From an uncultured Spirochaetota bacterium (GTDB lineage Bacteria; Spirochaetota; Spirochaetia; SZUA-6; Fen-1364), in assembly GCA_963745235.1 (NCBI GenBank), contig CAVUXE010000028.1:93171-157170 (forward strand): 64,000 nucleotides of DNA, read 5' to 3'. The number at the start of each line of letters is the position of its first letter. The first letter of the stretch is position 1. The notes beneath the pieces were generated by a model that saw nothing but the letters and a program-made list of their open reading frames with translations, was not told the origin of the DNA and did no database searches. This document shows positions 1-64,000 of this stretch, one piece after another. The position numbers and the translations under genes were made by a program.

Positions 1-82
1 TGCTGATGACGATCCACAGGGCAATCGAACCAGCCACGGACCAGACCCAGACGTTCCTGCCAACGAAGTGCCCGAGCCTCAT
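1..82 (-). CDS. sugar ABC transporter permease, N-terminal fragment (gene runs off the window start)
   Basis: The ATG at 82..80 overlaps the TGA (81..79) of the upstream ORF (ATGA coupling). Hand translation MRLGHFVGRNVWVWSVAGSIALWIVIS gives a basic N-terminus followed by a TM-like segment. Confidence 0.45.
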   Translation of the reverse strand, partial: MRLGHFVGRNVWVWSVAGSIALWIVIS

Positions 83-2578
83 TTTCTCACCTCCATACGG
101 GCGCTCACCAGCTTCAGGGCCAGCGCGGCAATCAGGATCAGGCCGGTCACGGCGCTCTGCATATTCGAATCGATCCCGATGAAGGTAAGGAGGAACGAGA
201 TGCTGGAAATGCCCAGCGCGGCCATCACCACGCCGACGGGTGAGCTTATCCCCCCGAAGAAGCTGCACCCTCCGAGAATGATGGTGGCGATGCTGAGCAT
301 GTTGTACGCCCTGCTGGAGTTGGCGTCCCCGCTGCTGGCGATTGCCGTCAGCATGAAAGCGCCTATCACCGTCATCAACCCGGAGAGGGCGTAGGCTACG
401 GCCATGGCCGCGAACCGGGACCATCCGGCGCGGCTCAGGGCAGTGGGGTTGTTGCCCATGGCGTTGATGATCATGCCGTACTTGGAGCGCCTCACGATCC
501 ACCAGGAAAGAAGCGCCGCTCCTCCTGCAATCACGATTGGCATCGGCACCACGGGGACTCGTGCGTTGTAGAAAGCGGACAGCCATGCGGGAGCGCTGCC
601 CCCCGGGACGGGCGCGACGGTCAGGGCCAGGCCAAGCCATACGAAGGAGGCGCCGAGCGTGATGACGATGGCCGGGATGCGCGTGAAATAGATGACAGCC
701 GCCAGGCCCGCGTATCCAAGGACCACGAGCAGCAGATACGAAGCGCCCAGACCCGGATTGCTTGTGAACACGATGGCGATGATCACGTTCAGAAGGCCGA
801 CGGACTGTCCGTTTCCAAGGTCTATTCCGCCCGTGATCACGATGAACATCTGTCCCAGCGCGATGAACACCAGGGGAATGGCGGAGGAGTACAAGAGCTG
901 CACTCCGAGGTAGGACGTGATCCTGTGGTTGAAAGCCGAGTTGACCACGAAGATCGTGACCAGGGTGGCGAACGCGAGGAAAGCGCCGTTGTTGAAGATT
1001 CTGCGCACCGCGCCGCCGGCGCGCCTCGGGGAGCGGTTCCGCGCAATGGCTTCCTCTCCCGCGGCCCCTTTCGACTTCTCCTGAAACGACGTGGTGATGA
1101 TGTTCTGCACGGAGACCTGATCTCCCACCAACTCCCGGACTATCCTTCCTTCGTGCATGACGTAGACCCGGTCGCACTGCTCCATCTCGAGGTCTTCCGT
1201 GCTGTGCAGCAGGATGGCCTTTCCCTGCTGTCTCGCCTCGGCGAGCAGTCGGTAGATCTCCTGCTTCGTCTCCACGTCCACGCCGCTGGTTGGATCGTTC
1301 AGCAGCACGAGATCGGCTTCCGTTGCCAGGCACCGCGCGAGCAGGGCTTTCTGCTGGTTGCCCCCGGAAAGGCTGGTGATGGAGTCTCGGACTCCCCGCG
1401 CCCTGATCTTCAGCTTCTCATACCAGTACTTCGCGAGCGCCACGACCTTCCCCGTGTATACGAGACCGAAGCGGGTCACCCGGTCGAGGCTGGAGATCAC
1501 GGTGTTGTCCGCGATGTCCCAGAGAGGAAAGATGCCCTCGTTGTGCCTGTCTCCGCTCGCGTAGGCAACATCCGCTTCCAGGCGAACGCCCGGGCTTCGC
1601 GTGCCGCGGGAGGCTCTGAAAACGGATTTGATAAGCTCGGTCTGGCCGGCTCCCTGGAGGCCAGAGATCCCGACGATCTCCCCCTTTCGAACATGCAGGT
1701 TGATGTCGTGAAGCCCCTCCGTGCTGAGCCCGTGAATGCTGAGGGCAAGCGGAAGATCCAGATTTTCCTGGACCGCCGTGCGCGCGGCCTGGACCCTGCC
1801 CCCCAGGATCTCCACCAATTCACGCATGGAGGTGGATGCGCGGTAGCCCGCCCACTGCGTGGTGCCGCCCTTCATGACCACCACCCGGTGACAGACCTTC
1901 TCGATCTCATCCAGCTTGTGGGAGATGTAGATGATGGCGATCCCCCGCTCCGCAAGGTCCCTCATTGCCGTCGTGGAGATGGGTGATCCTGTCTCCCGTC
2001 AGGGAGGAGGTGGGCTCGTCAAGCACCAGGAGTTTCAGCCCCGGCTGTGAGATGGCCTTTGCGATTTCGAGCATCTGGCGCTGCGGCAGCAGCAGGTCGC
2101 TCACCGGCGCGTACACATCGATTCCGTGGCCGGGAAAGAGCTCATCCAGGAACTTGCGGGCCACCTGCGCGCCCCGACGTCTCCATCCCGGCGCGCTGAA
2201 AGGCGCGTGGTCCACCAGGTTCACCAGGAAGTTCTCATACACCGTCAGGTTCGTGAAAAGCGAGAGCTCCTGATACGCGCAGGCCACGCCGCACTCCTTG
2301 GCCGTATTCGCGTTCAGGTCCGCGGTTGTCTTTCCGGCGGCCAGGAACGAAACGTCTCCGCTCGTAGGCGCTTCCACGCCGGTGATCACCTTGATGAGAG
2401 TGCTCTTGCCGGCGCCGTTCGGGCCGACGAGGCCGATGATCTCCCCGAGCCGGATCTCCAGGCTCATGTCTTTCAGCGCTCGCGTGGTGCCGAAGTTCTT
2501 GCAGATTGCCGTCAGCGTGAGAAAAGGACTACGCGCCTGTGCTGCCTGATCGCTCATTCGATTCGCGCCATGGTACAC
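79..2578 (-). pseudogene. CUT2-type (RbsA/MglA-like) two-NBD sugar ABC ATPase that continues in frame into an RbsC-like permease domain; one frame disruption near 1966-1970
   Basis: Built from ORFs 1907..2578 and 79..1965. NBD1 has GPNGAGKST and LDEPTSSLT. The frame is lost after ...THLHD and resumes at [24 protein letters not shown]2 has GLQGAGQTE, LSGGNQQK and LLNDPTSGVD. About 330 aa of permease (ITGGIDLGNG, many TM segments) then follow with no stop codon. Confidence 0.8.
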
Positions 2579-2681
2579 CTGTCCGCGGTGATATGCCAGG
2601 AACCGGTGAGAAAGTGGTTCCCGTGAGAACCGCGGCGGGCCCCGCGTGGAGCCCGCCGTCCCTGTTCGGATGCGGTCAGTC

Positions 2682-3699
2682 CTATTTCTTGTAGTACGTG
2701 CTCACGATCCAGTCGTGGTCATACCCCTTCGCGGCAACCTCGTCCGGCTTGAGGTTGGCGAAGTCGTCCACCATGTCCTGCGTAACGCTGAGAGCGGGCA
2801 TGATCATGGTCTTGGGAACCTTCACGCCTCGAAGGACATCCACCGCGACATACAGCGAGGAGGCCGCGCTCCAGGGATTGGCCGCCCAGGAGAAGGACTT
2901 GTAGCCGTTCTTTGCCTTCTCATGGGACCACCAGGTCAGGAAGTTTCCGCGGTTCCCGCCGATGATGACCGGGATTTTCCTGCCCGGCCGCCTGGAACGC
3001 CTCCAAGGCCCCGTACTCGTCCCCGCCCTGGCCCAGGACACCGTCCACCTTCTTGAGCCCGGGGAGAATGGAGGCAATCTGCTGCTGGGCGACGGACTCC
3101 GTCCATTCCCCGTACACCGTGCCGACGACCTTGATGTTCTGGTACGCCTTGAGCGCCTTGACAACGGAGGCATGGAACGCGTCATCAAAAGGCACGCCCG
3201 CAAGGCCGCGGATCTCGATGATGTCTCCCGTGCGGCCAAGGAGCTCCGCAAGGTGATTGACCGCATTGGTCGCCATGGAGTCCGTATCCCAGAGAATCTG
3301 GTAGCAATTCTGATCGGTCACCGGTCCGTCGTTGACAATGACCACCGGGATTCCAGCGCTGACAGCCTTGTCGATTGCACCGTTGAGGCCTGACCCGCTG
3401 CCCGGATCGATGATGATCGCATTCACGCCCTCCAGGATCAGGCTTTCAATCTGCGAGACCTGGGTCGCGACGTTGTTGTTGGACTGGAGCATCTTGTAGC
3501 TCTTCAAGGTGCCGTCAGCCACCATGGAGTCCGCGAGCTTTCGAAAGAGCGCCTCCATTGTCTGGCGGTATGTGTTCCCGCCATACGAATTGGAGAACCC
3601 GATCACGAACCCTTTCCCCGCGTTGTCCGCCGCGAAGGTTGCAATTCCTGGAATCAGGAACGCCACGCACACAAGCGCCAGAAGCCGTTTCCCGTTCAT
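2682..3699 (-). pseudogene. periplasmic sugar-binding protein (RbsB-like), frame disrupted at 2981-2987
   Basis: Built from ORFs 2920..3741 and 2682..3266. The signal peptide MNGKRLLALVCVAFLIPGIATFAA starts at the ATG at 3699. The junction is ...EAFQAAG / RKIPVIIGGNRGNF. Removing one G from coding-strand GCCGGGCAGG restores the frame. Confidence 0.8.
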
Positions 3700-3781
3700 C
3701 TGCCGATCTCCTTTCTCTGTTTGCTCTGATACAGAATGCACCCTCGGCCAAGCCTCTTGTGCAATCCCCCACCCTGCTGTA

Positions 3782-3809
3782 AAATAACACTGATGTATCA
3801 GTGTTATTT
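3782..3809. promoter_or_regulatory. perfect inverted repeat AAATAACACTGAT-GT-ATCAGTGTTATTT (13-2-13), probable repressor operator
   Basis: Read directly from the sequence. It is an AT-rich palindrome in the divergent intergenic region between the sugar-binding gene (-) and the URO-D-like gene (+). Confidence 0.6.
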
Positions 3810-3816
3810 CAGATGC

Positions 3817-3845
3817 AGTCTATACCCTGCCCGCGTCGCTGTCAA
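3817..3845 (-). promoter_or_regulatory. candidate sigma-70 promoter TTGACA-17 nt-TAGACT reading toward the ABC operon
   Basis: The reverse complement of 3840..3845 is TTGACA and of 3817..3822 is TAGACT, with a 17-nt spacer. The palindrome at 3782..3809 would lie just downstream of the start site. Confidence 0.4.
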
Positions 3846-3879
3846 CTTTTTTTGATAGGGAAGAAAGAGAGGGACCACC

Positions 3880-5020
3880 GTGCGCGCTGACCACTGGAAC
3901 AGCCTTGTGCACGCGGCCCGCGGCGAGCCGGCAGCGCGGACGCCCGTCGCGTTGATCGTGGATACTCCGTGGATTCCGCCGTTCCTGGGCATTTCAACGG
4001 TGGACTACATCGGCGTTCCCGACGTATGGCTTGAAGCCAATCTCGCGGTGGCGCGTCGGTTTCCCGACGTGATCTTCCTGCCCGGCTTTTGGGTGGAGCC
4101 GGGGATGGCGGCCGAGCCGTCGGGCTTCGGTTGCCGCATTCAGTTCTCCTCGGACCAGCCGCCGGCCATTCACGCTCTCTTTTCCGACATCACGCAGACG
4201 GAGGGACTCGCGGCGCCCAACCCTCGCAGCGATGGCCTCATGCCCCTCGTTCTGGCCCAATACCGGCACGCGCTTTCTCGGGTGCGGGCGGAGGGAATGG
4301 ACATGCGGATCGTGGCTGCCAGAGGTCCGCTGGCTCTGGCCTCACACCTCATGGGGCTCACCGAGTTTCTTGTAGCCCTGAAGACCGAACCGGGCAATGA
4401 CGCACAAGCTCCTGAAGGTGACGACTCAGCTCGTCCGGGACTGGCTTTCGGCGCAGGCTGAAGTGCTGCCCTCCACGGATGGCGTCATGGTGCTCGATGA
4501 CGTTGTGGGGTTCTTGTCCCGGGAGGACTACCTGGAGTTTGCGCATCCCTGCTTGAAGGACGTATTTTCTTTTCCGGTCACGATAAAGATCTTCCACAAT
4601 GACACGGACTCGTCGGTTTGCTACGAGTTCCTGCAGGACTTGGGAGTGAATGTGTTCAACTTCACTCACCTGAAAACCATCCGGGAGACCCGGGAACGCG
4701 TGGGAGATTCGGTGTGCCTGATGGGCAATGTTTCGCCGCGGGACGTGCTGGCGCAGGGCAGACACGAGGCTGTCGCCGAGGCCGCCGGTCGGTGTCTTGC
4801 GGAAAACGCCGGGCATCCTGCCTTCCTCCTCTCCGCCGGCGGCGGCGTGTCTCCGGGGACCTCCGCGGAAAATATCGACGCTCTGGTTCATGCAGCCGGT
4901 TCGCCGGCACCGAGGGCCGGATCCCGCGGACTCCGAGCTCGCGGGCCCTGGATCCGCTTGCTGACAGGGAAAGTCCATGAGATTCTTGACGGCCTGGAGC
5001 GAGGTGGGAATGAAGACTGA
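3880..5020 (+). pseudogene. uroporphyrinogen-decarboxylase (URO-D) family protein, frame disrupted at 4390-4396
   Basis: Built from ORFs 3880..4461 and 4397..5020, about 380 aa together. The junction is ...LVALKTEP / MTHKLLKVTTQLVRDW. Removing one G from ACCGGGCAATG restores the frame. Family assignment is by eye only. GTG start follows AGAGAGGGA. Confidence 0.65.
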
Positions 5021-5035
5021 CTCAGGGGTGCTGAG

Positions 5036-6097
5036 ATGAGGGCCTGGGTGCTGCATGCAGCCAGGGATTTGCGGCTGGAGAACAGGACGCTGCCTTCGGC
5101 CTCACCGGGCGCTGTGGTCATTCGCGTTGCCCGCGCCGGGATTTGCGGATCGGACCTTCACTACTACGGTGAAGGTCGTGCCGGCGCTTTCGTGCCGAAG
5201 GCGCCGTTCGTCCTCGGTCACGAGTTTGCCGGCGAAGTGGTGGAGCGAGGGCCCGATGCGGAGGGATTGTCCGTGGGAGACCGCGTTGCGGTGGACCCTA
5301 CCATCCCGTGCCGCCGCTGCGCGCCGTGCCGGCACGGCCGTTCGAACCTCTGCCTGAAGATGCGGACGTTCGGGTCCGCCAGCAGCTTTCCCCACCTTGA
5401 CGGTGGGTTCCAGGAGTATATCGCCGTCCCGGCCTTCAACTGCCTCAGGCTCCCGGATTCCGTGGACGACGCGGCAGGGGCCCTCATGGAACCCCTTGCA
5501 GTGGCCGCCCAGGCAATTGCGCGCGCCGGCGGCGTCGCAGGACTGAACGTCCTGATCACGGGGGCCGGTACAATCGGCCAGTGCATCCTCACCGTTGCCC
5601 GCGCATTCGGGGCAGCGCGAGTCGCGGTCACCGACCCGGACTCCTTTGCCCGCTCCTTTGCGCTCGATCATGGTGCTGATCTGGCAGCGGATCCGTCCCA
5701 GCCTGATGCTGACAGCCTCCTCGCGCAGCAAGCCCCGGACGGCTTCGACATCGCATTCGAAGCATCCGGCTCTCCGCAGGCGCTGGCCCTGGCCATCCGG
5801 GTGTGCGCCCGGGGAGGTACGGTGGTGCAGGTCGGGACTCTGCCCGCGGAGTGTACCATGCCAGCGAACCTCGTCATGTCCAGGGAGTTGGCGTTCATCG
5901 GGTCTTTCCGTTATGTCAATGTCTTCGAAAAAGTGCTCGATCTGCTCGTGGGGGGCAGGATTTCCGCGGGCCACATTGTAACGAGCGTGCTTCCCCTCGA
6001 GGACCTTCCTGCAGCGGTTGAGAAAGCAGCCGGCACGGGCAACGTGATGAAAGTGCAGGTGAGATGGGAGAATGCGCACGAGCGCGGGCGAAAATGA
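5036..6097 (+). CDS. zinc-dependent polyol/alcohol dehydrogenase (MDR family; L-idonate 5-dehydrogenase or sorbitol dehydrogenase-like)
   Basis: Contains ICGSDLHYY, GHEFAGEV, the structural-zinc cluster CRRCAPCRHGRSNLC and the Rossmann motif ITGAGTIGQ. Length 353 aa. Confidence 0.85.
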   Translation: MRAWVLHAARDLRLENRTLPSASPGAVVIRVARAGICGSDLHYYGEGRAGAFVPKAPFVLGHEFAGEVVERGPDAEGLSVGDRVAVDPTIPCRRCAPCRHGRSNLCLKMRTFGSASSFPHLDGGFQEYIAVPAFNCLRLPDSVDDAAGALMEPLAVAAQAIARAGGVAGLNVLITGAGTIGQCILTVARAFGAARVAVTDPDSFARSFALDHGADLAADPSQPDADSLLAQQAPDGFDIAFEASGSPQALALAIRVCARGGTVVQVGTLPAECTMPANLVMSRELAFIGSFRYVNVFEKVLDLLVGGRISAGHIVTSVLPLEDLPAAVEKAAGTGNVMKVQVRWENAHERGRK

Positions 6098-6272
6098 CCC
6101 GCCGCGGCGAGGTGCGCGGACGGCGGATACTTCAGTAGACTTTTGCAAACTCCGGCCGTTGGCAGGACGCGCAGCGTATCTCGCAATTCACCAGCGCGTC
6201 ACTGCCCCACGTAGCTTTTCGACGCGCCCACCATCCCCGCTCGTATCGGCTCCCTGCAGGTTCCATACCAGC

Positions 6273-6430
6273 TCATGACTGCACCGACCATGATGACCAG
6301 CGGATGATGGATCGCTCCTCTTCCAGGACTTTTATGTCACGGCGAATCGTGATTTCCTGCAAACCGATATCAATTATCTGACCCTGATGATCAAACCGGC
6401 CTGAAACGGCACTGCAGCGCAGCGGCGGTT
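6273..6430 (-). pseudogene. possible remnant of a DeoR-family HTH (N-terminal part only)
   Basis: The minus-strand ORF 6273..6494 contains ...GLQEITIRRDIKVLEEERSIIR, which resembles the DeoR signature VSxxTIRRDLxxLEexGlixR. A stop follows where the effector domain should begin. Confidence 0.3.
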
Positions 6431-6482
6431 GTGCCAAACGTATCTTGCATATCCCAAATGTGTTAGGTATGCTCCGACAAAA

Positions 6483-7286
6483 ATGATAGCTCAACTGGAC
6501 CCACCCATCAGGGCCGTGATCCTGGACATGGACGGTGTGTTATGGGCCGGCAAACAGGCGCTGATAGACATACCTGTCGCTTTCCAAAAAATGAACGACT
6601 TGGATCTTAAGGTCATTCTGGCGACAAATAATGCCACCCAAACCGCCGCGCAGTTCGTAGAGAAAGTACGATCCTTTGGCGTTGAGCTCGGACCTGAACA
6701 GATAATCAATTCGCCCATGGCGGTGGCAGATATTCTCGAACAGCGTTTTCCCGGTGGCGGCCCCGTCTACATTTTTGGTGAGGAAGGCATCCGCACGACC
6801 CTCAAGGAACACGGCTACTACCATGCCGAAAAGGATGTTTTGGCCGTCGTGGTTGGGCTGAATCGCCAGGCAACTTTTGCTGACTTTTGCGCCGCCACCA
6901 GCTTGATCCGCGGCGGTGCACCATTTATCGGAACCAACCCTGATAATACCTTTCCACAGGCAAATGGTACGGTGATTCCCGGAGGAGGAGCCTTTCTGGC
7001 ATTCTTTGAAGCTTCTACCGAGGTTAAACCAACCATAGCGGGCAAGCCATTCCCCTTCCTCTTTAACTTGGCGATCAAGCGCTTGAGCGTCCACCCTCAG
7101 CAAATCCTGGCAGTCGGCGACCGACTGGATACAGACATAGTCGGCGCCCGCAAGGCCGGCTGCCGTACCGGGTTAGTGCTTTCAGGCGCTTCCAAACTCG
7201 AAGACCTGGAGTCGTTCTCACCATGGCCTGACCTGGTTGCCAAGGACTTGATGGCAATGCTGACGGCTGACGTCCTGATTTCCTGA
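6483..7286 (+). CDS. HAD-superfamily subfamily IIA phosphatase (NagD-like)
   Basis: Contains DMDGVLW (motif I), LATNN, AGKP and VGDRLDTDI (motif IV). The start is taken at MIAQLDPPIRAVILDMDG, inside ORF 6429..7286. Confidence 0.85.
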   Translation: MIAQLDPPIRAVILDMDGVLWAGKQALIDIPVAFQKMNDLDLKVILATNNATQTAAQFVEKVRSFGVELGPEQIINSPMAVADILEQRFPGGGPVYIFGEEGIRTTLKEHGYYHAEKDVLAVVVGLNRQATFADFCAATSLIRGGAPFIGTNPDNTFPQANGTVIPGGGAFLAFFEASTEVKPTIAGKPFPFLFNLAIKRLSVHPQQILAVGDRLDTDIVGARKAGCRTGLVLSGASKLEDLESFSPWPDLVAKDLMAMLTADVLIS

Positions 7287-7303
7287 AGAACGTGCGCCAG
7301 GGA

Positions 7304-8921
7304 CTATTTGCTTGTCTTTAGAACGACGTAGACAACGGGAGGGGCAGATCCGCCAAAACCTGATTCTTCGATCAGCGACCGAAGCGCGACGCCGGCAAAC
7401 ATTCGCTGTCCCTGGTCGTGGGGGCCTTCGGCAGCCGTGGGGTTCCTGCGCAGTGACACCATTTCCCCTTGGGGTATCAGGGACCCGGAGGCCTGCTCTG
7501 GCACATCACTGAGGCCTCCGGCTAGAAGGAGCGTGATCCCTCGGTTGCCTGTCAGATTCTCAAAATAGCGGTAGACATCCGCCAGACGGGCAACCTCGGC
7601 CGCTTTGATCTTGCGGTCTTTGCTGGCGGCGATATGACAGAGGACAAGGTTCACGGCGAAGCGTGTCCCCGTGAGCCTGAATTGTGCTGCATAGGGAGTG
7701 TGGCGAAACTCGTCTTTTCCCGGGTAGGTGCCCAGGTCCTTTGTCATTTGAACCCTGTCGTTGTATATGAAACCGAAATATCCGCTTCTGCTCACGGCAG
7801 CTTCCCAGCCGTCATCCATGCCCGACAGCACCTTCTCCATGCTCCCGGCGTCCCTGAGACCTTCAGCGGCCACAACATCGAAACGAGCCACCGCGGCTGA
7901 AAGAATGGGGTACATTCTCGGCGGGGCCTTCACAGGACTCATGCTCATGTCAGCGATCCGAATCCTCTGGCCGACGAGGGAATTGTCGACAGAACGGGGC
8001 TGCAACCCCGGTGGGTGACCTTGAACCTCTTTGCCGTCTTCGGGCGGAGCTGGCATGGCGGCCAGTGGCACGCGGGCCCCGCGCTTATCCATTGTGTCCT
8101 GGAGAATGTGCAGCCTGAGGGCGATCTGGCCCGCGGCTTTCATTGAATCGATCGCTGCGTTCAGATTGCCGGCCTGCATCTGCGTCACAGCATCGTGATA
8201 CTTCTGTTCGGCATTTTCCATTTCCGTGGGTGCCCACTTTGGCCCGTCGAGCGCCTGAGCAGAGCCAATATCGTTTTCCACGCGGATCTGCGCTTCCCGC
8301 AGCCAGCTCAGTAAACCGCGGACCGTTTCATAGAGGTCGCTCATGCCCTTGAGCGTGTAGTAGGCCTTGAGGCGGGCATCCCAGTAGGACCCGGCGGCAA
8401 ACAGGCCGACAGTGGCATCGATGCCCGAAACCGAGCCGGGCGAACTCATCCGGGAATGCTCGGTCGGCTCTGATTTCCACGAGTTTCGCGCGCGACGTCT
8501 CGAACCGGATCTTTACATCCTCTTCATAAGCCTGCAGAGCCGCCTGCCTGGCTGCATGCGAGGCTTCCGTTGTCTCGGCGAGAAGGGAACGGCATCGAAC
8601 AGGGTCGCCCCCACGCGCGGCCAGCGCCGCGTCAAAAACGGCCTGCGCCTTCGCATACATCTGAGGTTCATAGAGCTCCGCCCCCCACGCCGAAGCGTCC
8701 CGAAGCGCTGCCCGCGCTTCGGCAACCTCGGCATCACTCACGGGGTCGGGCGTCTCCCGCACCTCGGAAACGCTCGCATTCAGGACACGGACCGCGGACG
8801 CGGGACCGCCAACGGGCGAACCGCCAGATGAAAGCGAGGCGCATCCTGGCAACATGACGAAGACCGACGCGAGAGCAATTGCTCGAAACCCGACCAAGGT
8901 GTGCCTGTGTGTTTCGCTCAT
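7304..8921 (-). pseudogene. lipoprotein with DUF4398-like helical repeats and a C-terminal degenerate DNase I/EEP-like domain; frame disrupted at 8422-8428
   Basis: Built from ORFs 8328..9089 and 7304..8449. The lipobox VFVMLPGCAS follows the ATG at 8921. The junction is ...FPDEFARLGFG / IDATVGLFAAGSYW. Removing one G from TTCGGGCATC restores the frame. The C-terminal 230 aa align by eye with DNase I blocks. Confidence 0.75.
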
Positions 8922-9275
8922 CAAAATGACTTCGTTCCTCCCGCGCACTGCGTTGGGGCGACTGTCGTCCTCTCTATTATTATCGTTCGGAAAGTGTCTC
9001 AGCGTGACTGCGGCGGAGTCGAATATTGTTCGACAGCTCTTCAACCAGATCTTTTGGAGAATATCGCGGGGTCCCAGCACGTCACCCATCGGTGACGTGT
9101 CCAGCCCACGGTGCTCCGCGCCGATTCAGGAAAATGACGCTTGCCGTTTGAGGGCTTTTGGCCCGTCGTGAAAGTGCCACAAAGTGTCCTAACCCCTTAC
9201 TGGAGAATGAATAGAATTAGAGAGAAATGGTATCCCTCGGCAAAAGTCGGGCGAATTGGCCTCTTGCCTTTTTTC

Positions 9276-9303
9276 TTGCGTATCCAACGATGTATGCTAT
9301 AAT
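9276..9303 (+). promoter_or_regulatory. candidate sigma-70 promoter TTGCGT-16 nt-TATAAT for the 9.4-17.1 kb sugar locus
   Basis: TTGCGT lies at 9276..9281 and a perfect TATAAT at 9298..9303, about 65 nt upstream of the ATG at 9370. It is overlapped by three GTAT(C/G)C repeats at 9280, 9292 and 9304. Confidence 0.5.
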
Positions 9304-9369
9304 GTATCCATCAAATCTTAACTGGCTTCGGAGTTCGGAAGAATTGCCGGGCCGGCTTGGAGGTGGAGA

Positions 9370-10608
9370 ATGAAGCGTAGAAGGTCTCTGTTTCTGGTTG
9401 CATTACTGTGCTTTGTGGCAACGGTGAGCATGGCGGACAGTGTGACGCTACGTTGGATCAGTTGGTGGGGAGAGGACACACTCAAGCCTATTGCTCAAGG
9501 GTTTGAAAAGACCCATCCAAACATCAAGATCGAGATCCAATCATATCCGTTTGATGCGTACTTCAACAAAGTGCAGGCGGATATGGCGGCCAAGACGTCG
9601 TCTATTGACATTCTGGCTGTGGATGCACCATCGGTTGCGGAGTATACAGTTCGTCACTATGTCCTCCCGATGGACAAATACTTCACCAAGGTCGAGCTGA
9701 CCTCTTCAATTGCTTCAGCTGTCCTGGATGCCAGCTATTACAAGGGGACGCTCTCGGCATTACCCACTTTCAGCTCAAACCATGTTCTCTATTACAACCC
9801 GGCGATCTTCAAGGCCGCCGGCGTTACGCCTCCCAGCCCTGACAAGCCTTGGACCTGGGAACAAGTCGCCAAGGCGGCACAGCAATTGACGCAGAGAGAG
9901 AATGGGACAACGAAGGTTTGGGGCCTGCTTTTTGAGCAAGTGAATCAACCCTACGAAATCCTGCCCCTGCCCGAGTCTTTGGGCGCGGATCCTCTGGATT
10001 TCACTTCGCAAGGGTGGCTCAAAGCCATGCAGTTCTACTACGACTGCTACAATACCTGGAAGATCTCTGCCAACGTCGCAAACTCCAACATCACTGACCA
10101 GCTTTTTGCCAGTGGCCACGCGGCAATGATGGCGGGCGGCGAGTGGAACGCAGTTGGTTGGGCGAAGGACAAAGTCAGTTTCAGCTATGCGCCGTATCCA
10201 TACTTCGAGGGCGGAAAGGTTGTCGTAGCAACCGATGCTCAACATCTTGGCATCGCAGCCTACAGCAAGCACGTTCCCGAGGCCGTGGAGTTCATCAAAT
10301 ACGCGACTCTTGGAGAGGGGCCGACGGTTGAGTTCGAGGCTGGCGCAAGCGTCCTCTTTCCGGCGAACATCCCGCTTCTGAACAAAATCGAGAAGGACCC
10401 CAAGTACGCAACATTTCCGTGGAGTATCTATCGGCTAGCAAACCGACAGGTCTCCTCCACCGTGCCGCGACCCGTGACCCCCTTCTGGGACGCATATCAG
10501 ACACTCACCTACCAGATGTTCAACAATATCAGCACCGGGACCAGCCCGGAGACCGCTCTCCAGGCAGCCCAGGAACAGTGGAAGCGGGCCACGCAGTCAA
10601 CGTACTGA
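9370..10608 (+). CDS. ABC transporter extracellular solute-binding protein (family 1, carbohydrate)
   Basis: 412 aa with signal peptide MKRRRSLFLVALLCFVATVSMA and RBS GGAGGTGGAG. Two MalF/MalG-type permease genes follow. Confidence 0.9.
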   Translation: MKRRRSLFLVALLCFVATVSMADSVTLRWISWWGEDTLKPIAQGFEKTHPNIKIEIQSYPFDAYFNKVQADMAAKTSSIDILAVDAPSVAEYTVRHYVLPMDKYFTKVELTSSIASAVLDASYYKGTLSALPTFSSNHVLYYNPAIFKAAGVTPPSPDKPWTWEQVAKAAQQLTQRENGTTKVWGLLFEQVNQPYEILPLPESLGADPLDFTSQGWLKAMQFYYDCYNTWKISANVANSNITDQLFASGHAAMMAGGEWNAVGWAKDKVSFSYAPYPYFEGGKVVVATDAQHLGIAAYSKHVPEAVEFIKYATLGEGPTVEFEAGASVLFPANIPLLNKIEKDPKYATFPWSIYRLANRQVSSTVPRPVTPFWDAYQTLTYQMFNNISTGTSPETALQAAQEQWKRATQSTY

Positions 10609-10649
10609 CACAAGTTGGGTCGAGCTGCTGAAGAAAATGCCTATTCCTG

Positions 10650-10674
10650 CCTCGCTGAATCCTTGTCAGCGAGG
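10650..10674 (+). other. stem-loop (9-bp stem, 7-nt loop) after the binding-protein gene, with no U-tract
   Basis: CCTCGCTGA-atccttg-TCAGCGAGG, read directly. It sits in the 208-nt gap between the binding-protein and permease genes. The position fits an mRNA-stabilising or partial-termination element. Confidence 0.45.
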
Positions 10675-10816
10675 GGGGATAGGCCGCAGAGCTCAGTGAG
10701 GTACTGCCGCGCAGGCGAACAGCCTCCGCGTTGGTGAGCACAGGCCGTTCCTCGCCATTCATGTGCTTCCCTGACGTTGCGAGCGGTCTGAGACAGAAGA
10801 CGAGGTCACGCTAAAC

Positions 10817-11713
10817 ATGAGGTTCAGAGTTGCCAGTGGAACTCTTGGCAAAAAGGATCGTTTCGTTCCCTATCTCTTTCTCTTACCCGCAGTCGCTGGC
10901 TTGCTCATATTTGAGGTGTTGCCCTTTTTCATGGCGATTTCGGAAAGCCTCACCCCAGAGAGCCAGCTGACTGGACTCAGGCATTTTGCGGGCCTTGCCG
11001 TCTATCGCGTCCTCCTTACTGATCCAGACTTTATTCGTTCAATACTGGTCACCTTGCTGTGGGCGGTGATCGTTAATCCCGTCCAAGTCACGATTTCTCT
11101 GGTTCTCGCGCTTGCCATATTCAAAAGAGGGATGCGGAGCACCGTTTTCAGGATACTGTATTTCCTCCCGGTCGGAAGCTCGCTCGCCGTGACGTCAATG
11201 ATCTGGGGGGTGATACTCGACCCCAACGGCGGTCTTGCGAATGGCGTGCTTCGGGTCTTTGGCATTCATTCCCAGCCTTTCTTGACTTCGCCGCATGAGG
11301 CCTTGTGGTCCATCGTTCTTCTGGCGAGCTGGACCGGCTGTGGCTACTGGATGGTGTTTTTTCTTGCCGGACTGAATGACATAGATCCTGCGCTCTACGA
11401 AGCGGCAAGCATAGACGGTGCCGGTACGATCGGAAAGGTTTTCTACATAACACTTCCCATGCTCATGCGAATGATCGCCTTTGTCTTCATTTCGGACACG
11501 GTGAGCAACTTCCTGATGTTCGCTCCACTGGAAATCCTGACAAAGGGAGGGCCGAACGGCTCTACGGATTTCCTTGTGTACTATGCATATTCGCATGCCT
11601 TTTCGATGAACCAAATGGCAATTGGGCAGGCAGCGTCGGTAATCTTGCTGCTGATCGTCATGGGGTTTGTAGCAGTGGAGCTACGGCTCATGCGCGCGGA
11701 AAGTGGAGACTGA
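10817..11713 (+). CDS. carbohydrate ABC transporter permease (MalF-like)
   Basis: 298 aa, multi-TM, with EAA loop YEAASIDGAGTIGKVFYITLPM. Confidence 0.9.
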   Translation: MRFRVASGTLGKKDRFVPYLFLLPAVAGLLIFEVLPFFMAISESLTPESQLTGLRHFAGLAVYRVLLTDPDFIRSILVTLLWAVIVNPVQVTISLVLALAIFKRGMRSTVFRILYFLPVGSSLAVTSMIWGVILDPNGGLANGVLRVFGIHSQPFLTSPHEALWSIVLLASWTGCGYWMVFFLAGLNDIDPALYEAASIDGAGTIGKVFYITLPMLMRMIAFVFISDTVSNFLMFAPLEILTKGGPNGSTDFLVYYAYSHAFSMNQMAIGQAASVILLLIVMGFVAVELRLMRAESGD

Positions 11714-11718
11714 CGCAA

Positions 11719-12576
11719 ATGATAGCGAATGGTTTGGCTTCCCAAATGGGCAGGTCGACGCTTGGAGTCGTGCGGACCCTGCTGATGATCATGTACGCAT
11801 TGTTCTCGATCACTCCTCTCCTTTGGATGCTGGTCGGATCGTTCAGTACTGATCAGAGCATTTTTGCCAACTCGACGCCGTTTTCGCTCAGGGCTTTCGT
11901 CCCCTATCCATTCACGTTGGAAGGGTATGCCTTGCTCATTGCCAGCGGCTTCTTTCGCGCGCTGCAGAACACGGTGATTGTCACACTCGGGGCCCTCATC
12001 CTCGGACTATTTGTCAATTCGTTGGCTGGTTTCACTTTTGCGCTGTTCGACTTTCCTGGAAAGGGGCTTCTTTTCGCACTCGTCATGGTGACGATGGCCT
12101 TGCCCCCGGATGTGCTGGCAATTCCTCTCTACACGCTCATTTATGGCATTGGATGGGTTGGCAAACTTCGAGCCTTGATACTGCCGGCCGTTGCCAGCGG
12201 GTTTGTCATATTCCTGTTGCGGCAAGCTGTCCTCGGAATTCCCCGTTCGCTCATTGATGCATCGCGGATAGACGGTCTAGGATGGTTTCAAATCTATTGG
12301 CGGATTGCACTTCCTCTCATACGAGGAAGCTTGATCGGGGGCGGCCTGATCATTACGATCAGCATTTGGCAGTCTTTCCTTTGGCCTTTGCTGGTTGGAA
12401 CAACATCAGCGGCGGAATTGATCCAGGTTTCGCTGGCTTACTTTCAACAGGAGCACACGACGCTCTGGAATGCGATATTTGCTGGAAGCGCCATCGCCGT
12501 GATGGTGCCGACGATACTCCTGGGAGTCATGCAACGCCACTTTCGTCCCAGCCTTCTGACTTCCGGTAATAAGTAG
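11719..12576 (+). CDS. carbohydrate ABC transporter permease (MalG-like)
   Basis: 285 aa, multi-TM, with EAA loop IDASRIDGLGWFQIYWRIALPL. Confidence 0.9.
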   Translation: MIANGLASQMGRSTLGVVRTLLMIMYALFSITPLLWMLVGSFSTDQSIFANSTPFSLRAFVPYPFTLEGYALLIASGFFRALQNTVIVTLGALILGLFVNSLAGFTFALFDFPGKGLLFALVMVTMALPPDVLAIPLYTLIYGIGWVGKLRALILPAVASGFVIFLLRQAVLGIPRSLIDASRIDGLGWFQIYWRIALPLIRGSLIGGGLIITISIWQSFLWPLLVGTTSAAELIQVSLAYFQQEHTTLWNAIFAGSAIAVMVPTILLGVMQRHFRPSLLTSGNK

Positions 12577-12652
12577 GGCGTGTTCACATGCTTTCAACGC
12601 GCGGTCGGTCGGCTGCAAGAGTCCTACGAGAGATCTTCCTGAGGAGGCTGCA

Positions 12653-13318
12653 TTGAAGTCGCTCACTACGCAGGTTGGATATGCGGAAAAGGCCTACAAC
12701 CATCTCCGGGAGCATATTCTCAGCGGGAAACTAAGCCCGGGTTACCCTATTTCTGAGCTGGAATTTTCTGAGGCTCTCAAAATGAGCCGAACTCCTGTCA
12801 GGGAAGCTATTCATCGGCTGATCGCCGAGGGCGTCCTGCTCCGGCTGAGGGGACGCGGCACGTTTGTTCGAAGTCTATCGAGGGATGAAGTCTGCTCGGT
12901 ATACGAATACGCCGAAGGGCTGGAAGGTATGGTTGCATTTCTCGCGGCTCAGAAGTATGACTCCGCGTTTGAAAGAAGAATATTGGAACCGATAGAGGCG
13001 ATGGAAGCCGAGATAGAGAAATCAACTGGCTTGGGCACGAACGAAATTGCCTGGGCTGCCGCTGATCGGTCCTTTCACGACTCGCTGTATGACATCTGCC
13101 CAAATCGCATAATCGTGGAGGGCCTCAGGAGAGTTTATGCCCAGATTCAGCTTGTTCGTCTTGGCGTATCGGGACTCATGCTGGATCGACGGAAATCAAC
13201 TCAGGATCATCGAGATACGGCAACCGCAATTATTGCCGGAGACGCCTATGGTGCACGGGTTACCATGCAACGTCACTGGGAAAGGATTCGCACGGACCTC
13301 ATGAAGCAGATGGTGTAA
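12653..13318 (+). CDS. GntR-family transcriptional regulator (FadR/FCD-type C-terminal domain)
   Basis: Winged HTH ISELEFSEALKMSRTPVREAIHRLIAEGVL followed by an all-helical C-terminal domain. TTG start. Confidence 0.85.
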   Translation: MKSLTTQVGYAEKAYNHLREHILSGKLSPGYPISELEFSEALKMSRTPVREAIHRLIAEGVLLRLRGRGTFVRSLSRDEVCSVYEYAEGLEGMVAFLAAQKYDSAFERRILEPIEAMEAEIEKSTGLGTNEIAWAAADRSFHDSLYDICPNRIIVEGLRRVYAQIQLVRLGVSGLMLDRRKSTQDHRDTATAIIAGDAYGARVTMQRHWERIRTDLMKQMV

Positions 13319-13347
13319 GCGCGAGCCGGCAATGGAGGAGGAGGAGC

Positions 13348-14610
13348 GTGAAGACAAATCTTGACATAAGCGGAGCAGACTTCAGGATCAATGGAAAACT
13401 CATCTACAGCGACGTAGCCGCCTCCCGGCCAGACGCCCATGGGCTTCTCATGAACGCAAGATTCATCCAAGGCGTCTTTGATGACAAGCAGGATTCGAAC
13501 AGATTCGCCCGTTTCGGATGGACATCATGGGACGCGGAGAGACACACTGATGAGCTCATAAGGGCGCTGCCGACGTGGTACAACTACGGATTGAGAGGCT
13601 TCACGGTAGGGTTTCAGGGCGGTATGCCCGTATTCACTGTTGAGAACTCCTCAATAGACAACAATCCTTTCGGTGATGATGGCAGAGTCATATCCAAGGA
13701 CTACCTGGAACGAATGGACCGGTTGATCCGAGCTGCAGACGCCCTTGGCATGGTCGTCATTGTGAGCATCCTGTACCAGGGACAGGCGCCCCGTATGCGC
13801 AGCGGTGCAGTCATACGAAACGCGGTACGCGCGGCATGCCGGTGGCTTCGCGAAAGCGCGTTTACGAATGTAATCATCGAGGTAGCCAACGAGTATAATG
13901 TTGGTGCATTCAACGACCATCGGTTGGTATCTGATCCAGAGGGAATAACTACGTTGATAGAGATCGCCAGGCAGGAATCCGGCGGGATGCCCGTTGGCTC
14001 AAGTGGCGGCGGCCTGGTCTGTTCGCGTGAAGTTGCCGAAGCCAGTGATGTGATCCTGATTCACGGAAACACCGCCCGGCGTCAAGACTATTACAGATTG
14101 GTCACCATGGTCAAATCCTGGGAACTATCGCGCCCCGTTGTCTGCAATGAAGACTCCCCTTGTTATACCCAGCTCGACGTTGCATATCGTACGCACACGT
14201 CATGGGGATACTACAACAATCTTACGAAGCAGGAACCACCGGCGGCCTGGGGGATTGCGAACGCTGAGGATCTCTTCTTTGCGAGGCGAATGGCTCGTGG
14301 AATCGGCATTCCCATTGAGCCCCTCGGCGAGAATGAACAATACGTTCTTGACGGATTGCAGGGACGGTGGGAGTTGAAGGGTCAGCGCTGGGTAAGACTG
14401 ACCGCAGAATCTCCCGAGAAAATCAATCAGGTCGAGTTCTTCCTCAATGGCAACCTCATAGATATCGCTTACGAGGAGCCATTTTACGTGAATTACGAAC
14501 AAACGTGGATTCAGAAGAGCATATCGACACGACCAGGAGACCTATGGCGGGCCGAAATTCATCTTGCCGACGGACGAGTGCTCGTGCGAAGCGCAAAGGT
14601 CGAAGCCTGA
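13348..14610 (+). CDS. putative glycoside hydrolase, clan GH-A-like TIM barrel (family unassigned)
   Basis: 420 aa with no signal peptide. VIIEVANEYN resembles the Asn-Glu acid/base motif of clan GH-A. GTG start follows GGAGGAGGAGGAG. Confidence 0.5.
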   Translation: MKTNLDISGADFRINGKLIYSDVAASRPDAHGLLMNARFIQGVFDDKQDSNRFARFGWTSWDAERHTDELIRALPTWYNYGLRGFTVGFQGGMPVFTVENSSIDNNPFGDDGRVISKDYLERMDRLIRAADALGMVVIVSILYQGQAPRMRSGAVIRNAVRAACRWLRESAFTNVIIEVANEYNVGAFNDHRLVSDPEGITTLIEIARQESGGMPVGSSGGGLVCSREVAEASDVILIHGNTARRQDYYRLVTMVKSWELSRPVVCNEDSPCYTQLDVAYRTHTSWGYYNNLTKQEPPAAWGIANAEDLFFARRMARGIGIPIEPLGENEQYVLDGLQGRWELKGQRWVRLTAESPEKINQVEFFLNGNLIDIAYEEPFYVNYEQTWIQKSISTRPGDLWRAEIHLADGRVLVRSAKVEA

Positions 14611-14646
14611 CCATACAATCTGGTAAGAAGGAGTGGAGACAGCACC

Positions 14647-15618
14647 ATGGCAACAGAACTGAGAAATGCGGTGATCACAAGCTTTCTGAGCAAGACCAAA
14701 GACCGATTCAATGATTATCACAAAGAATTGAGCATCCAAGAGAGACTGGAGCTGGCCGCAAAGATCGAAGGCGTAGATGGCGTGGAGTGCGTATACCCCT
14801 ATGAGGTTGGTGAGGCTAAGTCCTTCAGGTCGATGGTGGTAAAGAACAATCTTGAAATTGCGGCGATTAACGTCAACGTCAAGTCTGAGCCGGAATTTCG
14901 CGATGGCGGACTGACATCGGCGGAGACAAGAGTACGTGAAAAGGCCGTCCGTTTCATAAAAGAGGCCAAGGACTACGCTGTTGCTGTTGAGGCGAACAAG
15001 GTTACTTGCTGTCCCTTGGGGGATGGGTACGAGTTCAGTTTTCATTGCGACTATGGGCAGATGTGGAAGTACCTCGTCGAGGGCTTCCGGGAGGCAGGCA
15101 ACTATCGGCCGGAAATGCCCCTGTTCATAGAGTACAAACCGAGTGAAACTCGTGGGCGATGTTTTGTGGATACCGCAGCGAAAGCGCTCTTGTTGCTCAG
15201 AGATATCGGACTTCCGAACATGGGAGTAACGCTGGATTTTGGCCATTCAATATGGGGAGGAGAAAATCCAGCCGAAGTGGTTTCGATGCTTGCGGAAAGC
15301 AAGTATGATTACTACGTGCACATAAATGACAACGACGCGCGGTGGGATTGGGACTTCATGGCCGGCACAAAGCACTATGTGGAATATGTTGAGTTTCTCT
15401 ACTATCTTCGCAAGTATCACTACAGAGACTTCTTGACTTCAGATACGTCACCGACCCGATTGGACATAGCCGGAACTTTCGCCGCAAACGCGCGCATCAC
15501 ACGCAAGATCTTGCACCGACTCGACGAACTGGACGGGGAGAGACTCCAAAGTCTCATTGAACGACGCGACTATCTCGAGACATGGAAATTCATTGAATCT
15601 GAGATTTACCGGATATAG
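14647..15618 (+). CDS. sugar (phosphate) isomerase/epimerase, xylose-isomerase-like TIM barrel
   Basis: 323 aa. The family resemblance is by eye (…GVECVYPYE…, …LDFGHS…, …HINDND…). Confidence 0.6.
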   Translation: MATELRNAVITSFLSKTKDRFNDYHKELSIQERLELAAKIEGVDGVECVYPYEVGEAKSFRSMVVKNNLEIAAINVNVKSEPEFRDGGLTSAETRVREKAVRFIKEAKDYAVAVEANKVTCCPLGDGYEFSFHCDYGQMWKYLVEGFREAGNYRPEMPLFIEYKPSETRGRCFVDTAAKALLLLRDIGLPNMGVTLDFGHSIWGGENPAEVVSMLAESKYDYYVHINDNDARWDWDFMAGTKHYVEYVEFLYYLRKYHYRDFLTSDTSPTRLDIAGTFAANARITRKILHRLDELDGERLQSLIERRDYLETWKFIESEIYRI

Positions 15619-15629
15619 GGCCACGTGAA

Positions 15630-16169
15630 ATGATCAGTCGTGAAGAAATGGCGCATGCTCGGCAACAAGCGTTTGAGCTTATCCGCGCGTCCAGGTTTCC
15701 CGTCCTGGAATGGGAACGAGAAAAAATAGAGGTGGCAGATTTCGGCCTTGGCCGACTATCGGTAGAGGGAGCGCAAATCCTCACACTCGTCGCAACAGAC
15801 CGCATCGCGGCAAAACTGATCATTCTTTTCCCGCACCAAACGCTGCCTGAACACCGGCACCCACCGGTGGGTACGGATCCAGGCAAGGAGGAGACCATAA
15901 GGGCTTTCTGGGGACAGCTCACCATTTACGTTGAGGGTCCAGATACGGTCAGGCGCGGCAGAATACCGCCCAAGCAAGAGAACGTCTACTCAAGCCGACA
16001 CGAGGTTCCCTTGGCGCCGGGCCAACAGTACTATTTTGAGCCAGGCGGAAAACACTGGTTCCAAGCCGGTGAAGAAGGAGCAGTCCTGCTGAGCTTTTCG
16101 AGTGTGGCTCGCGACGGTCTTGACGAGTTCAGCGATCCAGGGATAACGAGGGCAACGAGAGTCTCGTAG
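15630..16169 (+). CDS. D-lyxose/D-mannose-family sugar isomerase (cupin)
   Basis: 179 aa. Contains the cupin metal motif LPEHRHPP...GKEETI and later HWFQAGEEGAV. Size and motifs are typical of D-lyxose ketol-isomerases. Confidence 0.7.
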   Translation: MISREEMAHARQQAFELIRASRFPVLEWEREKIEVADFGLGRLSVEGAQILTLVATDRIAAKLIILFPHQTLPEHRHPPVGTDPGKEETIRAFWGQLTIYVEGPDTVRRGRIPPKQENVYSSRHEVPLAPGQQYYFEPGGKHWFQAGEEGAVLLSFSSVARDGLDEFSDPGITRATRVS

Positions 16170-16199
16170 AACTGCTGCTTGTCCAGGAGGAGGTGTTGG

Positions 16200-17144
16200 A
16201 TGTTTGCCAATCCCTATCAAGAGGTCTGGAACGGAAATGGAGAGTGGCTCAAAGCCAACTTTCATGTCCATGCGGTGCCTGACGGACGTGAAATAAGACC
16301 CTTTCAGCTTGGGCGCTACACGATAACCTCAAAGCACGTATCCGAAGTAGTCGCGGCTTACAAGGATGCCGGATACGACGTACTCATGATCGCGAATCAA
16401 GGCTTTTTCTTGGATACCCAGGAGTACGCGAAAAAGCACGAAATTCTGATGATCAACGGCATCGAGTGGGTTGAAGAAGACGGAATCCTCTGTATCGGTG
16501 TCAAGGAGTTCATACGGGGTGAACCCCAGAAGGTCATTGACGAGTGCGCGCGGCAGGGCGCCCTGGCTGTCTTGTGTCACCCGAACTGGCTGAGCGAGGA
16601 GGGAATGCCCCCAAAGCTGTCTCTTCGAACTATGAGCGCATTGCGTGGCTATACCGGCATCGAGATCCTGACCGCAGGGATTTTCAACGGATTCAAGGGC
16701 TCCGGTCTCGCAACTGACGTTTGGGACCAGTATCTCAGTGCCGGGAAGCTCGTCTGGGGTTTTGCGAACGACGATTTCCATACCTGGTTTGATATTGACC
16801 GGGGCTGGAACGTCATTTATTCAAGCGGACGTGATTTCCAGAGCGTCAAGAAAGCAATTGAACAAGGCAACCTGTACGCTTCGACCGGTCTGGTCCTTCG
16901 GCAGTTCTCTTTTCAAGGAGGAACTATTGAGGTAGAGGCAAATCTGGAACGCACGCCTGCAGAAACGATATCGTACGAGTTCATTGGTGAAGGCGGGCGC
17001 GTTCTGCACAAGTCCTCGGCTAAAGCCGCAAAGTATCAGCTCAAGGGAAACGAGAAATACGTGAGAGTCCGAGCAGCAAGCGACAATGGGGCGATTTTGT
17101 GGACGCAGCCCGTCTATGACGCCGACGAGCTGAGTCAGACGTAA
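16200..17144 (+). CDS. PHP-like metal-dependent phosphoesterase (tentative)
   Basis: Contains the His-rich motifs NFHVHA, LCHPNW and NDDFH. The start is taken at MFANPYQ, 7 nt after AGGAGGAGG, inside ORF 16179..17144. Confidence 0.45.
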   Translation: MFANPYQEVWNGNGEWLKANFHVHAVPDGREIRPFQLGRYTITSKHVSEVVAAYKDAGYDVLMIANQGFFLDTQEYAKKHEILMINGIEWVEEDGILCIGVKEFIRGEPQKVIDECARQGALAVLCHPNWLSEEGMPPKLSLRTMSALRGYTGIEILTAGIFNGFKGSGLATDVWDQYLSAGKLVWGFANDDFHTWFDIDRGWNVIYSSGRDFQSVKKAIEQGNLYASTGLVLRQFSFQGGTIEVEANLERTPAETISYEFIGEGGRVLHKSSAKAAKYQLKGNEKYVRVRAASDNGAILWTQPVYDADELSQT

Positions 17145-17197
17145 AGAAGCAAAGGACGCCTCGCCAGCGCAAGTTCAACACGCACCGCACGGGCGCG

Positions 17198-20100
17198 TCA
17201 GCTCGTCTCAGAGGTGATCACACGCAAGAAGAGCGCGAGGCTCCTTGCACCAGGCCGCAGCCGGTAGCGTTCGAGTGTGTCTGGCCCGCATGTTGCAGTC
17301 CCAACTCCGCGTTGCGCGATGTCGATGGTGAGGAATACTTCGGGCCTGCGGACCAGCTCGGAGGTGTGTCGGGCTTTCCAGAGCTGTTCCACGCTGTGGT
17401 GTGAGGCACTGAAATCGAACGTCGATGTCGAATCCACCCTGAGCCCAGCTGCCCGAGCGCCACCGCGCGCCGGAGCCACCTCCACCCACCGCACGTCTGT
17501 GCGATTGCCATTCTCCTGCGGCAGGACATATGGCACCTGGAGAGCATCCACGTCTGCCTGGTAGATTCCGACCGCCGCCCCGGCTTTGCGGTCGGAGTAG
17601 CACTCGTGCGGCCCCCGGCCGTACCAGCGCACATGCTCGAGCCCCGGGGCGAGCGCGCACGTCATCCCGACCCTGGGCAGCTCGGGGAGGGAGGCGTCCA
17701 GGTCGAATGAAAACGAACAGTCAGGTCCGGTCGCGGAGAAGCGCCACTTCTGAAGGAGTCGTCCGAGCCTCCTCCCCGTCCTTCCGCTGAGGTCGTGAAC
17801 GATCTCCACGTTGGCCGCGCCGGTCCGCATTTGCGCCAGTGAAAACCGGAGCGCATCGAGTCCTGCATCCAGCCACTCGTACATGACCTTGTCCCTGCAA
17901 TAGAAAGCAAAATCCGGTATCCCTCGCAGGTCCATGAAAAGCTTCAGACCGTCATTTTCGGTAGGGGCGCGCCAGAGATTCGGCACGAGGGGCGCAGCGA
18001 GGAGGTTCCCATCCGGCCCCGCAAGGACGGAAAGGAACCCCTCTGGTGAGATCACGGCCTCCCAGCCCGGCCGCCCCCCCGCAGTTGGAGATCGCACCTC
18101 GTAGCCGCCCGACGCGGAAAGGGCGGAGACGGCCGGCGCAACGCCGGCTGAACGCGGAGGCACATGGCGGCGGGCAGCCGGCGCACCCAACTCGAGCTGC
18201 GCCCAGCCGATCCTGTGGCCCGCCGGCGCCCAGGCGCGCGGCGCGGAGAGCACGAACTCCAGGAAGAGGAAGGATTCTGCTCCGGCCAGCGCCGCACGCG
18301 TCTTCGGCGTCCAGGGTATCTCCAAGTCCATCTCAGCACCGGCCCCGGGCGCCAGGTCGGGCAAAGCCCGAGTGCCGGTGAGAATGGGCTCTCCGTCTGC
18401 CTGGAGTGCCCATCGAAGCTCGATCCCCGTCAGGTCCGAAAAGTCATGCCGGTTACGCAGGAGGATTCGGCCCTTGAACGGATGCTCCGCGGAAGCGGCC
18501 ACGGGCTGAAAGAGCCTCGCGCACTCGGCAAGGACCGGCTTCGCGCTGCGATCAGGAAAGACCAGGCCGTTGCAGATGAAGTCGAGGTCGCTTGGGCTGT
18601 CCCCGAAATCCCCCCCGTACTTCCAGTACTTCCTGCCTGCGGAGTCGAAAGCCTCCAGTCCCTGGTCCACCCAGTCCCAGATGAAGCCGCCCTGCAGCCC
18701 GGGGAGGCGCTCGATCAGCGCCCAGTAGTCCGAGAGGCTGCCGTTGGAGTTGCCCATGGCATGCGAGTACTCGCACATGATGAAGGGACGGTCGTCCGTG
18801 GTCGTGGCGGCCCACTCCTCCAGCAGGTCCAGCGGCGGGTACATGGTGGACACGATGTCCGTGGCACGGCGGCCGCGCTTCACCGACTCAAGGGTAGGCC
18901 GGCCCTGGCCCCACTCCGGACGGGAGCAGCCTTCGTAGTGCAGGGGCCGTGTGGGATCGAAGGTGCGCAGCCATCCGGCCAGGGCGTCGTGGTTGGGGCC
19001 GTAGCCGGACTCGTTCCCCAGGGACCAGATGATGACCGAGGGATGGTTCTTGTCGCGCAGGGCCATCCGCATGCCTCGTTCCAGGAAGGCGGACGCCCAT
19101 CGAGGGTCTCGGCAGAGATGATCGTAGTAGGCGTGGCTCTCGATGTCGGCCTCGTCGATGAGATAGAGACCGTACTCATCGCACAGATCGTACCAGCGCT
19201 CGTCGTTGGGGTAATGGGAGAGCCGCACGGCGTTGAAATTGTGGCGCTTCATGATCTCGATGTCTTTGATCATGTCCGACAGGGCGAGCGTTTTTCCATG
19301 ACGCTCGTCGTGCTCGTGCCGGTTCACTCCCTTGACGAGCACACGCACGCCGTTGATGAGGAGCGCGCGTTCCTTGACTTCCACGCGCCGGAAACCCACG
19401 CGGCAGGCGACGTGCTCGGTCGCAAGGCCCCCGGGAGAGACGAGACTCACCACCAGAGTGTAGAGCGCCGGGTCCTCGTGGCTCCACGGCGCGGGGGCCT
19501 CCAGGGGCAGCGAAATCCGCGCCTCCCAGCGCGAGGTGCGATACGCGGCCGCAACCGCGGTCCTGGCCAACGCCACGGGCGCGCCTGCCGCTGGGCTGAA
19601 GCCGCTTGACCCGAGCCTTTGCGGGCCGTGCAGGGCCGTCACGACAGTCCAGTCCCCGCGCCGCGCCGCTGCGTCCACACCCGGGGGCAGACCGCTCCCC
19701 GCTGCGTAATCTGGGGGTGCCGTGCCCGCAGCCGCGCCATGTGAGGGGTCGAACGTGAAACCCAGCTTCACTGTCACATCAACAGAGCCCCCGGCCGGAC
19801 GCGCGTCCACGTCAGCGATGTACGCGAAGTCCGTGCTGTAGAGATACACGCTGCGATAGATGCCGCCATACCACCACTGGTCCTGGTCCTCGATGAAGCT
19901 GGCGTCCGAGTAGCGGACCACCATGAACGCCAGGAGGTTGGTGCCCGCGCGGACACAGGGGGTCAGGTCGAACTCCGAGGGAAGGCGCGTGTCCTTGGAA
20001 AAGCCCAGCCGCTCTCCGTTGCACCACGTTTCCAGGAAGCTCTCCGCGCCGCCAACGTGGAGCACAGTGCGCCGCCGCTCCCAGTGGGCAGGCAGCGTGA

Positions 20101-20518
20101 AAGTGACGCGGTAAAGACCGGTCGGGTTGTGAGACGCCGGAGCGGACGGAGGCACGTTGCCAAACGGCATGACGACGTTGGTGTAGTGGGGCTTGTCATA
20201 CCCCTGGAGGGTCCAGGTGCCCGGCACGCTGATCTCCCCCCAGGAGGACTCATCGAACTGAGGGTCGGCAAAACACGCGGCGCCGTTGCCTCGAGGAACG
20301 GCGACGGGGTTCTCCGCGAGAGCAAACCGCCAGGACCCGTCCAGGCTCAGGAACCAGGGGCTGCCGGACCCGGTGCCCCGGGGACCCGAAGCGGCCGCGG
20401 CCCGGGCATCTTCTGCGTCCGGCCAGGGAATGAGAGGGCTTCGCATGGGAAGCCTGCCCTCGCCGCTTACCTCAGGGCTTTGCCATGCATGTCTCGAGTG
20501 AAAAAGGTCTATCTCCAT
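17198..20518 (-). CDS. lacZ: beta-galactosidase, glycoside hydrolase family 2
   Basis: 1106 aa with GH2 blocks HYTNVVMPF, NAVRLSHYPND, WSLGNESGYG and MCEYSHAMGNSNG, plus a C-terminal small-chain-like domain. Confidence 0.9.
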   Translation of the reverse strand: MEIDLFHSRHAWQSPEVSGEGRLPMRSPLIPWPDAEDARAAAASGPRGTGSGSPWFLSLDGSWRFALAENPVAVPRGNGAACFADPQFDESSWGEISVPGTWTLQGYDKPHYTNVVMPFGNVPPSAPASHNPTGLYRVTFTLPAHWERRRTVLHVGGAESFLETWCNGERLGFSKDTRLPSEFDLTPCVRAGTNLLAFMVVRYSDASFIEDQDQWWYGGIYRSVYLYSTDFAYIADVDARPAGGSVDVTVKLGFTFDPSHGAAAGTAPPDYAAGSGLPPGVDAAARRGDWTVVTALHGPQRLGSSGFSPAAGAPVALARTAVAAAYRTSRWEARISLPLEAPAPWSHEDPALYTLVVSLVSPGGLATEHVACRVGFRRVEVKERALLINGVRVLVKGVNRHEHDERHGKTLALSDMIKDIEIMKRHNFNAVRLSHYPNDERWYDLCDEYGLYLIDEADIESHAYYDHLCRDPRWASAFLERGMRMALRDKNHPSVIIWSLGNESGYGPNHDALAGWLRTFDPTRPLHYEGCSRPEWGQGRPTLESVKRGRRATDIVSTMYPPLDLLEEWAATTTDDRPFIMCEYSHAMGNSNGSLSDYWALIERLPGLQGGFIWDWVDQGLEAFDSAGRKYWKYGGDFGDSPSDLDFICNGLVFPDRSAKPVLAECARLFQPVAASAEHPFKGRILLRNRHDFSDLTGIELRWALQADGEPILTGTRALPDLAPGAGAEMDLEIPWTPKTRAALAGAESFLFLEFVLSAPRAWAPAGHRIGWAQLELGAPAARRHVPPRSAGVAPAVSALSASGGYEVRSPTAGGRPGWEAVISPEGFLSVLAGPDGNLLAAPLVPNLWRAPTENDGLKLFMDLRGIPDFAFYCRDKVMYEWLDAGLDALRFSLAQMRTGAANVEIVHDLSGRTGRRLGRLLQKWRFSATGPDCSFSFDLDASLPELPRVGMTCALAPGLEHVRWYGRGPHECYSDRKAGAAVGIYQADVDALQVPYVLPQENGNRTDVRWVEVAPARGGARAAGLRVDSTSTFDFSASHHSVEQLWKARHTSELVRRPEVFLTIDIAQRGVGTATCGPDTLERYRLRPGARSLALFLRVITSETS

Positions 20519-20537
20519 GCTTCCTCGGGCGCTCAGC

Positions 20538-21359
20538 TCACTTTACGGATCCCAGCAGGCCCGCGACGAACTGCTTCTGCATGGTCAGGAACAGAATCAG
20601 GACGGGCAGCGTGGAGATGCAGACGATCACCATGAGCGCGCCGTACTGGATCGTGTACGCCTGCATGATGGACGACATTGCGATGGGGAGCGTCTTTATC
20701 GCATCGTTGAGGATCGTGATGAGCGGCCACAGGTAGGAGTTCCACTGGGCAAGGAACATGTAGATGGCGGCGGAGGCGAAGCTCGCCCGCATGGAAGGGG
20801 CCACGATGCGCACGAGGATGCTCAGCTCGCTCGCCCCGTCCACGCGCGCCGCCTCCATGATCTCCGTGGGGAACAGCTTGAAGTTCTGGCGCAGGAAAAA
20901 GATGATGAACACCGACATGATGGAGGGAAGAATGATTGCGGCGCGCGTGTTGAGCAGCTTGATGAAGCTGAAGAGCTTGAACATCGGGACCACGATGGCG
21001 ATCTGCGGGAGGATGAGCGTCAGGAGAAGGATCCCGAAAACCCGGTCTCTTGCCCGGGAGGGGTATTTCTCGAAGCCGAACGCGGCCAGGGCATTGATGG
21101 CGACCCCGAAGATGACGGTGGCAAGCGCGATCACGAGGGAGTTCGTGAAAAAGAGGGGCAGGTTGTAGGCCGTCGTGGCCTGCCGCCAGTTGGACATGAA
21201 GTCCCCTCCGGGCAAGAGGATGCCGCGGAGCACATCGTTCGGGTTCAGCGTCATGCCGTTGAGCATCCAGTAGAACGGGAACACGCTCACCGCCGCGCAG
21301 ACGAGCAGCACGAGCCACATCATCATTCGTCCCAGGGACCACTTGTTGGCGACGGTCAT
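20538..21359 (-). CDS. carbohydrate ABC transporter permease (MalG-like)
   Basis: 273 aa, multi-TM, with EAA loop MEAARVDGASELSILVRIVAPS. Confidence 0.9.
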   Translation of the reverse strand: MTVANKWSLGRMMMWLVLLVCAAVSVFPFYWMLNGMTLNPNDVLRGILLPGGDFMSNWRQATTAYNLPLFFTNSLVIALATVIFGVAINALAAFGFEKYPSRARDRVFGILLLTLILPQIAIVVPMFKLFSFIKLLNTRAAIILPSIMSVFIIFFLRQNFKLFPTEIMEAARVDGASELSILVRIVAPSMRASFASAAIYMFLAQWNSYLWPLITILNDAIKTLPIAMSSIMQAYTIQYGALMVIVCISTLPVLILFLTMQKQFVAGLLGSVK

Positions 21360-22252
21360 TGCGCGCGCCTTTCTCCGCCCAGGAGTCGCAACTGGATGAA
21401 GGCCAGGATTCCGGAGATGACCACCACGACATACGACATCGAGGTGGCGTATCCGAAGTCGAAATTGACGAAGAAGGCCTGGCGATAGATGTAGAGCGCC
21501 GCCGTCATCGTTGCATTCGACGGCCCTCCCTGGAACGTGAGTATGTTGGGTTCTTCAATGAGCTGCATGGTGCCGCTGGTAGAGGTCACCGCGGAAAAGA
21601 GGATGATGGGGACGAGGAGCGGGACGGTGATGGTGAAGAACTGCCGGGCCTTGGAGGCCCCGTCCACCTCCGCCGCCTCGAAGATCTGCGTGTCGAGGCT
21701 CTGCAGCCCCACGAGGAAGAAGACCATGTTGTAGCCCGTCCATCGCCACGTGATGGCCAGCATGATGGTCACCTTGGCCCAGAATGAGTTGTTGAGCCAG
21801 CCAATGGGAGAGCTGATGAGGTGCCCGCTCAGCATCACGTTGTTGAGAAAGCCGTTGGTCTGAAGAAGGACCCGAAACAGCACCGAGACGACGACCAGCG
21901 ACGTGACGCTGGGCAGGAAGATGGCAAGCCGCAGCGCGCCGCGGAAGCGGCGGATGCCCTGGTTCAGGAGCACGGCAAGCACCAGGGCAAGGAAGACCAT
22001 GACGGGGACCTGGATGAGCATGAAGATGAAGTTATGCCCCAGGGCCGCCTGGAAGACATTGTCATGAGCCATGCGGACGAAATTGCCCAGGCCGATGAAC
22101 GCGTTCGACGTTCCCTTCCATCTCCGCGTGACGTAGTACAGCGACGAGAGGATGGGATAGGCATAGAAAACGCAGAAAAAGAACGCGGATGGGGCGATGC
22201 AGAACCATCCGAATCGGTTGAGGTATCGTTGGTGGGCTCCAAACGCTGCCAC
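21356..22252 (-). CDS. carbohydrate ABC transporter permease (MalF-like)
   Basis: 298 aa with EAA loop FEAAEVDGASKARQFFTITVPL. It overlaps the downstream permease gene by 4 nt. Confidence 0.9.
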   Translation of the reverse strand: MAAFGAHQRYLNRFGWFCIAPSAFFFCVFYAYPILSSLYYVTRRWKGTSNAFIGLGNFVRMAHDNVFQAALGHNFIFMLIQVPVMVFLALVLAVLLNQGIRRFRGALRLAIFLPSVTSLVVVSVLFRVLLQTNGFLNNVMLSGHLISSPIGWLNNSFWAKVTIMLAITWRWTGYNMVFFLVGLQSLDTQIFEAAEVDGASKARQFFTITVPLLVPIILFSAVTSTSGTMQLIEEPNILTFQGGPSNATMTAALYIYRQAFFVNFDFGYATSMSYVVVVISGILAFIQLRLLGGERRAQ

Positions 22253-22348
22253 GGTTTGCTCCTGGTGGATCTGTCTTGCAAAAAGGCTTCCGCCCCCTGC
22301 CCGGTAGCTCCGAGCGGAGACGGAAGCCGCTGGGACACCCGGTGGTGT

Positions 22349-23633
22349 CTACTGGCCCATGACCTGCTTGTACTCGGCTTCTGCCGCGGCGATGGTGTCA
22401 TCCACGCTGGACAGTTTGCCCTGGAAATAGTTCAGCACGGCGTGCGCAACAGCGTCCCGCATGGGCTGATAGTTCGGAGTGTACTTCAGGACGGGGACGT
22501 TGGACATCCACGCGGCAAAAGTCCTTGTAGATGGGCTGGCTCTTGTAGAAGAACTCGTCACGCGCCGTGTAGTTCGAGCCCTTCTGGCTGGGGAGGAAGG
22601 TGCCCATTGCGCCGGCGCCCTTGAGGATGGTGTTGTAGAAAGCAAGGGTGTCGGGCGTGGCGGTGGCCCAGACAGACTTCAGGAAGTCAACCGCGACGGC
22701 CTTGTTGGGGCTGGAGGAGAAGACGTACCAGCTTGAACCGCCGTTGTTGGAGGCGTTGGCCGCGCCAGGCACTCCTTCGATCCGCGGGGTGGGCAGAATC
22801 ATGTACTTGCCCGCGTTCTCCGGCCGCGACTTCACGGACCCGACCATCCAGATGGCGTTGAGGAAGCCCGCGCTCTGGTCGCTGTTGATGGCGTTGATCC
22901 AGTCACTCCAACCGACCACGCTGTACAGCAGGCCCTTGTCGTTGAGCTCCTTGAACAGGCCGAGGGACTTCCTGAACGCCTCACTGTGCAGGTTGAGCGA
23001 CCCGTCCGGCTTGAAGAACTGCCCTCCGGTGGACTGCACGACAATGCGCAGCATGTCGAAGTTGTCGCTCTGGTAGGACAGCAGAGGTTTGTTTGTCTTG
23101 GCCTTCACCGTGACTCCGAGCTTCACAACGTCAGCCCACTTCATTTTCTTGCCCATGTAGCTGTCAGGGTTGAGCCCGGCGGCCTTGAGATAGTCCGCGC
23201 GAAGCCACAGGCCGGTTGAGCCCGTATCGAATGGGATGCCATAGACCTTCTTGCCCACCGTCATGGGCCCGACCTTGTACGCGGCGAACTTGGAGTAGTC
23301 CACGCCCGCTGCCTTCAGGTCCACGAACGCATCCGGATAGTCGTGCAGGAACTGCTCGATACGGAAGTCCTGGAACAGGGCGATGTCCGGCAAGCCGGCG
23401 CCTCCCGCCTGCAGGCCGGCGCTGATTTTTGCCTCGATGTCCTGCGCCATGTCAACGACGTCAATGGTGACGTCGGCGTGGGTCTTGTTGTAGACCATTG
23501 CCGCCTGTTTCATGGCGTAGACGTTGAAGTTGGGGTCCCAACACCATACGGTGATCTTCTGCTGGGCAAAGACCCCGGGGACGAATGCCAGGAACAGGAC
23601 CAGCGCGAGCGCTGTGACCAATCCTTTTTTCAC
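22349..23633 (-). pseudogene. ABC transporter solute-binding protein (family 1), frame disrupted near 22517-22520
   Basis: Built from ORFs 22398..23819 and 22349..22645. GTG start at 23633 follows GAAGGAGG, with signal peptide VKKGLVTALALVLFLAFVPGVFA. The junction is ...QPIYKDF / AAWMSNVPVLKY, at a coding-strand T4 run. Confidence 0.8.
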
Positions 23634-23790
23634 GAGAGGCCTCCTTCTGAGAGTGGTTGTGCACCCACAAGGGCGCGCAGGAGATTGTGCTTCCGGCCGG
23701 GCCCGTTCACAAGAGACAGATGTCACTGAAGGGGAAGGAATTACCCGGTACATTTGTCCCGCGTCTCCCCGGGGCAGGGCTGTCCGCGCC

Positions 23791-24466
23791 CTACTCGTGG
23801 TAGCGGAGCTTGTTCGCAAGCTGGATGATCTGGAACCGGTCCTGCACCCCGAGCTTGGAGTAGATCATGCTCACGTGGTTGCGCACCGTATGCTCGGCCA
23901 TGTGGAGCTCCTCCCCTATCTGCGCATTGTCGTAGCCTCGGGCAATGAGCGTGAAGACTTCCCGCTCGCGCCGGGTCAGACTTTCAAACCATTCCAGACG
24001 TCCCGCGATTTCGCGCGCCGGCGAGGGCTCCTCGCTGAGGACGCTCCTCATCAGCTTTGCGACCACCTGCGGCGAGATCTGGACTGCCCCGCCCTTGAGA
24101 GCGCGGATGCTGGCGATGAGCTCGGTCGGGGATATGTCCTTCAATAGATAACCCGCGGCGCCAAGCTTCAAAGCGTTGCGAACGTATTCGTCTTCGTCGT
24201 AGGTGGACAGGATCAGGATGCGGACCCCTGGCTGGGCTGCCAGGAGCTTGCCCGGTGGCTTCCACACCGTCCATGACCGGCATGTGGACATCCATGAGGA
24301 CGATGTCGGGATGGAGATCCGCCGCTTTCTCCAGCGCCTCCCTGCCATTCCTTGCAAGTCCCACCACTTCGATGTCTGCCGCGTAGTTGCGAAGAAAAGT
24401 GGACAGGCTCTCCAGGAAGAGGACCTGGTCGTCGACAATCAGCAGGCGGATCTTCTCCATCGACAA
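23791..24466 (-). pseudogene. NarL/LuxR-family response regulator, frame disrupted at 24249-24255
   Basis: Built from ORFs 23984..24466 and 23791..24438. The REC domain has LLIVDDQ and DIVLMDVHMPVMDG. The LuxR HTH is LTRREREVFTLIARGYDNAQIGEELHMAEHTVRNHVSMIYSKLGV. Removing one G from ACCGGGCAAGC restores ...EATGKLLAAQPGVRILIL. Confidence 0.85.
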
Positions 24467-24471
24467 ACCTC

Positions 24472-25749
24472 TTACGCGATGTCCGCGGGGGGCTTGATGG
24501 GCACCTGCACGGTGAGGGAAAACCCGCCTTCAGGCGCCCGTCCCACGCTGACGGTTCCCCCCAGAGCGCCAAGCCGCTCCTCCATCCCCGCAATGCCGAT
24601 CCCTTTCACGATCTCGAAGGCCCCCTTGCCGTTGTCTGTAATGTTCAGCCGCAACTCCTCTCCCTCTACCCAGAAGATCACTCTGACCCGGGACGCCTTG
24701 CCGTGGCGTACGGCGTTCGTGAGGGCTTCCTGGACGGTACGGTACAGGGCAAGGCTCAGCTCCCGGCTGAGAGAGTTGGGGAGATTGCCGAGACTGAGCA
24801 TCACGTCGAGGCCCGTGATCTTGCGGAAGATGGAGACGATCTTGTAGATGGCGCGCGGGGCGTTGCTCTGCGCGGGCGGCTCGCCACGCAGCCTCCGCAG
24901 CGCAAGGCGCGTCTCCTGCAGCCCCTCCTGGGCCGTCTTGCGCGCCGTGATCAGCACGTCAGTCAGTCCGGCCTGGTCGTCGCGGGGCATGCTTCCCGCC
25001 GCGTCCATGAGGGCGACAAGGTTCGTGAAGATGTAGCCGGAGATATCGTGGATCTCCCTGCTGATGCGGTTTCGCTCCCGTTCGGAGGACTCTTCGTCCA
25101 CGGTGCGCGCGTAGCCCTGGAGGTTGCGGTTCAGCTCCGCGAGGGTGTCCAAGTTCACCTCCTGGAAGCGAAGCACCTCGTCCTGCTCCTGACGCCGCTC
25201 CGTCATGTGCGCAAGAAGGGATGCCACAACGGCAAAAGCCGCCAGGACGAAGCAGTACGCTGTGAGCTGGTCCAGGGTCGGTGAAAGGATGGTATCCACG
25301 AGGCTGTTGGAGCCGAAGATTGCGGGCAGGGCCTGCGCAAGGGCAAGAGCGGCCAGGGCGAGTGCACTGATGACCAGCCCGACGGGAAACGCGGCAAGGA
25401 TACCGATCTCCGTCATCAGCCCGACCCCCAGCACCAGCCGAGAGGAGAGAAAGGCGCCGATGCTGTACCCGAAAACGATGAGCAGATACGTCCGCAGAAG
25501 CAGGACGATGGAGAGCCACATTCCGGGGCGCAGGAACAACGCGAGGACACTCATTGCCGCCGAGGCCGCGATGCAACCGAAGTAGGTTTCCGGGAAAAAG
25601 GCGTGCGTGCTCAGACCAACCGATGCGGGCCAGAAGAAAACCGCCGCCAGGCCGTACGTGAGGCCCAGGACAGCGAGATGGAAAACCTTGACAATTGTCA
25701 TTCTCCCGAAAAAGGACGAAGCGGTCAGGCTGGTTCCTCGCGCGGACAT
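24472..25749 (-). CDS. membrane sensor histidine kinase (HisKA_3 / NarX-LiaS type)
   Basis: 425 aa. The N-terminal half has several TM segments. Contains H-box ISREIHDISGY and the HATPase blocks ALTNAVRH, ITDNGKG and GIGIAGMEER. Confidence 0.85.
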   Translation of the reverse strand: MSARGTSLTASSFFGRMTIVKVFHLAVLGLTYGLAAVFFWPASVGLSTHAFFPETYFGCIAASAAMSVLALFLRPGMWLSIVLLLRTYLLIVFGYSIGAFLSSRLVLGVGLMTEIGILAAFPVGLVISALALAALALAQALPAIFGSNSLVDTILSPTLDQLTAYCFVLAAFAVVASLLAHMTERRQEQDEVLRFQEVNLDTLAELNRNLQGYARTVDEESSERERNRISREIHDISGYIFTNLVALMDAAGSMPRDDQAGLTDVLITARKTAQEGLQETRLALRRLRGEPPAQSNAPRAIYKIVSIFRKITGLDVMLSLGNLPNSLSRELSLALYRTVQEALTNAVRHGKASRVRVIFWVEGEELRLNITDNGKGAFEIVKGIGIAGMEERLGALGGTVSVGRAPEGGFSLTVQVPIKPPADIA

Positions 25750-25799
25750 GATAGAGCCTGATACCGCGGAAGTAAAGGAGGTGACAGCTTCACCCGCGG

Positions 25800-26777
25800 C
25801 TATCGCACGAGCCCACCTTCGCCTGGCAGCTTCATATCCGCCGGTGGACGATACTTTCCCAATCCGCCGCCGATCACGTAGTCCGCGATCTGCTCAAGGG
25901 TGGTGATCCATACCCTCTCTGTGCCCTGGATGGAGCCGATTATCCGCTCCAGGAGTCTCATGCGGGAGGGCCGTCCGGTGACAAAGGGGTGTAATGTCAG
26001 AACGAAGCAGCCGCCAAACTGATAGTAGCCCAGGAACTCCTCGGACCAGATGTCGAAGACCTTCGATGGGCTGGAAATGCCGTTTCCAAGCTGGGGAGAA
26101 GAGCAGTAGCCGAAATGGACCCAATCATCGTTCGTCCAGTGGACGGGGATCTCCAGGAGCCTCTCATGCGCTCCCGCCTGAATGTGATACGGTTCATCAT
26201 CTCCCATGAGGCTCGAGTCGTATTTGAAATCGTTTTCTTTCAACAACCTCGGCGTTCGCTCACGCATTTCCCACGAAGGCGCGCGGTACCCTCGTGGCCT
26301 CTTGCCGGTAATCCGTTGAAGAATCTCTATTCCCTTTCCCAGAACCTCTCTTTCCTGCTCCTCCTCGATGAGATCCGGCCTCTCATGAAGGTACCCATGG
26401 TGCGCCACTTCGTGTCCACGACGAGCCATGTCCTCCACCACGTCCTGGTGCCTTTCCGCCGCGTACCCAGGTACGAAGAATGTGGCGCGTATTCCACGAT
26501 CGTCAAGAAGGTCCAGGATCCTCGGCAGTCCGACTTCAGGTCCGTATGTCGCCTCGGATTGCAAGGACAGGCGGTGCCTCGCGTTCTCCCTGTCGTAGCC
26601 AAACGCAGCACATTCCCCGTCTTCATCGAATGTGAATGCCACCGCGCACCTGTTCCCATGAGGCCAGTTCACGCTCCGCTCTCTTTCCCATGAAGAGGCG
26701 CGGCACGCGCCGTGCCGCGCCCTGCGTCTTCTCTTTCTATTTCTATGGCAGAAGCTTGAAGTTCGGCATGTAGCCAT
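25800..26777 (-). CDS. polysaccharide deacetylase (NodB/CE4 family)
   Basis: Contains FTFDEDGE, HHGYLHE and RAPSWE blocks. The start is uncertain because the annotated ATG overlaps the upstream gene by 35 nt. Confidence 0.8.
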   Translation of the reverse strand: MATCRTSSFCHRNRKRRRRARHGACRASSWERERSVNWPHGNRCAVAFTFDEDGECAAFGYDRENARHRLSLQSEATYGPEVGLPRILDLLDDRGIRATFFVPGYAAERHQDVVEDMARRGHEVAHHGYLHERPDLIEEEQEREVLGKGIEILQRITGKRPRGYRAPSWEMRERTPRLLKENDFKYDSSLMGDDEPYHIQAGAHERLLEIPVHWTNDDWVHFGYCSSPQLGNGISSPSKVFDIWSEEFLGYYQFGGCFVLTLHPFVTGRPSRMRLLERIIGSIQGTERVWITTLEQIADYVIGGGLGKYRPPADMKLPGEGGLVR

Positions 26778-27447
26778 GGATGCGAAATGCCCGAAACCCT
26801 TCCGCGTATCGAAACCCTGACTGCAGGCCGCGAAACTCGCTGATGACCCTGCAAAAATCGGAAAGAGTCTGCGTCTGGAATGTGGCCATCCAATCGAACT
26901 GACTCTTGTGAGAAGAGAGACCTTTCAGCTTCTTATCCATGACGTCGGTGATATCGACGTACACTTCCGGCTCGAAATGTATCCCGGCGCCCGTATCCCA
27001 GTAGAAGAGTGAGGGAGATTTCTTGATCGGCGGGACATCGGCTTTTACGTTTTTCCCAGGCAGGGAAAGCATGATTCGACTGACGATTGTGGCTATGACG
27101 TTGTGGTCTGTGCTCATGTCCCCGGGGAAATGAGTCAGAATGACGTCGGGATCCGCCCAGCGAACCGCATTCAGCACGTTTCTGCGGACGTCCTCGTTCT
27201 CGACGAGACCCTCGTCATCGTAGCGGAGGAACCTTACCTGTGCGCTGTAGATCTTTGCAGCTTCCAGCTGCTCTGCTTCCCGGATACGCGCGATCTCCTC
27301 CCTTCCCTCGAGTATGTTCGACCCCTGGTTGCCGCTCGTGGCAAGCGCAATGAAAATGCGATGCCCCGCCGCTGCGTATTTCAGCAGGGTCCCGGCGCAG
27401 AAGAGCTCCACGTCGTCAGGATGAGCGCCGAATGCAAGAATGTTCAT
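26743..27447 (-). CDS. PIG-L/LmbE-family N-acetyl-glucosaminyl deacetylase
   Basis: MNILAFGAHPDDVELFCAG carries the AHPDD zinc motif. The start at 27447 follows AAAGGAGAAAAG and lies inside ORF 26743..27699. Confidence 0.85.
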   Translation of the reverse strand: MNILAFGAHPDDVELFCAGTLLKYAAAGHRIFIALATSGNQGSNILEGREEIARIREAEQLEAAKIYSAQVRFLRYDDEGLVENEDVRRNVLNAVRWADPDVILTHFPGDMSTDHNVIATIVSRIMLSLPGKNVKADVPPIKKSPSLFYWDTGAGIHFEPEVYVDITDVMDKKLKGLSSHKSQFDWMATFQTQTLSDFCRVISEFRGLQSGFRYAEGFRAFRIHGYMPNFKLLP

Positions 27448-27479
27448 GTCTTTTCTCCTTTTCTGGCACCTGTTTCGAT

Positions 27480-28307
27480 TCAGGCTTTCAAACCAGTCAT
27501 TGCGATTCCTTGAACGAAATATCTGGACAAGAAGATGTAAAGCAGCAGCAAGGGAAGGCAGGCGATGACGCTCACGGCGAGCTGCTCGGGATAGGGGGTG
27601 TTGTACCCTCCCTTGAAGAGAGCGATCCCCTGGGGCAGGACGCGCATGTCGGGGTTGGAAATGAGAATCAGCGGCCACAGAAGGAGGTTCCATACCCACT
27701 GGGCATGAAAGATCACGAGGGCCAGCAGCGCGGTTTTCGCCATGGGGACAGCAATCCTTGCGAAAATGGCGTACTCGCTCGCCCCGTCTATGCGCGCGCT
27801 TTCCACATAGTCATCAGGCAGGGAATAGAAGAACTGGCGCATCATGAAGACCCCGAAGGCCGTAAGGCCTTCCGGTATGACCAACCCCCAGTAGGTGTTC
27901 TGAAGCCCCATTTTTCGAACCAGGATGAAAAGCGGGACCACGATTGCCTCGAAGGTAATCATGATGGTGGCCAGGACCACGGTAAAAAGGAGGGCATTTC
28001 CCTTGAAGCGATATTTCGCAAACCCGTACCCTGCCGTGGCTGAGAGAAACAGGCAGAGCAGAACGGCAAGGGTCGTGACTATCACGCTGTTGAGAATGAA
28101 TCGGAGGAAATTGAAATCTGGAAAAGCGGTGAAGACGTTGTAGTAGCTTCTCCAGTTCCAGACGGGAGGGAGGAACCTGATAGGGATGGCAAGGACATCC
28201 TTGTTCAACTTGACAGAGGAGATCATCATCCAGAAAAAAGGAAACACGAAGGCAAGCCCGAGAATCAGGAGAACGGCATAGAGTGCCGACTTTTTAATCG
28301 TTCTCAC
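27480..28307 (-). CDS. carbohydrate ABC transporter permease (MalG-like)
   Basis: 275 aa with EAA loop VESARIDGASEYAIFARIAVPM. Confidence 0.9.
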   Translation of the reverse strand: MRTIKKSALYAVLLILGLAFVFPFFWMMISSVKLNKDVLAIPIRFLPPVWNWRSYYNVFTAFPDFNFLRFILNSVIVTTLAVLLCLFLSATAGYGFAKYRFKGNALLFTVVLATIMITFEAIVVPLFILVRKMGLQNTYWGLVIPEGLTAFGVFMMRQFFYSLPDDYVESARIDGASEYAIFARIAVPMAKTALLALVIFHAQWVWNLLLWPLILISNPDMRVLPQGIALFKGGYNTPYPEQLAVSVIACLPLLLLYIFLSRYFVQGIAMTGLKA

Positions 28308-28310
28308 GCC

Positions 28311-29207
28311 TCATCCTCCTGCCGTCCCTGACTTGAAGAGCCGAAGCTGGAAAATCGAAAATACAAGGAGAGTCACGAAAAACAGCACCGAGATGGCGGC
28401 TGAATAGCCGAACTTGCTGAACTCAAAAGCCTGGCGAAAGAGGAGCAGGGAGAGGATCTCGGTTGATCGGCTTGGTCCTCCCTTTGTAATGACGTACTGG
28501 ATGGAGAACTGTCCGAAGGTGAAAATAACGCAGGATATCACGGCGAGGGCAATCGTGTTCCTTATGCTTGGAATCGTGACGTAGTATAACTGGGCCCAGA
28601 ACCCGGCTCCGTCCATCCGTGAGGCTTCATACAGGCTCACTGGCACATCGAGAAGCCCCGCAATATAGATCACCATGTAATAGCCAACCGACTTCCATAC
28701 GAACGTAATGATGATTGCGTAGGGGGCCGCGGCGGTGCTGGTCAGCCACGCGGGGCTCGCTCCGAAGATTGCCCGAGTGACAATGGAGATGATCCCGGTG
28801 GATTGATACATGAACTCCCAGACGACGCCCACGGCCACGATGGACAGAATGACGGGAAGAAAGACAAGGGATTGAAGGAGGTTCTTGTGCTGGATCAAAC
28901 GACTCCCAAACAGGAGAGCGAAGACGAATGCCATGAGATTGATTGCCACCACGCTGATCACGCTGAAATGGAGAGTCCGCAGGTACGAGTTGATGGTTTG
29001 CGGGTCGCTCACCATCGTTACAAAGTTCCTGAGGCCGACGAACTTCTGCGGAGTAAGCAAGTCCCACTGGAAGAATGACAGGCGGAAAGCGCTCAGCATG
29101 GGATAGATGAGGAAGAGAGAGAAGAAGATGAGCGTCGGCAGGATGAACACGTAGCCATGTCTCTGCAGGCGTGTCACCGAATAGCTGGCCTTTTGCATGC
29201 GCCTCAC
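28311..29207 (-). CDS. carbohydrate ABC transporter permease (MalF-like)
   Basis: 298 aa with EAA loop YEASRMDGAGFWAQLYYVTIPS. Confidence 0.9.
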   Translation of the reverse strand: MRRMQKASYSVTRLQRHGYVFILPTLIFFSLFLIYPMLSAFRLSFFQWDLLTPQKFVGLRNFVTMVSDPQTINSYLRTLHFSVISVVAINLMAFVFALLFGSRLIQHKNLLQSLVFLPVILSIVAVGVVWEFMYQSTGIISIVTRAIFGASPAWLTSTAAAPYAIIITFVWKSVGYYMVIYIAGLLDVPVSLYEASRMDGAGFWAQLYYVTIPSIRNTIALAVISCVIFTFGQFSIQYVITKGGPSRSTEILSLLLFRQAFEFSKFGYSAAISVLFFVTLLVFSIFQLRLFKSGTAGG

Positions 29208-29269
29208 TCTGTGCTCTTTGGGAAAAAGGGCGTCCCCGACGAGATGTCAGGGACGCGCGCAGGGACCCT

Positions 29270-30562
29270 CTACTGGTAAATGCCTTTCACGTCGCTCTGC
29301 AATTGCGTGACGGAGTCTTCAACGCCTACGTTCTGGTAAATAACGCGCGAAATCGCGTCCCACACCGCAGACGTGACCTGGTTGCCCTTGGTAGAGGACA
29401 GCCACACTGATGGTTTCGCAAGCTCTCCCTTGAAAACCTGGTCATAATAGGGGATGTACTTTCGGGCGAGAGTCGGATCAAGAGCCTGCTTGCCGTTCGA
29501 AAGCCACATGCGCGGCTGATGCAGGCCTTGCTTGATGAACTCGTTTGGCTGGCTCGTCATGGTGTCAAGCCACTCGAAAGTCAGCGCTGGATCCTTGGCA
29601 AGACGCGAAACGTAGAGGGCGTTGCCATATCCCATCCCGCCGATATCCTTTCCGTCAGGGAAGCGCGGATACGGGAAGGGTTGCACGTCCTTGCGCTTCA
29701 CAGAGTAGGTGTCCAGGACGCCCCAATACCAGGTGCCGCCCGTAAGGAAAATGCCGGACTTTCCCGTCCCGAATCCCTCGCGGTCATTGTTTGCAAGGGC
29801 AGGATCCCAGATCTTGTCCGTGGTCACGAAATCAGTGTACGTCTTCAACCCGCGGACGAGCGCGTCGGTCTGGTCCATGGAAGCGATCATGCCTTTCTCC
29901 GTTCCCCAGTCCAGCCCGAGCTGCTCCATCATCGCAGAGATGACCAGGAAATTGAAGATCCCTTCCTTGGAATTGCACATGAACCCGTTCCGCACGGTGA
30001 CGCCGTTGTCCACTTTCACCAGCTTCTTGGCGACGGCCACGAAATCCGCCCAGGTCTTGGGAATATCCGTCTTGGGGTTCAGGCCCGCTTCCTTCATGTA
30101 GGCAACGTTGATCCACCCCACATAGTCGGACAGCTCGAACGGGATCCCGTAGTACTTGCCGTCCCAGTATCCACCGCAGGTCTGGATTGCCCCCGGGGTC
30201 CACATCTTGACCACGTCATCGATGGATGACTTGCCGAATCCCTTCGGATCGATAGGGACCGCCTGACCTGCCGAGAGGAACTCCGCCGACTCTCCGTTGG
30301 TCAGCGCGAAGCTGTCGATCTGCCCATTGGCGGCCAGGACGGTGCGGATAATGTTCGCGCGGTCCCCGTCGGGCAGCAGAAGGAGCTTCACCTCCACGTC
30401 GGGGTGCTTCTTTTCAAAGATTTTCACCGCATTGAGGTCGATCGGGTCGTAGATCGTCTCTGTCCAGTGGTAGTGCACGATCACCTTCTTGGGTGCAGCC
30501 CCCCAGCTAAAGGCAACAAGCACCAGGAATCCCACGATGCAGAAAAGCAATCGCTTCACCAT
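29270..30562 (-). CDS. ABC transporter solute-binding protein (family 1, carbohydrate)
   Basis: The start at 30562 (MVKRLLFCIVGFLVLVAFSWGAA signal peptide) follows GGGGAGGG and lies inside ORF 29270..30871. Confidence 0.85.
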   Translation of the reverse strand: MVKRLLFCIVGFLVLVAFSWGAAPKKVIVHYHWTETIYDPIDLNAVKIFEKKHPDVEVKLLLLPDGDRANIIRTVLAANGQIDSFALTNGESAEFLSAGQAVPIDPKGFGKSSIDDVVKMWTPGAIQTCGGYWDGKYYGIPFELSDYVGWINVAYMKEAGLNPKTDIPKTWADFVAVAKKLVKVDNGVTVRNGFMCNSKEGIFNFLVISAMMEQLGLDWGTEKGMIASMDQTDALVRGLKTYTDFVTTDKIWDPALANNDREGFGTGKSGIFLTGGTWYWGVLDTYSVKRKDVQPFPYPRFPDGKDIGGMGYGNALYVSRLAKDPALTFEWLDTMTSQPNEFIKQGLHQPRMWLSNGKQALDPTLARKYIPYYDQVFKGELAKPSVWLSSTKGNQVTSAVWDAISRVIYQNVGVEDSVTQLQSDVKGIYQ

Positions 30563-30641
30563 ACACCCTCCCCTATGGCACCGGGCCGAGGCCGCGGTCC
30601 AACGAAGTCTTTCTTGCGGTCCCAACGGGGCCGTCCGGATC

Positions 30642-31883
30642 TCACAACCCTTCCATGCTCTCCTTGAATGCTGCCGCGAAAACCTTCGCCTTCTGGTCGA
30701 TCTCAGCATCCGTGGAATGCGGGTGGACACCGAAGGCCGCGCCCAGCCCCTTGTCCACAACGCCAACGGAGATGTTGATTGCCCGTCCGAGGATGTCGTC
30801 CGTGCGCGGGAGCATTCCCTTTCGATATTCCTGCTGGCAGGGATAGCAAGAGCAGTTGTACGGGCACCCACGTTCTATGATCATCTTCTTGCCAAGAATC
30901 TGCTCCATGTTGTTGTACACGTGCCACCCTGACTTTGTTACTGTCGTGGTGCCTATCTTCAGCGCCAATCTTTCCGCAACCTGAGCCGTGGGAAGGATGA
31001 CAGTCAGCAGCGTGCTGCATTCGCCGGCGTCGTCATTGATCTTTCGAAAGCCAAGGCCCGGCAATTTCTCGATCTTCGATTTGAAACGCTCCTTTATTTC
31101 GCGCAATCGCTTCATGATGACGTCCAGCCGTCGAAACTGGGCAATCAGAACAGCACCTGTCAATTCGTTCATTCGGTAGTTTTGCCCAACGATCGAACGG
31201 TTGCCGATCTCCACTCCCGAGCGGCTTGGAAAGTGCCCCTGGTCGTGGTAACCGAAGGCCCGGAAGTACAGGGAATCATCATCGGTCACGAGCATACCGC
31301 CGTCACCCGCGTTGATCGTCTTGAAGATGTTGAAGGAGTAGATCCCGATCTTCCCCAGCGTGCCGAGGCTCTTCTTTCCATAGCTGCCTCCGAAGGCCTG
31401 GGCGGCGTCTTCGATGAGGATGAGACCGTGTTTCTCCGCTATTGCACGAAGGCGATTCAGATCACACGGATTGCCCAGCATATGAACCGCCATTATTGCC
31501 CTGGTGCGCGGCGTTATCTTCTTCTCAACATCCGCAGGGTCGAGGCTGAGGCTGTCGTCGATCTCAGCGAGGACCGGAACCGCTCGAGCGATGATGATGG
31601 AGGATATTGAAGCGATGAAGGTGTATCCGGGAACGATGACCTCATCTCCCGGACCGATTCCGAGGGCGGAGAGCGCGGTAATCAGGGCGGCGGTGCCGGA
31701 GGTTACAGCCAGGGCATGCTTCACGGCGAACTTCTGCTCCACCATTTCCTCGAGAGTCTTGACTTTCCGCACAAATGCGGGATCTTTTTCGTCCCCATAT
31801 CGGAAGAGCCACCTGTTACGCAGAACTTCCAGGACTTCTTTCTCTTCTTCTTTGCCTATCCATTCAAAGCCAGGTCCTGGCAT
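30642..31883 (-). CDS. DegT/DnrJ/EryC1/StrS-family PLP-dependent aminotransferase
   Basis: Contains TSGTAALITAL, DAAQAFGG and the PLP-lysine block YSFNIFKTINAGDGGM, plus a Cys-rich C-terminal extension CPYNCSCYPC. The start at 31883 follows ACGGAGG. Confidence 0.8.
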   Translation of the reverse strand: MPGPGFEWIGKEEEKEVLEVLRNRWLFRYGDEKDPAFVRKVKTLEEMVEQKFAVKHALAVTSGTAALITALSALGIGPGDEVIVPGYTFIASISSIIIARAVPVLAEIDDSLSLDPADVEKKITPRTRAIMAVHMLGNPCDLNRLRAIAEKHGLILIEDAAQAFGGSYGKKSLGTLGKIGIYSFNIFKTINAGDGGMLVTDDDSLYFRAFGYHDQGHFPSRSGVEIGNRSIVGQNYRMNELTGAVLIAQFRRLDVIMKRLREIKERFKSKIEKLPGLGFRKINDDAGECSTLLTVILPTAQVAERLALKIGTTTVTKSGWHVYNNMEQILGKKMIIERGCPYNCSCYPCQQEYRKGMLPRTDDILGRAINISVGVVDKGLGAAFGVHPHSTDAEIDQKAKVFAAAFKESMEGL

Positions 31884-32013
31884 GGACGAACCTCCGTTCG
31901 GTGTAATTGGCAGCAAGATCTTAGCACAAACTTGCATGATGTCAACCTTTAAATCCAAAAATGTAAGAAAACGTTCGATATTCCTCGTTAAGTTGTGATA
32001 GTTAAATGCTTTT

Positions 32014-32026
32014 TTAGTTAAACTAA
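32014..32026. promoter_or_regulatory. palindrome TTAGTT-A-AACTAA in the AT-rich divergent region; candidate ROK-regulator operator
   Basis: Read directly. It lies between the divergent aminotransferase and ROK genes in a 120-nt AT-rich spacer. Confidence 0.3.
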
Positions 32027-32078
32027 TTCTCTTTTCCCTTTCAAAACAGCTAATTTCGTGTTAGCCTTGACATAATTT

Positions 32079-33305
32079 ATGAGCTCAGGAACTGGCAAAG
32101 ATATTGATGCTGCAATCCTGCAAGCGATCTATGCCCTTGGGACTCCGACACGAAACGAGATCGCGGACTTTACGAACCTGAGCGCTGTATCCGTCACCAA
32201 ATCGCTTACCAGGCTGATTCCGCAGGGTCTGGCTGAAAGATGCGGCAAGAGAGGGTCCAAAGCTGGCAGGCCGACCGTACTTTACCGGCTCGGACCTGCT
32301 GCGGGGTACTCGGTAGGGGTCTCAATCGATGTTGCAGGCTTTCGCTTGACCGCGATCGATGTGCGGCATGAGCTACTCCTTGAACGCGGCGGGTTGTTGT
32401 CACTTTCAGCTGATCCTTCGCTTCACGCCGAAGAGATAGTCTCAAAAGTCACCGCGGAGCTTCGGAGCTTCGTCGCCGCGCCGGAACTTGCGGATCGACG
32501 GCTTGTTGCAGTCGGAATTGCGCCCCCTGGAATAGTGGACACACAGAAGGGCATTTGGCTCCACGGGCTGCGGATCACCGGCGTCCTCCACGTGGCCCTT
32601 GGCGAAACCTTGCGAAGGCTTTTCGGCGTCTCCGTCCTTGTGGAGGATGGGGCTCGATGCCTCGCCTATAGAGAGGCAACACGACGGCCGAGGGATGACG
32701 CGCGGAATCTCGTCTATTTCTATCTCGGTTCAGGCGTCGGGGCCGGTATTATCATCGATGGCAAGCCATTCTACGGATGCCGCGGCATGGCGGGGGAAGT
32801 CGGCCATCTCATCGTGGAAGAGGGAGGGGTACGGTGCAGCTGTGGCAACGTAGGTTGCCTGGAAACGGTAATCTCCTGCTCCGCGGTTCTCAGCAGATTC
32901 AGGGAAAGACTGTCTGAGGGGGTAATCTCCTCGTTGCAGAGGTTTCGCGACGACGGTCGCCTGAGCCTGCAGGTGATCAAGGACGCCGCGGATGAGGGCG
33001 ACAAGCTTGCAAAATCAACTCTCTTCGAGCTGGGCAGGTTTCTGGGCGACGCGGTGAGCAAGGTCATCAAGCTCTTCAATCCAAGGGAATTGATAATCGG
33101 CGGTCCGGTCGCGTTGCTGGGAGAGCACATTCGAGAGTCCTTATGGATAGAGCTCAGGGAGAAGGTCATGCCTGAAATGCTTGTCGATCTCAGTTTGGAA
33201 ATGTCCCCAACGAAGGTGGGCGATGAGACACTAGGCGCAGCGATGCTTGCTGAAAGGCACTTCTGGAAGCACATTGGTGCGACGGACAGGGAGATCTCAG
33301 AATGA
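32079..33305 (+). CDS. ROK-family transcriptional regulator (NagC/XylR-like)
   Basis: N-terminal wHTH (TRNEIADFTNLSAVSVTKSLTRL) and the ROK zinc motif GHLIVEEGGVRCSCGNVGCLE. The stop overlaps the next start (ATGA). Confidence 0.85.
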   Translation: MSSGTGKDIDAAILQAIYALGTPTRNEIADFTNLSAVSVTKSLTRLIPQGLAERCGKRGSKAGRPTVLYRLGPAAGYSVGVSIDVAGFRLTAIDVRHELLLERGGLLSLSADPSLHAEEIVSKVTAELRSFVAAPELADRRLVAVGIAPPGIVDTQKGIWLHGLRITGVLHVALGETLRRLFGVSVLVEDGARCLAYREATRRPRDDARNLVYFYLGSGVGAGIIIDGKPFYGCRGMAGEVGHLIVEEGGVRCSCGNVGCLETVISCSAVLSRFRERLSEGVISSLQRFRDDGRLSLQVIKDAADEGDKLAKSTLFELGRFLGDAVSKVIKLFNPRELIIGGPVALLGEHIRESLWIELREKVMPEMLVDLSLEMSPTKVGDETLGAAMLAERHFWKHIGATDREISE

Positions 33306-34669
33306 CGCTTGAATCGATCAATCCAACCACGGGCCAGAGGATCCGGGTTTACACGGGTGCCTCACGCGCCGAAGTCTCTACCAATCTCGCTGCCGCCTCC
33401 GCCGCCTCTCTGCGATGGAGCAAAGCAGGCATGGCCGAACGCGCGACCTTTATGCGCAATGCCGCGCGGATCCTTCGGGAATCGAAAGAAAAATGGGCGG
33501 TGCTCATGGCGGAGGAAATGGGGAAGCCGGTCGCCCAAGGGGTCGCAGAGGCAGAAAAGTCCGCCTGGGCCTGCGACTATTTCGCCGACAACGGGGAGGC
33601 TTTTCTCGCGCCGGTGGAAATAGCGGCGGATACACGCAAAAGCTACGTCGCCTTCCAACCGCTTGGCGTCATTCTTGCGGTCATGCCGTGGAACTTTCCG
33701 TTCTGGCAGGTCTTCCGCGCGGCTGCACCCGCGCTCATGGCTGGGAACGCAATGGTCCTCAAGCATGCCTCGAACGTGTGCGGATGCTCGATGGCAATCC
33801 AGGCGATATTCGAAGAAGCGGGATTTCCAACAGGCGTGTTCAGCAGCTTGCTCCTGGACTCTGGTGAGGTCGCTGCCCTGATCAAAGACCGGCGGATTCA
33901 AGCCGTTACGCTGACGGGCAGTACAGAAGCAGGAAGGTCAGTGGCCCGGACCGCCGGTGAAGCGCTGAAGAAGGTTGTGCTCGAGTTGGGGGGAAGCGAC
34001 CCCTACCTGATTCTTGAGGACGCCGACCTGGAGCTGGCAGCAAGCAGCTGCGCGGCAGGCAAGTTGATCAATTCCGGACAGAGCTGTATTGCGGTAAAAA
34101 GAATAATCGTCGTGCAGAGCATCAAGACGCGGTTCGAGGAGCTCCTGCTCCAACGCATGGGGGAATACAAAATAGGCAACCCCCTCGACAGCACCACGCA
34201 GATCGGACCGCTTGCAAAAGCCGATATTCGCGACGCGGTCTCCGTTCAGGTCGAGCGCAGCATCTCCGCGGGCGCGCGATGCATCATGGGCGGAAAGATC
34301 CCGAGAACGGCCGGCTTCTTCTACCCTCCGACCGTCCTTACTGATGTCCATCGAGGAATGGCGGTTTTCGACCAGGAGGTATTTGGCCCGGTCGCCGCAA
34401 TCATTCCCGTTGACAACGAGGCCGAGGCTGTTGACTGCGCCAACGATTCTTCTTATGGCCTGGGCGCGGGCATATTCACACGAGATCTCAAGAGAGGCGA
34501 GCGCATCGCCAGAGAAGAGTTGATGGCAGGCAGTTGCTTCGTGAATGCATATGTTCGCTCGGATCCGCGGCTTCCTTTCGGCGGCATCAGAGAGAGTGGA
34601 TTCGGACGGGAGCTTTCGTCATTCGGTATCCGTGAGTTCGTGAACATCAAGACCGTCTACATTCAATAG
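33302..34669 (+). CDS. NAD(P)-dependent aldehyde dehydrogenase (succinate-semialdehyde dehydrogenase-like)
   Basis: 455 aa with catalytic blocks LELGGSDP and NSGQSCIAVKR, plus FPFWQ near the N-terminus. Confidence 0.85.
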   Translation: MTLESINPTTGQRIRVYTGASRAEVSTNLAAASAASLRWSKAGMAERATFMRNAARILRESKEKWAVLMAEEMGKPVAQGVAEAEKSAWACDYFADNGEAFLAPVEIAADTRKSYVAFQPLGVILAVMPWNFPFWQVFRAAAPALMAGNAMVLKHASNVCGCSMAIQAIFEEAGFPTGVFSSLLLDSGEVAALIKDRRIQAVTLTGSTEAGRSVARTAGEALKKVVLELGGSDPYLILEDADLELAASSCAAGKLINSGQSCIAVKRIIVVQSIKTRFEELLLQRMGEYKIGNPLDSTTQIGPLAKADIRDAVSVQVERSISAGARCIMGGKIPRTAGFFYPPTVLTDVHRGMAVFDQEVFGPVAAIIPVDNEAEAVDCANDSSYGLGAGIFTRDLKRGERIAREELMAGSCFVNAYVRSDPRLPFGGIRESGFGRELSSFGIREFVNIKTVYIQ

Positions 34670-34687
34670 TTGCCCCTTAAGGGCAAC
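34669..34687 (+). terminator. weak terminator-like hairpin GTTGCCC-cttaa-GGGCAAC overlapping the stop codon, with no U-tract
   Basis: Read directly. It has a 7-bp stem and is followed by a GC-rich sequence, so this is only a tentative terminator. Confidence 0.3.
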
Positions 34688-34751
34688 ACCGACCGTTGTT
34701 CGACGGCCCCCCCTCTCGTAAGAACCACATATTTTGGCTCCGGCTTCGCAG

Positions 34752-34823
34752 TTGACAGTTCAAAACAATTAGAATTATGATTCGACCAATAGAATACTCG
34801 ACCATAATATATCTTTGGTCGAA
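34752..34823 (+). promoter_or_regulatory. candidate promoter TTGACA-18 nt-TATGAT with a TCGACCA operator set (inverted pair TTCGACCAA / TTGGTCGAA plus one direct copy)
   Basis: TTGACA is at 34752..34757 and TATGAT at 34776..34781. TTCGACCAA is at 34781..34789, CTCGACCA at 34797..34804 and TTGGTCGAA at 34815..34823. The site is immediately upstream of the TetR gene. Confidence 0.5.
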
Positions 34824-34850
34824 ATAAGCAGTCTGGGAGGTTAGCATTAA

Positions 34851-35438
34851 ATGCACGGCAAAACGTATGAAGATCAAAAGGCTTCAGTGGTCCAAGGCGC
34901 TGCATTAGTTATTCAGCAGTTCGGTTTTGGAAAGACAACCATGAACGACATTGCGAGAGCCCTCCACATGGGAAAAAGCTCTCTCTACCACTATTTCACC
35001 AGCAAAGAGGACATTTTCCTCGAGGTCTTCAAGAACGAAGTTGCGGAGCTTCGAGACGAGTTCCTCAAGGCAATCGACGCTGAACGGACCCCGGAAGGCA
35101 AGATCCGCGCGTACATCCTGAAACGCACGGAAATGTACCGTCGGAAACTGGACCAGCACATGGAGTTCATTGAAGCCACCACGGAACGCTACGAGCTGCT
35201 CCTGAGAATCCACCAGATGTTCGACCCGGATGAGATCCGGATCATTTCCAGCATCCTCGAACAGGGAGTTGCCGAGGCACGATTCTCGATTCGAGACATC
35301 CCCACCACGGCAACCGCCATGGTCACGGCTTTTCGAGCCTTCGAGTACCCCTTTCCCCCAGCCCTGCAGCCCGCGGATACGGAGAAGACCCTGGATTCCC
35401 TGCTCGAAGTCGTCTTTCAAGGGCTTCTCAGAAGGTGA
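34851..35438 (+). CDS. TetR/AcrR-family transcriptional regulator
   Basis: 195 aa with HTH GKTTMNDIARALHMGKSSLYHYFTSKEDIF. Confidence 0.9.
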   Translation: MHGKTYEDQKASVVQGAALVIQQFGFGKTTMNDIARALHMGKSSLYHYFTSKEDIFLEVFKNEVAELRDEFLKAIDAERTPEGKIRAYILKRTEMYRRKLDQHMEFIEATTERYELLLRIHQMFDPDEIRIISSILEQGVAEARFSIRDIPTTATAMVTAFRAFEYPFPPALQPADTEKTLDSLLEVVFQGLLRR

Positions 35439-35441
35439 CAG

Positions 35442-38116
35442 ATGAAACGACTGGCGGGTTTCGTTTTTCGCAATCGCGCGTCGATCATCGTTGTCTTTCT
35501 TGTCCTTACCGCGTTCTTCGCGTTCTGGATCAAGGATCTCAAGCTCAACAGCGACAGCATCTCGTATCTGCCGAAGGATGACGCGGCTGTCCAGCTCTTC
35601 AATCACCTGGGAGACACTTTCAAGCAGAACGACGTGGTAGTGGTCGCCGTGGAGTCGGGAGACGTCTTCACCGCCCGGACGCTCCAGGACGTGGACCGCC
35701 TGACACAGGCGTTCCAGGCCGTGGACGGCGTCTCCACCGTTCTCAGCCTTGCCGACATGATGGACATCCGCAAGGCACCGGACGGCGGGATCGAGATCGG
35801 GAGGCTCTTCGAGCCGGGAAGCGCGCCGACAGCGCCGGACCGGATTCGGGCCCTGCGGGCCACGGTCATGGGAAATGAGAGATACCGCGGAGGCCTCGTC
35901 TCAAGGAACGGCCGTGCGACGCTTATCGTCTGCCAGATCAGGTCAGATGCCCGGGCGGGCTCCATCGTCGAGCACCTGAAGGCGGCCGCCGCGGCCAGCC
36001 GCGCGGAGGAAAAGCTGTACTTCGGCGGGAACCCGCTGCTGGCCACGGAGCTCAGCTCCGTCATGCTTCGTGACCTGCGGGTCCTGATTCCCGTTGTTTC
36101 CTTCCTTATCATCCTCACGCTCTTCTTTGCGTTCGGCACCATCCGGGGGGTCCTCATTCCCCTCGGCTCGGTCCTTATGAGCGCGGTCTGGATCATGGGC
36201 TTCATGGCCCTGGTGAAGGTGCCGCTGACACTCGTCTCGAGCATCATTCCAGCCCTGCTCGTGGCAATAGGGACGGCGCCCTGCATCCATATCCTCAGCA
36301 AGTTCGATGAGGACGTCAGCCGATACGGAAACCGTGGAGAGGAATCCCAAGGCGCCTTTCGCGAGGTGGGCACCCGCGTTGTCCTGGCGGCCCTCACGAT
36401 CGTCCTTGGCTTCTCCTCGTTCATTGCAGGCTCATACCTTACGACCATCCGGGACTTCGGAATCTTCGCTTCAGTCGGCGTCATTTTCTCCCTGCTGATC
36501 TCCATCATGTTCGTGCCGGCAGTGCTCGGCTCCATGAAGGTTTCCCCTCGCCGTTACCGGCGCGGCGAGGGCCGTCTCATCCCGAGACTCATGGCGACGT
36601 GGGCCGGCATCGTAGTCCGTCACCGAAAGACAATCATCGCGGCGAGCGCGCTCATCCTTCTGCTGGGGATGGCCGGGCATCCCCCTGATCAGGCGCGAAT
36701 CTGAGTTCACCACGTTCCTCGATCAGAAAAACCCCGTGCGGGTCACAGAGGCGCTCCTGCAGCGGGATTTCGGCGGCTCACGTCCGCTGGAGGTCGATTT
36801 CACGGGAGACCTCACAAATCCGTTCGTCCTCAAAGAGATGCTTCGATTCGAGAGGTTCATTGCCGGCCAGCATCTTGCGAACAACCCGCTCTCCCTCGCT
36901 GACCTGATCGCTGAGATGAACGATCTCATCGACAACCACAAGACCGTTCCGGATGACCGGGCAAGGGTTTCGAACCTGATGTTCATGCTGGAAGGCCAGG
37001 ATATTGTGAACGGCCTCGTGAGCGAGAACCGGGACGAAGGCCAGATTCAGTCCATGGTAGGTCTCCTGGACAGCGCACGGCTCAAGGGGATGATCGCAGT
37101 CCCTGGACCGGTATATCCGCTCCATGAACAGGGACCTCGTGGAGGTGCGGATGGCGTCCCTGTCCCCGCAGGACCGCGCCGAGGTAACGCGGTATCGGAC
37201 GCAGCGGGCATACGAAGAGCTGCTCTGGCTTATCCAGAAGCGAACGGGCAGGATCGAGTTCGATCCCACGCAAATGAAGGAGGAGATCACGTCCCTCTAC
37301 CGGGACTCCTGGCCGTCGCCTGACCCGGACGCCGCCCTCTCCCGGGTCCTCCCTTTCACCCCGGCAGAGCTCCAGGAAAACAAGGACTTCCGGTCGGAGG
37401 TGGAGGGAGAGCTTGCGGACCTGTCCCAGCTCGCAACCGCCGTGCCTGTGAAGCTGTTCCGCGCCTTGAGCATCTCACGCGGGGCGCAGGCCACTCCTGA
37501 GCTCATCACGTTCAACGTTCGCTACACGGGCATGCCGCTCATTTCCTGGCATCTCGATCAGAGCGTCCTGTGGAGCCAGGCAGAAAGCCTTGCGATCGCA
37601 ATCGTATTCATATTCATGCTCCTGGCTCTGAGGCTCCGGTCCTGGCGCGGCGGGCTCATGGGGCTCGCGCCGATTGTCCTCGCAGTCGTGCTGATGTTCG
37701 GCTTCATGGGCCTCACCGGCATCCCGATCAACGTGGCAACGGTCCTTGTCGGCTCCATCGCCCTGGGCATCGGGATCGATTATTCGATCCATTTCAGCGT
37801 GAGGTTCTCGACGTACTACCGAGGTCCTTCCACCGCCGCGGCGGCTGTCGCAAAGACCATCCAGACCACGGGTCTGGCAATCATCATCAACGTGCTCGCC
37901 GTCACCATGGGGTTCATCGCACTCCTGTTCGCCGATCTTCTGCCGCTGCGGCAATTCGGGATCCTGACCGCACTGGCGATGATCGCCAGCGGCGCAGGCG
38001 CGTTGAGCCTGCTTCCCGCGCTGATGCTGAGCGCGCCCGCTGCATTCATGGGCAAGGGGTGGGAGAAGCTTCAACGAAGCACGACGGGGGCGGGCGAAGC
38101 AACGCAAAAGACGTGA
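35442..38116 (+). pseudogene. MMPL/RND-superfamily exporter, two frame disruptions (36674-36680 and 37101-37103)
   Basis: Built from ORFs 35442..36704, 36736..37323 and 37124..38116. These form two 5-6 TM bundles separated by soluble loops. Junction 1 is ...LLGMAG / IPLIRRESEFTTFLDQKNP, restored by removing one G from GCCGGGCATC. Junction 2 is ...KGMIAV / LDRYIRSMNRDLVEV, at a CCC run. Confidence 0.8.
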
Positions 38117-38128
38117 AGGAGACATTCC

Positions 38129-38887
38129 ATGGGAAGAACAAAGACTATCATCGTCCTGGCAGCCGTTTTCTGTCTGATGGGGGCGGCTGTCCCGGCCCTG
38201 GCGCAGGATACCGGTCTGACGGCAGCGCAGATCCTCGACAAGGTGGATGACGCGATCAACGGTCCGAAGGATCAAAGCTACACGGTTCACCTTGTCCTGA
38301 TCGACAAGGACGGCTCGCAAAAGACACGGGAGATGATGATGCTCCAGAAGGGACGGCAAAAGCGCCTGGTGCGCTTCACGGCGCCGGCAGACCAGCGCGG
38401 CATCGCATTCCTCTCCCTGCCGGGAGATCTTCAGTACCTGTACCTGCCCGCCTTCAACAAGGTGCGCAGGATCGCCACTTCCGTGAAGAACACGAAGTTC
38501 GCCGGGACGGACTTCACCTATGACGATCTTGAGGCGGCGAGGTGGTCGGATAAATGGGTCCCCTCGATCAAGAGCAGGGATGAAGGCACGACCCTGCTGG
38601 AGCTGACTCCAAAGCCCGGCAGGACTTCAGACTACGCGAAACAGATCGTGACGGTTCTCGACGACAGCTTCTATCCTGTTCGCGTCGAGTACTACGACAC
38701 GGTGGGGACCCTGGCAAAGGTGCTGGTCCGCGGGGACCTGAAGCGGGAGCAGGGATACTGGGTCGCAATGAGCACCTCCATGGAGGACCTCAAGAAGCAG
38801 CACAAGAGCCAGATGCTCGTATCCGACCTCAAGCTCGACTCCGGGATCGGAGACGAAAAGTTCACGGAGCGCTATCTCAGCCAGTAG
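38129..38887 (+). CDS. outer-membrane lipoprotein-sorting (LolA-like fold) protein
   Basis: 252 aa with signal peptide ...GAAVPALAQD. The blocks LVRFTAPADQRGIAFL and KFAGTDFTYDDL are typical of LolA-like proteins found next to MMPL exporters. Confidence 0.7.
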   Translation: MGRTKTIIVLAAVFCLMGAAVPALAQDTGLTAAQILDKVDDAINGPKDQSYTVHLVLIDKDGSQKTREMMMLQKGRQKRLVRFTAPADQRGIAFLSLPGDLQYLYLPAFNKVRRIATSVKNTKFAGTDFTYDDLEAARWSDKWVPSIKSRDEGTTLLELTPKPGRTSDYAKQIVTVLDDSFYPVRVEYYDTVGTLAKVLVRGDLKREQGYWVAMSTSMEDLKKQHKSQMLVSDLKLDSGIGDEKFTERYLSQ

Positions 38888-38896
38888 GAGCACCTC

Positions 38897-40279
38897 ATGA
38901 AGACAAAGGTTCTCATTGCGCTGCTCGGCTTTTTCGCTTTGGTCGTGAGTCCCGCTGCGTGGGCCGAGCAGAAGCCCGACTCCGGCTCACCGGGAGGCAT
39001 CTCGCTCGGCGGAGCGGTTTCCACGGATGACCGTGTATCCACGGAAACGGATCCCGAGCTTTCGTTTCAGGAGTATCGCCTGGAGCTTGCGGCGGATGCC
39101 AGACCTGCCGAGGCGGCAAAGTTCCATGCGGAGGCATGGATCCGCTCTCCCGGCCTCCTCCCCTCAGCAGTCTCGGGGACTGACCTCTTCTCACCTGGCA
39201 GCGTTGCGCCAGTCGTGCTGGACCTTCGGGAAGCGTACTTCGAGCTGAACGGATTCATCTTTGACAATATCGATCTGAAGGTCGGCCGGCAGCGCATTGC
39301 GTGGGGAACGGCGGACAAGCTGAACGTCGTGGACAACGTGAACCCGATGGATCTCAGCGACCCGTGGGACTTCGGCAGGCGCCTCGGATCCGACGGCGCT
39401 CAGCTCAACGTGTACGCCGCAGGACTGCAGATCACGGCCCTTGCGGTGGCGCAATTCACTCCCGCTGTTCTTCCCGCGGGGCAATGGGCAACCGCCCTCC
39501 TGCCCTCCGCGGTGCAGGCGCCTCCCGGGCTGACCCTGGGCAGTGTCAGCTCGACCGCGACGCTCCCCGGTCTGTCCATCGCAAACAGCCTCACCGCGGG
39601 ACTGAGGGTCAAAGGCAATCTCCTGGGATACGACCTTTCCGTGTCCTATCTCTACGGCAGGCAAAGCCTGCCTGTCATCGACAGCATCGTCATCACGTCA
39701 CCCGGGTTGCCCGTCGTGAACGCTGTAACGGACCTGACCTATCCCAGGGAGCATATCTTCGGAGCGGACTTCGCGGGATCCGTTCTCGGGATCGGGGTCT
39801 GGGCGGAAGCGGCGGTTTTTCTCCCGCAAGAGGTGACCTTGACCACGGACTCCAGCCAGCTTCCGGGCGGAGGGGTGGTCCAGTCTGCCGCGCTGTCCAG
39901 CACGCCGTACGTGAAGTTCGTGGCAGGAGGAGACTACACCTTCCCCGGCGATGTCTATCTCAACGGCCAGTACGTGCATGGGCTTTTCCAGGAAGCGGGA
40001 TCAGGACACCTGAACGACTATTTCTCGGTGGACCTCGAATGGCGCCTGTTCGACGAGAAGGTAAAGCTCACGCTGCTCAGCTTCATCTTCGAGGTGGAGG
40101 ACTGGAGCGATATTCCGGACAACTACGCGATCCTGGCGGCCCCGTCCATCGGCATCCACCCCATGGACAACGCTGAGTTCGTGCTCGGCTTCCACTGGAT
40201 CCAGGCCGCCAGCTCCACGGTGTTCTCGGCTCTGAGCGGCCGCAACGAGGTCTTCGCCCACGCCCGCTACAGTTTCTGA
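38897..40279 (+). CDS. putative outer-membrane beta-barrel protein (DUF1302-like)
   Basis: 460 aa with signal peptide ...SPAAWAEQ. Contains the VGRQRIAWGTADKLN block, an alternating amphipathic pattern and a C-terminal ...HARYSF aromatic end. Confidence 0.6.
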   Translation: MKTKVLIALLGFFALVVSPAAWAEQKPDSGSPGGISLGGAVSTDDRVSTETDPELSFQEYRLELAADARPAEAAKFHAEAWIRSPGLLPSAVSGTDLFSPGSVAPVVLDLREAYFELNGFIFDNIDLKVGRQRIAWGTADKLNVVDNVNPMDLSDPWDFGRRLGSDGAQLNVYAAGLQITALAVAQFTPAVLPAGQWATALLPSAVQAPPGLTLGSVSSTATLPGLSIANSLTAGLRVKGNLLGYDLSVSYLYGRQSLPVIDSIVITSPGLPVVNAVTDLTYPREHIFGADFAGSVLGIGVWAEAAVFLPQEVTLTTDSSQLPGGGVVQSAALSSTPYVKFVAGGDYTFPGDVYLNGQYVHGLFQEAGSGHLNDYFSVDLEWRLFDEKVKLTLLSFIFEVEDWSDIPDNYAILAAPSIGIHPMDNAEFVLGFHWIQAASSTVFSALSGRNEVFAHARYSF

Positions 40280-40635
40280 TGGATAAGGCTATCAGGAAGT
40301 ACAACGCCGATCTCCTTCGCGGAAGCACCGATGGCCTGCTCCTGCACGTGATCAACGAGCTGGGGGAAACCTACGCGTACCGCATCATCAAGGAGCTCGA
40401 TGCAAGAAGCGCCGGATACTTCCGATTCAGCGCGGGAACCACGTACCCGGCGTTGCACAGGCTGGAGGATCAGGGACTCATACACGGAGAGTGGAAAAAA
40501 ATCGACCGCGGCGCCGCGCGGCGCTACTATACCATAACGGGTGCGGGGCAGGAGCTGCTGTGCAGAAAGCGTGTGATGTGGCGTGATTTTACGCGCGCCA
40601 TGGCGCTTGTCATAGCCGTGAAAACGCTTCCATGA
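40279..40635 (+). CDS. PadR-family transcriptional regulator
   Basis: 118 aa with YAYRIIKELDARSAGYFRFSAGTTYPALHRLEDQGLI. The start overlaps the upstream stop (TGATG). Confidence 0.85.
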   Translation: MDKAIRKYNADLLRGSTDGLLLHVINELGETYAYRIIKELDARSAGYFRFSAGTTYPALHRLEDQGLIHGEWKKIDRGAARRYYTITGAGQELLCRKRVMWRDFTRAMALVIAVKTLP

Positions 40636-40737
40636 CCCGCGCGCGCACTGATACTTGAAGTTGCAATTGCCGCCAAGGGAGGTGACTGAAGGCTGCCGAC
40701 CCTGTGGCCACTACCCCTGCCGATTCAGAACCTTGGG

Positions 40738-43434
40738 CTACTGAGAAACAATAAGAGACGCATAGCTGCTCCACCAGGTGGCAGTCGTATATGTGGCAAC
40801 GCTCGCGGCCGGAACCATGATAGTCGAAAGCCTGGCACAACCCGCGAACATCGCCCCTGAGTCAGAAGAAGGAGGGACCAGGGGATTGAGGATGACGCTC
40901 GTCAGATTCCCACAGTTCCAGAAAGCTTCACTTCCGATGAAAGCTACCTTGCCAGGAATTGAGATGCCGCTCAGGCCGGTAGCTGCAAATGCCTGGTCAC
41001 CGATGGATGAGACGCCGTTCCCCAGGGTTGCGGTGGTCAAACCAGAACAGCCTTGAAACGCACTCTGACCGACGGTTGCTACGCTGTCCGGCAATGACAA
41101 ACTTGCCAGGTTCGCGCAGGCTCCAAAAGCGTACAACCCAAGAGAAGCTACCTTGCTGCCGATCGTTACGTTCGTCAAGCTCAGGCAGTCATAGAACGTC
41201 CAGTCAGGAATCGTAGTGAGGCCGTTCCCAATAGTCGCGTTTGCCAGGCTGATACAACCGTAGAATACGTTTGTCCCGAGGGAAAGGACACCGTCTGGGA
41301 TCGACACGCTTGTCAGCCCAGAGCCCTGGAAAGCCGAGCCTCCAATGGAAAGCACGCTGTTGGGGATCGTTACATTCGTCAGCTTTGTGCAACCATAAAA
41401 CGCATTTCCGCCTATGACCGTTACACTGCCCGGTATTGTCACGCTCGACAGGTTCTTGCAGCCGTTGAACAGATTGCCTCCCAACGAGCTCACGCTGCCG
41501 GGGAGAGAAACACTCGGCAGGACGACGCAATTCATGAACACGCCGTTGCCCAGAGCAGTCACGGTGCCTGGCAGATTCACACTGTTCAGGCTCGCGCAAC
41601 TGCTGAAAGCTCCGTCCCCAATGGAGGTGACCCCCGACGGGATTGTGACGCTCGTCAGGCCGGTCGCGGAGAATGCATTTGTGCCAATTGATTTCACGCT
41701 GCCGGGTATCGTGACATTTGTCAGACTTGCGCAGCCCTCGAACATCGAATTACCGATTGAGACGACCCCGCTGGGAATCTCAACGGATGTCAGTCGATAG
41801 CAGCCGTAGAAAAGCGAATCACCGAAAGAGGCTGAGCTGCCAAGAATCGTGACGCTGCTGAGTCCGGCGCAATTTGCAAATGCGCCATAACCCAGGGTCA
41901 CAGTGCTTGCGGGCAACATTATACTTGCGAGATTTCCGCAGTTTTCGAAGGCTTGCTTCCCGATCGAGGTGATACCGTTCGGCACCGTGACGCTCGTCAT
42001 TGCACAACCGTCGAATGCATAGTCACCGATGCTCGTGACCGGCGATCCTTCCCAGGTGGCCGGAATAATCACATTTCCGTCGGAGCCGGTGTAGGCTGTT
42101 ACGCTGTAGGCTGTGTTTCCGTTGACAGGCGTGAAAACGAGGCCTGGCGTGTATGTCAACCAGATAGCGTAGAGAGTCACATTCGCGTTGCCCATCATGA
42201 AGGTCTGACCGGGAGCATACCAGGTTCCGCCGCCGTTGGCTTGCGTGTTCCAATACGCGAAGTTGGAGCCAGGGCTCGTGAGGTAGCCGCTGTTGCCCGA
42301 CACCGTGACCATCTGACCTTGTCCATAGAAATTTGGATCTGTAGGAGGCGTTCCTCCAGTGTTGCCGTTGCCATTGTACATGACGCGGTACGCCGCGTTT
42401 ACCGTCACGGTCGCCACAGCGGAAATCGCCGAGCCTTCAGCGAGCTTGAAGTAGTAGCTTCCTGCCACAGACGTGGCGTCCGCCGCCATGGTTATCACAG
42501 CCGCGTTGCCGGTCACGGCGGTTACCGAGGGCGTTATGCCGGTCGGCGCCGTTGTCGTGGCGGACCCGGCCGTCGAGGTGTACCAGGTAAAGGTGCCCGT
42601 GGTTCCAGCACTCACATTGGCGGTGCTCACCGCGAACGTGGCGGCTCCCGCAGTGCCGCTGATGATGGTTCCTGTTTGACCAGCCAGGGTGACAGTCGGG
42701 GTCCCCGGCGAAGTCACTGTCACGGTCGCCACAGCGGAAATCGCCGAGCCTTCAGCGAGCTTGAAGTAGTAGCTTCCTGCCACAGACGTGGCGTCCGCCG
42801 CTATGGTTATCACAGCCGCGTTGCCGTTCACCACGGCTACCGAGGGCGTTATGCCGGTCGGCGCCGTTGTCGTGGCAGTCCCGGCCGTGGAGGTGTACCA
42901 GGTAAAGGTCCCTGTGGTTCCAGCACTGACGTCAGCAGTGGTCACCGCGAACGTGGCGGTTCCCGCAGTGCCGCTGGTGAGGGTTCCTGTTTGACCAGCC
43001 AGGGTGACAGTCGGTGTCCCTGCCGAGATCACCGTCACGGTCGCCACAGCGGAAACCGCCGAACCTTCAGCGAGCTTGAAGTAGTAGCTGCCCGCCACAG
43101 CCGTGGCGTCCGCCGCCATGGTTATCACCGCCGCGTTGCCGGTCACGGCGGTTACCGAGGGCGCTATGCCGGTCGGCGCCGTTGTCGTGGCAGTGCCGGC
43201 CATGGATGTGTACCAGGTAAAGACCCCTGTGGTTCCAGCACTGACATCAGCGGTGGTCACCGCGAACGTGGCGGCGCCTGCAGTGCCGCTGGTGATGGCT
43301 CCCGTTTGACCAGCCAGGGTGACAGTCGGAGAATTACCTGCGACGGTCGAGGTCCCCCCGCCTGGCACCGGGCATCCGGTGAAAATGAGAAGCGCGAGCA
43401 GCAGAGAAGCTCCAAAGGCGAGACCATTCTTCAT
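40738..43434 (-). CDS. surface lipoprotein: three 105-aa Ig-like repeats, one Listeria-Bacteroides repeat, and a long BspA-type leucine-rich repeat (LRR_5) region
   Basis: ORF 40738..43533. The likely start MKNGLAFGASLLLALLIFTGC (lipobox) at 43434 follows GGAGAG. YRVMYNGNGNTGGTPPTDP...FAYWNTQANGGG matches the Listeria-Bacteroides repeat. The C-terminal 460 aa are about 23-aa repeats of the type V.IP.SVTSIG..AF..C..L. Confidence 0.85.
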   Translation of the reverse strand: MKNGLAFGASLLLALLIFTGCPVPGGGTSTVAGNSPTVTLAGQTGAITSGTAGAATFAVTTADVSAGTTGVFTWYTSMAGTATTTAPTGIAPSVTAVTGNAAVITMAADATAVAGSYYFKLAEGSAVSAVATVTVISAGTPTVTLAGQTGTLTSGTAGTATFAVTTADVSAGTTGTFTWYTSTAGTATTTAPTGITPSVAVVNGNAAVITIAADATSVAGSYYFKLAEGSAISAVATVTVTSPGTPTVTLAGQTGTIISGTAGAATFAVSTANVSAGTTGTFTWYTSTAGSATTTAPTGITPSVTAVTGNAAVITMAADATSVAGSYYFKLAEGSAISAVATVTVNAAYRVMYNGNGNTGGTPPTDPNFYGQGQMVTVSGNSGYLTSPGSNFAYWNTQANGGGTWYAPGQTFMMGNANVTLYAIWLTYTPGLVFTPVNGNTAYSVTAYTGSDGNVIIPATWEGSPVTSIGDYAFDGCAMTSVTVPNGITSIGKQAFENCGNLASIMLPASTVTLGYGAFANCAGLSSVTILGSSASFGDSLFYGCYRLTSVEIPSGVVSIGNSMFEGCASLTNVTIPGSVKSIGTNAFSATGLTSVTIPSGVTSIGDGAFSSCASLNSVNLPGTVTALGNGVFMNCVVLPSVSLPGSVSSLGGNLFNGCKNLSSVTIPGSVTVIGGNAFYGCTKLTNVTIPNSVLSIGGSAFQGSGLTSVSIPDGVLSLGTNVFYGCISLANATIGNGLTTIPDWTFYDCLSLTNVTIGSKVASLGLYAFGACANLASLSLPDSVATVGQSAFQGCSGLTTATLGNGVSSIGDQAFAATGLSGISIPGKVAFIGSEAFWNCGNLTSVILNPLVPPSSDSGAMFAGCARLSTIMVPAASVATYTTATWWSSYASLIVSQ
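42385..43329 (-). repeat. 3 x 315-bp near-identical in-frame tandem repeats inside the LRR lipoprotein gene
   Basis: Protein repeats run PTVTLAGQTG...AVATVTV (105 aa each). The plus-strand shadow ORFs at 42473, 42788 and 43103 are spaced exactly 315 nt apart and are nearly identical. Confidence 0.9.
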
Positions 43435-43474
43435 GGACATTCTCTCCATCAACGGGCCCCCGTTCACACGGGGG

Positions 43475-43519
43475 CAAAAACAAAGCGGGATCGGTCCCCG
43501 CTTGTGCACCGATCCCGCT
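43475..43519 (-). terminator. rho-independent terminator (12-bp perfect stem, 12-nt loop, TTGTTTTTG tail) downstream of the TPP-enzyme gene
   Basis: AGCGGGATCGGT (43484..43495) pairs with ACCGATCCCGCT (43508..43519). On the minus strand the stem is followed by TTGTTTTTG. Confidence 0.75.
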
Positions 43520-43632
43520 CTCCACTTTCTCAATTATGCTTTTGCGACATGATGGGGCAGCAGGGGAAGGAACGACAATCAGGTAGTTGCCTATTTTGAT
43601 AGGGGAAACTCCCGACTGGGGCGCCGCCGCAG

Positions 43633-45303
43633 TCACCTGATGGCGGAATCGATTTTTGCGTCGATCAGGTAAGGCCCGCCGCTCGTGAAACCACGCAGCA
43701 GCGCGGCGGAGACATCAGCCGCTCGGGTGACCTGTTCGCCCGGCACACCGAGAGAGCGAGCCAGGGCAACGTGATCGATGAGCGGTCGATCCAGATCCAT
43801 TCCAACGAAGGTTTCATCGCATGCAGAGAAGCCTTTGAGGGAGAGCACGCGCTGCTTGAGAATGCGATAGCAGGCGTTGTTGAAGATGACAAAAACAACA
43901 GCAATTGAATCTCGCGCGGCAGTCCACAAGGCCTGGATTGTATACATCGCGCTGCCGTCTCCAAGGAGAGCAACAACCGGGCGTGCAGGGAGGGCAAGCT
44001 TGATCCCCATTGCGGCAGGAAGGCCCCACCCGATGCCCCCACCCCTCATCCCGAAGAGTGCTTTCGAGTCTGCGCAGGGAAAGAACTGGCGGATGCCTTC
44101 TACGGAAGAAAGGACCTCTTCGACGATCGTCACGTCCTTCGGGACGCCGCGCGCAACGGCCTGAACGAGACTGAGAGCGGAGATCGGGGTCAGGGCCGAA
44201 TCCTTTGTCGCGCGCTTGTTCAGCTCTTCCAGCACTCGCCGGTGCTCCGCTCCGGCGGCCTCTCTTCGTCGAGCCGCGTCCGGATGGCCTTGCCTGGAGG
44301 TATGTCGGCGAAATGCCTCCGTGAGCTCCGGGAGAGTGACCTTTGGATCCCCCTGGAGCGCAACGGTCGCGGGATAGTTCTTGCCGAGCTCCCACGGGTC
44401 CTGATCGAGATGAACCACGACAAGCCCCGGGGGGAACGGGTCGATCTGGTCCGGCAGCGAAAGGGTGAAAAGGTCCGCTCCCACCGAGAACAGCAGGTCA
44501 TGGCGGTCGAGCATCGCACGAATCTGCGGAGCAAGACGCGACATGGAGCCGGCGTACTGCGGGTGAGTGAACGGGAATGCGCACGTTGAGGCCATGCACT
44601 CGTTGATCACCGCGCAGCCGACAAGCTCCGCAAGCTCCACAAGCTCAGCGAGCGCGTCACCATGGGCCACAACATCTCCCACCACAATGAGAGGGCGCTC
44701 GGCCCTGGCCAGGAGACGCGCAGCCTGATCGATTGCCGAGCGATCGGCGACCATCCCCGAGGCTATCCTTGTGGGACTCAACAGATCGTAGTCGCGCTCG
44801 CTGTTGAGCACGTCGACGGGAAGCGAGAGAAAGACCGGCCCTGTCGGATGAGCGAGGGCCGTTTTCGTGGCACGCCGCAGGAGACGTGGCAGATCCTCCG
44901 CCCTGCGGACCTCTCCCGACCACTTGACCAGCGGCTTGGCCAGCGGAGGAAGGTCGGCCCACACGACCGGCTCAGTGGCCGTGAACGACTGGTCGTGCTG
45001 GCCTGCCGTCAGGAGGAGCGGAGCCCCGGATTTCTGGGCGTTGTAGAGCATGCCCAGGGCGTTGCCGAGCCCGGGGGCGATGTGCACGCTCGCCACGGCG
45101 AGGCCGCCGCTCCCCAGCGCGAACCCGTCCGCCATTCCGACAGCCACTGACTCGTGAAGAGCCAGCACGTAACGGATGGAGGGCTCCCGGACAAGTGCGT
45201 CCATGAGCGGAAGCTCCGTGGTGCCAGGGTTGCCGAAAATGACCCCCACCCCTTCCTGTTTCAGGATCTCGAGGAATGCCTGCCTGCCGGTGGTTTGTGC
45301 CAT
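43633..45303 (-). CDS. thiamine-pyrophosphate-dependent enzyme (benzoylformate decarboxylase / acetolactate synthase-like)
   Basis: 556 aa with N-terminal FGNPGTTELPLMDAL and the TPP motif LLGDGSAMYTIQALWTAARDSIAVVFVIFNN. Confidence 0.85.
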   Translation of the reverse strand: MAQTTGRQAFLEILKQEGVGVIFGNPGTTELPLMDALVREPSIRYVLALHESVAVGMADGFALGSGGLAVASVHIAPGLGNALGMLYNAQKSGAPLLLTAGQHDQSFTATEPVVWADLPPLAKPLVKWSGEVRRAEDLPRLLRRATKTALAHPTGPVFLSLPVDVLNSERDYDLLSPTRIASGMVADRSAIDQAARLLARAERPLIVVGDVVAHGDALAELVELAELVGCAVINECMASTCAFPFTHPQYAGSMSRLAPQIRAMLDRHDLLFSVGADLFTLSLPDQIDPFPPGLVVVHLDQDPWELGKNYPATVALQGDPKVTLPELTEAFRRHTSRQGHPDAARRREAAGAEHRRVLEELNKRATKDSALTPISALSLVQAVARGVPKDVTIVEEVLSSVEGIRQFFPCADSKALFGMRGGGIGWGLPAAMGIKLALPARPVVALLGDGSAMYTIQALWTAARDSIAVVFVIFNNACYRILKQRVLSLKGFSACDETFVGMDLDRPLIDHVALARSLGVPGEQVTRAADVSAALLRGFTSGGPYLIDAKIDSAIR

Positions 45304-45389
45304 GACTCCGTATGATATCCTACAGGAAGCTTTTTGTGAGGCCTGTCGAGGACGGGGTCATGCCCCGCGGTGTCCGGGAGCGCCGGCTT

Positions 45390-46316
45390 CTATGGATGCA
45401 CTCTCAAGACGATGCGACCCCTCCCGTGCCTTGCCTGGCTCAGGTCCTGCGCTGCCCCCGCCTCAGCCAACGGGAAGATCCTGCCGACTTCGGCGCGCAA
45501 GGTTCCCGCGGCCGCCATTTCACCAATCATCTTCAATTTCTCGGTTGGTCCGCGATTCGAATGGACAGCCTTCACCCCACGTGCCCTGGCCTTTTCTTCC
45601 GAAACCTGGCCGGCCATGGTCACAAGCACGCCTCCCTTTCCGAGCAGTCCATAGGATCTTTCCAGGGTTTCCCCGCCGACCGTGTCGATGACGACATCAG
45701 CATCCTTGATTTCCGCGTCAAGGGATCCCTTCGTATAGTCCACAAACCTCTCCGCCCCGATGGATTTCACGAACTCCTGGTTGGCAGCGGAAGCCGTTCC
45801 GGTCACGCGTGCCCCCTTCATGCGGGCGAATTGAACCGCAAAAAGCCCGACTCCTCCAGCCGCGCCCTGGACAACGACGGTCTGTGCAGCCTTGATTCCG
45901 GCATCCTCGACCGTCTGCCAGGCCGTCAGCGCTCCAACGGGGAGGGTGGCAGCCAGCTCGAAGCTCACGCTATCCGGCTTGGCCGTGACATCACTGGCTG
46001 ATGCAATTGCGTATTCAGCGTATGCGCCTTTTGCAACACCGAAGATGGCTTGTCCCTTTTTCAAGGTCCGCACTCCTGGACCGAGCTCTTCGATGGTGCC
46101 GGAGACATCGATGCCGGGGATGAAAGGGAGCTGGAGCGGCATGTAGTCCTTGAGGAAGCCGGCCCGCAACTTCCAATCGACGGGATTGACTCCAGCGAAA
46201 TGCACCTTGATCAATACCTCGTTGGCCTTTGGCACGGGCCGGGGGATTGTTTCCAGGATCAGTTTTTCTGAACCGCCATACTCATGAAAACGGATCACCC
46301 TCATTTGTTCAGACAT
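45390..46316 (-). CDS. NADPH:quinone oxidoreductase-type MDR dehydrogenase
   Basis: The start MSEQMRVIRFHEYGG at 46316 follows AAGGAG. Contains VHFAGVNPVDWK and the Rossmann motif VQGAAGGVG. Confidence 0.85.
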   Translation of the reverse strand: MSEQMRVIRFHEYGGSEKLILETIPRPVPKANEVLIKVHFAGVNPVDWKLRAGFLKDYMPLQLPFIPGIDVSGTIEELGPGVRTLKKGQAIFGVAKGAYAEYAIASASDVTAKPDSVSFELAATLPVGALTAWQTVEDAGIKAAQTVVVQGAAGGVGLFAVQFARMKGARVTGTASAANQEFVKSIGAERFVDYTKGSLDAEIKDADVVIDTVGGETLERSYGLLGKGGVLVTMAGQVSEEKARARGVKAVHSNRGPTEKLKMIGEMAAAGTLRAEVGRIFPLAEAGAAQDLSQARHGRGRIVLRVHP

Positions 46317-46468
46317 ATGACACTCCTTCTTGAATCTTTTCACAAACGTAAGCAATGGATGCCCGAACGCCAACTCGGGACTCTCGTTCAAGCTGCCGTC
46401 GCCGCCGGGCTCGAGTATGCTGGCGGGCACGAATCGGTTTCGATATACTCCGATCTGGGAGGGGCAGC

Positions 46469-47106
46469 ATGAACCGAGTAGTCGTTGGGAAGGACGTAAT
46501 CCCCTTCTCAATTACCTATAGTCCGAAGGCAAGGAGAAAGAGAATTGTCATAGCCCCGTCCGGGGTGAGAGTGGTCCTCCCTCATGGATCACAGGAGAAG
46601 GAAGCAACTGAGCTGATCGAAAGCTTGAAACACAGGGTCCATCGTGCCATGGAAAAAGTGTTGAAGCAGGATGAGAGGCTCAAGGGAGTTACGGACATCC
46701 ACTATGTTTCGGGAACGAAAATACCCTTCCTGGGAAACGAGCTGCCTTTGCTTGTCTGCCCGGAACGGAGAAAGCGCTCTCGTCTTGAATACGATGGCCG
46801 CCTGATCGTGAGAGTCCCCGTTGGTTTGCCGTCTCAGGGTATGAATGCGGAGGTGAAAAGAAAGGTCGAAGGTTGGATCAAGAAGGAAATGCATGGGGAA
46901 GCTGCGGGAGGAATCACGTCATAAACTTGAATTGGAAGCTTGCCCTGTTTCCACGGAAGGCCTTTGAGTACGTTGTTGCCCATGAAATGTGTCACATGCG
47001 GCACCTGGATCACTCGAAGGCGTTTTGGAAGCTTCTTTCCTCACTCATGCCCGGATATCAAGAGCAAAGAGATTGGCTGAAGTTCAGAGGGCACGGCTGT
47101 CCGTAG
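46469..47106 (+). pseudogene. DUF45/YgjP-like (M48-related, HExxH) metal-dependent hydrolase with an internal deletion plus a frameshift near 46873-46890
   Basis: Built from ORFs 46355..46924 and 46873..47106. The N-terminal part ends ...KVEGWIKKE. The second frame starts ...AWGSCGRNHVINLNWKL...YVVAHEMCHMRHLDHSKAFW. About 30 aa normally lie between these blocks and are missing here. Confidence 0.6.
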
Positions 47107-47163
47107 GAGGTCCCTCTCCCCAAGACTTGACCGGTGTCTTCATTGGCTCAATAATCGGGAAGT

Positions 47164-47922
47164 GTGAAGATCGAGAATTGGATTGAGGCCAACGAGTCCA
47201 AGATCGATTCCGACCAATTGTTCAGCGAATGGGTAGAAATGCACTCCACTCACAACTATTGGAGGGAAGAACAAGCGTCCATAATCGTTCGAACCTTGGA
47301 ATCGATCGACGTCGAACATCCAATCGTCATTGATCTCATATGTGGAGCCGGAGGGCTTTCCGAGTTTTTGCTGAAATGGCTTCCCAATGCCAGGATTATT
47401 GGGTTGGATGCCAACCCGTTTCTCCTCATGATATACAGAAATCATCTTGCGGAGTACAAGCACAGGTTTTCTCTTGTTCAAGGAGATGTCAGAGACGATC
47501 GAGCGATAAAGGGAGCAGGGACCTTCCACGCCGCGGTTTCCTTCACTTCTTTCCACAATCTCACCCGTCAAAGCATACTGAAGGTTTATCACAATCTCCA
47601 TGAGTCCCTTCCGAAGGGTGGGCTGTTTGTAACTGGTGACGTTACGACACTATCGGACACCTGGTTGGAGGGGCTTCACCTATCCGCGAGGTCCGAGAAG
47701 CCTGTAATTCGGATGGTCGACTTCTGGCAACGAATAAAGGACAGATACGGCATTGCAGAAGAGATTGACGAAATGAATGCACTCACTTCCATCAGGGATA
47801 CCCCGGAACACGGGTACCCGCCATCCTTCTACGTCAACAGCTTGCGGTGGGCGGGATTCGGAATTGCCGATGTGGTTTTCCAGGCTGGAAACAGGATCGT
47901 GTATTGCGGGAAGAAAGTCTAG
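47164..47922 (+). CDS. class I SAM-dependent methyltransferase
   Basis: 252 aa with motif I VIDLICGAGGLSE and ...LDANP.... GTG start. Confidence 0.75.
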   Translation: MKIENWIEANESKIDSDQLFSEWVEMHSTHNYWREEQASIIVRTLESIDVEHPIVIDLICGAGGLSEFLLKWLPNARIIGLDANPFLLMIYRNHLAEYKHRFSLVQGDVRDDRAIKGAGTFHAAVSFTSFHNLTRQSILKVYHNLHESLPKGGLFVTGDVTTLSDTWLEGLHLSARSEKPVIRMVDFWQRIKDRYGIAEEIDEMNALTSIRDTPEHGYPPSFYVNSLRWAGFGIADVVFQAGNRIVYCGKKV

Positions 47923-47936
47923 AAACAGATCCCCTT

Positions 47937-48140
47937 CTAGTTCTGCCGGAATCTCTTTCCCTGCCACTGTCGAAACGCAAGCCGCGCGAGCCGTTTCTCC
48001 GCCGCGCTTCCCTTCTTTTCGAAGAAGAGCACCTGCGCCTTGGCTTGTTCGTCGTTCGAAAAGGCTTGTTGAGCGTCTACCACTTTTTCTGTTGGCTTTC
48101 CATTTTCAATCCAATAGACCGAACCACCAATCTTGGGCAT
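47937..48140 (-). CDS. small hypothetical protein (67 aa)
   Basis: An internal ATG of ORF 47937..48194 is preceded by AGGAGG at a 9-nt spacing. The product is MPKIGGSVYWIENGKPTEKVVDAQQAFSNDEQAKAQVLFFEKKG..., with no family recognised. Confidence 0.45.
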   Translation of the reverse strand: MPKIGGSVYWIENGKPTEKVVDAQQAFSNDEQAKAQVLFFEKKGSAAEKRLARLAFRQWQGKRFRQN

Positions 48141-48200
48141 GTAGCAAAATCCTCCTGAACAGTTGAAGACATCACAAATTGCGTTTGTTGTCAACCTGTC

Positions 48201-48228
48201 ATGAGTTGCTGTGTGATGAGTTGCTGTG
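48201..48228. repeat. two direct copies of ATGAGTTGCTGTG separated by TG
   Basis: Read directly. It lies in the 52-nt gap between the ankyrin gene stop and the small ORF. Confidence 0.8.
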
Positions 48229-48246
48229 CCATGACGTGATGAGCAA

Positions 48247-50142
48247 TCACTGCGCGTCTCTCAGTTCCTGGTATTGCGCAGTCTTTCTCAGCTTGTCGTT
48301 CTGCGCGGCGTAGTCATACGCAGTCTTTCCATCATGGGATTTTGATTTCCCATTCGCTCCCGCCTCCAGGAGCACTGAGATCACTCGGGGAGTCTGGTTG
48401 TACCTGGCCGCCATCATCAAGGGTGTCAAGCCGTTCGTGTCCCGGACTTCGATCTTTGCCCCCGCTTTGAGAAGCGCGGAGATGACGTCTGCGCTCTTGT
48501 TGTCGATGGCTGCCACCATCAACGGCGTCCAGCCATTCCTGTCCTGACTTTCGATATCTGCCCCGGCTGTCAGAAGCGCGGAAATGACGCCGGCGTTGCG
48601 GCTATGCATCGCGGCATACATGAGTGGCGTCCAGCCCTTCGCGTCCCGCGCGTCGACCTTTCCCCCCGCTTTGAGGAGCGCTGTGATGACCTCTGGGTTC
48701 TGGTTGTGCCTCGCCGCCACCATGAGCGGCGTCCGGCCGTCTTTGTCAGGTTCGTTGATATTCGCCCCCGCTCTCACGAGCATCGAGACGACCTCGGGAT
48801 TCGGATTGGACCTGGCCACTGCCATCAAGGACGTCCTCACCTCCCTGGTGGGCCGGTCCACCTTTGCCCCAGACTGCAGAAGCGCGGAGATGACCTCGGG
48901 ATTCGGATTATTCAGGGCCGCGCGGGTCAAAGGTGTCAGGCCCTCCTCGTCCCGGTCATCGACCTTCGCGCCCGCCTGCAGAAGCACTGTAATGACCTTG
49001 GAGTTCAAGGTATCAGAGGCTGCTATCATGAGGGGTGTCAATCCCTCCCCGTTGCGCTGGTCGACCTTTGCACCAGCATGGATGAGCGAGCTGACCACGT
49101 CTGGATCAGGGTTGTGAGAGACAGCCACTGTCAAGGGCGTCCGGCCTTCCGCGTCCTGCTCGTCCACTTTGGCACCTGCCTGCAGGAGCGCGGAGATCAC
49201 GTCCGCGTTCGGGCTGGAATAATCCGCCGCCCATAGCAAGGCCGTCCGGCCCTGTTCATCCCGGTCGTCGACTTTCGCTCCCGCCTGCAGGAGCGCAGAG
49301 ACAACCTCGGGGTCCGGGTTATGAGAGACTGCCATCAGGGGCGTTCTGCCCTTTGCGTCCCGCGCCTCGACTGGCGCTCCCGCCCGCAGCAGTGTCGTGA
49401 CGACCTTGGGATTATGATTGTGCAGGACCGCCATCATCAGGGGTGTCCAGCCGTCCGGGTCCTGCTCGTCGATCTTCGCTCCCGCCTGGAGGAGCGCTGA
49501 AATGACCTCGGGGTTCGGATTGTTCAGGGCCGCAATCATCAAGGGGGTCCGGCCACCAGGGTCCTGGTCCTCTACTTTCGCTCCTGCCTCCAGGAGCACG
49601 TTGATGACCTGCGGGTCCTCGCTCATGAAGGATGCAGTCATCAAGGGTGTCCAACCGTCGATGTCCCGCTCTTCGACCATGGCCCCCGCCTGCAGAAGCG
49701 CGCTGATCACCTCGGGGTTCCGGTTGTGCAACACCGCTATCATCAAAGGCGTCCAGCCGTTCTTGTCCCGGTCGTTTATGTTGGCGCCCGCTTTCACGAG
49801 CGCTGCGACGACCCCTGGATCCTGGTTGTAGGCTGCTGCCAACATCAGGGGGGTCTGGCTGCTCACTTCACGGTCGTCAATTTTCGCTCCTGCGTTCAAG
49901 AGCAGGGAGATGACGTGCGGGTCGCGATTGCTCCTGGCCGCGAGGATGAGGGGGGTCTGGCCATTCTGGTCGCGCTCCTCGATGTTGACCCCCGCTTGAA
50001 GGGCAGTCTTGATTTGTTCCAGCGTTCCGTCTTTCACCAGCTCCAGCAAGCTCAGAGCAGATGAATCCAACGATGCTGCAAGCAGCCCAAGGACGGCAAA
50101 GCTCATGATCAGCTGCCCGGAGCGCCTTCCCACGATCCCCAT
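48247..50142 (-). CDS. exported ankyrin-repeat protein (about 17 repeats)
   Basis: ORF 48247..50193. The likely signal peptide is MGIVGRRSGQLIMSFAVLGLLAASLDSSALS, and the start is uncertain (50106-50193). About 17 units follow of the type D..G.TPLM.AA..N.NPEVISALLQAGAKVD. Confidence 0.85.
   Translation of the reverse strand: MGIVGRRSGQLIMSFAVLGLLAASLDSSALSLLELVKDGTLEQIKTALQAGVNIEERDQNGQTPLILAARSNRDPHVISLLLNAGAKIDDREVSSQTPLMLAAAYNQDPGVVAALVKAGANINDRDKNGWTPLMIAVLHNRNPEVISALLQAGAMVEERDIDGWTPLMTASFMSEDPQVINVLLEAGAKVEDQDPGGRTPLMIAALNNPNPEVISALLQAGAKIDEQDPDGWTPLMMAVLHNHNPKVVTTLLRAGAPVEARDAKGRTPLMAVSHNPDPEVVSALLQAGAKVDDRDEQGRTALLWAADYSSPNADVISALLQAGAKVDEQDAEGRTPLTVAVSHNPDPDVVSSLIHAGAKVDQRNGEGLTPLMIAASDTLNSKVITVLLQAGAKVDDRDEEGLTPLTRAALNNPNPEVISALLQSGAKVDRPTREVRTSLMAVARSNPNPEVVSMLVRAGANINEPDKDGRTPLMVAARHNQNPEVITALLKAGGKVDARDAKGWTPLMYAAMHSRNAGVISALLTAGADIESQDRNGWTPLMVAAIDNKSADVISALLKAGAKIEVRDTNGLTPLMMAARYNQTPRVISVLLEAGANGKSKSHDGKTAYDYAAQNDKLRKTAQYQELRDAQ
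48289..50046 (-). repeat. ankyrin-repeat coding array, period about 99-102 nt
   Basis: The 33-34-aa periodicity runs through the ORF. The plus-strand shadow ORFs show the same periodic pattern. Confidence 0.8.
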
Positions 50143-50242
50143 TCTCCATTTTTCCGGGCTCCTCGTCGATAGGCAATCTCCCCGTGCCGTCAACGGCCTT
50201 CATGGAAACCTTCAGTCAACCGGCCCTGCTTTCAACCCCGGT

Positions 50243-51460
50243 TCAGGAGCGGTTCCTCTTGGATGTAACGTCGATATAGACCGCCGCGATGATGACAAGG
50301 CCGCGGATGATGTACTGCCAGAAGACGTCCATGTTCATGACGCTCATCCCGTTCAACAGGCTGGCGATGATCAGCGAACCGACGATGGCGCCGAAAATGG
50401 TCCCCTCCCCGCCCATGAGGCTCGTTCCTCCGATGACGCAGGAGGCGATGGCGTCCAGCTCATAGTTGACGCCTCCGCCGATGGTGCCTGCGGCCACGTA
50501 GCCGGTCAGGACGATCCCGGAAACTCCCGTCAAGAGCCCCATGAGGATGAACACCATGAACACGAGGCGGTTGATGTTGATTCCAGAAAGCCGGGTGGCT
50601 TCCTTGTTGCCGCCCAGCGCGTAGGTGTAGCGGCCGAACTTCGTGTTGTTGGCAAGGTACGTGAAGATCACGGCAACCACGGCCATGAGGAGAACGGGGT
50701 TGGGGATGCCGCGGTAGCTGTTCATTATATAGATGAAAAAAATCACGAGACATGAGATGAGAAGGATCCTCAGCAGGTCCTGGTACACCGGCACGAGCTT
50801 GAATCCGAACTCCTTTCTCTGCTGCCTGCCGCGCAACACAAAGAAAACCACCAGCACCACGACAATAGCGCCCAGAATCCACCCCACCATCGCGGGCACG
50901 TACCCCTGGGCAATGAGCCGGAAATCATCCTCGTAGATCGTCAGCGTTTTCCCCTGGGTGACGGCAAGCACTCCTCCCCGAAAGATCAACTGCCCTCCGA
51001 GGGTCACGATGAAGGCGGGGACTCCGAGGTAGGCAATGATCGTGCCCTGCCAGACTCCGACGATCAGGCCGACAAGAAGGGCAGACACGATTGCGATGAT
51101 CGTATTGAGAACGCCCAGAGGTCCCGCCGCCATGGCGGGAAAAATGCCGTGCAGGATGGCCGGCATGGTATTCAACTGCAGGTAAGCGGTCACCGCGCTC
51201 ACCAGCCCGGTCGAGGAGCCGACGGACAGGTCGATGTTCCCCGTAATGATGACCAGCACCATGCCGATCGCCAGGAATGACACGATCGTGGTCTGGCGGA
51301 AAAGGTTCGAAAGGTTCCGCGGTTCGAAGAAAACCCAGTGGGTGAGGCTGCCAAAGAGAAGCCAGATCAGCGCAAGCGCGATGATCATGGTGTACGTCCG
51401 AATGTTCGTTCGGATACCGCGCGTGATGGTCGCCACCGAAGTCGTCTTGGTTGCCAGCAT
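50243..51460 (-). CDS. xylH: D-xylose-type sugar ABC transporter permease
   Basis: 405 aa. Long blocks match my recollection of E. coli XylH: RNLSNLFRQTTI, GNIDLSVGS, VPAFIVTLGG, GGNKEATRLSGIN, ELDAIASCVIGGTSL and FWQYIIRG. Confidence 0.8.
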   Translation of the reverse strand: MLATKTTSVATITRGIRTNIRTYTMIIALALIWLLFGSLTHWVFFEPRNLSNLFRQTTIVSFLAIGMVLVIITGNIDLSVGSSTGLVSAVTAYLQLNTMPAILHGIFPAMAAGPLGVLNTIIAIVSALLVGLIVGVWQGTIIAYLGVPAFIVTLGGQLIFRGGVLAVTQGKTLTIYEDDFRLIAQGYVPAMVGWILGAIVVVLVVFFVLRGRQQRKEFGFKLVPVYQDLLRILLISCLVIFFIYIMNSYRGIPNPVLLMAVVAVIFTYLANNTKFGRYTYALGGNKEATRLSGININRLVFMVFILMGLLTGVSGIVLTGYVAAGTIGGGVNYELDAIASCVIGGTSLMGGEGTIFGAIVGSLIIASLLNGMSVMNMDVFWQYIIRGLVIIAAVYIDVTSKRNRS

Positions 51461-53015
51461 TACCTCACCTCACTCGTTGCGCCTGCCAGACCTGTCGCCA
51501 TGGCCATGAGCTTTTCCTGCGTCGCATCGCGCCGGTCGATGATTCCGGCGTTTTCCCCCTCGTGCATGACGAGGATCCGGTCGCTCATGCCCAGGATCTC
51601 GGGAAGCTCGGAGGACACGAGGATGATGGCGACCCCTTCCTCCGCAAGCTTGTTCATGAGCTTGTAGATCTCGTACTTCGCCCCGACGTCGATCCCCCGG
51701 GTCGGTTCGTCCAGGATGAGAACCTTCGGTTCGGACATCAGCCATTTCGCAATGACGACTTTCTGCTGGTTTCCGCCGCTCAGGCTGTTGACGAGGGCCT
51801 GCAACGTCGGCGTCTTGATGGCAAGATACGTCGCCATGGATTCGCACGCTTTGAGCTCCGCGTTCCTGTTGATGGAGAGGAACCCTGAGAATCGCTCCAG
51901 GTTCGGAAGCGACATGTTCTTGAGGATGGATTGATCGACGACGAGCCCCATGCGCTTGCGATCCTCCGGAACGAGGCTGATCCCGTTGTTCATGGCGTCG
52001 CGCGCGGAATCTATCTCCACGGGAGCACTGTCGAGAGTGACCTCTCCGCTGCGGTTCTGGCCGTATTCGCCGAAAATCGTCGTGACCAGCTCGCTGCGGC
52101 CCGAGCCCATGAGGCCGGCAATACCGAGGATCTCCCCCTTGCGCACGGAAAAGGAGACGTTCTTCACAACTTTCTTTCCCGCCTGATACGGGCTGTCCAC
52201 GGACAGGTCTTTGACTTCGAGGACGACTTCCCCGGGGGACCGCGTCGCCGGTGGGGAATCGTTCCCGCATCTCCCGCCCGACCATCATCGAGATGATCTT
52301 TTCGTAGGTTGCATCTTTGGTGGCCAGGGTCCCGACGACACCCGCCGTCTCGAAGAACCGTGATGGTGTCCGTGATGCGGAAGAACTCCTCGACCTTGTG
52401 CGAGATGTAGATGCAGGTGACGCCGCGTTGCTTGAGATGGGCAAGGATGCCCATGAGGATATCGACTTCGGCCTCCGTGAGGGCGGAGGTGGGCTCGTCC
52501 AGGATCAGCACCCGCGCGTTCTCCGAAAGGGCCTTGGCGATTTCCACGATCTGCTGCTGGCCGACGCCCAGGTTGGTCACGACGGAGGACGGGACAATGC
52601 GAAGGTTGTATTCATCGAGAACCTTTTGGGTCTCATGGTAGAGCCTGTTCCAGTTGATCACCCCGCTTGCTCCCGGTTCGCGGCCCAGGAAGATGTTCTG
52701 CCCCACGGTCATGAGCGGTATCAATGCGAGCTCCTGATAAACGATCGCTATTCCCTTTTCAATGGCCTGTCGTATCGAATCCTTCCCGAAGCGCAGCTCC
52801 TCCCCGTTGTAGACGATGCGCCCCTCATAGGAGTCGAAGGGATACACGCCCGCGAGGATCTTCATCAGCGTGGATTTTCCCGCGCCGTTTTCCCCGCAGA
52901 TCCCGTGGATCGTTCCTCGCTTCACGGAAAAAGAGACGTCGCTCAGAGCGACCACGCCGGGGAACTCCTTGGTCACCTGTTGAATGTCAAGGATGATGTC
53001 ATTCATCTCGCTCAT
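51460..53015 (-). pseudogene. xylG: D-xylose-type sugar ABC transporter ATPase (two NBDs), two frame disruptions (about 52341-52343 and 52230-52238)
   Basis: Built from ORFs 52164..53054, 51470..52444 (middle segment) and 51460..52200. It has [30 protein letters not shown], which is XylG-like. The junctions are ...TVLRDGG / VVGTLATKDATYEKIISMMVGRE and ...TGDAVP / GEVVLEVKDLSVDSPY. Both lie in G/C runs. Confidence 0.8.
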
Positions 53016-53128
53016 GCTGGCCATGCCCCTCGATACCGGGAAGCGAGGGTGCATGCCCTCGCTTCCCTCCTTGGTGAAGATGCAATTCCGAGCGCAAGCG
53101 GCTGCTCCGCGCTCGTCAGCGCGGTGAA

Positions 53129-54212
53129 CTACGGTCTCGGCCGGCTTCTCGAGTCCGGGACGTCCCGATACACGTCGTCATAGCTCTGGAAACCGCTCTT
53201 GACGATCTGATCGTAGACATTGGACTTGTCCACCTGGACGACCGGGAGGAACTTGCAGGGCACCTGGCCCATCTGCTTCTTGTCCAACGTGAGGTCGGCA
53301 AGGTTGTACATCTTCAGCCCTTCGATCTGCTGTCCCTTTGCAAGCTTGATGGCCATGTCGATGGCCATCGGCGAGAGCAGGCGGACGTCCTTGTAGACGG
53401 TGACGGTCTGCTCGCCCTGCACGATGGAGTTGCAGCCGGCGGCAGTGGCGTCCTGACCCGAAATCGGCACCTTGCCGGCCAACCCCTGGGCCTTCATGGC
53501 CTGGAGCGCGCCGCAGCGCGGTCCCATCGTTGGAGGCGACAACGGCATCGATCTTGTTGTGCTGCGCCGTGAGGACGTTCTCCATGATCTTGGTTGCCGT
53601 CGGGGGATCCCAGTTGTCTACCCACTGGTCAGCGACGATCTTGATCTTGCCGCTGTCGATGAGCGGCTTCAGGACCTCCATCTGGCCGTTGCGGACGAGG
53701 ACGGCGTTGTTGTCCGTCGGGCTTCCGCCGAGGAGCATGAAGTTGCCGTGGTCCACGACCTTGATGACTCCGCGGGCCTCGGCGCGTCCGACCTCGGTGT
53801 TGTCGAACGAGATGTAGGCGGAGATGTTCGTCGACTTGATGAGCCGGTCGTAGGCGATGCACTTCACCCCGGCCTTTACCGCCTCATCCACCGCCGTGGC
53901 TGCCGCCGCGCCGTCTTCTGCAATGATGATGATGACGTTCACGCCCTGCAGCGCCATGTTCTCGATCTGGTCGTTCTGCAGCTTCGCGTCATGGTTGGCA
54001 ACCTGCGAGACAACTTGCGCGCCCTGGGCTGCGGCCAGCTTTGTCATGAGGGCCTGTTCGACCGGCCAGCGCTCGGTCGCGAAGTCAGAGAAGGAGAGGC
54101 CGATCTTGATGGCCCCACCCTTGGCGGGAGCCTTCTGCTCGCCCGTTCCAGACGCAAAGATCATGCCGCCCAGGAACAGGACGGTGAGCAGTACGAGATA
54201 CGCTTTCCTCAT
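53129..54212 (-). pseudogene. xylF: D-xylose-binding periplasmic protein, frame disrupted near 53505-53522
   Basis: Built from ORFs 53178..54263 and 53129..53548. The start MRKAYLVLLTVLFLGG at 54212 follows AAGGAGG. Strongly XylF-like blocks are YISFDNTEVG, GGSPTDNNA, GQMEVLKPLIDSGKIKIVADQWVDNW and KIDAVVASNDGTA. The junction is ...NDGTAL / GALQAMKAQGLAGKVPISGQD. Confidence 0.85.
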
Positions 54213-54246
54213 AAGGAAACCTCCTTGAATTGAGCTACCCATCGAA

Positions 54247-54262
54247 TGCAATTCATGTGCCA
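54247..54262 (-). promoter_or_regulatory. sigma-54 promoter TGGCAC-N5-TTGCA upstream of xylF
   Basis: Plus-strand TGCAATTCATGTGCCA is TGGCACatgaaTTGCA on the minus strand, a full match to the -24 GG / -12 GC consensus. It lies about 35 nt upstream of the xylF ATG. Confidence 0.8.
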
Positions 54263-54452
54263 AGTGTCTTCCCTGAATCGGTTGTACTAATTTGTTCCTG
54301 GAGAAGCAATTAAGGGAAGCGTTCCGGGTGGCAGCCGCGCGGCGGCGGGGGCACTGAGTAGACCCTTACCCATCACGGCTTTCTCATATTGTACTCATTT
54401 CCTCACGGGCATAGGACATTTGACCGCTTGTGCGGCAGTTTATCATGACGCT

Positions 54453-55769
54453 ATGAGCTTTACGATTCTCATCGTCGATGACGAACGGGAGGTATGTCTC
54501 TCCCTTGGCGAAGTGCTCCGGTCCAAAGGCTACATGACCTTGCATGAGGATGAACCGCTCAAGGTGCTCTCTCTTCTGGAGCGAGAGAAGGTTGACGTGA
54601 TACTCATGGACGTCCGCATGCCGGCGCTGGGCGGCATAGATCTCCTCAAGACAATCAGAAAGACGCGGCCCCTTGTCCCCGTCATCATGATTTCCGGGTA
54701 CGCCTCCGTGGAGAGCACGGTGAAGGCAATGAAGTATGGCGCTTTGAACTATTTCGCAAAGCCCGTGCAGCTGCCGGAGCTGCTGCGGGAAATCCGCCAC
54801 GTGGAGAGCTCCGTACGCATCAAGAGGCCCATTCCTGATGCGCAGACCATCGTCACCCAGAATTGGAGAATGGACGAGGTCCTCCGCCTGACGGAAAAAG
54901 CGGCTCCCACCGAGGCATCCGTGATAGTCCTTGGTGAGAGCGGCACGGGCAAGGAGCTGGTCGCAGATCTCCTTCATCACGCGAGCAAGCGCAAGCACAA
55001 GTCGTTGATCAAGGTCAATTGCGCAGCCATTCCCGACAACCTGCTGGAGAATGAGATGTTCGGGCATGAGAAAGGGGCCTTCACCGATGCGCAGAGCCAG
55101 CAGAAGGGAAAGATCGAGCTGGCGGATGGAGGCACGATCTTCTTCGACGAGATCGGTGACATGAGCCTGCAGACACAGGCCAAGATGCTTCGCGTGGTGC
55201 AGCAAAAGCATTTCACCCGGCTGGGGGGTTCGGTCCCCATCAGCGTGGATTTCCGCATCATAGCGGCGACGAACAAGAACATCGAAGAAATGATCGCCCA
55301 GGGAAACTTCCGCGAGGATCTCTACTATCGGCTCTCCGTCATCACGCTGAAGTTGCCTGCCCTTCGCGACCGAAAGGAGGACATCCTTCCCCTTGCCCTC
55401 CATTTCGCGAGGGAGTTCAACCAGGCCTACGGGAAGAGAGTGCTTGGCATCTCGGAGAGCGTGAGCGGGATGCTCGGGGAGCACACCTGGCCGGGCAACG
55501 TGCGCGAGCTGAAGAACATCATGGAGCGGGCAGTGATTTTCTGCGAAACCGAGCTGATCGAGCCCCGGGATCTTCCTGAGCAGTACCGCACCGTCAATCG
55601 ACGCGCTGACGGCTTCGAGGCCATTCGGGAGTTCTCCTCGGAGAAGGCACGCTCCGTGATCCGCGAGGCGCTGCTGCAGACGAACGGCATCAAGGGGGAG
55701 GCGGCGCGACTCCTGAAAATCACCCGCAAGACCCTCTACAACAGGATGAAGCGACTGAACCTGACATGA
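54453..55769 (+). CDS. sigma-54-dependent response regulator (NtrC family: REC-AAA+-Fis HTH)
   Basis: REC domain: ILIVDDEREV...VDVILMDVRMPALGG. AAA+ domain: VLGESGTGKELVA, EKGAFTDA (GAFTGA variant) and GGTIFFDEIGDM. HTH: AARLLKITRKTLYNRMKRL. The start is taken at MSFTIL. Confidence 0.9.
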   Translation: MSFTILIVDDEREVCLSLGEVLRSKGYMTLHEDEPLKVLSLLEREKVDVILMDVRMPALGGIDLLKTIRKTRPLVPVIMISGYASVESTVKAMKYGALNYFAKPVQLPELLREIRHVESSVRIKRPIPDAQTIVTQNWRMDEVLRLTEKAAPTEASVIVLGESGTGKELVADLLHHASKRKHKSLIKVNCAAIPDNLLENEMFGHEKGAFTDAQSQQKGKIELADGGTIFFDEIGDMSLQTQAKMLRVVQQKHFTRLGGSVPISVDFRIIAATNKNIEEMIAQGNFREDLYYRLSVITLKLPALRDRKEDILPLALHFAREFNQAYGKRVLGISESVSGMLGEHTWPGNVRELKNIMERAVIFCETELIEPRDLPEQYRTVNRRADGFEAIREFSSEKARSVIREALLQTNGIKGEAARLLKITRKTLYNRMKRLNLT

Positions 55770-57607
55770 GCACATATCCTGCGCCGCCTTTGCTCGCTCC
55801 CTGTCACCAGTGCCTCCTGCGGATGCGCAATATCCACGTCTCATACAACGGCGTGCCGGCCTTGAAAGGGGTGGATTTCGACCTGTACGAGGGGGAGATC
55901 CACGCGCTGGTGGGCGAGCACCGCGCGGGCAAGTCATCCCTGGTCAAGCTGATGAGCGGCGCGGTCCAGAAGAGCCAGGGAGAGATCATCTACCGGGGGA
56001 CGGAGGTGAAATCCTTTTCCCCGGAGAGCGCGATCCGCGCGGGCGTGGGGATGGTCTATCAGAATCTCAATGTGCTTCCGAGCCTCAACGCCATAGAGAA
56101 CATCTTCGCCGGGCAGATGGTTCATCGCAGATTCCTGAGGCTCGACTACCGGCGCATGTTCGTGACCGGCCGAGAGCTCTTCAAACGAATGAACCTGGAG
56201 ATCGACCTGGAGACGCCGCTGCGCCGCCTGTCGCAGGCACAGCAGCTCATGGTCGAGTTCGCCCGGATGCTCTTTCTGAATCCGCAACTCTTGATTCTCG
56301 ACGAGCTTGCCAACAAGCTCACGCCGGAAGAGATGGGAACCATCTACGAAATCATGTTCGACTTCCGCAAGCAGGGGAAGAGCATCATCTACATAACCCA
56401 CGACATAGAGGAGACGCTCAAGGTCGCTGACCGCGTGACCATCCTGAAGGACGGCTACCGCCGGGGGACGGAGCGCGCGGCGGATCTGGATCGCTTCCGC
56501 CTCTACGCGCTCACCTACTCCTTCGCGCTGGGCAAGAAGGAGATCGAAGCCAACCGCATGCAGTTCTACATGTTGAAGCGATACAGCGAAGACTTCATCC
56601 GCCACCTCTCCGCCGGCCTCGTCATCCTGGACGCAGCCGACGCCGTGCAGCTTGCCAACTTCGCGGGGATCGAGATCATGCAGCCCGGTCCCGAGCAGCT
56701 GGCCACGCATTCCATCCAGGAGCTGCTCGCCGCGCTGCGCTTCCCCAACGCCGGTGAGATCCGCGAAAGGGTCGCCGCGAGGGAGGAGTATGTGTGGGAG
56801 GAGATCCGCATCGACGAAGACACACTGGTTCGCGTCGACGTCTTCCCGCTCCGTGATGACGAAAGCTCTTTCATCGGGACCGCGGTTCTGATCCATGACG
56901 TCTCGATAGATCGCTACATGAAGGACTACATCATCAGGGCCGAGAAGATGGCAACGGTGGCTGAGGTGGCCGCGGGGGTGGCCCACGAGATCAACAATCC
57001 TCTCTTCATCATCCGCAACTACGTGGAGCTTCTGAAGGACAAGAGGCTCGATCCCGATGGGAAGGAGAAGCTGCGGAAGATCCAGAAGGAGCTCGGCCGG
57101 ATCTGCGAGATCACCGAGAGTCTTCTCTCATTCTCCAAGGTCAAGGAGCTGCCGGAAAGTCGGACGAACCTGGTTGAGGTTGTCGACGATGCGATACTCC
57201 TCCTGCAGCACAATGTCTCCAAGAAGAACATCCGCCTTGACAAGGATCTGTGCGAGCAGCGCGTGGAAATCGTGGGCGACGAAAACCGCCTGAAACAGCT
57301 TTTCCTGAACCTGCTTCTCAACAGCATCGACGCCGTGCTTGATGGCGGCACTGTACGGGTCAGGGTGGCCGCCAGCAGGGAGGACCGTTTCGCGGAAGTG
57401 ACGGTCTCCGACAATGGGTACGGTATCCCCGCCGAAATTCAGGGCAAGATCTTCGATCCCTTCTTCAGCACGAAGGTAAACAAGAAGAACGTGGGCCTGG
57501 GTCTGTCGATTTGTCAGCACATCGCCGAGGCGCATGAGGGGATCATCACCTTCACGAGCGTGCCCGGAGAGCTCACCGAGTTCAAGGTGAAGCTGCCGCT
57601 CCGATAA
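55766..57607 (+). CDS. cytosolic hybrid protein: N-terminal ABC-transporter nucleotide-binding domain fused to a PAS-like region, HisKA and HATPase_c (histidine kinase)
   Basis: 613 aa with no TM segment. The ATGA overlap with the regulator stop indicates translational coupling. The NBD has GEHRAGKSS (Walker A), MVYQN (Q-loop), LSQAQQLMVEFARML (degenerate LSGGQ), LLILDELANKLT (Walker B) and IYITHDIEE (H-loop). The kinase has AAGVAHEINNPL (H-box), LLNSIDA, VSDNGYGIP and GLGLSI. Confidence 0.85.
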   Translation: MSTYPAPPLLAPCHQCLLRMRNIHVSYNGVPALKGVDFDLYEGEIHALVGEHRAGKSSLVKLMSGAVQKSQGEIIYRGTEVKSFSPESAIRAGVGMVYQNLNVLPSLNAIENIFAGQMVHRRFLRLDYRRMFVTGRELFKRMNLEIDLETPLRRLSQAQQLMVEFARMLFLNPQLLILDELANKLTPEEMGTIYEIMFDFRKQGKSIIYITHDIEETLKVADRVTILKDGYRRGTERAADLDRFRLYALTYSFALGKKEIEANRMQFYMLKRYSEDFIRHLSAGLVILDAADAVQLANFAGIEIMQPGPEQLATHSIQELLAALRFPNAGEIRERVAAREEYVWEEIRIDEDTLVRVDVFPLRDDESSFIGTAVLIHDVSIDRYMKDYIIRAEKMATVAEVAAGVAHEINNPLFIIRNYVELLKDKRLDPDGKEKLRKIQKELGRICEITESLLSFSKVKELPESRTNLVEVVDDAILLLQHNVSKKNIRLDKDLCEQRVEIVGDENRLKQLFLNLLLNSIDAVLDGGTVRVRVAASREDRFAEVTVSDNGYGIPAEIQGKIFDPFFSTKVNKKNVGLGLSICQHIAEAHEGIITFTSVPGELTEFKVKLPLR

Positions 57608-57681
57608 CGGGTCTCCTGCTTGACCGCGGAGGACCTCCTCTGTAGCTTCGACTGTGCTGATTCTCAAACCAAGGAGGGAAC

Positions 57682-57954
57682 ATGAAGCGAAGGGTTTTGA
57701 GGAATCTTGTCATTGGCGCAATCATAGTGGGACTGCTTTCAGTCACCGTCTCGGTCTTCAGCCAGCAGGTGAGCGGCGAGCGCCATCCAAACCTCGCGGC
57801 GGCGCAGCAGTTCATTCAGGACGCCATAGGCAAGCTGACGGAGGCCCAGAAAGCAAATAAGTACGACATGAAAGGGCACGCCGCAAAGGCAAAGCAGCTT
57901 CTCGATGAGGCGTATCATGAAATCTGGCTGGCGGCGCAAGCGGCAAACAAGTAG
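57682..57954 (+). CDS. small exported helical protein, paralogue 1 (90 aa, Sec signal peptide)
   Basis: RBS AAGGAGGG. The signal peptide is MKRRVLRNLVIGAIIVGLLSVTVSVFS. The mature part is HPNLAAAQQFIQDAIGKLTEAQKANKYDMKGHAAKAKQLLDEAYHEIWLAAQAA. Confidence 0.75.
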   Translation: MKRRVLRNLVIGAIIVGLLSVTVSVFSQQVSGERHPNLAAAQQFIQDAIGKLTEAQKANKYDMKGHAAKAKQLLDEAYHEIWLAAQAANK

Positions 57955-57969
57955 CTGAGGCGTGGAATC

Positions 57970-58221
57970 ATGAAGCTGTCATCTTTCATCCGGCTGACTA
58001 TCAGCTGTATGCTGGCGGGCGTCCTGCTCAGCTGCGCTACTGTTGGACACCCGAATCTTGCAGATGCTGAGCGGTTTGTTCAGCAGGCAATTGACAAGGT
58101 CTCCGACGCCCAGAAGGCAAACAACTTCGACATGAGAGGCCATGCCGCCAGGGCCAGGCAACTCATGCAACAGGCTATCGAAGAGATCAGACTTGCCGGA
58201 CAAGCCGCAAGCGGCTACTAG
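57970..58221 (+). CDS. small exported helical protein, paralogue 2 (83 aa, lipobox LLSC)
   Basis: The leader is MKLSSFIRLTISCMLAGVLLSCAT. The mature part is HPNLADAERFVQQAIDKVSDAQKANNFDMRGHAARARQLMQQAIEEIRLAGQAA, about 60 percent identical to paralogue 1 by hand alignment. Confidence 0.75.
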   Translation: MKLSSFIRLTISCMLAGVLLSCATVGHPNLADAERFVQQAIDKVSDAQKANNFDMRGHAARARQLMQQAIEEIRLAGQAASGY

Positions 58222-58238
58222 TGGATTGCAGCGTTGAC

Positions 58239-58268
58239 GACCCCTGTCCTCGTTGACAGGGGTCTTTT
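58239..58268 (+). terminator. rho-independent terminator (10-bp stem GACCCCTGTC / GACAGGGGTC, loop CTCGTT, then TTTT)
   Basis: Read directly. It lies immediately after the second small-protein gene. Confidence 0.8.
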
Positions 58269-58282
58269 CGGTTCCCGTACGA

Positions 58283-59530
58283 TCAGAGTCCGTGCCTGAT
58301 GGTGTCGTACCCCATGGAGAGTCCGAAGGCAACCACGATCAGCACGAGGCTCCAGGCGATGATCCTGTGGGCACCTCTCATTCGGTACTTGTCGGGCAGC
58401 GCTCTGCGTTCAATAAGAAGGAGAAACCCCAGAACCAGGGGAAGAACAAGGGCATTCAACAACTCGATGTCCAGAGTCAGACCGGTGAGTGAAATATGAG
58501 AAAGGACGAGCCCACCGCCCACCAGGTTTGCCGCGATGAAAGCCGCGTAGAACCCTTTTGCCTCGCCAAAGCGGAGATTCAGGCTTTTCTGGACCCCGAG
58601 GGCCTCCCCTACTCCCCACGCCCCTGCAAGTGAGACAACAATCGCGGCTATCAGGCCTGCCCCTCCTATCCCAAGACCAACGAGCACCTTGGCCCCGAAC
58701 GAGCCGAGGAGCGGCTGCAAGGAATCCACTATATTACCTACTGAGTTCACCTGGAGAGTCGTCCGAGTGTGGGCGCCTGCTGATGCGGTGGCGACAATCA
58801 CCGCTATCATGATGACCTGGGTGACGACCGCGCCAAGAAGAGTGTCCATGCGAGCAACTTTCAAGTCCGCTTTTCCAAGCTTCTTGTCAATGACCGCATC
58901 CTGTTGATAGAAAACCATCCAGGGCATGATGACCGCCCCGACGTTGGCGGCGAGAAGAAAGCGATAATCCGCGCTCAACAGGGGCTGCGTTTTCATGCTC
59001 CGGACCAAAGCGCCCCAGTCGGGATGGCTCAGGAAGGCGGCGGGAATGAACAGCAGCTCGAACAAACCAACGAGGATCGCCACTCTTTCGACCCGACGAT
59101 AGCTGCCAGAGACAACCAGACCGACAAGAAAGACAATCGAAAGCGGCACGGTTATCCATCTCGGAATGCCGAAAAGCTCACCGATGCTTGCGACTCCGAC
59201 ATACTCCGTAGCGAGCGCCCCCAGCGCCGCAAGGAACAGGGTGGAGGATGAAAGATATGCCCACCCCTTGCCAAAGTGGAGTCGAACGAGCTCGGCATGA
59301 CCTTTGTGTGTGATGACACCGAGTCGCACCGTGATTTCTTGAATAATGTAGAGAAAGGGAATCAGCAGAACCTGGGGCAAGACGAGCGTGTATTGCCACA
59401 ATGCCCCGGATTGAGCGGCGGTAATGATGCTGCCGACATCGCTGTCGGCGAGCATGACAGACAGTCCCGGGCCGATGAGCAGAAGCCACGTCCCGAATGT
59501 TCTGAAACGCGTTCTTGTGATGTCACCCAT
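58283..59530 (-). CDS. NRAMP-family divalent cation transporter with non-canonical metal-site motifs
   Basis: The start MGDITRTRFRTFG lies inside ORF 58283..59575. The product has 11-12 TM segments and the NRAMP-like block LLIGPGLSVMLADSDVGSIITAAQSGA. The TM6 block reads GAVIMPWMVFYQQ. Confidence 0.75.
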   Translation of the reverse strand: MGDITRTRFRTFGTWLLLIGPGLSVMLADSDVGSIITAAQSGALWQYTLVLPQVLLIPFLYIIQEITVRLGVITHKGHAELVRLHFGKGWAYLSSSTLFLAALGALATEYVGVASIGELFGIPRWITVPLSIVFLVGLVVSGSYRRVERVAILVGLFELLFIPAAFLSHPDWGALVRSMKTQPLLSADYRFLLAANVGAVIMPWMVFYQQDAVIDKKLGKADLKVARMDTLLGAVVTQVIMIAVIVATASAGAHTRTTLQVNSVGNIVDSLQPLLGSFGAKVLVGLGIGGAGLIAAIVVSLAGAWGVGEALGVQKSLNLRFGEAKGFYAAFIAANLVGGGLVLSHISLTGLTLDIELLNALVLPLVLGFLLLIERRALPDKYRMRGAHRIIAWSLVLIVVAFGLSMGYDTIRHGL

Positions 59531-59669
59531 TTCGCGGCCACGTTGAGGATACAGCTTTTGCGGGTCAGCGCCCAAGGAATCCGCTGCTCGTGAGGACCCT
59601 GTATAAAAATATTCTTGCCCCTATCCGCGTTTCAAGCCTATCCTCTCGGAGGAAGGAGCAGAGAGTAGC

Positions 59670-59879
59670 ATGAGAATCAGCGCCCGCAACGTCCTCAAGG
59701 GAAAGGTCGTCAAGCTGACAAACGGAGCAGTCAACAGCGAGGTGACAATCGTGTTGCCCGGCGGCTTGCAGATGGTCTCGATTATCACAAGGTCTTCGGT
59801 CAAGAGCCTCGGCTTGAAGAAAGGCAAGGAGGCCTACGCGGTCGTAAAGGCGAGCAGCGTCATGATCGCAGTAGACTGA
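59670..59879 (+). CDS. molybdopterin-binding (Mop/TOBE) domain protein
   Basis: 69 aa: MRISARNVLKGKVVKLTNGAVNSEVTIVLPGG...AVVKASSVMIAVD, a typical single Mop domain. RBS GGAAGGAG. Confidence 0.85.
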   Translation: MRISARNVLKGKVVKLTNGAVNSEVTIVLPGGLQMVSIITRSSVKSLGLKKGKEAYAVVKASSVMIAVD

Positions 59880-59883
59880 TTCT

Positions 59884-59905
59884 GCGCCGGGGAAGACTCC
59901 GGCGC
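59884..59905 (+). terminator. GC-rich hairpin GCGCCGG-ggaagact-CCGGCGC after the Mop gene, with no U-tract
   Basis: Read directly. It has a 7-bp stem, so the terminator call is tentative. Confidence 0.3.
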
Positions 59906-59956
59906 TCATCCCTCGGGGAAACGCATGCCTTCAGCGCGGAAGGAGGAGTAGATTCG

Positions 59957-61485
59957 ATGTGGTCGGGAATTGCGGTCAGTTCAGAGATTGAATCAAGCGC
60001 CGGAGCCTTGCAGGCTGTCGTGAGGAAGGAAAAGCGCGACGGCGGAGTGACGGCGTACTCCGTGCATGTCTCCGGCAAGGGCCGCGTCAGAAGCGTAATC
60101 CTGAGAATCACGGGCACAGACGCGTTCGAAGAAGTCTTTCTCACTGCGCCCAACTTCAACGACGTGAGGCTCGCTCATCCTCAACAGGGATGTTATCAGG
60201 GGCTCGGATTTGAGCACAGAGATGGGTTATTCGGACCCCAGTGGATGTTCACACCTCCGCCGATGGTTTTCCCGGTACGAAAAGGAGACGCGTGGTATGG
60301 CTTCGGGCTTGGAGCGCCCCCGGGCTGAACCAGTACTCCGGGTGGTCCTACTGTCCTGGGCAAGATCAAGTGTTTTCCCTCCGAGTCAGCTATGAGGGCT
60401 ACTTCGACCCGCCGAACGCACAGATCTTCTCGGTGCTTTTCTTCGGCAAAGGGCGAAAAAAACCGTCGGAGGTCGTCATAGACTACGCGGAAGCGCTTCG
60501 GGGGCTGGGCTGGGCAGCGCGACCGGCGCGGCATCCCCCCGACTGGTGGAGTGACACCTTCCTCTTTCCATGGGGAGAACAGTGCAACCTGGCCAAGGCA
60601 AAAAGCGCCAAGCCGTATTTTACCGGAGATGCTGTCACAATGTACGAAACCCAGGCAAATCAGGAGAGGTGGTTCAGGCGCCTGAAGAATCGGGGGGTGC
60701 CTGTCGGCATCTCGTGTACCTCCGACAAGTGGCAACTCGAACGCCAGCGCCTGGTTCCTGACCCCGGGAAATACCCCGACCTGCGTGGATTTGCCGACTC
60801 TCACCATGCGGAAGGACGCCACGTGATGGCGTGGTGGGGGCTGTGGCGTCACGACGCAGCGGACTCCGAGTGGTGCCTGAGGGATGCAAGCGGCGCGGGC
60901 CTTTGCCTGGACCCGGAAAGCGAAGGCTACGCGATGCAAATCCGCAACGGCGTCGAAGAGATGATCAGCCCCCGCGGTTATGATTTCGACGGCTTCTTCA
61001 TCGATTTCACCGCCGAGCTCGTTATCCAGGAAGGTCTTCGCAAGTCCGGCTCCCGATGGGGGGTGGAGCTCCTGCACCACTACCTGTCGCTGATCCATGA
61101 CGCCGCGAAGAACGCCAAAAAGGACGCCTTGATCATGACGCACTGCGCCCATCCCTACTTCGCTGACGTAACAGACGTTTTTCGCCTCAACGATTGGTCT
61201 GTCAAAAGACCGGATCTTGTAGAGCAAGGGCGTTACCGACATTCAATTGCGTCCGCGTGCTCGGACTGGCTCATCAATACGGACAACTGGTTCATGTACG
61301 ATATCAACCAGTGGCGGGAGTACCTTCGCGTGGCACCAGAGCTCGGCATACCGGCAACGTGGTACACAACCGGTATCTGGGGGGACGGACCGAACGCCCG
61401 CTATGAAGAGCTCACGGACAGGGACTACGTCGAATGGGCATCCATCTGGTCCTGGTATCGCAAGTCGAAAGGGCTCGCGAAGTAG
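59957..61485 (+). pseudogene. hypothetical protein, possibly a glycoside-hydrolase-like TIM barrel; frame disrupted at 60317-60324
   Basis: Built from ORFs 59957..60328 and 60241..61485. The junction is ...WYGFGLGAPP / GLNQYSGWSY, in a C5G3 run where the assembly appears one base short. The family guess rests only on weak motif resemblance (TSDKWQ, FFIDF). Confidence 0.4.
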
Positions 61486-61809
61486 CCTCCTAGCGTATCC
61501 ACGAAGCGACGTTACGCCATGGGTTAGACGAAAAATAGCTTGACCTGCCCTTGCTGAAGACTTAAATTCATTTCACACAAAATGTTTACATGTCTACGGG
61601 GGGGCGAACGTAAAGTCTTCGAAAGTCTGGTCGAGCATTCACGCTTAGGGGAGGTTGCGCGTGATCTCGAGAGCTTCACAACTGCTTGCGCCCCGTCGGA
61701 TCCGGACCAACCTCTTTCTTCAAGCCGTCACAGCCGACCTCAAACCATATTTACGAACGTTCAAGCGCTGGTCGTGTTGCCATGAGCCTGGACAACTCGT
61801 TGAGATGAA

Positions 61810-64000
61810 TTGAAGGATTCGAAGCCTCTGTTCGCCCAACATATCAGCGCATATGGAATAGCCGTGGCTGCGGTGGCGGCAGCATTTGCGGTTCGACATG
61901 CTCTGTCCCTGCTCGTCGGGCATGGGCTGCCGCCCTTCATCACCTTCTATCCTGCTGTCATGCTTATCGGGCTTCTGGCGGGGATGGGGCCCGGGTTGCT
62001 TGCGAGCACCGGTGCAGCCCTGGTGACGGTCTTCTGGATCTTCCCCGCCGAGGGCCACGTCCGAAACACGCTGGCCGCTGATGCGCTGGGGTTGGCTCTC
62101 TTCTCCTCCATGGGAGTTTTCATGAGCGTCGTTGCCGAGCTCTACCGGAGAGCGAGGCAGCGGGCAGAAGACTACCGGCAAGAGATGTCCCTGCGTGAGA
62201 GCGAGGCGAGATTCTCTACCGTGTTTCAGTCCAGTCCGGTCGGCATGAGCATCACGGGCGTGGCCGATGGGCGGTACCGTGACGTCAATGAGGCTTTCGC
62301 AAGCCTGTTCGGCTACACGAGGAAAGAAGCAGTTGGCCGCACGTCGCTGGAGCTGAACCTGTGGGTTTCGACGAAGGACCGAGACAGTCTTCTCCGCGCG
62401 CTGCGAGAGCACGGCAGCGCGCGGAATTTCGAGGGGCGTTACCGCAGGAAATCCGGAGAAACTTTGACTGCCCTCGTCACGGCGGAAACAATAGAGATAC
62501 CGGTGAGCGCTGCTACTGGACGATCTTCCAGGACATCACCGAGTGGAAACGCGCGGAGGAGAAGTTCCGGCTCGTGGTGGAAACGGTCCAGACCGGGATG
62601 ATCATGGTGAATGGTGAAGGAGAGATCCTTCTTGTGAATGCGCAGGTGGAACGGCTCTTCGGTTACAGTCGTTCAGAGCTGCTTGGCCTCCCCATCGAGG
62701 TTTTTATTCCCGAGCGTTTCCGCTCGAGCCACCCCGGGCATCGAGCCGGGTTTTTCGCCCAGCCGCAGGCTCGCTCCATGGGGGCGGGCCGGGACCTGCA
62801 CGGGCTGCGCAAGGACGGGAGCGAGTTCCCCGTGGAGATCGGACTGAGTCCCTTGGAGACCGCGGAGGGCATCCGGGTGATGGCCTCCGTCATCGACATT
62901 ACAGAGCGCAAACGCGTTGAGACCGTCCTGCGGGAAAGCGAAGAGCGCTTTCGCGGGACTCTGGAGAACATGCTGGAAGGCTGCCAGATAATCGGTTTCG
63001 ACTGGCGATACATCTATATCAACCCGGCGGCGGAGGCGCACAACCGTCGACCGAAGGAGGAGCTCCTGGGGAGCCGGTACATGGACATGTGGCCCGACAT
63101 CGAGGCGACAGGGGTGTTCGCGGTCATTCGACGCTGCATGGAAGAGCGCGTTCCCCAGGCCATGGAAAACGAGTTCACCTTTCCCGATGGGACCGAGGGC
63201 TGGTTCGACCTGCGGATGTCTCCCGTGCCGGAGGGGGTCGTCATACTCTCCTATGAAATAAGCGAGCGCAAGCGGTCGGAGAAGGAGATTCGCACTCTGA
63301 ACGCTGAGCTTGAGCGTCGCGTGCAGGAACGCACGGCGGAGCTGGAAGCGGCAAACAAGGAGCTGGAGGCGTTCGCGTACGCGGTCTCGCATGACCTTCG
63401 CGCCCCGCTGCGCGCGCTCAGCGGTTTCAGCCACGCGCTCCAGGAGGATTATGCGGCGGCACTGACGGGGGAAGCCGGCGAATACCTGGACCAGATCTCC
63501 CAGGCCAGCGTGAACATGGGAGAGCTGATTGACGGAATCCTGAGGCTCTCCCGCTGCACCCGCGGCGAGATGCAGCGCCAGGACGTTGATCTTTCGGCCC
63601 TGGCAGAGGGGATCATGAAAGACCTTGCCAGGGCGGAGCCCGGACGCCGCGTGGTCTGGGCAGTCGAGCCGGGCCTGACCGCCCGCTGTGACGCCAAGTT
63701 GATGGAGGTAGCCCTGGGCAACCTTCTTGCGAACGCCTGGAAGTATACGGCGCTCACATCCCAGCCGACCATCCGGTTCAGCAGCGAAACACTCGATGGA
63801 GAAACCTGGTTCTGCGTGACTGACAACGGCGCAGGGTTCGACATGAAGCACGCCGCCAGGTTGTTCCAAGCCTTTCAGCGTCTTCATCGCCAGGATGAGT
63901 TTCCTGGAATCGGCATCGGGCTCGCAACGGTTCAGCGCATCATCCGTCGGCATGGAGGCGCCATCCGCGCCGCAGCCGAGCCGGGAAAAGGGGCCGCCTT
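61810..64000 (+). pseudogene. multi-PAS sensor histidine kinase with N-terminal DUF4118-like membrane domain; frame disrupted near 62500; 3' end beyond the window
   Basis: Built from ORF 61810..62601 plus my hand translation from about 62503 to 64000, which stays open. The junction is ...TAETIEIP / [22 protein letters not shown]. Three PAS modules are followed by the H-box [13 protein letters not shown] and the HATPase blocks [17 protein letters not shown] and GIGIGLA. Confidence 0.8.

Follow-up and report, generated by a model that had tools for sequence, protein, structure and literature searches.

A conserved family of soluble histidine kinases carrying a CUT2-type ABC nucleotide-binding domain, encoded beside sugar transporters mostly in Spirochaetota

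The state of the nucleotide-binding domain (NBD) of an ABC importer can be read by a regulatory protein, as in the PstSCAB-PhoU-PhoR and MalK-MalT systems. In both, the NBD is part of the transporter itself, and the signal travels via PhoU and the PAS domain of PhoR, or via contacts between the MalK regulatory domain and MalT. KdpD is a histidine kinase whose N-terminal cytoplasmic P-loop-type ATP-binding module modulates signaling; this module is not an ABC NBD, and KdpD is membrane-anchored and regulates the operon of a P-type ATPase. In Firmicutes, the BceS-BceAB systems are described as "flux-sensing" modules (PMC12070737, PMC11109136), in which the kinase has no extracellular sensor, the ABC transporter perceives the signal, and the kinase controls the transporter genes. 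A three-component xylose sensor, XylFII-LytS/YesN, is described for Clostridium beijerinckii (PMC8050422), where the xylFGH ABC transporter is induced through a histidine kinase working with a XylF paralog that does not itself transport. The kinase, LytS, crosses the membrane several times and binds XylFII directly by a four-helix bundle in the periplasm, with no permease or NBD taking part. For T. denticola, a 2025 paper (PMC12070737) gives AtcRS and Hpk2/Rrp2 as the only two-component systems characterized.

The locus considered here lies in a 64-kb stretch of DNA (the window) from an uncultured Spirochaetota bacterium and encodes a soluble sensor histidine kinase of 613 aa with an N-terminal ABC NBD (intact reading frame, 55766..57607, forward strand). 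It is like BceS in having no extracellular sensor, in the proposed perception of the signal by an ABC transporter, and in the predicted control of the transporter genes. However, BceS sits in the membrane, touches the BceB permease by its transmembrane (TM) helices, and has no NBD, whereas the window kinase is soluble and holds a transporter-type NBD in its own chain; BceAB is an exporter of the MacB/Bce type, whereas the window encodes a CUT2 importer; and the regulator of BceS is OmpR-type and sigma-70-dependent, unlike the sigma-54 activator of the window. Unlike in PstSCAB-PhoU-PhoR and MalK-MalT, the NBD here is covalently joined to the PAS-kinase part, which it precedes in the chain. The PAS-HisKA-HATPase region of AtoS aligns end to end with the C-terminal 345 aa of the kinase (NCBIfam), and the regulators of AtoS/AtoC, NtrB/NtrC, and ZraS/ZraR share the REC-AAA+-HTH_8 layout of the window regulator. 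Yet the N-terminus of AtoS is TM/HAMP where the window kinase has the NBD, the window target is a sugar transporter, and the scores (kinase against AtoS, 224 vs. a 646-bit equivalog cut-off; regulator against AtoC, 402 vs. 714) lie far below these cut-offs. Two relatives (loci L082 and L089) resemble the XylFII system in having a second XylF (XylF2) beside the kinase, but there XylF2 is accompanied by a permease paralog and the kinase lies in the cytoplasm; XylF2 is absent from the window itself. Full-text literature searches found no description of the NBD-kinase architecture, and no single PDB entry spans the two halves of the protein, consistent with the earlier statement that no sensor kinase with this input domain has been characterized.

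The kinase consists of an NBD input module of the CUT2 NBD1 type (aa 17-250, 55814..56515; NCBIfam and AF2), a linker (aa 251-282, 56516..56611) that opens with a conserved LTYSF after the RLFQ helix, a PAS domain (aa 283-378, 56612..56899), a DHp/HisKA domain (aa 379-460, 56900..57145) with the phospho-accepting H407 (codon 56984-56986), and a catalytic ATP-binding HATPase_c domain (aa 461-613, 57146..57604), all on the forward strand. Pfam searches gave ABC_tran at aa 33-181 (87.7 bits, E 1.4e-24), PAS_4 at aa 279-380 (26.4 bits vs. a cut-off of 23.1), HisKA at aa 400-460 (50.9 bits), and HATPase_c at aa 504-612 (89 bits). Walker A (GEHRAGKSS), the Q-loop (Q99), the signature (LSQAQQ), Walker B (LLILDE), and the H-loop (ITHD) can be read directly in the NBD, as can the H-box AHEINNPL (H407) and the N, G1, F, and G2 boxes further on. 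No TM segment was detected in the 613-aa product, the highest 19-residue Kyte-Doolittle mean being 1.36 and the AF2 model being without TM helices. In this model the NBD region reaches a pLDDT of about 90, the linker is of low confidence (monomer model), the PAS region forms a PAS-like beta sheet, and the DHp domain forms two long helices (380-423 and 430-455). Foldseek matched the PAS region to the PAS-kinases YF1 (4gcz) and WalK, and the catalytic part to the cytoplasmic domain of ZraS (9jfj). The preliminary description, made from the sequence alone, had proposed a protein without TM segments in which a complete ABC NBD with these Walker, Q-loop, and H-loop motifs is followed by a PAS-like linker, an H-box, and an HATPase domain, and each of these elements was recovered.

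In sequence, the kinase NBD comes closest to the first NBD of two-NBD CUT2 ATPases (XylG, RbsA, MglA, GguA, YtfR), the resemblance that had first been noticed. Kinase aa 17-263 align to positions 1-246 of the YtfR, AlsA, AraG, RbsA, and XylG models (NCBIfam), which correspond to this first NBD, and in a phmmer search of 1.84 billion representatives the best matches from outside the family were two-NBD ATPases of about 500 aa, at their N-terminal NBD. The kinase NBDs form a monophyletic clade (84% bootstrap), which groups weakly with CUT2 NBD1 (64%). The two share the set of Walker A, Q-loop, Walker B, and H-loop motifs, the signature type L-S-x-x-Q-Q, and the consensus after the Q-loop. They differ in that the kinase has no second NBD, that Walker A reads GEH[RG]AGKS[ST] in the kinase family vs. 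GENGAGKST in CUT2 NBD1, and that the C-terminal MVGR linker of CUT2 NBD1 is replaced by LTYSF leading into the PAS domain. The signature had been called degenerate. LSGGQ is indeed absent, and conservation is more relaxed than in true NBD1 (positions 158 and 161); however, the motif is no more degenerate than that of bona fide NBD1, since the neighboring CUT2 ATPases have LSVGQQQ, LSIAQVQ, and similar motifs in NBD1 and keep LSGGNQQK in NBD2. The non-canonical signature is, by this comparison, inherited from CUT2 NBD1 and not a new degeneration. The D-loop has been rewritten from DEPTSALT to DE[LIV]S[NS]KLTP, and together with the relaxed signature this makes a canonical ATP-sandwich homodimer of the kinase NBD doubtful.

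The same architecture occurs in more than 135 full-length members of 600-620 aa; these come from numerous independent assemblies and sources and belong mostly to Spirochaetota, with one from a KSB3 MAG. The window kinase is the exact sequence of cluster P0001, more than 120 clusters share its architecture, and no other output domain was found on an NBD of this type in about 20 clusters at 50% identity. These data confirm that the NBD-kinase fusion is a conserved family and not an artefact. Residues G50, G55, K56, Q99, D179, and E180 are invariant in 73 of 73 members and the H-loop H212 is kept in 72. The H-box AHEINNPL is invariant across the family, as are N515/N519, D549-G551-G553, F563/F566, and G577-G579. 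Around the linker, L246, L249, and Y251 are invariant and T250, S252, and F253 are at least 90% conserved; the constraint on L241, D242, R245, L249, and F253 is particular to the kinase family. The NBD and the DHp domain are equally conserved and are the best-conserved parts of the protein. The helix that comes next to Walker A (aa 59-66) and the Q-loop together with the helix behind it (aa 99-117), which by homology with MalK we take to be the segments facing the membrane domain, keep the consensus of true NBD1 at the same level of conservation. From this pattern, the kinase NBD is predicted to be a working, transporter-type domain.

The kinase gene follows that of an NtrC-family response regulator and sigma-54 activator (54453..55769, forward strand; REC, AAA+, and HTH_8), in which Pfam finds Response_reg (92 bits), Sigma54_activat (232 bits), AAA_lid_14, and HTH_8, and which carries the acceptor-Asp motif MDVRMP, a Walker A GESGTGKE, and a GAFTDA loop. 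The reported ATGA overlap of the kinase start with the regulator stop is real and recurs in relatives. Divergent from the pair, on the reverse strand, runs a xylFGH-like CUT2 operon, for which a near-consensus sigma-54 promoter had been claimed; the element TGGCACATGAATTGCA (54262..54247) is in fact the sole perfect TGGCAC-N5-TTGCA match in the 64-kb window (0.08 expected by chance). It is found 35 nt before the xylF start and is followed by an AAGGAGG ribosome-binding site, and its -24/-12 element is conserved in the related locus L001.

The operon comprises genes for a xylF-like periplasmic sugar-binding protein (53129..54212), a xylG-like two-NBD CUT2 ATPase (51460..53015), and a xylH/GguB-like CUT2 permease of 405 aa (50243..51460; Pfam and NCBIfam). 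The permease gene is intact; its product scores 115 bits for BPD_transp_2 and 350 bits for GguB and is 90% identical to the L001 permease, and it is a candidate docking partner of the kinase NBD. A relative with 83% identity has both genes intact; against it, the window xylF contains a single 1-nt insertion (near 53514) and xylG two (near 52343 and 52238), the latter in G and C runs. Matches of the Peripla_BP_4 and xylF models are limited to positions 1-196 of 302 in the window xylF, whose frame switches at about 53520 in a tblastn comparison with the intact L001 ortholog; NBD1 and NBD2 of xylG lie in separate reading frames, while the L001 ortholog is an intact protein of 518 aa. In the analysis, the frameshifted xylF and xylG of the window assembly were counted against docking. 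Intact orthologs score just below the NCBI equivalog cut-offs (xylF, 347 vs. 389.6 bits; xylG, 674 vs. 699 bits). Xylose is not established as the transported sugar.

Co-occurrence with CUT2 permeases and sigma-54 activators was surveyed in 21 regulator-kinase pairs from 20 loci. Every pair adjoins a CUT2 binding protein (SBP), ATPase, and permease set, and for 19 of the 21 a -24/-12 sigma-54 element lies in front of the transporter operon; at locus L008 there are two paralogous pairs, and each is accompanied by a separate transporter and promoter. At the circuit level, this strongly supports a predicted two-component system dedicated to the adjacent CUT2 transporter, and it also supports a scheme in which the kinase would phosphorylate the co-translated regulator, which in turn would activate the sigma-54 promoter of the xylFGH-like operon. 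The neighboring binding proteins are XylF-, RbsB-, RhaS-, or YtfQ-like with varying predicted sugar specificity, and therefore the input of the kinase must be sugar-specific. Single genomes carry several paralogous pairs, each beside a transporter of different specificity, which makes purely ATP-driven dimerization without a sugar-specific input unlikely. The kinase family points to an uncharacterized link between the expression of transporter genes and the transport machinery.

As to the nature of the input, we tentatively favor, at somewhat below an even chance, docking of the kinase NBD on the CUT2 permease, so that the kinase would read NBD movements driven by the binding protein and ATP. 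A kinase dimer formed via the DHp helices would present two NBD1-like domains, which would dock on the cytoplasmic coupling helices of the permease dimer (XylH in the window; in some relatives perhaps the ATPase-less XylH2 with the membrane-anchored XylF2). Once a binding protein carrying sugar has engaged the permease, the NBDs with their bound ATP would move tweezers-fashion, as is typical of ABC importers, and this movement would reach the DHp bundle through the conserved C-terminal strand and helix (YRRGT...RLFQLTYSF) together with the PAS domain, switching autophosphorylation on. With such docking and relay, the permease and binding protein would act as the transmembrane receptor of the kinase, and feedback would come from XylG, the real ATPase, as a competitor. 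The C-termini of NBDs point away from the membrane, as in the regulatory domains of MalK and MetN, and a PAS-DHp-CA stalk below a docked NBD dimer is therefore sterically plausible. Circumstantial evidence for docking may be seen in the NBD1 consensus of the Q-loop and membrane-facing segments, and in L082 and L089, where an operon of TM-anchored xylF2 and xylH2 without an ATPase gene converges on the kinase gene. This operon is under purifying selection (dN/dS about 0.04), has no sigma-54 promoter, adjoins a complete sigma-54-driven xylFGH, and is possibly a dedicated partner of the kinase. Against docking, the window has no permease without an ATPase of its own, the full two-NBD ATPase of its transporter should out-compete the kinase NBD, the relaxed signature and rewritten D-loop of the kinase NBD weigh on the same side, and the variability of the PAS domain fits cytoplasmic ligand-specific sensing equally well.

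With a mean pairwise identity of 35% vs. 61% for the NBD, the PAS domain is the most variable part of the kinase, as expected of a specificity-setting domain, and it therefore keeps one rival alive, although we consider it rather unlikely: the PAS domain would bind the imported sugar or a derived metabolite, and the NBD would be an ATP gate without transporter contact, permitting activation when an ATP-driven importer is affordable, through ATP-dependent dimerization or subdomain rotation relayed by the linker. The invariant ATP-binding residues agree with this, and KdpD, whose N-terminal domain binds ATP and modulates the kinase, provides a precedent. The kinase NBDs branch in a different order from the permeases and SBPs (L085/L086 are nearest to L001 by kinase, L082/L008b by transporter), so there is no sign of interface co-diversification, which speaks against docking; this incongruence, and a conservation of the NBD far above that of every transporter component, would fit a partner-independent role. 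However, PAS domains are poorly conserved in general, hence their variability is weak evidence, and an ATP gate leaves unexplained why the sensor is a CUT2 NBD1 found only with CUT2 transporters, why its membrane-facing segments stay transporter-like, and why an ATPase-less SBP and permease operon adjoins the kinase in L082 and L089.

Less probable still is that the kinase NBD pairs with the transporter ATPase instead of the permease, in mixed dimers with single-NBD ATPases or at the LSGGNQQK face of XylG NBD2, so that the output would report ATPase occupancy or cycling, by analogy with the sequestration of MalT by MalK and with PstB-PhoU-PhoR. Consensus Walker A, Walker B, and H-loop motifs beside a relaxed signature would make a half-site needing a canonical-signature partner, the D-loop region at the NBD-NBD interface has a new family-specific constraint (K184, P187, M190), and the kinases of L085 and L086, which are nearest to the window kinase among those beyond its own clade, sit by single-NBD ATPases with canonical LSGGQ. 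Yet where an ATPase has two NBDs, as XylG does, NBD2 is already joined to the NBD1 of the same chain, which disfavors an intermolecular partner; no stand-alone NBD2-like gene occurs in any locus examined; and the same kinase family works with single-NBD and two-NBD ATPases alike.

The conserved catalytic Glu and His, and the xylF2-xylH2 operons kept by purifying selection, could also mean that in L082 and L089 the kinase NBD itself powers a CUT2 importer that has no other ATPase, with the kinase activity following the catalytic cycle; this is very improbable, as an ATPase-less permease is missing from the window and from most other loci, both sites of a homodimer would have the relaxed signature, so that poor hydrolysis is predicted, and the orphan permease could borrow the neighboring XylG. 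Finally, the 1-nt indels that break neighboring genes in the window could suggest an assembly or frameshift-error fusion in an error-prone contig, or a decaying, functionless NBD, but this is effectively refuted by the size of the family across independent assemblies, the invariant catalytic residues, an NBD as conserved as the DHp domain, and the confident AF2 fold.

In five related loci, GGGAA-N3-6-TTCCC palindromes occur 100-230 bp upstream of the sigma-54 promoters, a form absent from the window. Just upstream of its -24 element, the window carries an imperfect inverted repeat with CTTCCC...GGGAAG arms (54268..54319; 16-nt arms, 81% complementary), which is possibly a regulatory site.

The gene at 55766..57607 on the plus strand is an intact open reading frame whose 613-aa product joins the nucleotide-binding domain (NBD) of an ABC transporter to a histidine kinase, and it is referred to here as the NBD-kinase. 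Pfam detects ABC_tran (PF00005) at aa 33-181 with 87.7 bits against a cut-off of 25 bits, followed by PAS_4 (aa 279-380), HisKA (aa 400-460, 50.9 bits), and HATPase_c (aa 504-612, 89 bits). In NCBIfam, aa 17-263 align with positions 1-246 of YtfR, AlsA, AraG, RbsA, and XylG, all of them CUT2 sugar ATPases with two NBDs. The Walker A sequence, GEHRAGKSS, fits GxxxxGK[ST], and the kinase half bears the marks of the HisKA class, that is, a DHp hairpin with the H-box histidine and the N, G1, F, and G2 boxes; H407, N515/N519, D549/G551/G553, F563/F566, and G577/G579 are invariant in the family. No transmembrane (TM) segment is found in the protein, the highest 19-residue hydropathy mean being 1.36. 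The preliminary description had read the product as a TM-free kinase that begins with an ABC NBD resembling the first NBD of CUT2 sugar ATPases and keeps Walker A, the Q-loop, Walker B, and the H-loop. The domain scores, the hydropathy, the NCBIfam alignment together with the nearest phmmer matches outside the family, and the conservation of these motifs among 73 members all agree with that reading.

An AlphaFold2 model, for which 73 sequences were aligned, shows the NBD (aa 14-250, pLDDT ~90) and the catalytic domain with confidence; between them come a linker of low confidence (aa 252-281), a PAS fold (aa 283-378), and a pair of long DHp helices (380-423 and 430-455). Foldseek matches the N-terminal half to LptB, 1ji0, 1g6h, and MalK, and the C-terminal half to the PAS-kinases YF1, WalK, and ZraS. 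Sequence and fold searches of the PDB returned no chain covering both halves, and no CUT2 ATPase structure was among the PDB sequence matches. Database names for such proteins are generic or wrong: 'AtoS', 'ATP-binding cassette domain-containing protein', and 'branched-chain amino acid transport ATPase'. The AtoS identity implied by JGI naming was rejected, because the match to AtoS reaches 223.8 bits against a 646-bit cut-off (NF008468), covers the PAS-kinase part alone (aa 269-612), and lacks the N-terminal TM/HAMP sensor of the AtoS kind. Orthology of the kinase and its regulator to AtoS/AtoC likewise fails on NCBIfam cut-offs, and the JGI 'AtoS' labels are over-annotation.

The ABC signature of the NBD-kinase reads LSQAQQ, with canonical LSGGQ absent, and its D-loop reads NKLT, with canonical SALD absent. 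The signature had been called degenerate, which is correct as to the residues but not special to the kinase, since NBD1 (the first NBD) of the neighbouring CUT2 ATPases also lacks LSGGQ. In NBD2 of the same ATPases the signature is LSGGNQQK, Walker A is degenerate (GxGR[ST]E), and the H-loop histidine is missing. Because NBD1 of real CUT2 ATPases is itself without LSGGQ, its absence does not exclude the NBD1 subtype, and the kinase NBD is simply NBD1-like. The D-loop change is specific to the kinase family.

As a family, the NBD-kinases are well supported. A search of 5.8 billion proteins recovered at least 120 clusters at 48-100% identity, whose named sources are Spirochaetia, Spirochaetales, or Treponemataceae MAGs. 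The great majority contain full-length members of ~590-640 aa with ABC_tran, usually PAS, HisKA, and HATPase_c, and a few of the listed clusters are fragments of 449-483 aa. When 1.84 billion representatives were searched exhaustively by phmmer for the NBD and linker, the NBD-kinase architecture appeared in ~20 clusters (50% identity); beyond the family, the matches are ordinary two-NBD CUT2 ATPases aligned at the first (N-terminal) NBD. Pfam analysis of the single-stretch phmmer hits found no output other than HisKA plus HATPase_c. More distant full-length members (~30% identity), found by scanning one genome per species, include those of a candidate-division KSB3 MAG, Thalassospirochaeta, Sphaerochaeta, and a 'T. 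denticola' MAG. In a contig scan by alignment the GVAHEINN pattern proved generic, and 7 of the 80 loci among the matches listed were true family members.

In a neighbor-joining tree of NBDs with 200 bootstraps, the kinase NBDs are monophyletic (84%), with two subfamilies inside the clade (96% and 100%). NBD1 of two-NBD ATPases joins them (64%), and NBD2 (100%) and the single-NBD CUT2 ATPases (94%) stand apart. One old fusion of a CUT2 NBD1 onto a PAS-kinase is the simplest history suggested by these sequences. A gene-fusion artefact, considered in view of the 1-nt indels in the window, was rejected, as more than 135 sequences share the architecture and the catalytic residues are invariant. 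Separately, some CUT2 ATPase representatives are 750-900 aa long (P0136, P0141, P0158, P0161, P0187, P0190, P0213, P0244, and P0249), and Peripla_BP_4 was detected in one of the two long representatives scanned; the superfamily therefore includes ATPases fused to a sugar-binding protein (SBP) or permease.

The partner of the NBD-kinase is an NtrC-type regulator (54453..55769, plus strand) with Response_reg (92 bits), Sigma54_activat (232 bits), and HTH_8 (37 bits) domains by Pfam. It carries the acceptor aspartate in MDVRMP and the Walker A motif GESGTGKE. Its sigma-54 contact loop reads GAFTDA, as in 9 of 10 family regulators checked, the remaining one having canonical GAFTGA. The kinase start overlaps the regulator stop by 4 nt (ATGA), as first noted in the preliminary description, and a regulator gene accompanies the NBD-kinase gene in all related loci. 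The divergent operon described beside the pair is present, and it comprises genes for an XylF-like binding protein (53129..54212), an XylG-like two-NBD ATPase (51460..53015), and an XylH/GguB-like permease (50243..51460), all on the minus strand and assigned by Pfam and NCBIfam. By its domains (Peripla_BP_4, two-NBD ATPase, BPD_transp_2) the transporter belongs to CUT2. The sigma-54 promoter attributed to it was also recovered: the -24/-12 site TGGCACATGAATTGCA lies upstream of xylF (54262..54247, minus strand) and is the sole match of its type within 64 kb, where 0.08 would be expected by chance. The genes are xylFGH-like, as described earlier, but the intact orthologues in L001, a related locus, fall below the equivalog cut-offs for xylF (347.3 vs 389.6 bits, TIGR02634) and xylG (674.3 vs 699 bits, NF010069). 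The transporter is best described as 'xylFGH-like', a predicted CUT2 sugar importer.

The association extends beyond the window. Among 21 regulator-kinase pairs from 20 loci (the window, L001-L008, L082-L091, and one further locus), CUT2 components, namely a Peripla_BP_4 SBP, an ABC ATPase, and a BPD_transp_2 permease, adjoin all 21, which bears out the expectation that the architecture co-occurs with CUT2 transporters and sigma-54 activators. Nineteen of the 21 have a -24/-12 element immediately before the transporter operon. Since sigma-54 promoters precede the transporter operons, regulation of the adjacent ABC transporter by the kinase is strongly inferred: the two proteins form a two-component system, in which the neighbouring CUT2 operon is switched on by the regulator at its sigma-54 promoter. 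The neighbouring binding proteins are XylF-, RbsB-, RhaS-, or YtfQ-like. In L008 (4950-11800), two regulator and NBD-kinase pairs, paralogous to each other, are arranged back to back; each flanks its own CUT2 transporter, with one sigma-54 promoter per transporter (4743 and 15599). GCA_964490725.1 has at least two regulator-kinase pairs on different contigs.

The L001 kinase is nearest to those of the related loci L085 and L086, and its neighbouring transporter most resembles the ones in L082 and L008b. The L085 and L086 kinases, which have xylF/xylH-like genes beside them, are also the most like that of the window outside its own clade; the ATPase there (5580-6377 and 5423-6217, respectively) is a 265-aa single-NBD protein with canonical LSGGQ rather than a two-NBD XylG. 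As the kinase tree is unlike the transporter tree, the regulator-kinase module looks portable among CUT2 systems. Identity matrices of kinase NBD and permease were incongruent, which leaves a co-evolving interface unsupported in this comparison. Upstream of the sigma-54 promoters, at 100-230 bp, GGGAA-N3-6-TTCCC palindromes occur in L002 (4423/4445), L003 (2456/2474), L008b (4896 in L008), L083 (10912/10944), and L084 (7598), often paired 20-30 bp apart, and are candidate activator-binding sites. The palindrome is missing from the window, L001, L085, and L086; all that the window offers is a CTTCCC...GGGAAG repeat (54268-54319), which is arranged in another way. Footprinting of the window against L001, two sequences, was uninformative beyond the sigma-54 promoter.

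All 73 members compared carry G50, G55, K56, Q99, D179, and E180, and 72 of them retain the H-loop residue H212; in the signature, L155 and Q160 are retained, the glycines are lost, and position 158 varies (A in 23, G in 21, V in 7, W in 6, and others). In a site-by-site comparison of 135 kinase NBDs and 121 transporter NBD1s, the consensus and relative conservation are alike in the helix after Walker A (aa 59-66) and in the Q-loop and next helix (aa 99-117). K25, G29, V30, D70, E100, A158, Q161, and P181 are sites where constraint has been lost in the kinase family. From this pattern the ATP site is judged to be kept. By homology with MalK, we take segments 59-66 and 99-117 to be membrane-domain contacts in other importers, and so assigned they look unchanged in the kinase NBD. 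The conservation of the Q-loop region as in transporter NBD1 bears indirectly on both permease docking and ATP hydrolysis. Constraint has been gained in the last strands and helix leading into the linker (R232, T235, E236, L241, D242, R245, L249, and F253), and the exit of the NBD towards the PAS domain is judged to be under strong selection. We tentatively propose, with somewhat less than even confidence, that the kinase NBDs dock on the CUT2 permease dimer, where the SBP would trigger movements of the ATP-bound NBDs that the conserved C-terminal NBD helix and the PAS domain would pass on to the DHp bundle.

Mean pairwise identity is 61% in the NBD, 45% in the linker, 35% in the PAS domain, 63% in DHp, and 55% in the catalytic domain. 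The main rival to docking starts from the variable PAS domain, which would bind the imported sugar itself while the NBD serves as an ATP gate; we regard this as rather unlikely. A second rival, in which the kinase NBD pairs with an NBD of the transporter ATPase, is suggested by a signature that is relaxed although the Walker motifs are of consensus form, and by the remodelled D-loop, where the kinase family has gained constraint at K184, P187, and M190. Judged from these residues, the NBD-NBD interface has been reshaped, and the pairing itself is improbable in our assessment. Pure ATP (energy) sensing without sugar-specific input is rejected because several sugar-specific paralogues, paired with different transporters, coexist in one genome.

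Further material for the docking proposal comes from L082 and L089, two loci of different assemblies whose kinases are 86% identical. In each, a two-gene operon (L082 10842-13254; L089 10859-13100) converges with the NBD-kinase gene and encodes paralogues of XylF and XylH, the former membrane-anchored, named XylF2 and XylH2; neither an ATPase gene nor a sigma-54 promoter was found in it. With a dN/dS of ~0.04 between the two loci, the orphan pair is taken to be functional, and it is a candidate dedicated sensor pair. A dedicated transporter-like receptor would be expected to take this form, with a motorless SBP and permease beside a kinase whose own motor domain is unpaired. A complete sigma-54-driven xylFGH adjoins the operon in both loci, and XylF2-XylH2 could instead borrow the neighbouring XylG. 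Taken to its full extent, the docking proposal makes the SBP and CUT2 permease scaffold the transmembrane receptor of a soluble kinase, a covalent 'transporter-as-receptor' (transceptor), which we consider possible and not quite probable. The kinase would plug into the scaffold through its own NBD, ATP- and substrate-dependent NBD closure would be converted directly into His-Asp phosphorelay output, and in some genomes a dedicated, non-transporting XylF2-XylH2 sensor pair would have evolved.

Histidine kinases are usually thought to sense by periplasmic, membrane, or PAS/GAF-type cytoplasmic domains, and a conserved input module of the ABC NBD kind would be a new class of sensor domain. The known systems nearest in concept are of three kinds. 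Pst-PhoU-PhoR and MalK-MalT are NBD-read regulators. BceS-BceAB is a transporter-coupled kinase system (PMC12070737, PMC11109136), and XylFII-LytS a binding-protein-dependent kinase (PMC8050422). None of these four has an NBD inside the kinase polypeptide. The NBD-kinase resembles the Bce-type module in adjoining an ABC transporter and having no extracytoplasmic sensor of its own; it differs in lacking TM helices, whereas the Bce kinase is intramembrane-sensing with two, and in the transporter, which is CUT2 here and BceAB/MacB-type there. AtcS (PMC12070737) was rejected as a precedent, being an unrelated membrane kinase. Full-text literature and PDB searches found no description of an ABC NBD plus histidine kinase architecture, in line with the earlier statement that no sensor kinase with such an input domain had been characterised. 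We rate the NBD-kinase as a two-component sensor whose input domain is of a new class; it is probably a new form of transporter-coupled sensing.

If true, an NBD input would be a simple physical means by which the cell could measure engagement of the substrate with its importer, not the substrate itself. Such sensing is currently studied in non-covalent systems, BceAB-BceS and Pst-PhoU-PhoR; being covalent fusions, the NBD-kinases lend themselves to structural and biochemical study of the coupling between NBD motion and an output. The family appears to be the standard regulator of CUT2 sugar importers in many Spirochaetota, with carriers among gut, sediment, and bioreactor Spirochaetia, Sphaerochaeta, and Treponemataceae, in which, to our knowledge, the regulation of carbohydrate uptake is almost unstudied.

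The regulator and kinase genes are intact in the window, and xylF and xylG are frameshifted. L001 (83% identical) has the same synteny with intact xylF, xylG, and xylH of 361, 518, and 405 aa; relative to it, a 1-nt insertion at ~53514 breaks xylF, and 1-nt insertions at ~52343 and ~52238, in G and C runs, break xylG. Other window genes are also irregular: the coding sequence of another CUT2 ATPase (1144-2524) is spread over different frames, an NBD2 and a permease share a single frame in ORF 79-1965, and an SBP ORF (2920-3741) and a DUF4118-PAS ORF (61810-62601) look truncated. An indel-prone assembly is the likeliest cause, and real decay with widespread pseudogenisation may be the alternative. 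Directly downstream of xylH lies a gene for a 648-aa ankyrin-repeat protein (48247-50193, minus strand; at least 14 Ank matches, Ank_2 444 bits), missing from the syntenic position in L001; a protein made almost wholly of ankyrin repeats is unusual in a bacterium. After the kinase gene, on the same strand, two ORFs of 90 and 83 aa (57682-58264) with weak DUF6353 and DUF4398 matches end in a strong terminator-like hairpin (58239-58264), beyond which an Nramp transporter gene lies on the opposite strand.
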